Assembly (NCBI GenBank): GCA_003345555.1
Contig: PRDJ01000065.1
Location: 1 to 22,162, forward strand
Direction of reading: 5' to 3'
Length of the DNA stretch: 22,162 nucleotides
From: Candidatus Thorarchaeota archaeon
GTDB taxonomy: Archaea > Asgardarchaeota > Thorarchaeia > Thorarchaeales > Thorarchaeaceae
The notes beneath the pieces are model-generated. The model searched no databases. It was not told the DNA's origin and saw only the letters and a program-made list of their open reading frames with translations. Positions 1 through 22,162 of this stretch are shown here, piece after piece. Each line of letters opens with the position of its first letter. Within the stretch, counting starts at the first letter, position 1. The translations under genes were made by a program, and so were the position numbers.

Positions 1-20
1 TACCTCTGTTTCATATACGA

Positions 21-593
21 CTAGGCCTCACCCGGTTTGACCGCTTGAGCTGCGGCTTCGGGTTTGCCCTTCTTCCCGCAGGCAACCTCAGGCAAGAAGA
101 GAATGGCGATGAATATTGCGGCGACGAGGAGTAGTCCAGTCGGCGTTCTCAAGAACAGACTCACATTGCCTAGCTGGGGAATAATGAGCACGACGACGCC
201 TACGATTTCACTGTATGTCCGAGTACCCGGATCTGGAGACCCGTTGTGATCCCCCTGCGTTGTGTAGTAATAGGTGCCATTTACGACTTCGATGGACATC
301 ACTCGGTGAATGATTGCAGTGCCAGGCATGTACGTCGTGTCTTGATAGACAACGATATCGCCGAGGTGTATCTGATCGGGTGCCCTTCTCTGCACGATTG
401 CAAGATCACCCACATGCAACGTGGGCTCCATCGACTGACTAGTAACAACGACCAGAGGGCTTGTTGTTCCCATGGCAAGCATGAACAACCCGTAGCCCCC
501 GAAGGTTGCACCTGCGACAATTAGCATCAGGAAAAGGGTCTTGACAAGCTCCGAATGCTGGTTCCACTTCAGGGCTTTCCTGATTCGCTCCAT
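21..593 (-). CDS. sec11: Signal peptidase I (S26B, Sec11/SipW type)
   Basis: N-terminal TM, then catalytic Ser motif VVTSQSMEPTL-VGDL, His motif IIHRV (Ser-His dyad), TQGDHN motif and C-terminal TM. The track ORF runs to 734, overlapping the divergent gene; the likelier start is ATG 593 (MERIRK). Confidence 0.93.
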   Translation of the reverse strand: MERIRKALKWNQHSELVKTLFLMLIVAGATFGGYGLFMLAMGTTSPLVVVTSQSMEPTLHVGDLAIVQRRAPDQIHLGDIVVYQDTTYMPGTAIIHRVMSIEVVNGTYYYTTQGDHNGSPDPGTRTYSEIVGVVVLIIPQLGNVSLFLRTPTGLLLVAAIFIAILFLPEVACGKKGKPEAAAQAVKPGEA

Positions 594-709
594 GTCCTGA
601 CACTCTAATGCGTTCGGCAGGCGCGAGCTAATAAGCCTGACGCAGTAACTTGGGAGAGCAGCTTTAAACTGCCATTTATCTATCATGTCAGCGCGCGAGG
701 CTCTGTTGA

Positions 710-1870
710 ATGAGCAGTGTTTGGACACGTGCATGGGAAAAGACCCCCAAGATAGACTGCGGTCTCTGTGGGTATGTCAGATGCGCTTGCTTTGCGCGCG
801 CCGCCCTTGTTGGTGACTGCAAATCTGATCTATGTCCCGTGCTTTCAGTTCCCGAGTTTTCGCGCCAGAGCGCAGAACTTGAGTCGCTTCTCAGTCGGGG
901 TGCGCAAGGATTTCCGAAGCCCGCACCGGAGATGCCCAAAGGTGGCGTGCTGCTAACGTCGCCCTGTAAGGATAGAGTTGACCGGGTGATGGCCGAGCTC
1001 AGAGTCTACAATGGCGTGAAGGAAGGAGAACCCGCTCGATTCATGGTTTTCGACTCAACAGTTCTTTGTGATATGCTCGAATGTCTCTCTTCCCAATTCG
1101 AGATTCTGAAGTGCAGTAGGGATTTGGGCTACGCGCGCGCGGATACGGGAGAGACTAGTGTGACACTGTTGCAGGACGGCAGAATCAACATGAGACGCAT
1201 GAATGACATAGACCACGTGAAGCGTCTATTCGCTATGATTGAGAGTGCAGTCATGCCCTCGGTTGTCTGCAATTGCTGCGCCATGGACCTGCTTTCGATA
1301 TTGGCCGATGGGGCCAAAGACGTGGAACATGAGCACACGATTTTCAAAGCCGGAAGCACTGTGAGCCTCAACGTAGAACAGCTCTCCGGTACCTCTAGTC
1401 GAGATGCAATGTTGTCGTACGGAGGAGAATTCTTTGCCGAGGTCGTACGGAATCTAGACGGCATGTTTGATTGGCTGAGGCTGGAAGTTGAGAAGATCCT
1501 AACAAAGGCGCCTTCCAAGGCAGGCAATCGGCCAGACACCAAGAGCGTAAGGTCAATGCTAGTTGCCTTGGCTCACGATGACCAAATCAAAGGTCGGGAG
1601 TCTCTTGTGTATAAAGCTCAAGCCATACTGTGGCTGATTGAGAATGGTCTCAGGGGTTTGGCTCAACTGCAACGCGAGCTGGAGCAGAACTCAGGAGCAG
1701 AGCTCAATGAGCTTCGGAGATTACTGCTCTCTGCGTCCAATGGTATACTGCCTGATTATGAAAGGAACGTGGTGAAGTCCGGACTCCTGTTGAGCTATGC
1801 TCAGATGAGGCGAGTCGATAGGGCGATGAAGGCCTTCGGCTCTTGGACTACCAAGAGAGAGAATCAGTGA
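710..1870 (+). CDS. Fe-S cluster-binding protein (N-terminal putative FeS domain plus COG4871-like metal-binding domain)
   Basis: N-terminal P-KIDCGLCGYVRC..FA...CP motif (CxxCxxxxC-x16-C). Further Cys in SPC, VCNCC and a VTLLQDGRINMRR segment. 386-aa ORF. Confidence 0.7.
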   Translation: MSSVWTRAWEKTPKIDCGLCGYVRCACFARAALVGDCKSDLCPVLSVPEFSRQSAELESLLSRGAQGFPKPAPEMPKGGVLLTSPCKDRVDRVMAELRVYNGVKEGEPARFMVFDSTVLCDMLECLSSQFEILKCSRDLGYARADTGETSVTLLQDGRINMRRMNDIDHVKRLFAMIESAVMPSVVCNCCAMDLLSILADGAKDVEHEHTIFKAGSTVSLNVEQLSGTSSRDAMLSYGGEFFAEVVRNLDGMFDWLRLEVEKILTKAPSKAGNRPDTKSVRSMLVALAHDDQIKGRESLVYKAQAILWLIENGLRGLAQLQRELEQNSGAELNELRRLLLSASNGILPDYERNVVKSGLLLSYAQMRRVDRAMKAFGSWTTKRENQ

Positions 1871-2355
1871 CCGTATCTTCTTGATGCTTCAGCCATGATG
1901 GCGAGTACCTGAGCGGCATCAAGTATTTTGTCGGGTTCCCACTTTTGAACTTCATTGACCTTCACACCTGCGTCCTTTGTGAAGAACTCTGTCAGAATCC
2001 TGAGCTTCTTTGCTTCAGAATCGGCAGCCTTGCTCGCGTCCTTGGCGGTAGGAAAACCTGATGCAGGTACCTCAACGGTGCTCATAACGTACCAAGTAGG
2101 ACTGGCACCTTTCGCTCCAGCAATCTTGACGGCGACCAATTCACCTGGCAATAGGTCCACATCTTCCATGAAGACGATGGCGTCGCCTACCTCTATTTCG
2201 CTGGTGGCCGGTTTCTTTTCTCCCGTGCGCTTCACGACCAATTCTGTGAACTCGAACAGTGCTCTGCGAGCACCTTTCCTGAGAAGCTCAACAGAGGTCT
2301 GTATCACTATTCCCTCGCGCAAGTCTTGTGGTTTACCACCAGTCCGCTTCGACAT
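1864..2355 (-). CDS. Hypothetical protein (163 aa)
   Basis: Protein-like composition. SD-like GGTGAG just upstream of the ATG and a BRE/TATA-like GCAAAGG-TTTAAT 33 nt upstream. Overlaps the convergent gene by 7 nt. Confidence 0.8.
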   Translation of the reverse strand: MSKRTGGKPQDLREGIVIQTSVELLRKGARRALFEFTELVVKRTGEKKPATSEIEVGDAIVFMEDVDLLPGELVAVKIAGAKGASPTWYVMSTVEVPASGFPTAKDASKAADSEAKKLRILTEFFTKDAGVKVNEVQKWEPDKILDAAQVLAIMAEASRRYGH

Positions 2356-2360
2356 GTGGC

Positions 2361-2400
2361 CTCACCAGTTGTTCGTTCAAGCCTCTCATTAAACCTTTGC
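2361..2400 (-). promoter_or_regulatory. Archaeal promoter (BRE+TATA) and SD for the 163-aa gene
   Basis: Minus strand GCAAAGG-TTTAAT (2388-2400) and GGTGAG (2361-2366). Confidence 0.6.
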
Positions 2401-2542
2401 TCCCGAAGGGTACCAACGGTTTCCCACTGCATACATATCGACATTGAACAAATAGGATTTAGTCCCTTGACGTGAAGCTTATGAGAACCGTCGTCCGTCA
2501 GTGCACAGTCACCTGGAACTGGCTGAGTACGAGAGATGAACG

Positions 2543-4129
2543 ATGTCTAAGCCTTGGTTATCTGGCCGGTCTGATGTCTTGGCCCGCAATGGAATGGTCG
2601 CCTCATCCCAACCTCTCGCCACTCAGGCCGGGATCGACATACTGAGGCGCGGAGGCAATGCAGTTGACGCCGCAGTTGCAGCTGCTGCAGTACTGGATGT
2701 CGTGGAGCCGTTCAGCACGGGATGCGGCGGGGATGCATTTGTGCTACTTCACCTCCCGGGACACGACGCTCCAATCGGTTTCAACGGTTCAGGTCGGGCA
2801 GGGTCGCTCGTTAGTCTGCATCACGTTATCAGCCGAGGCTGGACCAGCATGCCAACAAGAGGAGGAGCGCCTGTCACTGTACCAGGAGCCATGCATCTCT
2901 GGTACACAATCATCAAGGAACGTGGTCAGCTTGAGTTCAAGGATGTCCTAGAGCCAGCAATCGGCTATGCACGCGAGGGATTTCCGGTCTCGCCGAGGAT
3001 CTCGTCTGTTTGGAAGGATGCTGTCTTCTACCTGAGGAACAAAGAGGCGCTGGCTGTCTTTACTATTGATGGAAAGGGTCCGGAGACTGGACGGGTCATG
3101 CGCAATGCCGACCTTGCCAAGACGTTTGAAACAGTAGCAAGGGAAGGAATCGAGTCGTTCTATGGAGGTGAGATTGCAGAGGCGATTGCCGAGACAATTC
3201 AGTCACATGGCGGGTTTGTCTCCGTTGGCGATTTGAGGGGACATTCGACGAAGGAAACTACGCCGGTCAAGAGTTCATATCGTGGAGTTCGCGTCTTCGA
3301 GCATCCACCCAACAGTCAGGGATTTGCAGCACAAGTGATGCTTAACATCATGGCGACTTTCGACACATCGATCTTCGCATCACTCGAAGCAGAACGTTAT
3401 CATATCATGATTGAGGCAAAGAAACTTGCCTATTCCGACTTGGAGCAACACAATGCAGACCCGGATTTCTATCATGTACCAATGGAGAAGCTGTTGTCAG
3501 TAGAGTATGCAGTGAAGCGAGCAGAACTTGTCAACGCGAAGAAGGCAATGGACTTGCCTGAGACCGGCATCAGCAGATCCTCGGACACGGTCTATCTAGC
3601 GACCGCGGATGCTGAAGGACGAGCTGTGTCTTTCATAAACAGCCTGTACATGTCCTTCGGAAGCGGCCTTGTCGTTCCGGGCTGGGGCATAAAACTGCAG
3701 AATCGCGGGGCGCTCTTTTCACTGGACCCGTCGCATCCGAACTGCTACTGGCCAGGGAAGCTTCCTTTCCATACGCTGTGTCCAGGAGCCATGTATGATG
3801 ATGATGGCCTGCTGGGCGTCTTTGGAATAATGGGAGGAGATCATCAAGCCGAAGCTCACGCTCAGTTCGTGAGCAACATCGTGGATTGCAGCATGTCCCC
3901 TCAGCATGCAATCGACTTTCCAAGGTTTCGCCACGACCAGCATTCTAATACTGTGAACCTTGAGATAGGCACACCCGGCTCAGTGAAGACAGACCTGCAG
4001 AGGAAGGGGCATAGGCTAGCCCAAGATTCATCATCACAGTTCGGCGGCGGGCAGGCAATAATGAGAATCCACGAGGGATGGGTCGCAGGGTCGGATTACC
4101 GAAAGGACGGACAAGCATCGGGCTACTAG
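2543..4129 (+). CDS. ggt: Gamma-glutamyltransferase / glutathione hydrolase-like (Ntn hydrolase, YwrD type)
   Basis: GMVASSQPLA, GGNAVDAAVA, GCGGDAF and VTVPGA motifs. Autocleavage nucleophile Thr in SSD-TVYL; SFINS, FGSG and GSDYRKDG at the C-terminus. Confidence 0.96.
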   Translation: MSKPWLSGRSDVLARNGMVASSQPLATQAGIDILRRGGNAVDAAVAAAAVLDVVEPFSTGCGGDAFVLLHLPGHDAPIGFNGSGRAGSLVSLHHVISRGWTSMPTRGGAPVTVPGAMHLWYTIIKERGQLEFKDVLEPAIGYAREGFPVSPRISSVWKDAVFYLRNKEALAVFTIDGKGPETGRVMRNADLAKTFETVAREGIESFYGGEIAEAIAETIQSHGGFVSVGDLRGHSTKETTPVKSSYRGVRVFEHPPNSQGFAAQVMLNIMATFDTSIFASLEAERYHIMIEAKKLAYSDLEQHNADPDFYHVPMEKLLSVEYAVKRAELVNAKKAMDLPETGISRSSDTVYLATADAEGRAVSFINSLYMSFGSGLVVPGWGIKLQNRGALFSLDPSHPNCYWPGKLPFHTLCPGAMYDDDGLLGVFGIMGGDHQAEAHAQFVSNIVDCSMSPQHAIDFPRFRHDQHSNTVNLEIGTPGSVKTDLQRKGHRLAQDSSSQFGGGQAIMRIHEGWVAGSDYRKDGQASGY

Positions 4130-4183
4130 TTCTTCTCTGCCATCCTTATCTGTATCATTTGTGAACATCATGCGTGATTATCA

Positions 4184-4876
4184 ATGCCCAAGAATCAACG
4201 AGTCCACTTCGCGGATCATAGGAGTAGGCGAGTAGTCTACGTCAGTAGTTGCCTTCTCGACCAAAACCGGCGCTACCCCGGGATTGCAGTTGGTGCAGGG
4301 GCATTGCGGGATCTATTCTTGCCTCTTGCGGAGAATGGAATTGGTGTCGAGCAGCTTCCTTGCCTAGAGTGCCTAGGATGGGGCGGCGTCTCACGCACTT
4401 CTTCCTTAAGGTTCATGCCGACAATCTTCCGCTATGCCGACTCGAAGCTTTTTCCGATCGTAAGGGGCATCGTACGAATATGGCTGCTAAGATACCGCCG
4501 ACTATGCAAGAAAGTGGTAAAAGCCATCGCGATAGACATGAAGAATCTCGTCGACAACGGCTATGACATTGTTGGGATCATCGCCATGAACGACAGCCCG
4601 ACATGCGGCGTGACCAAGACAATCGGCATCATTGACTTTGTCGCGAAATCGAAATCAATGGGTCTGAAGCTCGAAGATCTGACATCACCCAGCTTCGACA
4701 AGATGAAAGAAGTCCTGCCGAGTCTTCTAGTCACCGGTCGCGGCTTGTTTATGACAGAGCTCCTATTCGCACTGAGACGACAAGCGATTGTACAACGAGT
4801 CTTCGAATTCAATCCATGGAATGACATCAAGACTGAAGCGGGAAGAGTAGTTGGCGAGATTCTTCAAACAAGGTAA
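4184..4876 (+). CDS. DUF523/TudS-related putative [4Fe-4S] desulfidase
   Basis: Three-Cys pattern SSCLLDQN ... QLPCLE ... DSPTCG, typical of 2-thiouracil desulfidase-like (COG5418/DUF523) proteins. Confidence 0.75.
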   Translation: MPKNQRVHFADHRSRRVVYVSSCLLDQNRRYPGIAVGAGALRDLFLPLAENGIGVEQLPCLECLGWGGVSRTSSLRFMPTIFRYADSKLFPIVRGIVRIWLLRYRRLCKKVVKAIAIDMKNLVDNGYDIVGIIAMNDSPTCGVTKTIGIIDFVAKSKSMGLKLEDLTSPSFDKMKEVLPSLLVTGRGLFMTELLFALRRQAIVQRVFEFNPWNDIKTEAGRVVGEILQTR

Positions 4877-4895
4877 TTGGACAGTATCAGAAGAC

Positions 4896-4941
4896 TGGGA
4901 GTGGGAGAGTCTAATCTAAGCGGCAGAGCTCTCCCATCCCA
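4896..4941. terminator. Stem-loop between convergent genes
   Basis: TGGGA(G)TGGGAGAG (4896-4909) pairs with CTCTCCCA-TCCCA (4929-4941): 13 bp with one bulge. Confidence 0.5.
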
Positions 4942-4951
4942 CCGGCGTCGA

Positions 4952-6856
4952 TTATCTTCTACGGGCGAAGACAGTCAACACAACAACAACTACTGCCGCT
5001 ACTGAACCAATGATTACGACATATGTCAGTGTGTCAACGGGACCCGCCGACGTTGTCGTTGTAGTGGTCGTTGTACTAGTAGTACTTCCAGCCCAAGCAA
5101 GAGAGAAGTACGCCCGCGTGGCTATGTTGCCGCTTGTGTCATTGGCAACGACTTTGACTGCGATTGTCTTGTTCTCGAGACCAGATATCGTGGCAGAATA
5201 CACTCCACCTACTTGCGTCATCGGAACGGTCACTGTTTCCGTGTCTAGAATATATTCCAGCATGACGGTATCGACGTTGTCTGGATCGGTTACAGAAGCA
5301 CTGAAGACAACGGGTTGGTCATTTAGCGGAGAGCTCGGAGTCCACTGAACGGCGCTTATCCTAGGACCCACTTCGTCTACGTCAGGTATTGTCCCTTGTG
5401 TGCGATTCGTAACCCAATACAGGAAGTTCTCGACTACGTGAACATTGTCAAAATCGGTCTTTCCGTAATCGAAGTCACTGAAGAATGTGGTTCCTGCTAC
5501 CAACAATCGCAGAGCCCCTACCTGCTCGATTGCCATCAGCGGAGTCTGATTTCCATATTGCCCGTCGTCCGTGTCATCATAGACAACTTGGATTCCCGGT
5601 GGCACTTGGTCGGTCTGATATCCAGTGTGGTCCGCGTAGATTATGGGCAGGACCGGACCGTCGACCGTGAAGTAGAGGCTGGATGGCGAGAATAGTGTAA
5701 TGGAACTCACATTCTCCGTAAGACCGGCAGTTTGACTAGCAGCAGGAATGACTGTGAGGTCGTTGTACCATGGCTGATATGTTCCTGTCATGTAGACGTT
5801 GTCATCATTGATTCGGATGTGAGAACCAATGGCTTCGAGTATTTGATTGGGTCGGGCATCGTCCACATTAGTTGAGAAGTCTCCCCGCCCTGTCAACAGA
5901 ATCGACTTGTTTCCTGAAGAAGCCCACGTAGCGATATTCGATAGTTCATTAGCGGAATACGCATTGAGCGCGCACGTGGCTATCAGAAGGTCGACGTCTG
6001 CCAGCGAGGTCGCGTTGATCGCCGCGTATTGGATTCTCATCTCGAATCCGGCTCTTGCCAGCGTTGCATTGACTGCGTTGAGCTGTGCGCCAGTGGCATA
6101 GTCGTTTGAGTGAGCATAGTCAATGAGGGCAACATATTCAAAGGCATAAGAGACATCTGGAGCATTGATTCCCAGAGTGAGCGTGTGGAATAGACTGAGC
6201 GTTGCATTAATCGCTCTCGAAACGCAGGCCTCAGTAAGTGCTTTGATCGTCGCATTAGTGGCTATCATTCTTGAGTCGCTGCTCGGATATGCCTCAACGA
6301 CAATGTCGTAGTATTGATGTGCGAAGGTGGCACTCTGTACAACCAACTCTGTGACGTTCGGTATGTACGTCTCTGATGGTGTGGTGAGGCTGAGGCTGTC
6401 GAGGTTGTCATTTGTATCTCTTTCGTAGGCAGCATGCGCGGTGGAGTTCGGCCCTGTGTGAGTCGGCGTGCACGGGTCAGAAGAATAGTGCAACATTACA
6501 CCCGCCGCGAAGAACCCACTTTCCCAATTGCCCGCGGTGAAGTTGTCTCTAGCGAAGTTGAACCATCTGGTAGCGGCCTGAGGAGCAGTATACTGTCCGG
6601 TCTCAGGGTAGTATAGGTGATTGTCCCAGTCCTGCCACGTAGTGTCAGGAGTCGTGGATCCCTCCATAATCTCCGGAGTATAGTAGTCGAAGGCACTAGC
6701 CCAGCTAGCATTCGTGATACTGCCAATGGCCTCTGTGGCTATGAACTGATGAGTAGCTAGTCCCCAGGCACTAGCTGGGCTGGCCATGGAAAGTATCACT
6801 GCTACTGGCATCAATGGCACTACAAGAAGCATCAATGCAAACCATTGCTTCCGCAT
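4952..6856 (-). CDS. Secreted, C-terminally anchored Zn-dependent phospholipase C / S1-P1 nuclease-family protein with GldG/IFT52-like (GIFT) and Ig-like domains
   Basis: Signal peptide ending ASA|WGLATH, which places the Zn-ligating Trp at the mature N-terminus. Motifs EGSTTPD, DNHLY, LHYSSD..TPTH and HAAYE follow. Then come a LIDYAHSNDY...L-DVDLL...GNKSILLTG domain, a Thr-rich linker, a TM and RRR. The track start is 6880; a TTTAAT box at 6883-6888 favours a leaderless start at ATG 6856. Confidence 0.85.
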   Translation of the reverse strand: MRKQWFALMLLVVPLMPVAVILSMASPASAWGLATHQFIATEAIGSITNASWASAFDYYTPEIMEGSTTPDTTWQDWDNHLYYPETGQYTAPQAATRWFNFARDNFTAGNWESGFFAAGVMLHYSSDPCTPTHTGPNSTAHAAYERDTNDNLDSLSLTTPSETYIPNVTELVVQSATFAHQYYDIVVEAYPSSDSRMIATNATIKALTEACVSRAINATLSLFHTLTLGINAPDVSYAFEYVALIDYAHSNDYATGAQLNAVNATLARAGFEMRIQYAAINATSLADVDLLIATCALNAYSANELSNIATWASSGNKSILLTGRGDFSTNVDDARPNQILEAIGSHIRINDDNVYMTGTYQPWYNDLTVIPAASQTAGLTENVSSITLFSPSSLYFTVDGPVLPIIYADHTGYQTDQVPPGIQVVYDDTDDGQYGNQTPLMAIEQVGALRLLVAGTTFFSDFDYGKTDFDNVHVVENFLYWVTNRTQGTIPDVDEVGPRISAVQWTPSSPLNDQPVVFSASVTDPDNVDTVMLEYILDTETVTVPMTQVGGVYSATISGLENKTIAVKVVANDTSGNIATRAYFSLAWAGSTTSTTTTTTTTSAGPVDTLTYVVIIGSVAAVVVVVLTVFARRR

Positions 6857-7081
6857 AATGCGTCGGGATGGTTCAATCATGTATTAAACAGTACGCTCAG
6901 GAAATTGCCGGGGCGGCTAGAAGTCCGGAGGCCATTCTCAACCTTCTACAGGGGGTCTGCAAAACAAGACATTTCCGTATCGCCAAAGCACGTGGAGGAG
7001 TATGGTTACTTCAGAAGCCGTCCTCAGGATTATGTTACCATCTTATCCTATGCAAGGCGCCCAAAAGTCCTGAAGTGTGGT

Positions 7082-7094
7082 GAAAGACCCTATA
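7082..7094 (+). promoter_or_regulatory. Promoter-like motif GAAAGACCCTATA (copy 1)
   Basis: Identical 13-mer at 10132-10144 and a 1-mismatch copy at 8600-8613; all three are intergenic and upstream of plus-strand units. Confidence 0.5.
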
Positions 7095-7142
7095 TTTCCT
7101 GCGGGTCATTCTTCGAAAGTATGATAGAGTGTCTTGACTGTA

Positions 7143-7242
7143 CTCGAATGCGAAGGCGGGCGTGCTGCGGACGGTAGCGTCCGTGGGCTGGGCCTGCAGC
7201 CGGGTGGCGTGCACGATGCCGCCCGCCTGTTGTCTATTCGAG
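7143..7242. ncRNA. Candidate structured RNA (long stem with multi-hairpin junction)
   Basis: CTCGAAT/ATTCGAG outer stem and AGGCGGGC/GCCCGCCT inner stem. Three hairpins: GCGGACG-GTAG-CGTCCGT, GGCTG-N6-CAGCC and GGCGT-N5-ATGCC. Markedly GC-richer than the flanks. Confidence 0.5.
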
Positions 7243-7252
7243 GTTTGCTTAG

Positions 7253-7501
7253 ATGTCGGAGGACTCTGTTTCCAGGGAACTGGATGAGGCTATTGAGCGA
7301 GCCGACACCATCGTGGTACCCGGATTCTTGGATAGGTTTGATTCATCGTCTGGCGTCATGTTCAGGGAGCTGGCGATGCGAGAACGCATGTTGCGTGAGC
7401 CGCCTTCAGTTACGAATCTTCTCGTGACTGCCAGTGCAGGACGCGGTACGACCTGTCGGTATCAGGCAAGCCCAATTCTCGCAGGAGTGATTCCAAAATG
7501 A
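7253..7501 (+). CDS. Hypothetical 82-aa protein (possibly a frameshifted N-terminus of the TPR gene)
   Basis: ATG start; ATGA overlap with the next ORF at 7498-7501. Confidence 0.5.
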   Translation: MSEDSVSRELDEAIERADTIVVPGFLDRFDSSSGVMFRELAMRERMLREPPSVTNLLVTASAGRGTTCRYQASPILAGVIPK

Positions 7502-8067
7502 ACAGCGAAACAGATCAAGCAATTGGTGGTATGGATATCGAGCTTCTCAAGTGCGTTGATGGAGTCTTCGTGAAGCAAGTCCGTATCGTCCGGTCTGACC
7601 CAAAGGACGGATGGGCTTGGCTGAGGTTAGCGGGTCTAGCTCTCAGAACAGGTCCCAAGAGCGAAACCGTCGATGCCTTCGAATCCGTAGTGTCAGAAGT
7701 AGGAGATAGCTACTTGGGATGGTTTCTGCTTGGCAAACTTGAAGACCGGCTTGGCTTTTGGCGCAAGGCGGAGTCCGCATACAGGAGAGCGATACGGCTC
7801 GAGAGGACTGATGCAGCTCTGTGGACGAGTCTTGGCGGAGTATTCAGGAGCGAAGGAAGATACCATGCGGCCGAGAGAGCCCTTCTCAGGGCGGTCGAAC
7901 TGAATCCGGAATACTCACAGGCTTGGTTGGATCTTGCATCGGTCTATTCAGAGCTTGGCGACAGCGTTCAATGCAGAGCTGCACTAGAAAAAGCATACGA
8001 CTCAGATTCACTGAGCGTAGCCGAATATGTGAGAGCCCTTGAAAGAAGCGCAAGGGCAATCCGGTAA
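7498..8067 (+). CDS. Tetratricopeptide repeat protein
   Basis: About 4 TPR-like units, e.g. WTSLGGVFRSEGRYHAAERALLRAVELNPEYSQAWLDLA and WFLLGKL...AESAYRRAIRL. Confidence 0.85.
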   Translation: MNSETDQAIGGMDIELLKCVDGVFVKQVRIVRSDPKDGWAWLRLAGLALRTGPKSETVDAFESVVSEVGDSYLGWFLLGKLEDRLGFWRKAESAYRRAIRLERTDAALWTSLGGVFRSEGRYHAAERALLRAVELNPEYSQAWLDLASVYSELGDSVQCRAALEKAYDSDSLSVAEYVRALERSARAIR

Positions 8068-8086
8068 TGATTCTGGGACAAAGCAA

Positions 8087-8398
8087 TCATTCGGTGTCTT
8101 CTGTTCTCCCGGGTCTTCCATCGGGCCTAGGCATTTGCAGCGCAACTTGGGTTGTTCTCCAGTGAGAGCTAGAACACCCCCGGACGCAGCAGACAACAAA
8201 CATCACCAGAGCCATGAGAGCTATAATGAATACGTTGACGGGGTCAGTAATAAGGTGAAGAACGCCGGCCGCTTCGCTGATTTTGAAGATGACAAACAGA
8301 GCGAGTGCAACAACCGCAATGATTACGACAATCTTTAGCGTCCTCGCAGTAATGCCCCCTGTATGCGAACTCGACGAACAGAAATGTTCTACTTACAT
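8087..8398 (-). pseudogene. Small 2-TM membrane protein ORF absent from the track; ATG followed immediately by TAA
   Basis: ATG 8398-8396, TAA 8395-8393, then an open frame to TGA 8089-8087 reading ...TLKIVVIIAVVALALFVIFKISEAAGVLHLITDPVNVFIIALMALVMFVVCCVRG... Confidence 0.55.
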
Positions 8399-8599
8399 GA
8401 GAAAAAGGTTTTCGCATGGAGCCGGGGTAGAACAGGACTGCGACTACGAAAACACCAAGCGTGGTATCTGCCTTTCCAGTTAGTTGCATGAGGAATTACG
8501 GATGAATGAAGGTCTATTGCAGCCCTGAATCCCGTGTCCGAAAGCCCAGGCATGCATCATTCGTGCTTTTGGCGATTCATAAGCTGAGATTGTGCTCTC

Positions 8600-8613
8600 A
8601 AAGACTCTATAAG
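8600..8613 (+). promoter_or_regulatory. Promoter-like motif AAAGACTCTATAAG (copy 2)
   Basis: 13/14 identical to AAAGACCCTATAAG at 10133-10146; 43 nt before ATG 8656. Confidence 0.55.
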
Positions 8614-8655
8614 CTGAATTGCGGATTGTAGCTATGAGGGAGTTGTTCAAGGACG

Positions 8656-9756
8656 ATGGCAAGCGAAAGCAGTAAGCAGAGTAACGCAGGTGTCATTATC
8701 TGTACTATTTTCATTATTTCGTTGATTGCACTCATCACCACAGTTACCAGTTTCCCATATGCACCATACGGGATTGCAGCAATCGTGCCGATTATTGTTT
8801 GTTTTGTGGCATCTTTCGCTATGTGTGCTGTTATGCCTTCACAAAATGCGAGTAGGCTGACAACGCCGGAGATCACCTTCGGATCAGAGGGGAGCAGGAG
8901 AAGCACAGCAGTTATTGTGAGAATGGACCAGACGCTCGGATCCGAAGAAAGAGCGGCAGAGGTACAGGTTCTTCGAGGAGGCGAATTCGTCGGGAACAGA
9001 CTGAGGTACAAGGTCAAGATTCTCAACAAGTCCAAGTACGTGATAACAGACGTCACTGTCAGTCTGGTCACGTACCCAAGGGGTGCTCTGTCTGTGGAAG
9101 GTCCAACGGCGAAGAGCATCACCAAGATTGAGCCAAGCGGCTTCATGAGTCCCGCTTTCGAGTTCCTTCCCACTCAAGATTGTGTGAAGGGCGACATAGT
9201 TGCGAACGTCTCTTACGTCGATCACGAGGGTAGGGCATATTCGACTATGACGGAGCCGTACACTGTGAGGTCGGTATGTGACCTGCTCATGCCTGAACGT
9301 ATCTCTCCTGACGATTTCGAGCGCCGTCTCGAAAACCTGACCCACGGAGAGATGGCATCAAGGGTCGATGAATGGACCCCCGAGGAGATGCATTCTAAGG
9401 CCCTTCAAGTCCTCGGAAAATCAAACTTCTCAGAAGTGAAGAGCGAACGCGCGATGATAGGTGAGAAGATCGAGTCGAGGGTTACCGGCTGGGCACGCGG
9501 CAAGTACACCGGCAAGAACTTGGGTGTTGAGATTACCATCACAGGCAGACCGGACACAAGAGGTGCCGTCTGCAGAATCCGGATATCAGGTCAGGATGAG
9601 GCAATGATACTGCCTGCGATAGACGAGATGTCGCACAACCTGAGTGCATGGCTTTGTCCAGTTTGTGTCGGTGAATTACCTCCCGAGTCCGTTGATGGCA
9701 TTAGGGCCGGGCGACATGCAAAGTGTCCATTCTGCGGTGCCATAGTGGGAAGGTAG
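8656..9756 (+). CDS. 2-TM protein with adaptin/coatomer appendage-like domain and C-terminal Zn ribbon (paralog A)
   Basis: Two hydrophobic helices at about aa 12-58, then a beta-rich LRYKVKILN..VITDVTV sandwich. A VCDLLMPERISPDDFERRLENL hinge resembles the alpha-adaptin/gamma-COP ear, followed by a platform-like region and CPVC-x20-CPFC. Confidence 0.8.
   Translation: MASESSKQSNAGVIICTIFIISLIALITTVTSFPYAPYGIAAIVPIIVCFVASFAMCAVMPSQNASRLTTPEITFGSEGSRRSTAVIVRMDQTLGSEERAAEVQVLRGGEFVGNRLRYKVKILNKSKYVITDVTVSLVTYPRGALSVEGPTAKSITKIEPSGFMSPAFEFLPTQDCVKGDIVANVSYVDHEGRAYSTMTEPYTVRSVCDLLMPERISPDDFERRLENLTHGEMASRVDEWTPEEMHSKALQVLGKSNFSEVKSERAMIGEKIESRVTGWARGKYTGKNLGVEITITGRPDTRGAVCRIRISGQDEAMILPAIDEMSHNLSAWLCPVCVGELPPESVDGIRAGRHAKCPFCGAIVGR
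8962..9756 (+). repeat. Duplicated 264-codon cassette, copy 1 (copy 2 at 11256-12050)
   Basis: Colinear without indels from VQVLRGGEF to VGR-stop; 189/264 aa identical by manual count (about 72%). Confidence 0.95.
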
Positions 9757-9928
9757 GTTGGGAGACCCGTCGAACAACTGCATAAGTCGCACGATTCGTA
9801 TGAAAATGCTCTTTTTCCATTTCAACCAATGAGCTGATTTATATTCAACCTCCGCATTATGTACCATTGTGGTTGGTTGGTCTGCAGGGCTCGTTTTCGT
9901 TACATGCCCTCATTTACGAAACTCCCCC

Positions 9929-10004
9929 CTCCTACCACGATTTACCCTGCGGGCCCCAGCCACACCCTGTGATTACGGGCGTGATAGCGGGAATCTGGTA
10001 GGAG
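9929..10004. other. Intergenic long stem-loop / candidate sRNA
   Basis: CTCCTACCA (9929-9937) pairs with TGGTAGGAG (9996-10004), continued by GATT/AATC and CCC-GC/GCGGG, with an inner CAC-ACCC...GGG-CGTG hairpin. TTTATATT at 9838-9845 lies upstream. Confidence 0.4.
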
Positions 10005-10131
10005 TACTGCAATTCTGAGAATCCGATTTCCACATAGAGTATTGATAGCCATTCTTTACAGATGCCAGAGATTGCATCGTTGAGCATGGACCGGATTCAG
10101 CGGCTTTCGCGGCTAAGAGCGTGCTGGTAAG

Positions 10132-10146
10132 GAAAGACCCTATAAG
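10132..10146 (+). promoter_or_regulatory. Promoter-like motif GAAAGACCCTATAAG (copy 3)
   Basis: 33 nt before GTG 10179; matches the copies at 7082 and 8600. Confidence 0.55.
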
Positions 10147-10178
10147 AGAATAATGCGAAATATCAGTCGGAGATATCG

Positions 10179-12050
10179 GTGCAAAAGGGGGATGTCTTCT
10201 ATAGTTTCTATACGTTGTCCATTCTGGTCTATACGATTATCAGCGTAACCTACTTCTGGAACAACAAGGCTGTCGCATACGCGACGATAGGCTTTGGTTT
10301 GATAGCTGCTGTCATGGTTCTCATAACTGCTATCTGGCCGGCCAATCTGAGCGTGGATCAAAAGACACAACTTCGTGAACTAATTAAGGAAAGAAGAAGT
10401 CTGCCCATAGCACTGGTTGCCAGCCAGATGGGCATGTCAGTCGCCAAGGCTGCCGGGGTCTTGCGGCGAACTGGTTTTCTTGCTCTGTCGTCAGATGCAT
10501 CTACTGTGCTCAGTATTACTCGGCTGACTGAAGACCTCCTCTCCCACGCGGACACTATGGGGAAAATCGATGTTCATGCGGTTTGTGCCGAATGGTCCCT
10601 TGATGAGAGATTCTTGGTTTCCTTGGTTCCAAAGATGAGCAAGGACGTGATAGCGAATAACGCAGGTAACCTCTATTCTAGGTCCGCCCTTGAGAAGATT
10701 GTGGAAACTGAATTGGCAACCAAGGGAAGATTCGACGCCCGAGAAGAGGCAATCAAGAGAGGCCTTACGCTACAAGGCTCCGACGTCGTCTTTTCGCTGG
10801 CCAAGCTCAAGATACCTGTATTGGTGACCATTGCCGGAGCATATTTGCGAAAGGACATGGTCATTCGTAATCTAAAAAGCACCCTTGACGAAAGAGGCGT
10901 GCTTGACCTCGGCGTTGAGTCGAGGAAACTCGGAGTCTATGATGCAGCCCTGTATCTAGCAGATGCTCTTACGGACACATCACACATTAGAATCCCGGGG
11001 ACGTCCCTGATTGCCGATAAGTCTTGGATAACCGATCTCCAGCGAAGGGCAAGAGAGATGGGTGTCGTCAACCTGAAGGAATTTGCCGATTCTCTTGGAA
11101 TATCTAGTGCCAGTCTGGGATTGGTGCTCTCTACTTACTTGCAGGGATTTGTGGATGAATCGACAGGGATATTCTATGTGCGTGGAGCCCCTGTGTATAC
11201 TCCTGCAGCCGGGAGACCGAAAGAAGCGTATGCCGCCAGAGCTGTTACGACAGATGTACAGGTCCTTCGGGGTGGCGAGTTTGTCGGGAATAGGCTCCGA
11301 TACAAGGTCAAGGTACTGAATAACACGAGGTTCGTCATAACTGATGTTACCGTTAGCTTGGTCACATATCCTCGCGACGCGATGTCAGTAGAAGGTCCCA
11401 TTGTCAAGACCATTGCCAAGATTGACCCAAGCGGTTTCGACAGCCCGTTGTTTGAGTTCTTGCCAACAAAGGACTGTGTCAAGGGCGATATCATTGCTAT
11501 GACATCCTATGTTGATCATGAGGGGAAGCCGCACACGGCAATGACGGAACCATTCACTGTCCGAGCAGTATGTGACCTTTTGATCCCTGAGAACATCACC
11601 CCCGAACAGTTTGAGCTTAGACTTGCGGACTTGAGCCATGGCGAGATGACGTTCAAAGTTGAGGACTGGACACCCGAGGAAATGCACTCAAAGGCACTGC
11701 AGGTTCTCGAGAAGTCCAACTTCTCGGAAGTGACTTCAAATCAGAGCACGATTGGAGAACACATCCAATCGAGAATCACTGGGTGGGCTCGCGGGAAGTA
11801 TACAAGAAAGAATCTTGGAGTTGAGGTCACAATAACTGGCAGGCCTGGAGTTAAAGGGGCTACTTGCTCCGTCAGGATGTCAGGCGAGGATGAAGCCATG
11901 ATAATGCCGGCAATTGACGAGATGTCTCAGAACCTGACTGCTTGGCTTTGTCCCATGTGCGGTGGTGACATGCCAGAACATGCGGTGAGTCTGATTCGCG
12001 AAGGGAAGCATAGCAAGTGTCCCTTCTGCGGCGTGACGGTAGGCAGATGA
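10179..12050 (+). CDS. 2-TM protein with tandem winged-helix (UFL1/PCI-like) repeats, adaptin/coatomer appendage-like domain and Zn ribbon (paralog B)
   Basis: Two N-terminal TMs; repeated G-x-[IVLF]-[DN]-x4-A-x2-[LW]G units (GKIDVHAVCAEWSL, GRFDAREEAIKRGL, GVLDLGVESRKLGV, GVVNLKEFADSLGI). Same C-terminal cassette as 8656-9756, ending in CPMC-x20-CPFC. Confidence 0.8.
   Translation: MQKGDVFYSFYTLSILVYTIISVTYFWNNKAVAYATIGFGLIAAVMVLITAIWPANLSVDQKTQLRELIKERRSLPIALVASQMGMSVAKAAGVLRRTGFLALSSDASTVLSITRLTEDLLSHADTMGKIDVHAVCAEWSLDERFLVSLVPKMSKDVIANNAGNLYSRSALEKIVETELATKGRFDAREEAIKRGLTLQGSDVVFSLAKLKIPVLVTIAGAYLRKDMVIRNLKSTLDERGVLDLGVESRKLGVYDAALYLADALTDTSHIRIPGTSLIADKSWITDLQRRAREMGVVNLKEFADSLGISSASLGLVLSTYLQGFVDESTGIFYVRGAPVYTPAAGRPKEAYAARAVTTDVQVLRGGEFVGNRLRYKVKVLNNTRFVITDVTVSLVTYPRDAMSVEGPIVKTIAKIDPSGFDSPLFEFLPTKDCVKGDIIAMTSYVDHEGKPHTAMTEPFTVRAVCDLLIPENITPEQFELRLADLSHGEMTFKVEDWTPEEMHSKALQVLEKSNFSEVTSNQSTIGEHIQSRITGWARGKYTRKNLGVEVTITGRPGVKGATCSVRMSGEDEAMIMPAIDEMSQNLTAWLCPMCGGDMPEHAVSLIREGKHSKCPFCGVTVGR
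11256..12050 (+). repeat. Duplicated 264-codon cassette, copy 2
   Basis: See 8962-9756. Confidence 0.95.
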
Positions 12051-12252
12051 GCCCCCAGCGTGCCGGTCGTCGTGTGGGTCTCGTTGATTCGTTTAGGACA
12101 ATAGTGGGCAAGGCGTGGGAACTCCGGTCCGGTCTCTCCCGGAGAAGCCTGCATTTCCGGAAGGTCTGATAAACGCTTCAAGCATGGGCCTGACAATAGG
12201 CTCATAATGGGCTGATGACAACGGTCGTCCTGATGCAGGGAGCGTCCTAGGC

Positions 12253-13686
12253 GTGTCGAGAGAAAAAGTAGAGTACAGGGAAGAGAGTGATCTGCTTGGC
12301 ACGAAGCAGATTCCAAAGAATGCCTACTGGGGTATTCAGACGCTGAGAGCGCATGAGAATTTCGCAGTGTCTCTTGTTCCACTTTCAAACTACCCCCTAC
12401 TGGTGTCTGCCATGGCCATGGTCAAGAAAGCGTGTACTCTTGCGAACATGCAGTTAAGAGACGTGAAGAAGGAGTATGGGAAAGCGATCGTGCAAGCTTG
12501 CGACGAAGTCATTGCCGGGGACTATAGAGACGAGTTCATTGTCGATATGCTTCAGGGCGGCGCAGGAACATCTACCAACATGAATGCGAATGAAGTGATT
12601 GCCTCGAGAGCCAACGAGATTATGGGCTATCCGAGGAACTCTTTGTCACCGATCAGTTCGAACGATCATGTGAACATGAGCCAGTCGACAAACGACGTAT
12701 ACCCAACAGCCATCAAGATAGCGGCTGTATTCAAGATGAGGGATCTCGTGAGCAGCCTCGGGAATCTAGTTCTCGCATTGGACGAGAAAGCAGAGGAGTA
12801 CAAGGGACTGCTTAAGCTTGGCAGGACCGAGATGCAGGATGCCGTGCCAATCACACTTGGGCAGGAATTCTCCGCTTGGTCTTCGTGTTTGAAACGGGAT
12901 TTGTTGCGAATCGGGCTCGCGATAGACGTGCTTGAGACTCATAATATCGGGGCGACAGCCATCGGAACTGGGTTGAATGCTGACCCAGAATACATAAAGC
13001 TCGCTGAGAAGTACTTGAGAGAAGTGACTGGTCTTGCCAATCTCAAGACGGCGGAGAACCTTATAGATGAAACGCAAAATGCTGACGAGTTCGTGCACGC
13101 GTCGGGCTTGCTTCGAGTTCTGGCCACCAACCTACGAAAGATCAGCGGGGATCTGTTGCTACTGTCTTCCGGACCTAGAGGAGGATTCCATGAGATTGTG
13201 CTTCCGCCTATGCAACCTGGTTCGTCTATAATGCCAGGCAAGGTGAACCCGGTTATCGTAGAAATGATGATACAGTGTGCATTCCAGGTCTTGGGTCATG
13301 ACTCAACAATATCCCACGCGGCCGAAACGGGAATGCTCGAGCTAAACGCTTTTGGTCCTCTGATAGCCTACAATCTCTTTCAAGCGCTGAACTTGCTGCG
13401 CAATGCGATTCCGATTTTCACTGAGAAATGCGTCAAAGGCATCCAGGCAAACAAGGCGGGTCTTGACACCGTTTATGAAAGTGTGGGACTCGTCACTGCC
13501 CTTGTTCCAATCATTGGCTACAACTCCGCCAGTCGGGTCGCGAAGAAAGCGCTGGAAACGGGTCGATCAGTTCGTGAGTTGGTTCTGGAAGAGAAGCTCA
13601 TGAGCCCGCAGGAACTCGATGAAGCACTGTCACCAGAGAGAATGACGCGGCCCGGAATCGCTAGACGCAGAACTTCAGACCGTTAG
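12253..13686 (+). CDS. aspA: Aspartate ammonia-lyase (aspartase/fumarase superfamily)
   Basis: YREESDLLG, YWGIQTLRAHENF, QGGAGTSTNMNANEVIA, HVNMSQSTND, GRTEMQDA and signature GSSIMPGKVNPV. Confidence 0.93.
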   Translation: MSREKVEYREESDLLGTKQIPKNAYWGIQTLRAHENFAVSLVPLSNYPLLVSAMAMVKKACTLANMQLRDVKKEYGKAIVQACDEVIAGDYRDEFIVDMLQGGAGTSTNMNANEVIASRANEIMGYPRNSLSPISSNDHVNMSQSTNDVYPTAIKIAAVFKMRDLVSSLGNLVLALDEKAEEYKGLLKLGRTEMQDAVPITLGQEFSAWSSCLKRDLLRIGLAIDVLETHNIGATAIGTGLNADPEYIKLAEKYLREVTGLANLKTAENLIDETQNADEFVHASGLLRVLATNLRKISGDLLLLSSGPRGGFHEIVLPPMQPGSSIMPGKVNPVIVEMMIQCAFQVLGHDSTISHAAETGMLELNAFGPLIAYNLFQALNLLRNAIPIFTEKCVKGIQANKAGLDTVYESVGLVTALVPIIGYNSASRVAKKALETGRSVRELVLEEKLMSPQELDEALSPERMTRPGIARRRTSDR

Positions 13687-13841
13687 GGCAAAAGCAGAAA
13701 TACACCGTTCTTTCAGCCACACATCAATCGCGCCACGCATACTTCTGTCCAGAAGACGTGAACTGCGCCTAAGGCTGGGATATCTGGCCTAGGGCGACCA
13801 CTGAACTGGCCAATAGTCTGTGTGGAGGAGGAAAACTGAAT

Positions 13842-16262
13842 TTGCAGAGAGAAGGGTTACTAACGGTATTCGCGGTTGCTCTGTTTGTCTCGAGTGCGCT
13901 AGCGCCGGTCGGAACACTCTCATACCTTCCCCCCAGGACGACTTGGGCTGAATCATCTAGCGTGCAGGCGGCACTGTCCAACGGCGAAACCGAGCAATTA
14001 ACAGTGACAGTCTCAGATGACTCTTGCGTTGCCGATTCCGTGCCGGACACCAACTTCAATACCTTCGGGTCTCTCTTTGTCGGAATGGAACCATATGAGA
14101 CAATCATCGGTCGTAGCTGGCTGAAGTTCAATCTCTCGCATGTGCCTGACACTGTGAGAATCCTAAGCGCTGAGATGTTTGTCCAGGTGTATGCGGAATA
14201 CGAGTCATACGGAGTAGCTGATCGCCCGATCGGAAGTTACTACTCAGCGAATGATACGTGGAAGGAAAGCACAATCACTTGGAACACTGCGCCCACGTTC
14301 TCCTCTTCGCCGAGCTATGTCATTTCTAGTCCCCCCAGCCCCAACATGTTTGTTCCGTTTTACTGGTATTCTTGGGATGTTACGGCGGACGTGAGAACAA
14401 CTATCGCAGGCGACAAGATACTCACTGAGGTCCTTAAAGTCGTTAATGAATCCGAGTTCGTCTCGTGTTTCAAGTATTTCTACGATAGAGAATCTCTTTA
14501 CTTCAATGCCTCATATCTCGCCCTTACGTATACGACTCCCGTGGCCAGCAGTCTAGCCGTAGATGGTTATTCCACCGTTCCACACATTGACTACATAATG
14601 GACTCTGCTCCAGATCTTTCGTGGCAGTTCTCTGACAGCGATTCAGGTGACATCCAGAAGGGCTACGATTTGGATGTGTATGAAGGAACAAGCACAACCG
14701 GAATCCCGATTTGGCAGACGAACACAACCGAGCTCGTCACAATCTACTCGGGTGCTGCATCCGCCAATGCGAGGCCCTTCGCCACTTCCGGCGAAATGAG
14801 ATACCAGATGAAGATTCCCAAGTCAATGCTTTCGAGAACAGGGGTCGTTGACAAGCTGTACATCCAAGTGACCGATTCCGCGACAGTGGTTCTTCAGGAC
14901 TTGAGTGTCGCGATGTTGAGCGTTAGCTCAAGCGCAGACCTGGGAAGCACATTCGCGAGCAACTACGAAGGCCTAACTCCTGTGCAGGTCCTGTATAGCG
15001 AAGAATACAGTGTAACGATCACTGACTCTTGGCTTGTGATTGACGTGCAGAATACATTCGTCCTGAGCAACAGGTCCAACTTGCTTATAGAGCTCCGATT
15101 CATGGACAACATAGGCGACTTTGTTAATACGTTCTACACGACGGCGTCAACCGGAGCATCAGTTGCGTACACATATGGAGCGGGCGCATACACAAGCACA
15201 ACGGCCGGCGTTAATGCCACCAGAACTCACAACATAAAGATTGAGTTCGCCAGCACCGAAGTCTTCGCTGCTGGCATCGGCGCGAACAGCTACCCGTTCA
15301 ATTGGGCCACTGCCAAGATGCAATTCAAGTACAACAAGTCTATAATCAACACTGAGGGTTACATCGACCGAATTCTGTTTGGAGTGAACGAGCTGGATGC
15401 ATCGGCTACATTGTATAACCTCACTATGCTGCTTGTTGAGACTCCCGTTGAAGGCATACTGTACCCGACTTTCTCAGCAAACTATGGCGGGGTCACTCCA
15501 ACAGTCGTCCTTCAAGAAACAGAGTACCGGCCCACGAACCTTGGTCAATGGCTCGTCTTTGATGTGGCGAACAGTTTCTATTACTCCAACTCTCACGACC
15601 TGTTGATCGAAATCAGTTTTGACAGCAGGGCTGGCGACGGGATGCTTGCACGGTACAAGGCCAATGGTGGCGGATACCGGTCATGGAACATGACTGATTC
15701 CCACGGAGCTACATGCAGTCGAGATGCTGCCACATATGAGCTAAACCTCGACATGATTCATTCTGAGCAACAGCTGATGTATGGAGGTTCGCCGCTCGTT
15801 AACGGGACGACGTACTACTTCCAAGCGAAGGTTTGTGATAGCACGGGCGTCTGGTCGTCCTTCTCGAGCCTAGTCTTCAGATACCAGGCAATCCACGGAG
15901 TTCCAACATGGGGAAACCTCACTGTGACTCCGAGTCCGGTAGTACTTGGGCAACCAGTGACGGTATCGATAGATGTCGAGTACTTCTTGGGAGTGAACAA
16001 TGTCCTCATTGAATACGGCGGTTCGAACTACAGCATGTTAGCTCTGGGCGTCGTTTATTCACACACGTGGACGCCAAGCGCAGCTGGAGTCGTGAACTTC
16101 ACTATCTATATGGAATCCTTCACACGCGACTGGGACACAGCTTCGGGCTCGTTTGAAGTCCAGCAAGGTGGCTTCGATATGACACTGCTGATAGTGGGAG
16201 GCGTCGCCGCTGCTGCAGTCGTAGTTGTTGTACTCCTCTTATACAGCAGACGAAAGAAGTAG
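13842..16262 (+). CDS. Cell-surface protein: signal peptide, DNRLRE domain, FN3-like domain with two inserted tandem repeats, Ig-like domain, C-terminal TM
   Basis: DSCVADSVP..N..LFVG...RSWLKFNLS...W-ES-ITWNTAP (DNRLRE). Two ~170-aa repeats (FASNYEG-TPVQVL...WLVIDV / FSANYGG-TPTVVL...WLVFDV), many N-x-S/T sequons, and a TM plus RRKK. Confidence 0.85.
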   Translation: MQREGLLTVFAVALFVSSALAPVGTLSYLPPRTTWAESSSVQAALSNGETEQLTVTVSDDSCVADSVPDTNFNTFGSLFVGMEPYETIIGRSWLKFNLSHVPDTVRILSAEMFVQVYAEYESYGVADRPIGSYYSANDTWKESTITWNTAPTFSSSPSYVISSPPSPNMFVPFYWYSWDVTADVRTTIAGDKILTEVLKVVNESEFVSCFKYFYDRESLYFNASYLALTYTTPVASSLAVDGYSTVPHIDYIMDSAPDLSWQFSDSDSGDIQKGYDLDVYEGTSTTGIPIWQTNTTELVTIYSGAASANARPFATSGEMRYQMKIPKSMLSRTGVVDKLYIQVTDSATVVLQDLSVAMLSVSSSADLGSTFASNYEGLTPVQVLYSEEYSVTITDSWLVIDVQNTFVLSNRSNLLIELRFMDNIGDFVNTFYTTASTGASVAYTYGAGAYTSTTAGVNATRTHNIKIEFASTEVFAAGIGANSYPFNWATAKMQFKYNKSIINTEGYIDRILFGVNELDASATLYNLTMLLVETPVEGILYPTFSANYGGVTPTVVLQETEYRPTNLGQWLVFDVANSFYYSNSHDLLIEISFDSRAGDGMLARYKANGGGYRSWNMTDSHGATCSRDAATYELNLDMIHSEQQLMYGGSPLVNGTTYYFQAKVCDSTGVWSSFSSLVFRYQAIHGVPTWGNLTVTPSPVVLGQPVTVSIDVEYFLGVNNVLIEYGGSNYSMLALGVVYSHTWTPSAAGVVNFTIYMESFTRDWDTASGSFEVQQGGFDMTLLIVGGVAAAAVVVVVLLLYSRRKK

Positions 16263-16271
16263 TCCGGATGA

Positions 16272-16308
16272 GGAGCTTCTGTGAAGGAGCTCCCATTCCT
16301 TTTTCTTT
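16272..16308 (+). terminator. Hairpin plus T-tract between convergent genes
   Basis: GGAGCTTC-TGT-GAAG(G)AGCTCC followed by TTTTTCTTT. Confidence 0.55.
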
Positions 16309-16335
16309 CGTGCAGATTGGCACAATGATTCTGCG

Positions 16336-17583
16336 TCAATAGCTCTGACGAAGGTCAAAAACTACCTTGATTGCATTTTCTTTCGCTTTCCGTTCACCGC
16401 ACCTGAACGCCGACTTGAAATCTTCTATCTTGAACCTGTGAGTGACTAGGTTACGGAATTTCTCCTGATCCTCTTCCATGATCTTGAGAGCCCGTTCCAT
16501 CGTCCCGAATCTCTCTCCTTCGAGAGTTTCGATGCCGTGCATCATCGACCCTCTGATTGTCAACTGCTTGTAAACCTGAAGAGCCCAGTCTGTCCTCTTT
16601 GTCGTGCCGAATCCCATACCTACGATCACGATCTTGCCATTGCTTCTTACCAAATGCAGAGCATCGTCCAGACTGGAGTCGGTGCCCACCGCATCGAAGA
16701 TGACGTCGGGACCAGAATCGCCGTAGACGATCTTCCTTCCTCTCTTGGGCTTGAATAATGCACCCTCAGTCCGTGCGGCTATTCTCTCATAGAGGCGCTC
16801 CCGTGACTGCTCGGAAACCACATCATCTGCGCCAAGTCTCTTGGCAGCTTCGGCCTGAAACCCGTACTTAGCAATGGCTATTGTCCTGCATTCGGGCGCT
16901 AGAACGCGAAGCGAAGCCACCGCCATCAGACCGATAACTCCTCCTCCAATAACAACGACCTTGTCATTGACTTGAGGCCGGTTCCTCGCAACTGCGTGCA
17001 AGCTCACGCTCAGAGGCTCAGCCAGAACCGCAATTTCATCAGGCAGCGAGGGTGGGACCCTTGTGAACTGCTTGGCGAATGCCACGAAGTACTCGCTGAA
17101 ACCTCCTCCGCTAAAGCCGCCAAACTGTCCTCTTCCCCCATATTCATTCTCAATCTGAGAGCCATCACCCATTCCTGCAAGTGTGCGGCAGGTCTCATAG
17201 TGACCATTCCTGCAACTCGGGCATAACGCAAAACCGTACGCCTCACACGGAGCGACTGGTGAATGGGTTACTCGATCTCCAACGCTGAGGTCTGTGACGT
17301 TGTCTCCAACCTCCACAACATCTGCTACTACTTCATGACCGAATGGAAACGGATTCTCTCGTCTCGCAAGGATGCTTGCAGAGTATGGCAGGTTGACATT
17401 GATTTGGTGGATGTCGGAAGTGCAAATCCCGGCTATGCGTGTCCTCACCTTGATCTGTGTTGGATGCCTGATTTCAGGCACTGGCCAGTCGTCACGATAT
17501 CTAATCATAGAGAATTTCCGGCCAAGACCGACCTTCTTGAGGACAACTTTGGGTATGTTTAGGTCATACATGATGCCCTTCAA
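16336..17583 (-). CDS. Zn-dependent alcohol dehydrogenase (MDR family, threonine dehydrogenase-like)
   Basis: AGICTSD, FGHE, structural Zn PC..LCPSC..C and Rossmann VIGGGVIG. SD GAGGTG 6 nt before TTG 17583 (track start 17592). Confidence 0.92.
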   Translation of the reverse strand: MKGIMYDLNIPKVVLKKVGLGRKFSMIRYRDDWPVPEIRHPTQIKVRTRIAGICTSDIHQINVNLPYSASILARRENPFPFGHEVVADVVEVGDNVTDLSVGDRVTHSPVAPCEAYGFALCPSCRNGHYETCRTLAGMGDGSQIENEYGGRGQFGGFSGGGFSEYFVAFAKQFTRVPPSLPDEIAVLAEPLSVSLHAVARNRPQVNDKVVVIGGGVIGLMAVASLRVLAPECRTIAIAKYGFQAEAAKRLGADDVVSEQSRERLYERIAARTEGALFKPKRGRKIVYGDSGPDVIFDAVGTDSSLDDALHLVRSNGKIVIVGMGFGTTKRTDWALQVYKQLTIRGSMMHGIETLEGERFGTMERALKIMEEDQEKFRNLVTHRFKIEDFKSAFRCGERKAKENAIKVVFDLRQSY

Positions 17584-17690
17584 TGGCGGCACCTCATTTC
17601 GCAGTTGTATGTGGTCTTACCATAGTAATCTAGCACCTCACTATTACATCTGAGCCACGCCAGAGGCAACATGTATCTGAACCCCTGCCT

Positions 17691-18179
17691 TCAGATACCC
17701 TCTTGCTGTCCGGGATAAAATGGTCTGTCGCAGTTCTGACATCTGACTGTTCCATTTTCCAGTACCTTGTCTGGAGGATACTGGTAGATTGCTCCGCAGG
17801 ACGGGCACTTGGCTCCCTTGAGCCTGTATTCGGTAGGAATGAATTCATACTGCCAGCCATGCTGTAATGCGAGTCCTTCTATCAGTTTCCGGAAAGTTGA
17901 TTCAGCTGCATCCTGAGCCCCCCAACTTATCCTGAGAAGCCCAGCTCCACCTGCTAGCGCCAAGCACTGAACCTTGCAGGTATTGGCAGCGACGTCGTGC
18001 TCTACAACAACTACGACTGCCTGTTCTGACAACGTGCGAAGGACGAGTTCGTCTCTTACGAAAACGGCGTTGACCTGAGCGGGGCTATGCCAAATCCTCT
18101 TGAGGGCTGTCGAATACTTCTCAGACAGTGACTGAAGGAGTACGTCAATCTCCAGACCACTTATGGCATACGTTATCAT
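17691..18179 (-). CDS. Hypothetical protein with DUF6054-like N-terminal domain and C-terminal MJ0042-type Zn ribbon
   Basis: Ends in CPSCGAIY-x10-VRCQNCDRPF. The N-terminal alpha/beta region (AVFVRD...LAGGAG..ISWGAQDAAES) is recalled as DUF6054-like. Likely start ATG 18179 (track 18194). Confidence 0.75.
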   Translation of the reverse strand: MITYAISGLEIDVLLQSLSEKYSTALKRIWHSPAQVNAVFVRDELVLRTLSEQAVVVVVEHDVAANTCKVQCLALAGGAGLLRISWGAQDAAESTFRKLIEGLALQHGWQYEFIPTEYRLKGAKCPSCGAIYQYPPDKVLENGTVRCQNCDRPFYPGQQEGI

Positions 18180-18308
18180 GCTGCACCATGTCATCCCAAG
18201 GTCACACTTAGAGTTTGCGGACTCAGTATGTATCCAAGGGCGCTGCTACAAGAGCACATGCTTTGACAGGCGGTTTTATAGACTGCTGCAATTACCTATT
18301 CTCGCAGG

Positions 18309-19124
18309 ACGCATCGGAGGTATTTCAGAGCGGATTTCAGCTACTTCACCGACCGAGAGTATGAAGACGTCTTCAACAGCCTTGGAGGAGTGAGGGTCAG
18401 GATCGCTGAGCTAATGCGCGTCCAATGCAATGACACAGTGAGTATCATTCTTGATCTTCCAGCTGGGCACGGATATCTCAGTGCTGAGTTTGCCCAACTC
18501 TTTCCCAAGACAGATGTCACTGGGCTGGGTCTTCCGAGTGACTTCAAAACACACTTCGGGCTCAGGGCCAGCAGAGCCTACCCTCGTTTTATATGGTCTC
18601 GAACACACTACCTCGGATGCGACTGCACGCATCTTGCATTGAAGGATTCGTCCTGCGACATGGTTGTCAACTTCCTTGGGCTAGAAGATGTCATGATGAC
18701 ACGAGGACAGAAAGGTGTAGACAACACGCTCTCGGAAATGGTCCGCGTCGTTAAGGATCACGGCTTGGTGCAAATCGCCATTGTCGGATATGGAAAATCA
18801 CCCGAGTAACAGATAGCCTCAGAGATCTGGAACACAATCGGTCTCAATGCAGTCTTTCTCCCATGAGGCGGGTATGTGGACAAACTCGAGAAACTTGGGC
18901 TCCACGCAAAAACAGAGACAAGATACGAGTTCAGAAAAAAAGATGAACGCCAAGCAGGCTAAGGAAGAGCTGCTATTCGCTGTGAGAAGACCCCTGACAT
19001 ATTCGCTCCGTTTGGGGTGAGTGCCATCTCGTTTCAGGAACTGTGGGGCAGGTTCGGCAAGAGGATTGGGAAGTATGGCATGGCTTACTGGTCCAACTTC
19101 CGTGTTGTGGTTTTGTCAAAGTGA
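18309..19124 (+). pseudogene. Class I SAM-dependent methyltransferase pseudogene
   Basis: Motif I ILDLPAGHG, post-II DSSCDMVV and EMVRVVK. Lesions: probable ATG>ACG at 18309, TAA 18807, TGA 18864, +1 shift at the A7 run 18935-18941 and -1 shift near 18980. The frame then resumes (CEKTPDIFAPFGV...YWSNFRVVVLSK) to TGA 19122-19124. TTTTATA at 18274-18280 lies upstream. Confidence 0.85.
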
Positions 19125-19634
19125 CTCTCGCGAGCTGAGTCACGTACAGGATGTCTTCTGCGACTTAGTCTGCTTCTGCTCGACCAAGACTATCGCGTCC
19201 TATGGATTGCCGAAGGACGCACTCGGTTTTTTTAAAAGAGGAGTCATAGTCCTCATCGTCTCTTTTGCGGGATAAATATCACCGAACTAGGTCACGAGAT
19301 GTGACTCTCTCCCGTGACCCTCAGACGTGGCTTCGCATTATATACTGAACCTGAGTAATGGTACTCGTGAAACAAAATGGCACACGAAAGCAACACCCGG
19401 AACATGTCTGTGATCAAGAACAGAAAGCCAATCACGATACAATCGACTGATGCAATCGCCTACGCATTCGCACCGATTGTGAAGTGAGCGCGATAGAAGG
19501 AACCAAGAGACTCGAACTATTCACTTACAATTAACTTCCGTCGAGGCGAAGCTCTCTGATTCCGACTATCGCATTTACCTATCTCCGAAGGTAGGTACCA
19601 GAGCATCGCTAGCCACGTATGTCGAGACGGGCTC

Positions 19635-20060
19635 TTAGACTGTCTTTACGTCTATTTCATGATAACACGCGGGGCAAGTCAAAGTTCGGGAACTGGACCA
19701 GTCGACCCGTTGAAGGTCAATCGCGTTTCCGCAATGCGGGCAGTGCGTCGGAATCATGAAGTGCCCCCCTTTTGTGCGCATGTACGCGCTGGACAGCCCG
19801 TCAGCGATTTGCTGATCTTCCGGAGTGACTAGACCATCTCTCGTTTGTAGCTCGGCATTCTGCGCCCACCTCGAAATGGCGAGTACCCCCAATCCCACGA
19901 CACCGAAAACTACCAGCATCGCTAGGAAGATTGGCATCATTATCGGCAGCGCGTACTCCGCAACTCCCAGAGCTTCAAGAACTATGAAAGCAATGATTAC
20001 GGGCAGGAGCAAACTGAACCCTATAGCAGCGCAAGCATATCTACCACTTGGCGTACTCAT
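19635..20060 (-). CDS. 2-TM membrane protein with C-terminal Zn ribbon
   Basis: Two hydrophobic helices at aa 9-63, then CPHC-x17-CPAC. CTTATAT box about 35 nt upstream. Confidence 0.8.
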   Translation of the reverse strand: MSTPSGRYACAAIGFSLLLPVIIAFIVLEALGVAEYALPIMMPIFLAMLVVFGVVGLGVLAISRWAQNAELQTRDGLVTPEDQQIADGLSSAYMRTKGGHFMIPTHCPHCGNAIDLQRVDWSSSRTLTCPACYHEIDVKTV

Positions 20061-20370
20061 TTCTGCTCAATGGCTCAGTTGCTCGTCCATAGGATATAAG
20101 CAGTAGTGTGATTTCCAGAGCCGAAGTGGACCGTCTCCTGTCCCCTACAGCGCAGCGCTGACAGATTTTCGCAAGTGAAGCCAAATATGAAGAAAAGACA
20201 AAGCTGCCAGTAGGAGTCAGCCAGATGTGTCAAGAGCATCCTTTCGAATTGACATGATTAATGCGGACAAGCTGTTTGCAGGCTCCTGGCATTCTGCAAT
20301 TAAGCCACCAGATAGGTGTAGACACGTCTCGGACATCTGGAGCTGTGCCTTTCTTGTTCGATTTGACTGT

Positions 20371-20416
20371 GCAAAGCTTAAATGCATCTGGCACGGTTGT
20401 TGATTAAAAGGGAGGT
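20371..20416 (+). promoter_or_regulatory. BRE/TATA and SD for the polytopic membrane gene
   Basis: GCAAAG-CTTAAAT (20371-20383) and GGAGGT (20411-20416) before TTG 20423. Confidence 0.65.
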
Positions 20417-20422
20417 AGCTGA

Positions 20423-21811
20423 TTGCCAGTTCCATTCTTTTCAGGCCTCGGTGTGTTCTTCAAGACAAGACGATACGTCGCTTACCTGACTATATTTGTA
20501 GCCACAACGTTCCTTGCGCTGTACATGACCGCTATGATTGGAGGGTCGGTCGGCACTCCGCTCGAAACGTTGCTTGTGAACTTCTTCGTGTATACAGGTG
20601 CAACGGGCGCGATATACTTCGCAATAGGATCATTCCTATGCACTGCAAAGCTCGACTCGCTCTGGATTACGAGAAGGGGTCGAGGAAGAGTGACCGAACT
20701 CAAGGGAATCGCATGGATGGCAATCTCTTTTGCGATTGCCGTGTTCGTGTCCGTTGTTCTTGGGCATAGTGCACTGTACTTCTTCGCAGTATTCGGCTGG
20801 CTAGGCTGGATTGCTTTTCAGGCATATCTATCTGCGAGGACTAGTCTAAGAGTGGCGACTATAGCCGAACCAAAGAAGGGCGGGGTCGCCATTGGCCTCG
20901 GGAGCCTCTTCATTCTGCTGATTGGCCTTGGCTTGATTGGTGCCGAGGCGCTTGCCGCACTCTGGCTCATTCCTCAGAACGTCTTTGGACTCGGCACTCT
21001 GGTCTCTGGCATCTTTGCTACTGCGCTAGGCAACCTTGCTCTATATCACGATGGACTCATCATAGCTTACCTTATGATGGGCTTGTTTGGCCTGGTTTCT
21101 CTCCTCACATTCTTCCGATATGCCAGAAGGGGATCAGCACTCAATGTTGCACTGTTGACTCTGTTCATTGCTTTGTATGCAGGGTATTTCTTGGTCAACG
21201 TGATGCGTCGTCAAGCGCCGCAGCTGAGCTTGGGGGATGTGGCGATATCAGTCTTCTTCTTGGTGTACGCAATGAGCGGCATTGGGCGAACTGTGACAGA
21301 GTCGGTTGAGGAATCTCGCATGCGGCTTCGAGACCTAGGCCCCTTGTTGACATTCTTTCTGGCCAGCGGCTATTTCTTCGTGGACTCCATCCTAATGATA
21401 GCGGCCGTCCCCGGATCGACAATCGCGAGTTGGTTTGGCAGCAACCCCTGGGTGACGAATGCCACGGCAACGTATCTGTTCAAGGACATAGCGAAGCTCA
21501 CTGTATTCCCACTTGCGGGAATATTCTCTTCCCTTTTCTATCTCAGAGTGCAACGAACGGAGAGGATCATAGAGAAGGTCCGGGAGGCTGGCGAGCAGCC
21601 CGAGCCCGGCAAGGTGGACAAAGACATAGCCCGGAGAATGCCAGTTCCCGGTGAGTCATGGCCAAGTGAAACGGCCCAGGGCATCAAGGAAGGCAAACCC
21701 GGTCATGATTTGTCTACTCCTTCACCGGGCAGGCTATCCTATGATGAATCGAAGAGACTCAAGCCCGGCAAGCGGCTTGGAGAAGAAGAAGAGGAAGAAG
21801 AAAAGAAGTAG
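20423..21811 (+). CDS. Polytopic membrane protein of unknown function (about 11 TMs) with a long charged C-terminal tail
   Basis: 462-aa ORF with successive hydrophobic segments and a tail ending GEEEEEEEKK; promoter and SD present. Confidence 0.85.
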   Translation: MPVPFFSGLGVFFKTRRYVAYLTIFVATTFLALYMTAMIGGSVGTPLETLLVNFFVYTGATGAIYFAIGSFLCTAKLDSLWITRRGRGRVTELKGIAWMAISFAIAVFVSVVLGHSALYFFAVFGWLGWIAFQAYLSARTSLRVATIAEPKKGGVAIGLGSLFILLIGLGLIGAEALAALWLIPQNVFGLGTLVSGIFATALGNLALYHDGLIIAYLMMGLFGLVSLLTFFRYARRGSALNVALLTLFIALYAGYFLVNVMRRQAPQLSLGDVAISVFFLVYAMSGIGRTVTESVEESRMRLRDLGPLLTFFLASGYFFVDSILMIAAVPGSTIASWFGSNPWVTNATATYLFKDIAKLTVFPLAGIFSSLFYLRVQRTERIIEKVREAGEQPEPGKVDKDIARRMPVPGESWPSETAQGIKEGKPGHDLSTPSPGRLSYDESKRLKPGKRLGEEEEEEEKK

Positions 21812-21823
21812 CATATACCCGAC

Positions 21824-21881
21824 TGGCCGCACGCCAAGTCCGGTGGCTTGAATTTTCCCATCTAGGACACGAGTGCGGCCA
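21824..21881. terminator. Inverted repeat between convergent genes
   Basis: TGGCCGCAC (21824-21832) / GTGCGGCCA (21873-21881), with an inner CAAGTC-CGGT-GGCTTG hairpin. Confidence 0.4.
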
Positions 21882-21905
21882 ATTCCTATCTTGGTAGGAC
21901 CCCGC

Positions 21906-22052
21906 CTAGAGAAGTGCTGCCGTCATCATTAGGATGAGAAGCACAAAGGTCGCGATTGCGCAGTTGACACAAGCGCCTTCCTGAATTTCTTGTTTGTCAC
22001 GTGGCGTTAGCTTGTCAGACTCCGCGAGTTCCTCTTTCTTTTTCGGCGACAT
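21906..22052 (-). CDS. Small 48-aa tail-anchored protein (below track threshold)
   Basis: MSPKKKEELAESDKLTPRDKQEIQEGACVNCAIATFVLLILMMTAALL*; SD GGAGG at 22060-22064 and TTTAAT at 22094-22099. Confidence 0.7.
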   Translation of the reverse strand: MSPKKKEELAESDKLTPRDKQEIQEGACVNCAIATFVLLILMMTAALL

Positions 22053-22162
22053 CTTGTATCCTCCAGACTTGAAACAGGCAGGGCACAGAGGGTATTAAAC
22101 TAAGCGTCTGTTGGCCGACGACATAGACCAGTGACTCGTTCTTACGCGATAGCGGTCAGGCT

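Follow-up and report, generated by a model that had tools for sequence, protein, structure and literature searches.

A predicted structured RNA element preceding a small-ORF/TPR operon in two Thorarchaeota species

An element of ~100 nucleotides (nts), present as a single copy in its own 2.28-Mb genome, appears from its conservation and predicted fold to be a structured RNA that no catalogue lists and that strong purifying selection maintains at the nucleotide level. While of an ordinary kind, it represents a new family. We favor the view that it forms a structured 5′ leader on the mRNA of a small-ORF/TPR operon, and put the probability of this reading at about one half. The element is GC-rich, at 73% GC compared to ~52% for the window, that is, the whole 22,162-nt stretch of Candidatus Thorarchaeota DNA analyzed here. 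The source genome (G000, 93% complete) was compared with those of three congeners (G001, G002, and G003), the last of which is a congeneric Candidatus Thorarchaeota MAG. Very little is known, to our knowledge, about non-coding or cis-regulatory RNA in Asgard archaea, and the element is a concrete candidate for the first cis-acting RNA leader in the group, with promoter, fold, Shine–Dalgarno (SD) sequence, and open reading frames (ORFs) mapped. Its value is limited by a two-species distribution, and a neighboring multi-copy small RNA (sRNA) family represents the broader lead.

Conservation between two congeneric genomes

The locus is syntenic in G000 and G003, and the genes situated there are 68–78% identical. 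Within it, positions 7152–7259 are 86% identical, rising to 88.7% over the 97 nts of 7152–7248, while the intergenic DNA flanking it on either side gives no alignment to G003. The significance of these values was calibrated by comparing 111 kb from G003 against the entire G000 genome, at a mean identity of 76.6%. Only three short islands of at least 86% were found in the 111 kb: the element, an RNA at 9827–9966, and the tRNA-Cys gene. Conservation islands between congeneric Thorarchaeota genomes thereby mark structured RNAs as cleanly as tRNA genes.

Protein coding cannot account for the island. The gamma-glutamyltranspeptidase (GGT) and TPR genes differ between G000 and G003 at 52% and 57% of their third codon positions, respectively, compared to at most 6 of 32 positions in any codon phase of the island (binomial p of 3e-5 to 3e-4 vs. 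third positions); conservation at third positions is thus far too high in every phase. The first-pass annotation, made from the G000 sequence alone, had raised the possibility that the segment is conserved coding sequence of the overlapping frame 7134–7427. This frame was rejected, as G003 lacks an in-frame start near the island and conservation stops at 7259. Rather, conservation is of nucleotides: it passes through the SD sequence and the ATG at 7253, persists for four further bases, and collapses sharply after 7259.

On a larger scale, 305–4129 of the window and everything from 7152 onward align to G003, with synteny breaking just upstream of the promoter block described below. The region 4184–7100, which includes a minus-strand gene for a 642-aa Zn-phospholipase-C-like protein, has no counterpart in the G003 locus. 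Its absence there means that the promoter, the RNA, the small ORF, and the TPR gene behave as one conserved unit.

Searches for known RNA classes left the element unassigned. Rfam 15 returned no matches in the window at gathering thresholds, and nothing overlapping the element at E ≤ 10 across 6850–7550, tRNA clan included; the covariance-model comparison that the first-pass annotation had recommended thus matched no family even at this permissive setting. The sole Rfam match at E ≤ 10 in 6850–7550 was a chance LOOT match outside the element, scoring 14 bits against a threshold of 46.4. ARAGORN at default settings found no tRNA or tmRNA in the whole window. With introns allowed, it called no tRNA in G000 or G003, and relaxed thresholds yielded mutually inconsistent noise. 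Two propositions of the first reading are borne out by these results: that the element is not a canonical tRNA, and, together with its conservation, that it is an unknown RNA, in the sense of an uncatalogued structured one.

A four-way junction revised by comparison

As + strand RNA, 7143–7242 is predicted to fold at −58.8 kcal/mol, compared to −44.2 ± 3.6 kcal/mol for dinucleotide shuffles (z −4.1; 0 of 200 as stable); the minus strand yields −49.5 (z −4.8). The GC-rich folded element proposed from the G000 sequence, consisting of an outer 7-bp stem, an inner 8-bp stem, and three hairpins, can indeed be drawn with every pairing that was listed. The G003 sequence supports this architecture in part. 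The 8-bp stem and hairpin 1 are both kept, the latter with one compensatory change (C7172–G7179 to U–A) and two more changes, both in its loop. The outer stem does not survive, its 5′ arm (7143–7149) not being kept in G003; it is probably fortuitous and not part of the element. Hairpins 2 and 3, as originally drawn, lose one pair each.

A consensus of the two sequences computed with RNAalifold proposes a revised four-way junction without these losses (Table 1), in which the closing stem is lengthened to 11 bp, three hairpins are retained, and 100% of the pairs are kept in G003. The closing stem, AGGCGGGC / GCCCGCCU, is the same in both genomes with all 11 pairs standard, and since it is devoid of variation it provides no covariation evidence. 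The G003 changes at 7190 and 7191 fall in the loop of hairpin 2′, while the former breaks a pair of the original hairpin 2. In hairpin 3′, C7208 is replaced by U, making a G–C into a G–U that can form only in + strand RNA; positions 7215 and 7217, which also change, are unpaired. Nine substitutions in the junction are thereby distributed as six in loops or unpaired segments, two that make up one compensatory pair, and one G–C to G–U change. In all, the two sequences present one compensatory pair, one G–C to G–U change, and no broken pairs, a tally for which shuffle controls (254 of 500) were uninformative, a comparison of two sequences giving covariation no statistical weight.

A mutant test was also run. 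Among 3000 random G000 mutants with matched numbers of transitions and transversions, for each of which the consensus fold was re-optimized, the real G000/G003 pair had a better consensus-fold energy than 96.4% (p = 0.036). Taken by itself, the sequence of G003 was no stabler than random mutants (p = 0.29). Structure-preserving evolution of the element is suggested by the paired comparison, and the G–U pairs together with the G–C to G–U change favor the + strand as the one that would function as RNA.

Other motifs were sought within this fold. No K-turn or bulge-helix-bulge motif was seen in the element, and a G-quadruplex was rejected, as one of four GGG tracts is lost in G003. A loosely H/ACA-like ACA had been noted on the minus strand. 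H/ACA guides call for an ACA 14–16 nts 3′ of the pseudouridylation pocket and a K-turn or K-loop in the upper stem. The ACA in question lies in a flank that cannot be aligned to G003, which has no ACA there, and neither species has a GA-GA K-turn; an H/ACA guide sRNA was rejected on these grounds.

Table 1. Features of the element and its surroundings in window coordinates; primes denote hairpins of the revised fold
Feature	Position	Strand	Description
Promoter-like block	7106–7128	+	BRE-like AAAG at 7116–7119 and TATA-like TATGATAG at 7120–7127
Outer-stem 5′ arm, CTCGAAT	7143–7149	+	TCCAAAC at the aligned place in G003; upstream of the predicted start
Closing stem, 5′ strand	7154–7165	+	7154–7162 pairs with 7220–7228; 7164–7165 pairs with 7218–7219
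Closing stem, 3′ strand	7218–7228	+	Partner of 7154–7165
Hairpin 1	7167–7184	+	7 bp, 4-nt loop (GUAG in G000, UAAG in G003)
Hairpin 2′	7185–7195	+	GGGC/GCCU, 4 bp, 3-nt loop
Hairpin 3′	7196–7212	+	GCAGCC/GGC-G-UGC, 6 bp, one bulge, GGGU loop; followed by unpaired 7213–7217
Tail	7229–7252	+	Predicted single-stranded; SD GAGGT at 7240–7244, 8 nts before ATG 7253
Small ORF	7253–7501	+	82 codons; stop overlaps the TPR start (ATGA)
TPR protein	7498–8067	+	189 aa; Pfam TPR families with E down to 5e-15; G003 orthologue 70% identical

Promoter, tail, and downstream operon

The promoter-like block is the sole conserved block in upstream DNA that is otherwise unalignable, its G003 counterpart reading TTCGAAAG..GTAATAGA. 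It sits 24–46 nts upstream of the element, and its TATA-like box is TATGATAG in G000 and GGTAATAG in G003. The conserved RNA begins 32 nts after the first T of this box, similar to the 28–32 nts that separate the TATA box from the RNA in the tRNA-Cys gene and at 9866. Judging from the position of the box, transcription is predicted to start at ~7150–7153. A separate AAAGACCCTATA-type motif occurs at 7083–7096, 8600–8613, and 10132–10146. The first of these, the shared promoter motif of the first-pass annotation (7082–7094), lies 33 nts upstream of the conserved BRE/TATA-like box and constitutes a second candidate promoter that aligns poorly to G003.

On the 3′ side, the tail differs from G003 at two positions up to 7248 (7235 and 7246), and all four of 7249–7252 differ. 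The ATG at 7253 follows the closing stem by 24 nts, a distance too short to accommodate a second archaeal promoter, and no run of four or more Ts precedes the ORFs in either G000 or G003. The element thus occupies the coding strand between a promoter-like block and a start codon, with neither a terminator nor a second promoter intervening, and can be read as the leader of the small-ORF/TPR operon. With no break before the ORFs, any mRNA for the small ORF or the TPR protein would have to carry the element in its 5′ UTR.

The small ORF of G003 begins at the homologous ATG and evolves fast, at 41% nucleotide identity. BLASTP detected no similarity between the small-ORF proteins of G000 and G003, while an ungapped global alignment of the two scored 30 compared to −19 ± 10 for shuffles, as for colinear homologues.

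A structured 5′ leader as the favored reading

If the element is indeed the structured 5′ leader of the operon mRNA, transcription would start at ~7150–7153 from the BRE/TATA-like box at 7116–7127, and the first ~77 nts of the transcript (7152–7228) would collapse into a compact, GC-rich four-way junction made of the 11-bp closing stem and three hairpins. The conserved tail of 24 nts, predicted to be single-stranded, would then present the SD GAGGT and the ATG at 7253. In such an arrangement the junction most likely serves as a cis-acting platform that binds a protein, or less probably a small ligand, and would in this way set how well the operon mRNA is translated or how stable it is.

A protein-binding or stability platform is by inference more likely than a classical riboswitch, as there is no conserved sequestration of the SD or AUG and there are few conserved unpaired bases. 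Comparing the folds of longer transcripts from both species revealed no conserved pairing that hides either signal; these folds differ between the two species, and SD sequestration or switching was rejected. The first-pass annotation had considered the element switch-like on account of an alternative pairing, CGTGC/GCACG. This pairing is present in the sequence, loses one pair in G003 and is weaker there, and is accompanied by no conserved pairing that hides the ribosome-binding site, which weakens the idea considerably. Its further proposal of a 5′-leader regulator of the TPR operon fares better as regards the leader, a leader being favored by position and conservation; the regulation, like the transcription start, the 3′ end, and the strand, is what we infer from sequence.

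Orphan structured 5′ leaders and cis-regulatory motifs, such as riboswitch candidates and the operators of ribosomal-protein leaders, offer the closest comparison. Like them, the element is situated on the coding strand between promoter and SD/ATG, is built as a compact multi-stem junction with a long closing stem, and is conserved far above the following gene, with substitutions mostly in loops. Unlike them, it has no inferable ligand or protein partner, no conserved alternative pairing that reaches the SD, few conserved unpaired bases, only two known sequences, and no Rfam family. Against the leader reading, neither of the two genes that follow, for the fast-evolving small protein and for the TPR protein, hints at a ligand, and the few conserved unpaired bases leave little from which to form a ligand pocket; the second promoter-like motif farther upstream also counts against it.

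Distribution

Among 40 relatives searched by BLAST, the sequence was found in G003 only. A covariance model built from the G000/G003 pair (R1) gave no further true match in 86 genomes of the family or in 151 genomes across the phylum, and with lax filters it found no element in the congeners G001 (85% complete) and G002 (83% complete). One R1 match, in G007 (20.8 bits), was rejected, as it lies inside a 529-aa ORF and has many non-standard pairs. A degenerate, stem-aware pattern applied to IMG/VR, JGI metagenomes, and GTDB species genomes likewise recovered no true homologue beyond G003. Its extra matches were dismissed as chance occurrences in high-GC bacterial DNA, the two from metagenomes scoring at most 12 bits with R1. 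Thus, the element occurs in two of the four species of one Thorarchaeota genus and nowhere else among the genomes searched.

A third TPR orthologue (P0003, 68% identical) is carried by a 2988-bp Logan contig, and R1 gave no match in the DNA preceding more distant TPR homologues. Within the genus, G000 and G003 each have the element together with the TPR orthologue, and searches of G001 and G002 turned up neither; as the latter two genomes are only 83–85% complete, the argument from co-occurrence is a weak one.

A neighboring C-rich sRNA family

The second non-tRNA island of the window, at 9826–9966 on the + strand, is 87% identical to G003 and contains a TTTATAT box at 9838–9844. From about 9866 it specifies an RNA of ~100 nts with a long closing stem that bears a compensatory change of its own, U–A to C–G. 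This RNA belongs to a multi-copy, C-rich sRNA family of Thorarchaeota that was detected in 83 of 86 family genomes with 1–10 matches each and is not in Rfam. A covariance model of the family (R2) matches 9872–9963 at 70.8 bits. The invariant core of the family comprises a UUUCGU/ACGAAA stem and an exposed CUCCCCCCUCCUACCAC, which resembles an anti-Shine–Dalgarno sequence; the 3′ end reads ..GCCACC, and 11 pairs of the 14-bp terminal stem show double changes. A weaker second copy in G001 does not sit at a syntenic locus. Pairing between the element and the 9866–9966 RNA was considered and rejected, as the complementary segment is explained by that RNA's own closing stem.

The family and the element are found in the same genomes and resemble each other in having their own TATA boxes, a GC-rich stem beginning (A)AGGCG, an interior of ~55 nts, and a total length of ~80–90 nts. 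Unlike the family, the element is single-copy and confined to two species, has an SD and ATG immediately after it where the family has U-rich sequence, and lacks the UUUCGU...ACGAAA stem, the CUCCCCCCUCCUACCAC, and the ..GCCACC 3′ end.

Alternative explanations

This resemblance raises the prospect that the element is a stand-alone gene for a trans-acting sRNA, built like the 9866–9966 family and maybe a diverged offshoot of it, which precedes the operon by mere position or with read-through. We regard this as the main rival, if somewhat doubtful. In its favor, conservation starts exactly at the transcript start expected from the upstream box and reaches a level equal to that of the tRNA-Cys gene and the 9866–9966 sRNA; the size and build resemble those of the family, with its own promoter, a long GC-rich terminal stem, and a ~55-nt interior; and 20 conserved, single-stranded nts of the tail could provide a seed region. 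Family copies of G001 and G002 moreover have a stem 5′ strand identical to that of the element, AGGCGGGCGUGC (score 24 vs. 15.5 ± 2.2 for shuffles). However, this match of 12 nts was found post hoc, and R2 does not match the element (7152–7236, E ≤ 10, filters off), from which the invariant core is absent. The shared strand is best treated as a lead to a possible common origin rather than as a demonstration. Two further observations oppose a separate gene: in neither genome is the stem of the element followed by an oligo-T terminator, whereas family copies end in ..GCCACC and continue into U-rich sequence, and conservation of the element runs unbroken into the SD and ATG. A more elaborate scenario, which we hold to be unlikely, would make the element a lineage-specific regulatory RNA of a new riboswitch-like or protein-operator class in Asgard archaea, perhaps a copy of the C-rich sRNA gene stripped of its core and recruited to lead a small-protein/TPR operon that had been newly acquired. 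Were such a capture true, a trans-acting sRNA gene would have turned into a cis-acting leader. Quite improbable, in turn, is that the signal resides in DNA, as clustered palindromic operators bound by a transcription factor, or as some other site of DNA binding or recombination just downstream of the promoter, with no RNA structure. Archaeal repressors often bind at the transcription start site, and the element overlaps the predicted one. Its stems are palindromes in DNA as well, a compensatory change keeps the palindrome on both strands, and both strands fold with similar z-scores. Nonetheless, ~100 bp of near-continuous conservation far exceeds the usual operator, the G–U pairs and the G–C to G–U change are tolerated only as + strand RNA, and the remaining short islands of the comparison are RNA genes.

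The structured leader reading faces two further rivals that retain an RNA and assign it to a known class. It is very improbable that the element is tRNA-like, be it a mimic, a degenerate tRNA, or, where the mRNA begins, a processing signal for RNase P or tRNase Z. The fold originally drawn invites the comparison, having three arms and a core of 73 nts in which an "acceptor" stem of 7–8 bp stacks directly onto an arm of 5 bp, and a tRNA is likewise a four-way junction of ~73 nts closed by 7–8 bp. Yet in G003 a pair is missing from each of the originally drawn arms 2 and 3, the loops are of 4, 6, and 5 nts and vary between G000 and G003, and the D-loop, anticodon-loop, and T-loop features of tRNA are lacking. 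Together with the failure of ARAGORN and the Rfam tRNA models (E ≤ 10) to match, the unconserved loops largely refute membership in the tRNA class and with it the tRNA mimic put forward in the first reading. Scarcely credible is the notion, prompted by an in-frame TGA in G003, that the element is of the SECIS type and directs recoding of the small ORF. There, the small ORF (L016, on the reverse strand of G003:C17) has a TGA at codon 73, and reading through it gives 82 codons with the same ATGA overlap as in G000; G003 also possesses a tRNA-Sec, which at 57.7 bits exceeds the Rfam cut-off. Selenocysteine is in use in most Thorarchaeia (PMC11227280). The eSECIS-like elements of Asgard archaea have a 5′-GA_[G/A]A-3′ core at the base of a 7–15-bp upper stem, an apical loop of 8–20 nts or a ministem, and a location in the 3′ UTR (PMC11227280). 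As in these, the GC-rich closing stem of the element is preceded by GA (AUGA in G003). The 3′ half of the GA_GA core is missing, however, the 3′ side reading GU (7229–7230), the apex is a three-hairpin junction, and the position is 5′ of the ORF, such that the element fails the defining features of the class. Furthermore, G000 keeps the element at 88% identity though its ORF has no TGA, and the best tRNA-Sec match in G000 (40.3 bits) falls below the Rfam cut-off.

The TGA at codon 73 in G003 may be a genuine stop, encode selenocysteine, or reflect an assembly error. As a last observation on tRNA genes, ARAGORN run without intron search recovers only 15 in the 93% complete G000 genome; many G000 tRNAs are probably intron-containing or otherwise missed.

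Follow-up and report, generated by a model that had tools for sequence, protein, structure and literature searches.

Two neighbouring genes of a Candidatus Thorarchaeota archaeon encode membrane-anchored proteins (ORF A and ORF B) that end in the same conserved module of about 265 aa, which is predicted to fold like the appendage ("ear") domain of eukaryotic coat-adaptor complexes and has a C4 zinc ribbon as its last part. An ear domain has already been reported in archaea; here, it is found at the inner end of a wide variety of surface proteins. The window, that is, the whole stretch of DNA analysed, covers 22,162 nucleotides (contig PRDJ01000065.1). A sequence-only reading of it had called both ORFs at the positions listed below, and both are present there; its basic observation of two membrane-anchored proteins with an ear-like module is confirmed. 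The features of the two genes are as follows:

8656..9756, + strand: ORF A, 366 aa (TM hairpin, linker, ear-like module, zinc ribbon)
8689..8829, + strand: hydrophobic hairpin of ORF A, residues 12-30 and 40-58 (Kyte-Doolittle window means 2.7 and 2.6)
8962..9273, + strand: predicted beta-sandwich (Ig/GAE-like) subdomain of ORF A, residues 103-206 (AF2 strands, model residues 9-112)
9286..9645, + strand: predicted platform (TBP-like alpha/beta) subdomain of ORF A, residues 211-330 (AF2 model residues 117-236)
9649..9753, + strand: C4 zinc ribbon of ORF A, CPVC-x19-CPFC (four invariant Cys in the alignment)
10179..12050, + strand: ORF B, 623 aa (membrane anchor, five winged helices, ear-like module, zinc ribbon)
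10200-10256, + strand: weaker hydrophobic segment of ORF B, residues 8-26 (hand count of hydropathy)
10275..10337, + strand: strong TM helix of ORF B, about residues 33-53 (hydropathy)
10341..11198, + strand: five predicted winged-helix repeats of ORF B, UFL1/PCI-like (AF2 model, Foldseek)
11256..11567, + strand: predicted beta-sandwich subdomain of ORF B, residues 360-463 (gap-free alignment to ORF A)
11580..11939, + strand: predicted platform subdomain of ORF B, residues 468-587 (gap-free alignment to ORF A)
11943..12047, + strand: C4 zinc ribbon of ORF B, CPMC-x19-CPFC (sequence; alignment with ORF A)

The C-terminal 265 aa of the two proteins form a gap-free alignment with 71% identity (E 4e-151), and the earlier claim that both carry the same terminal domain and ribbon stands, except that the ribbon spacing is x19 rather than x20. 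Over the module, the DNA of the two genes is 67.5% identical, falling to 37% at third codon positions (pS 0.82, saturated; dN 0.20), and in the 150 nt that precede the module boundary, identity is 33%, about chance level. The two genes are old paralogues whose module is under strong purifying selection. The two-TM hairpin proposed for the start of both proteins is clear in ORF A, where a 44-residue linker separates it from the module, and only likely in ORF B, because residues 8-26 are weakly hydrophobic (mean Kyte-Doolittle of only ~1.3 by hand count).

Predicted fold of the shared module

The AlphaFold2 (AF2) model of the module (pLDDT 90.7, pTM 0.71) is bilobed, consisting of a beta-sandwich and a platform whose elements run in the order E-H-E-H-E-E-E-E-H. 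Three structure searches with this model returned as best matches the appendages of beta-COP, alpha- and beta2-adaptin, gamma-COP, and the BBSome, with TM scores of 0.65-0.68 and Z scores of 13-15 across searches. Foldseek against the PDB placed the COPI leaf 9qpq_H first (E 7.8e-12, TM 0.67/0.74, rmsd 3.5 Å, 240 columns), followed by the AP2 alpha and beta2 ears, gamma-COP, and the BBSome, and VIA-align gave Z scores of 15.2 for the alpha ear (210 aa), 14.0 for the beta2 ear, and 13.3 for gamma-COP. The top 30 matches in AFDB Swiss-Prot were all coatomer beta/gamma, AP beta/delta, or TPLATE; the beta-COP models among them aligned with TM scores of 0.65-0.68 and rmsd values of 3.2-4.0 Å over 232-246 residues, the alignments extending to model residue 236, and the fit to the alpha, beta2, and gamma ears was looser (rmsd 4.6-8.5 Å).

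Both subdomains of an adaptin/COPI ear, and their packing, were recovered: (i) the Ig-like sandwich is covered in every ear match, and the GGA2 GAE domain 3mnm matches over model residues 6-112 (VIA-align Z 10.2); (ii) the TBP-like platform is matched by the AP-4 beta appendage 2mj7 over model residues 81-237, the platform region (VIA-align Z 12.9, rmsd 2.5 Å), and by the beta-COP alignments; and (iii) the bilobed packing agrees with that of the beta-COP models and 9qpq_H in rmsd and TM score. Sandwich and platform are therefore predicted by the model to be arranged as in the ear of a COPI/AP large subunit, closest to beta-COP. The proposal of an appendage-like domain, which the absence of a bilobed sandwich-plus-platform fold would have spoken against, is borne out by a model with just this fold and by Foldseek matches headed by coat-adaptor appendages.

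At the sequence level, no link between the module and eukaryotic appendages was detected. The module shares 10-18% identity with ears, and it does not fall within the Pfam ear families: PF02883, PF02296, PF09066, PF07718, PF14806, PF08752, and PF16381 gave no match to ORF A or ORF B at E <=1, nor was any of them among the 25 families matched by most of the 66 family members at E <=10. In searches of ORF A and ORF B against Pfam and NCBIfam, the shared module was unmatched apart from weak zinc-ribbon matches; the sole Pfam hints of an appendage came from GAE_BBS1 (5 of 66 members, best E 0.01) and TRAPPC13_C (6 of 66), and a 66-member profile run against PDB sequences found just zinc-ribbon noise and beta-arrestin at E 0.7. 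The low identity and the missing profile-level match would fit convergence, or reuse of the common Ig and TBP-like folds with no evolutionary or functional tie to trafficking, as would the many unrelated Ig-like domains that reach Z 9-12 on the sandwich alone. However, both subdomains match jointly, in the same order and orientation, at 3.2-4.0 Å over ~240 residues of beta-COP, two-subdomain matches outrank every single-domain match, and in one relative, the ear is joined to an ESCRT-II domain; we consider convergence improbable.

The four zinc-ribbon cysteines are invariant across the alignment of 66 family members, 24 of which give weak matches to Zn_ribbon_9. A C4 zinc ribbon fits a cytoplasmic location.

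Membrane topology and spread among Asgard archaea

Among 67 anchored family members, the 15 residues that follow the last TM helix, on the module side, contain a mean of 3.5 K/R, vs 0.37 before it, and the bias points toward the module in 58 proteins and away from it in 5. Because of this charge bias beside the membrane helices, the ear-like module is shown, as far as topology can be predicted from sequence, to lie on the cytoplasmic face of the membrane, in keeping with the cytoplasmic ear proposed earlier; an extracellular domain, which would have counted against that proposal, is not what the charges indicate.

The module was matched in 239 of 400 Asgard genomes, with several paralogues per genome, often in tandem, and 50-60% identity among those of Thorarchaeota. 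A set of 80 representatives comprised 29 type I proteins, 12 N-anchored, 20 multipass, 13 soluble, and 6 others; the 29 are surface proteins with the module as inner tail. The N-terminal domains of relatives belong to extracellular-type Pfam families, and the ectodomains joined to the module by one TM helix include beta-helix/NosD, PKD, beta-propeller, solute-binding, and LRR domains. The ear-module family is thus shown to form the cytoplasmic tail of many surface proteins, over a wide range of carriers and genomes. Other relatives are fusions to a TPR array (P0223; likewise the AFDB match A0A524M8E6, with TPR array and ear in one protein), to WD40 (P0239), or, in a distant relative, to EAP30 (P0245), and closed Lokiarchaeia-type genomes encode a protein with a zinc ribbon, a PCI/UFL1-like array, and an ear. 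Co-distribution with ESCRT-II (PF04157) was considered as support for an ESCRT link and rejected, since the phyletic patterns are uncoupled: EAP30 is present in all genomes of three Asgard families that have no module (f8, 31/31; f10, 12/12; f11, 22/22), and a fourth (f17) has the module in 3/3 genomes with EAP30 not found. An ESCRT link is therefore unsupported by distribution.

The eukaryotic appendage is an interaction and recruitment hub of vesicle coats. The module shares its subdomain order and orientation, and its cytoplasmic site, with the ears of COPI beta/gamma-COP and AP alpha/beta/delta, with TPLATE, and with the GAE and platform domains of the BBSome. Unlike these ears, the Thorarchaeota module has no detectable sequence similarity to them and is not hinged to the alpha-solenoid trunk of a heterotetramer; TM helices tether it directly, a C4 zinc ribbon caps it, and what precedes it is a TM hairpin and linker in ORF A and an anchor with winged helices in ORF B.

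This architecture had been put forward as novel, a claim that does not hold, as archaeal zinc-ribbon and TM-linked appendage regions are on record. The main text of one study describes archaeal adaptin appendage regions (IG + TBP), including Meth_adaptin loci, methanogen regions of which one has a zinc ribbon and another is TM-linked to a GOLD domain, Asgard multidomain appendage proteins with Vps28-C, longin, TPR, or HTH/PCI domains, and links of archaeal appendage regions to ESCRT loci (Makarova 2024, 10.1101/2024.02.06.579148). As judged from that text, the two proteins correspond to this type in fold, ribbon, anchors, and winged helices, and ORF B and P0223 resemble its Asgard forms in combining an appendage with HTH/PCI-like or TPR domains. 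In contrast to the forms described there, ORF A and ORF B lie outside any ESCRT/Vps4 neighbourhood, and neither a Vps4/ESCRT-III neighbourhood nor such a fusion was found, the one related case being the distant relative fused to EAP30. The main text was not found to describe a family forming the cytoplasmic tail of many type-I surface proteins. Standalone Asgard appendage-type domains without adaptin trunks have also been reported (Eme 2023, PMC10307638); whereas those were detected with Pfam and are described as sparse, the present family gives no Pfam appendage match and yet occurs in 239 of 400 genomes. Two structure-based surveys of Asgard proteins make no mention of appendage domains.

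The ORF B array and the surrounding locus

The middle of ORF B (residues 55-340) was modelled by AF2 with a pLDDT of 82 and a recurring H-E-H-H-E-E pattern, and its top Foldseek matches were UFL1 (8qfc_B, E 3.9e-11; 8b9x_B, TM 0.51/0.58). Relatives match PF09743 (L015 at 2.3e-9) and PCI, and an array of UFL1 type is thereby indicated both by structure and by relatives; PF09743 gave no match to ORF B itself at E <=1, a word-based homologue search with the ORF B middle recovered ORF B alone, and a protein atlas search with it gave no usable match. The likeness to the UFL1 N-terminal array (PF09743) and PCI domains lies in the five tandem winged helices and concerns the ORF B middle only; unlike UFL1, the ORF B array is membrane-anchored and fused to an ear, and the DDRGK1/UFC1/UFM1 context is absent. 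Zinc ribbon and winged helices might together serve ubiquitin-like marking or transmembrane signalling, as would fit the UFL1-like fold, the Lokiarchaeia-type protein with the same three parts, and weak zf_UBZ matches in 7 of 66 members. However, these matches are far under threshold (best E 0.06), most family members do not have the array, and no E1, E2, or UFM1-like gene lies nearby, and we regard such an output as very unlikely.

Upstream of the two ear genes lie a TPR gene and short promoter-like motifs:

7083..7096, + strand: promoter-like motif before the TPR unit, a weaker copy with 2 mismatches
7498..8067, + strand: TPR protein, 189 aa (TPR Pfam matches), neighbour of the ear genes
8600..8613, + strand: promoter-like motif AAAGACTCTATAAG, lying 43 nt before the start codon of ORF A
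10133..10146, + strand: promoter-like motif AAAGACCCTATAAG, 33 nt upstream of the GTG start of ORF B

With <=1 mismatch, the 14-mer occurs at 8600 and 10133 only in the whole 2.28-Mb genome. The 82-aa ORF that precedes the TPR gene (7253-7501) does not resemble the ORF at the corresponding position of Logan contig L041 and was therefore not kept as a conserved gene.

The sequence-only reading had joined both ear proteins to the neighbouring TPR protein and to small TM proteins, as one proto-coat adaptor module. In favour of this are the order TPR gene, small minus-strand ORF, ear gene, common to the window and L041, the adjacency of TPR and ear genes in a same-genus genome (L014), the motif shared by both ear genes with its weaker copy before the TPR unit, and the TPR-ear fusions in P0223 and A0A524M8E6. 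Against it, TPR orthologues were found at 70% and 68% identity, each adjoining an ear gene, in very close relatives of the same genus and not beyond; seven paralogue arrays of another genus contain no conserved TPR gene, bar one unrelated TPR gene, and no synteny with the window's other genes was found there; the small minus-strand frame of the window has no canonical start codon; and TPR repeats are promiscuous fusion partners. A solenoid trunk, small GTPase, or cage protein is also absent: no coat, GTPase, or ESCRT genes are among the window's main ORFs, and none was recognised in the seven arrays (ORFs without a family scan). The TPR protein adjoins an ear gene in this genus only, and a functional link between the two is putative; of the synteny that the sequence-only reading proposed to check, adjacency within the genus holds and conservation in another genus does not, and the TPR protein is not upheld as a partner. 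We give the locus-level reading little credence.

Likely role of the ear-like tail

On balance, we lean toward a membrane-fixed protein-interaction hub, in which the module would be a portable C-terminal handle for a shared cytosolic partner. ORF A and ORF B each hold the conserved module of ~265 aa at the membrane, on its cytoplasmic side. Across Asgard archaea, the module is most often attached through one TM helix to very varied extracellular domains; multipass or hairpin anchors (as in ORF A) are less frequent, as are soluble scaffolds, among them TPR arrays, WD40, UFL1/PCI-like winged-helix arrays (as in ORF B), and EAP30. As eukaryotic ears bind accessory proteins, the module may couple its carriers to one shared cytosolic partner; we infer both the binding and the identity of the partner, for which a machine that sorts proteins or remodels membranes, or else a scaffold beneath the membrane, is plausible. 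That the module is a "proto-coat adaptor" is inferred from the fold only.

Alternatively, the tails may self-associate into a sub-membrane scaffold that clusters or anchors surface proteins, as an inner lattice or a link to an actin-like cytoskeleton, and recruit no sorting factors. Ears are not known to polymerise, and in the genomes nothing ties the family to genes for actin or other cytoskeletal proteins; we consider this alternative unlikely, although it would suit an identical, highly conserved tail type on many unrelated ectodomains, the several, often tandem paralogues per genome, and the report that Asgard cells, which have no cell wall, bear surface proteins on their membrane (10.1101/2025.11.30.690169).

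Returning to the interaction hub, a more speculative extension, which we hold as doubtful, is that ear and zinc ribbon serve the Asgard surface proteome at large as a cytoplasmic handle: cargo-like membrane proteins would themselves carry the ear and a shared machine would read it, an inverted, pre-adaptor form of cargo selection and a source of the later soluble ears of eukaryotes.

The origin of ears is part of the open question of how the endomembrane system arose. In Asgard archaea, the ear family described here is well conserved, widespread, and invisible to Pfam, and it is mostly bolted directly to membrane proteins, many of them surface proteins with large ectodomains. If its members do bind a common cytosolic partner, they would offer a concrete entry point into Asgard protein sorting or surface organisation, and ears would seem to have been at work on the membrane earlier than soluble adaptor complexes; if no such partner exists, the family would still help to annotate several hundred Asgard proteins listed as "hypothetical".

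Paralogous genes and the fold of their common module

Two genes in the window encode proteins whose C-terminal part resembles the ear, the appendage of eukaryotic COPI/AP coat adaptors that consists of an Ig-like beta-sandwich and a TBP-like platform:

8656-9756, forward strand: ORF A, 366 aa
10179-12050, forward strand: ORF B, 623 aa, GTG start

The last 265 residues of the two proteins (hereafter the module) align without gaps at 71% identity (E 4e-151), and upstream of this part no alignable similarity between them was found. At the DNA level, the common part is 67.5% identical, with 37% identity at third codon positions, a saturated pS of 0.82 and a dN of 0.20, while the 150 nt on the 5' side of the module boundary are 33% identical, which is about chance. 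Together, these values indicate an old duplication rather than a recent copy or gene conversion. The cassette is sharply bounded and under strong purifying selection.

The sequence-only reading had given both proteins an N-terminal hairpin of two transmembrane (TM) helices and a terminal CxxC-x20-CxxC ribbon. The hairpin is certain for ORF A, with strongly hydrophobic helices at residues 12-30 and 40-58, and only probable for ORF B, where a less hydrophobic stretch at 8-26 comes before the strong helix at about residues 33-53. Both proteins do end alike in a ribbon, although its spacing is CxxC-x19-CxxC rather than x20.

Residues 95-366 of ORF A were modelled with AlphaFold2 from an alignment of 66 family modules; the model has a mean pLDDT of 90.7 and three parts:

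Model residues 9-112: beta-sandwich
Model residues 117-236: alpha/beta subdomain
Third part: zinc ribbon

Against the PDB, the top Foldseek match was the COPI-leaf chain 9qpq_H (E 7.8e-12, TM 0.67/0.74, rmsd 3.5 Å, 240 columns), followed by the AP2 alpha and beta2 ears, the gamma-COP appendage and BBSome subunits. VIA-align, which is independent of Foldseek and was run against 48,161 PDB representatives, gave its best score to the alpha ear (Z 15.2, 210 residues), then the beta2 ear (Z 14.0) and gamma-COP (Z 13.3), with the AP-4 beta appendage 2mj7 matching the platform region (Z 12.9, rmsd 2.5 Å); all of these ears ranked above the many lone Ig-like domains whose match is confined to the sandwich. 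Finally, the top 30 Foldseek matches in AlphaFold DB Swiss-Prot were solely coatomer beta/gamma, AP beta/delta and TPLATE proteins, the beta-COP matches having TM 0.65-0.68 and rmsd 3.2-4.0 Å over 232-246 residues. Since the three structure searches agree on ears, the bilobed sandwich-plus-platform fold proposed from the sequence is present in the model, which does not fit a plain Ig domain. At the sequence level, no link from the family to eukaryotic ears was found with the 66-member profile against PDB sequences or with Pfam. Judged from the model, homology of the module to eukaryotic ears is plausible; plain fold convergence is a less likely explanation of the likeness.

Distribution, attachments and membrane side of the family

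Pfam and NCBIfam did not recognize the module in ORF A or ORF B and gave weak zinc-ribbon matches only. A word-based search nevertheless returned 296 relatives, all annotated as hypothetical, with named sources exclusively among Thorarchaeota, Hodarchaeota or Promethearchaeota/Lokiarchaeota metagenome bins, and an exhaustive search, clustered at 50% identity, yielded 378 representatives, of which 137 scored below E 1e-30. In the 66-module alignment, the invariant positions are the four cysteines of the zinc ribbon plus six further sites. Positions that hardly vary in the family include, numbered as in ORF A, N124, P141, F168, P172, D175-C176, G179, a VCDLLxP hinge, N257-F258, a GxAxGKYT turn and W332. 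The module profile matches 239 of 400 Asgard genomes; by family, it reaches 79 of 85 genomes in that of the window and 127 of 135 in a second large one, and several Asgard families had no match in this search (e.g. 0/31, 0/22 and 0/19 genomes). By comparison, the adaptin C-terminal domains described in Asgard genomes by Eme et al. 2023 (PMC10307638) are Pfam-detectable and sparse, whereas the module is Pfam-invisible and widespread in this sense.

Besides ORF A and ORF B, the window's genome has a third and last module copy, in a soluble protein of 758 aa encoded on a different contig (C55, L003 49-2325). In this protein, about six Cys/His zinc-ribbon repeats precede the ear and ribbon. Frames of ~760-780 aa hold many of the strongest ear matches in the window's Thorarchaeota family, and such forms may be the most conserved ones; at least one of them has winged helices, not zinc-ribbon repeats, before the ear.

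The range of structures to which the module is attached is the most informative result of the analysis. Among 80 representatives, 29 are type-I-like, with a signal-like N-terminal segment, a large N-terminal region and one TM helix, usually followed by the module 20-70 residues later; the others have a short N-terminal anchor like that of ORF A (12), are multipass (20) or soluble (13), or were left unclassed (6). One relative of the type-I kind is P0161. Extracellular-type families in the N-terminal regions include NosD/right-handed beta-helix, PKD and bacterial Ig domains, SBBP, PQQ and LVIVD propellers, a family-5 solute-binding domain, TSP3 repeats, DUF7948 and LRR, and one such ear-tailed protein is annotated in its source as an 'exported protein'. 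The soluble forms include a Thorarchaeota protein with a ten-repeat TPR array and an ear (P0223), a Lokiarchaeota protein with WD40 propellers and an ear (P0239), and a 780-aa metagenomic protein (P0245), whose cluster includes a Njordarchaeum protein and in which an ESCRT-II EAP30/Vps36-family domain directly follows the ear (PF04157, E 1.5e-9), the only direct ESCRT fusion seen among ear relatives. AlphaFold DB clusters likewise contain the ear fold and ribbon in uncharacterised proteins annotated as TPR, WD40, DUF11, PQQ or ArsR, which ranked above eukaryotic coatomers.

We placed the module relative to the membrane in 67 representatives whose module is preceded by one or more hydrophobic helices, counting 15 residues on each side of the last helix. 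The mean number of Lys/Arg was 3.5 on the module side vs 0.37 before the helix, with an excess on the module side in 58 proteins and the reverse in 5; in the 29 type-I-like proteins, the module side has 3-8 Lys/Arg and the other side mostly none. The positive-inside rule and the C4 zinc ribbon together predict a cytoplasmic module, as the sequence-only reading had assumed, and argue against an extracellular placement.

The window also encodes two large secreted/surface proteins, one with a zinc-phospholipase-C-like domain and the other with CBM96, each with a C-terminal TM helix and a basic tail of just 3-5 residues:

4952-6880, reverse strand: secreted/surface protein
13842-16262, forward strand: secreted/surface protein

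Such short-basic-tail proteins are the ordinary anchoring mode in this genome, in contrast to the ear-tailed family.

Makarova et al. 2024 (10.1101/2024.02.06.579148) describe archaeal 'adaptin appendage regions' (IG + TBP), including methanogen proteins with a zinc ribbon in one case and a GOLD domain joined through a TM linker in another, and Asgard multidomain proteins that combine the region with Vps28-C, longin, TPR or HTH/PCI, and place the appendage domain in the last archaeal common ancestor. The TPR and HTH/PCI combinations given there resemble P0223 and ORF B, respectively. In the literature searched, we did not find (i) the breadth of the Pfam-invisible family, (ii) its occurrence mainly as the inner tail of type-I surface proteins or (iii) a membrane-anchored winged-helix and ear form.

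Winged-helix arrays and locus context

In its model (pLDDT 82), ORF B residues 55-340 form five winged-helix repeats; structurally, they are closest to the UFL1 winged-helix array (8qfc_B, E 3.9e-11; 8b9x_B, TM 0.51/0.58) and then to SelB. Of 86 genomes of the family, 20 contain matches to this array, at ~20-25% identity and mostly in frames of ~650-670 aa. One of them, in same-genus genome G334 (L015 5564-7528), encodes 654 aa with one TM helix and about eight winged-helix repeats, lacks an ear and matches PF09743 (UFL1) at E 2.3e-9; related loci with such frames are L017-L035. Three closed genomes of another Asgard family have one ear match each, without ribbon, in a frame of ~800 aa (L042-L044). 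These proteins are soluble, ~756-810 aa long and present in one copy per genome; in the one whose layout was examined (L043 1153-3423, closed 4.4-Mb genome G135), zinc ribbons and a PCI/UFL1-like winged-helix array precede the ear, which lacks the C-terminal ribbon and is followed by a helical tail. The presence of array and ear in closed genomes of another family indicates that the pairing is old, and ORF B is its membrane-anchored version. If the strains are cultured, these proteins could provide an experimental handle.

The relevant elements around ORF A and ORF B are the following:

7083-7096: copy of the promoter-like motif with two mismatches, preceding the TPR unit
7498-8067, forward strand: TPR protein, 189 aa
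8087-8340, reverse strand: strongly hydrophobic frame with two TM-like stretches
8600-8613: promoter-like motif AAAGACYCTATAAG, 14 nt, 43 nt before the ORF A start
10133-10146: copy of AAAGACYCTATAAG, 33 nt before the ORF B start

At up to one mismatch, AAAGACYCTATAAG occurs nowhere else in the 2.28-Mb genome but before the two ear genes, and both copies have GTGCT on the upstream and TGCG on the downstream side. The motif resembles a BRE/TATA-type promoter specific to these paralogues, and its persistence next to coding regions with saturated silent sites suggests a regulatory element that is under selection and common to ORF A and ORF B.

The TPR protein has two orthologues only (70% and 68% identity), one in a same-genus genome (L014) and one on a short metagenome contig (L041), each adjoining an ear gene. 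The single ear gene at L014 (9249-10041, G333) is disrupted around module residue 95, by a stop or a frameshift, and is either a pseudogene or an assembly error. The hydrophobic frame that separates the TPR gene from ORF A lacks an ATG, GTG or TTG start ahead of an internal Met; at the equivalent position, L041 has a called 95-aa hydrophobic ORF (1013-1300, reverse strand). The window's other genes encode a gamma-glutamyltranspeptidase, an aspartase/fumarase-type lyase, an alcohol dehydrogenase and the two short-basic-tail surface proteins; no trafficking gene is among them.

In another Thorarchaeota genus (L004-L011), each locus was seen to carry three or four ear paralogues with TM anchors. 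Among them are interspersed a conserved multipass protein of 303 aa (DMT/EamA-like by eye) and several ~268-aa proteins with a signal peptide and C-terminal anchor; a 727-aa protein and a helicase-like protein of 930 aa lie on the flanks of the arrays. These arrays hold no conserved TPR gene, and no GTPase or ESCRT gene was recognized in them. Across the phylum, ESCRT-II is nearly universal (354 of 400 genomes). Families without the module have it, and one small family with the module gave no ESCRT-II match; these phyletic patterns give no support to an ESCRT link by co-distribution.

The sequence-only reading had proposed a proto-coat adaptor module acting with the TPR neighbour. A locus-level proto-coat of this kind would be consistent with the adjacency of the TPR and ear genes at genus level, with the motif common to the ear genes and (more weakly) the TPR unit, and with TPR-ear fusions in other proteins; its probability is low.

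Possible role of the module

The module is a structurally ear-like, cytoplasmic and strongly conserved cassette carried by membrane anchors that vary widely. The contrast between its conservation in paralogues and the free variation of the N-terminal regions fits a domain that has to go on binding one common partner, or itself. This could be attributed to the following roles: (i) a membrane-fixed interaction hub, in which module proteins would couple to one common partner; (ii) a sub-membrane scaffold; or (iii) a ubiquitin-like or signalling role. The scaffold and the ubiquitin-like or signalling role are the less likely ones; eukaryotic ears and the published archaeal cases, taken as analogues, lead us to favour the interaction hub.

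Follow-up and report, generated by a model that had tools for sequence, protein, structure and literature searches.

Does a Thorarchaeota gene that joins a membrane anchor, a UFL1-like winged-helix scaffold and a trafficking-type ear in one polypeptide encode an archaeal UFM1 ligase, or a scaffold of another kind? This architecture was read from the letters of a contig, analysed here as a window of 22,162 nucleotides, and the original prediction saw in it a hint of an ancestral link between ribosome handling at membranes and coat adaptors. In evolutionary terms, no components of the UFM1 pathway are less well understood than UFL1 and DDRGK1, which seem to predate even UFM1 (PMC10183829).

Architecture of the protein

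The open reading frame at 10179-12050 on the forward strand has a stop-free translation of 623 aa, hereafter P0001. An identical record, P0002, is present in the collection searched, and an orthologue, P0003, has the same N-terminus. The features of the gene and its surroundings are as follows.

8656-9756, forward strand: tandem paralogue, 366 aa, outside the array, 71% identity over 265 aa
10133-10144, forward strand: promoter-like BRE/TATA motif AAAGACCCTATA, ~35 nt upstream of the GTG start
10179-12050, forward strand: whole gene, 623 aa (TM hairpin, five winged helices, appendage, zinc ribbon)
10194-10250, forward strand: hydrophobic helix 1 of the membrane hairpin, residues 6-24 (Kyte-Doolittle scan)
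10269-10340, forward strand: hydrophobic helix 2, residues 31-54 (Kyte-Doolittle scan)
10353-10514, forward strand: winged helix 1, residues 59-112, basic, pI 10.9 (AF2 model)
10515-10679, forward strand: winged helix 2, residues 113-167 (AF2 model)
10680-10850, forward strand: winged helix 3, residues 168-224 (AF2 model)
10851-11018, forward strand: winged helix 4, residues 225-280, profile-aligned to UFL1 winged helix 2 (AF2 model, profile)
11019-11180, forward strand: winged helix 5, residues 281-334, the most conserved unit (AF2 model, profile)
11181-11255, forward strand: Pro/Ala-rich linker, residues 335-359, low confidence (pLDDT <50 at the model end)
11256-11591, forward strand: appendage subdomain 1, Ig-like beta-sandwich, residues 360-471 (predicted fold, Foldseek, VIA-align)
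11601-11942, forward strand: appendage subdomain 2, alpha/beta (TBP-like) platform, residues 475-588 (Foldseek, VIA-align)
11943-12047, forward strand: C-terminal zinc ribbon CPxC...CPFC, residues 589-623 (conserved Cys)

The proposed membrane anchor was recovered as two hydrophobic segments, the second of which is followed by a K/R-rich stretch, so that on a positive-inside reading the rest of P0001 would lie in the cytoplasm. Winged helix 1 begins four residues past the second segment. An AF2 model of residues 55-350, built from a 23-sequence alignment (mean pLDDT 87.8, pTM 0.75), contains five winged helices in succession, all complete and with the topology H-E-H-H-E-E. They occupy 10353-11180, within a few bases of the array predicted at 10356-11185, and their number falls at the upper end of the 4-5 repeats expected. 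Identity among the five units is only 8-25%, which leaves structure as the main sign of the repeat, along with a weak sequence pattern (L..G.hD...A..lG). The array is conserved: a phmmer search of 1.8 billion representatives returned 22 hits, with E-values down to 3.8e-81.

The array is homologous to that of DDRGK1-UFL1

Fold and sequence-profile searches both preferred UFL1/DDRGK1. In a Foldseek search of the PDB, the best five matches were all UFL1 or a DDRGK1-UFL1 chimera (E 2.6e-10 to 1.5e-8), followed after a gap of six orders of magnitude by SelB (3.5e-4) and ESCRT-II (~2e-2). VIA-align also placed the chimera 8b9x_A first (rmsd 8.2, 229 residues aligned), with a modest Z of 10.8 that lies in the range where the tool warns of a common arrangement for repeats. 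SelB was second (Z 8.8 over 108 residues), and PCI chains covered a single unit at Z about 8.6. A profile of 23 homologues searched against the PDB retrieved 8b9x_A at E 3.8e-7 and UFL1 at 1e-3, and a profile built from the appendage-fused subfamily only still ranked 8b9x_A first (E 7e-6), while in these profile searches no PCI, ESCRT-II or SelB chain reached a comparable E-value. The match to the chimera covers about 230 positions and pairs winged helix 1 of P0001, which follows the predicted N-terminal anchor, with the DDRGK1 winged helix of 8b9x. The best hits are thus UFL1 and the DDRGK1-UFL1 chimera rather than unrelated winged-helix proteins, and the array is homologous to the eukaryotic DDRGK1-UFL1 array, which both kinds of search prefer over PCI, ESCRT-II, SelB and RPC62.

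Searches of Pfam and the PDB with P0001 alone were unproductive. Pfam scans of the whole protein, of each winged helix and of the C-terminal module gave sub-threshold noise only, and phmmer of P0001 against the PDB returned nothing. The UFL1 model PF09743 failed to match P0001, whole or in pieces, with E-values as high as 10 allowed, and a six-frame search of the genome found no match either. The PCI model PF01399 did not match P0001 either, and the helical repeats that stand before the single winged helix of a PCI domain are absent from the AF2 model. PF09756 (DDRGK1) had no match on the gene, its sole weak matches in the genome lying elsewhere. Relatives were more informative: among the 23 family members, PF09743 was the most frequent Pfam match, with 11 members, against two weak matches for PCI and two for EAP30. 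Relatives above its gathering score include P0035 (40.8 bits), P0040 (24.9 bits) and P0069 (74 bits).

The original prediction had also paired two peptides of P0001 with human UFL1. Both occur in P0001 (residues 116-150 and 237-259) and the first human string does occur in UFL1 (8b9x_A), but the register was wrong: that string had been paired with winged helix 2, whereas the profile pairs it with winged helix 4. The profile thus shifts the pairing by two repeats, and we rejected the residue pairings as a register; they mark equivalent within-repeat positions only. The register also differs between methods, VIA-align being one unit off the profile alignment.

These observations bear on whether the array is simply a generic spacer of PCI-, ESCRT-II- or SelB-like winged helices, whose UFL1 matches would reflect tandem-repeat geometry. 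The missing Pfam match on P0001, the VIA-align score in the repeat-warning range with single units matching PCI winged helices at Z about 8.6, the method-dependent register and the P0069 scores (PCI 82 bits, above 74 for PF09743) would all fit such a spacer. The sequence profiles are independent of geometry, however, and their top match, extending across about 230 positions, is again the DDRGK1-UFL1 chimera; together with the distribution of PF09743 among the family members and the Foldseek gap after UFL1, they make a generic spacer very improbable.

Charge speaks to a second alternative, a membrane-tethered nucleic-acid binder such as an anchored transcription regulator or a SelB-like RNA-binding factor. 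DNA or RNA binding is common for winged helices, the SECIS-binding array of SelB is the second-best structural family, and winged helices 1 and 3 are basic. Against this, three of the five units are acidic and the array as a whole is near neutral (pI 7.95). Winged helices of the nearest relatives, UFL1/DDRGK1 and PCI, serve protein contacts, and the fusion to an appendage hub and the receptor-like family described below point to protein scaffolding. We regard nucleic-acid binding as about as improbable as a generic spacer.

P0001 is not a UFL1 orthologue: PF09743 does not match it, and both the N-terminal helix that binds UFC1 and the C-terminal domain of UFL1 are missing. What it shares with UFL1-DDRGK1 (PF09743/PF09756; PDB 8b9x, 8ohd, 8qfc, 8c0d) is the tandem winged-helix array, and with UFBP1, that is DDRGK1, an N-terminal TM membrane anchor (PMC10937380). 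The eukaryotic array is a composite domain of two proteins, UFL1 contributing a partial winged helix that DDRGK1 completes, whereas in P0001 every winged helix is complete and all five lie in one chain; P0001 also lacks the N-terminal helix of UFL1, without which UFL1 neither binds UFC1 nor is active (PMC10702826). The C-terminal helical domain with its PTC loop, through which UFL1 engages the 60S subunit and the tRNA sites of the ribosome (PMC10937380), is absent from P0001 and replaced by the appendage and the zinc ribbon, and the UFM1-interacting region is missing as well.

The ear has the fold of an adaptin/COPI-type appendage

The trafficking-type ear was borne out at the level of predicted fold. 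Appendages of COPI gamma and beta and of AP2 alpha and beta2 filled ranks 1-17 of a Foldseek search (best E 8.5e-11), spanning both subdomains. VIA-align matched the ear to 1w80_A with Z 14.7 over 210 residues (model residues 3-232), and the platform to 2mj7 with Z 13.2. As modelled, the ear is a genuine adaptin/COPI-type appendage, sharing the Ig-like sandwich and TBP-like platform of AP2 alpha (1w80/1b9k), beta2 (1e42) and gamma-COP (1pzd/1r4x) and of archaeal appendage-like domains (10.1101/2024.02.06.579148). It departs from the eukaryotic appendages in subdomain orientation (rmsd 10-13 A over both), in the absence of a HEAT-repeat trunk, in its C-terminal zinc ribbon and in having no Pfam appendage match: PF02883, PF02296 and PF09066 hit none of 30 members at E up to 1, with weak GAE_BBS1 and TRAPPC13_C matches only. 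A profile of the C-terminal module against PDB sequences gave nothing but zinc-ribbon noise, so the ear is recognisable by fold only. An FxxxW-type appendage motif was absent, by eye, from the platform consensus.

The four cysteines of the zinc ribbon are invariant across 30 homologues, and its Pfam matches are weak and confined to generic zinc-ribbon families. A COPII relation was not supported: zf-Sec23_Sec24 matched 19 of the 30 members weakly (best E 0.014), which we read as generic ribbon similarity.

Relatives in Thorarchaeia and across Asgard archaea

The tandem paralogue has a hydrophobic N-terminus, shares the appendage and zinc-ribbon cassette and lacks winged helices. Several copies of this cassette occur per genome in 72 of the 76 sampled genomes of the family, placed after a TM helix and behind extracellular Ig/PKD, beta-helix or propeller domains, as would be expected of a module that forms cytoplasmic tails. 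With its order of ectodomain, TM, optional winged helices, appendage and zinc ribbon, the Thorarchaeial family resembles a group of surface receptors that carry their own adaptor tail.

A 2020 preprint by Liu et al. (bioRxiv 10.1101/2020.10.19.343400) reported Asgard proteins in which an E3-UFM1-ligase-like domain is fused to C-terminal domains of adaptin/COPI type and to Vps28/Vps23. In our data they are exemplified by P0069, a 788-aa member of Asgard family f9 (L020:433-2799:-), whose Pfam scores include DDRGK (56 bits) and VPS28 (22 bits) besides those given above. Aligned with hhalign, our winged-helix profile matched it with probabilities of 95-96% (E 3.8e-8 and 7.4e-9), and the appendage profile matched the next part of the protein (96.8%, E 2.3e-10). 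P0001 and these ~790-aa proteins thus have a colinear core in common, UFL1/DDRGK-like winged helices followed by an Ig-plus-platform appendage, and both kinds are Asgard-restricted. They differ at either side of that core: P0001 has a TM hairpin in place of N-terminal zinc ribbons, five winged helices rather than four, and a terminal 35-residue zinc ribbon where its relatives end in a Vps28-C-like bundle. Pfam scans found no VPS28 or steadiness-box element on P0001, which falls under every Pfam threshold, unlike P0069; without the bundle, the ESCRT-II link proposed for that family is missing. P0001 is a genuine, membrane-tethered form of a fusion known before from Asgard archaea. The three-part architecture behind the suggested ancestral link was correct, but the link is less new than it appeared, given these fusions and the Asgard origin that Picchianti et al. 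2023 proposed for UFL1 and DDRGK1 (PMC10183829).

Outside the orthologue, the nearest relatives of the array are Thorarchaeial TM-anchored arrays of ~650 aa (P0035 and relatives; E 1e-8 to 1e-17). They share the N-terminal TM helix with P0001, and some of them pass the PF09743 cut-off, but they have about ten winged helices and neither appendage nor zinc ribbon. None was found in the genome that encodes P0001, though genomes of the same genus have them. One such relative is flanked by genes for a P-type ATPase, a pantoate transferase and an ABC transporter, a neighbourhood that suggests no functional link.

Probably a scaffold rather than a UFM1 ligase

The architecture favours a non-catalytic, membrane-tethered scaffold or adaptor over a UFM1 ligase, and we consider this the probable role of P0001, judging from domain identity. 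The two-helix hairpin would hold the protein in the cytoplasmic membrane, with the five winged helices forming a semi-rigid arm on the cytoplasmic side and the appendage and zinc ribbon at its end. P0001 would thus represent a Thorarchaeial, membrane-anchored version of an Asgard-wide module of UFL1/DDRGK-like winged helices and appendage, which in family f9 has N-terminal zinc ribbons and a Vps28-C-like end and has been linked to ubiquitin- or ESCRT-type sorting. Most likely P0001 would bring soluble partners to the membrane, where they would sort proteins or remodel the membrane. In eukaryotes, the appendage of Ig sandwich and platform is a hub for short peptide motifs. Appendage domains of archaeal and Asgard ESCRT-linked proteins have likewise been interpreted as interaction hubs (Makarova et al., 10.1101/2024.02.06.579148).

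The principal alternative is that P0001 serves a divergent UFM1-like or ubiquitin-like conjugation system at the membrane, for example at translocon-docked ribosomes, as its E3 of scaffold type or as an E3-adaptor, with the array acting as DDRGK1-UFL1 and the hairpin as the DDRGK1 anchor. UFL1 itself belongs to the scaffold-type E3s and lacks catalytic residues, so motifs have nothing to say against such a role. The homology of the array, an anchor parallel to that of UFBP1/DDRGK1 (PMC10937380) and the ~650-aa arrays that pass the PF09743 cut-off would all agree with it. The parts that would connect P0001 to a ligase reaction or to ribosomes are absent, however: no helix precedes winged helix 1, although that helix is essential in UFL1 (PMC10702826), and an appendage stands in place of the ribosome-binding C-terminal domain. 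The link to ribosome handling first suggested is unsupported, and nothing in the data points to ligase activity. The near-neutral charge of the array and the argument that Asgard UFL1 and DDRGK1 predate UFM1, and may act independently of it (Picchianti et al., PMC10183829), also weigh against an E3.

The search for pathway partners, which the original prediction had suggested, was of limited sensitivity. In the genome, which is 93% complete, Pfam models detected neither Ufm1, UFC1, CDK5RAP3 and UFSP nor ubiquitin, and the lack of Pfam-level Ufm1, UFC1, CDK5RAP3, UFSP and UFL1 would count against a ligase role. The Ufm1 model hit 0 of 301 Asgard genomes, a figure that we do not take as true absence, since the model is insensitive and structure-based work has reported Ufm1-like proteins from nine Asgard clades (PMC12962969). 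These Asgard forms have diverged too far for the Pfam model to recognise, so a cognate modifier may exist. On balance, an E3 role for P0001 is unlikely.

A broader conjecture is that P0001 and the ~650-aa arrays represent a membrane-tethered, single-chain DDRGK1-UFL1-type arm that predates eukaryotes, the ER and canonical UFM1, and that might dock large ribosomal subunits or translocon-associated complexes while the appendage couples them to sorting or coat-like machinery. We consider this a long shot; if true, ER ribosome surveillance, coupled to adaptor hubs, would have a direct precursor in archaea. Under the scaffold reading that we prefer, P0001 is an intact, single-chain, membrane-anchored scaffold with an adaptin-type hub, tractable for studying a scaffold role that preceded UFMylation. 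It also offers a route to the ligands of archaeal appendage domains, a question relevant to how the sorting and coat adaptors of eukaryotes arose; the arrangement of receptor and adaptor tail could be tested in the Asgard cultures now emerging.

Genomic context and transcription

Other genes of the window encode TPR, fumarase, CBM96 surface and gamma-glutamyltranspeptidase proteins, and Pfam annotation of the window revealed no functional link to P0001. Genes for ESCRT or ubiquitin are missing from the window, which weighs against a sorting role, as does the lack of a Vps28-C-like element in P0001. In favour of such a role, the genome does encode ESCRT-III. In a wetland metatranscriptome library, short contigs (151 nt) fell inside the gene with at most one differing letter each, and contigs of this library cover parts only of both paralogue genes (10179-12050 and 8656-9756). 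They give a weak hint that the gene at 10179-12050 is expressed, with DNA carry-over as a possible source; the stretches left uncovered, the intergenic gap included, carry no information. A further run, X8, contains small pieces only and was left aside for habitat. A Shine-Dalgarno-like GGAG can be read at 10169-10172, and the 5' end of the transcript is predicted at about 10165-10170. The promoter-like motif AAAGACCCTATA upstream of the start also precedes the paralogue (at 8600) and the TPR unit (at 7083), giving three matches in the window against 0.13 expected by chance.

Gene context and expression

The window is contig C65 of its source genome, which measures 2.28 Mb and is 93% complete. 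DNA near-identical to it occurs in wetland metagenomes, and all of the closest protein relatives carry the label Thorarchaeota (Asgard group). The features considered here are as follows, with coordinates in the window unless a contig is named.

8656-9756, + strand: tandem paralogue, 366 aa, with a hydrophobic N-terminus and an appendage/zinc-ribbon cassette, without winged helices
10133-10144, upstream of the P0001 gene: promoter-like box AAAGACCCTATA (motif search)
10179-12050, + strand: P0001 gene, a single ORF of 623 aa (translation)
10353-11180: winged helices 1-5 of P0001, residues 59-112, 113-167, 168-224, 225-280 and 281-334 (AF2 model)
Contig C55, 5241-6023 (in L007:34-2310), + strand: the genome's third cassette, part of a soluble protein of 758 aa

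The GTG start of the P0001 gene is preceded by GGAG about 7 nt upstream. The box AAAGACYCTATA was found at 7083-7094, 8600-8611 and 10133-10144 (3 matches in the window versus 0.13 expected), preceding a TPR unit and both ear-domain paralogues. Its recurrence suggests shared regulation of the three units. Short near-identical contigs from a wetland metatranscriptome library fall inside the P0001 gene and that of the 366-aa paralogue, a weak hint that both are transcribed. Contig depth is about five-fold higher over ~50 nt of intergenic DNA (9894-9943). This segment makes up the end of another contig, 12 kb long, and in two DNA runs loose ends fall at 9943; a short dispersed repeat or a junction created by assembly is the probable explanation.

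Predicted membrane hairpin and winged-helix array

Two hydrophobic segments of P0001 (residues 6-24 and 31-54) are followed by a K/R-rich stretch, so the N-terminus is predicted to form a membrane hairpin, leaving the remainder cytoplasmic. Residues 55-350, modelled with AF2 from 23 homologues (mean pLDDT 87.8), comprise five successive H-E-H-H-E-E winged-helix units sharing only 8-25% identity. The original prediction had placed a winged-helix array at 10356-11185, in near-exact agreement with the modelled range.

A phmmer search of 1.8 billion representatives retrieved 22 matches to the array, many of them ~650-aa Thorarchaeial proteins in which one N-terminal TM helix precedes about ten UFL1-like winged helices. 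The matches include a close orthologue, P0003 (51%), and the Thorarchaeial proteins P0033, P0036, P0037, P0041 and P0053, where the array is likewise flanked by a TM helix on one side and by the C-terminal module of P0001 on the other. The ~650-aa arrays (P0035 and its relatives) occur in two genomes of the same genus (e.g. contig C12 of G120) and were not found in the 93% complete source genome; some of them exceed the cut-off of PF09743, the UFL1 model. With a pI of 7.95, the array of P0001 is about neutral, a predicted charge that gives no support for nucleic-acid binding.

Relationship of the array to UFL1 and DDRGK1

P0001 alone had no Pfam family match (Pfam scan) and no PDB sequence match (phmmer). 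Among 23 family members, PF09743 was by far the most often matched family, with 11 (best E 1.2e-7) versus 2 for PCI and 2 for EAP30, and full-length relatives exceed the PF09743 cut-off, with P0035 reaching 40.8 bits. Against the PDB, the best match of the family profile was the engineered DDRGK1-UFL1 chimera 8b9x_A (E 3.8e-7, ~230 positions), followed by UFL1 itself (1e-3); the chimera and UFL1 also ranked first (7e-6) and second when the profile was built from only the seven appendage-fused sequences. Foldseek with the P0001 model placed UFL1 or the chimera at ranks 1-5 (2.6e-10 to 1.5e-8), followed by SelB at 3.5e-4 and by ESCRT-II, RPC62 and PCI at 1e-2 or weaker. VIA-align also ranked 8b9x_A first (Z 10.8, rmsd 8.2, 229 aligned), ahead of SelB (Z 8.8, 108 aligned) and single PCI winged helices (~8.6 over 58 residues), a modest margin on a Z score that repeats inflate.

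Homology of the array to UFL1/DDRGK1 is well supported, because the sequence-profile result does not depend on geometry. The UFL1-likeness proposed from the sequence alone held in all of these more sensitive tests, with profile and fold searches alike favouring UFL1/DDRGK1 over SelB, ESCRT-II, RPC62 and PCI. The two hand alignments to UFL1 offered with it fell on equivalent repeat positions but not in the best register by profile alignment, and the methods disagree on the register itself by one to two units. We hold the architecture and this homology, taken jointly, with high confidence.

Appendage domain and zinc ribbon

The C-terminal model (pLDDT 85) consists of a beta-sandwich, an alpha/beta platform and a four-Cys ribbon. 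Appendages of COPI gamma/beta and AP2 alpha/beta2 occupied Foldseek ranks 1-17, covering both subdomains (best E 8.5e-11), and when 48,161 chains were scanned without bias by VIA-align, the appendages of AP2 alpha (1w80_A, Z 14.7) and beta2 (3h1z_A, Z 14.2) came out on top. As modelled, the ear is a genuine appendage, as its earlier description as coat-like had anticipated.

Over its last 265 residues, P0001 shares 71% identity with the adjacent ORF of 366 aa, and the similarity stops sharply at P0001 residue 359. The source genome contains three appendage-ribbon cassettes but only one winged-helix array. Of the 76 genomes sampled from the family, 72 carry the cassette, with copy numbers from one to eight or more and frequent tandem arrangement. 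Its partner is either a set of extracellular domains (Ig/PKD, beta-helix or propeller), which it follows after a TM helix, or an array of zinc ribbons in a soluble protein. The N-terminal 480 residues of the 758-aa cassette protein are made up of about seven CxxC...CPxHG zinc-ribbon-like repeats, and most of the family's sampled genomes encode a ~760-aa orthologue. The 806-aa protein at 13842-16262 (+) combines CBM96 and Ig-like domains with a hydrophobic segment at its C-terminus; it lacks the cassette and is an archaeal surface protein of ordinary type.

Related architectures in other Asgard archaea

PF09743 is common across Asgard archaea, scoring above its cut-off in 102 of 301 sampled genomes, including 62 of the 68 genomes of one family, where it lies in ~790-aa ORFs. 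In the 788-aa Asgard protein P0069, N-terminal zinc ribbons precede winged helices scoring 56 (DDRGK), 74 (E3_UFM1_ligase) and 82 (PCI) bits; the region that follows matches the appendage profile (hhalign probability 96.8%, E 2.3e-10), and the C-terminal end gives a weak VPS28-C match. Thorarchaeial winged-helix profiles align to the P0069 array directly upstream of its appendage (probability 95-96%). Because array and appendage profiles align consecutively, the array-plus-appendage core of the two proteins is, at the profile level, colinear and homologous.

This architecture of P0069 is that of Liu et al. (bioRxiv 10.1101/2020.10.19.343400), who described fusions of Vps28/Vps23, adaptin/COPI C-terminal domains and E3 UFM1-protein ligase 1. 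Makarova et al. (10.1101/2024.02.06.579148) interpreted appendage domains in archaeal/Asgard ESCRT-linked proteins as interaction hubs. Unlike the ~790-aa relatives, P0001 lacks the Vps28-C element; the features new to it are a membrane hairpin, five winged helices that are all complete, a zinc-ribbon end and the Thorarchaeial context. The original prediction read a real architecture correctly, but its novelty is partial and its biology was overstated.

Within P0069 (L020:433-2799, - strand), both types share one chain: the DDRGK-type winged helix (PF09756) stands immediately before the UFL1-type array and overlaps it. Such an order is consistent with the eukaryotic DDRGK1/UFL1 pair having arisen when a single-chain array split. 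Picchianti et al. (PMC10183829) argued that UFL1 and DDRGK1 have an Asgard origin and may be older than UFM1. In Asgard family f5, ORFs of ~255-285 aa (e.g. G115:C194:11986-12591) match the winged-helix profile (6-180) and PF09743 (117-265), and look like minimal stand-alone UFL1/DDRGK-like arrays.

Proposed function

UFL1 is a scaffold-type E3, without a catalytic motif to check. Activity requires its N-terminal helix, to which UFC1 binds, and its first winged helix is only half a domain, with DDRGK1 supplying the rest (PMC10702826). The UFL1 C-terminal domain and a loop fill the tRNA sites and peptidyl transferase centre of the 60S subunit, while UFBP1 provides the membrane anchor (PMC10937380). 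In P0001, by contrast, the first winged helix directly follows the membrane hairpin, all units are complete, and the appendage stands where UFL1 has its C-terminal domain. Pfam models found no UFL1, Ufm1, UFC1, CDK5RAP3, UFSP or ubiquitin in the 93% complete source genome, a soft absence, because the Ufm1 model matched 0 of 301 Asgard genomes despite Asgard Ufm1 homologues reported by structure-based work (PMC12962969). DDRGK matches in the genome were only weak, and all lay outside the P0001 gene. A role as UFM1 ligase is considered unlikely, with the UFC1-binding helix and the UFL1 C-terminal domain absent, all winged helices complete and no Pfam-level partners in the 93% complete genome.

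We consider it reasonably likely that P0001 is a non-catalytic membrane adaptor. The hairpin would serve as its membrane anchor, the winged-helix arm would space and display protein-binding surfaces, and the appendage, with its ribbon, would recruit partners via short motifs. ESCRT-III genes are present in the source genome, and P0001 lacks the Vps28-C element of its Asgard relatives; by analogy with what has been proposed for those relatives, it probably acts in protein sorting or membrane remodelling.
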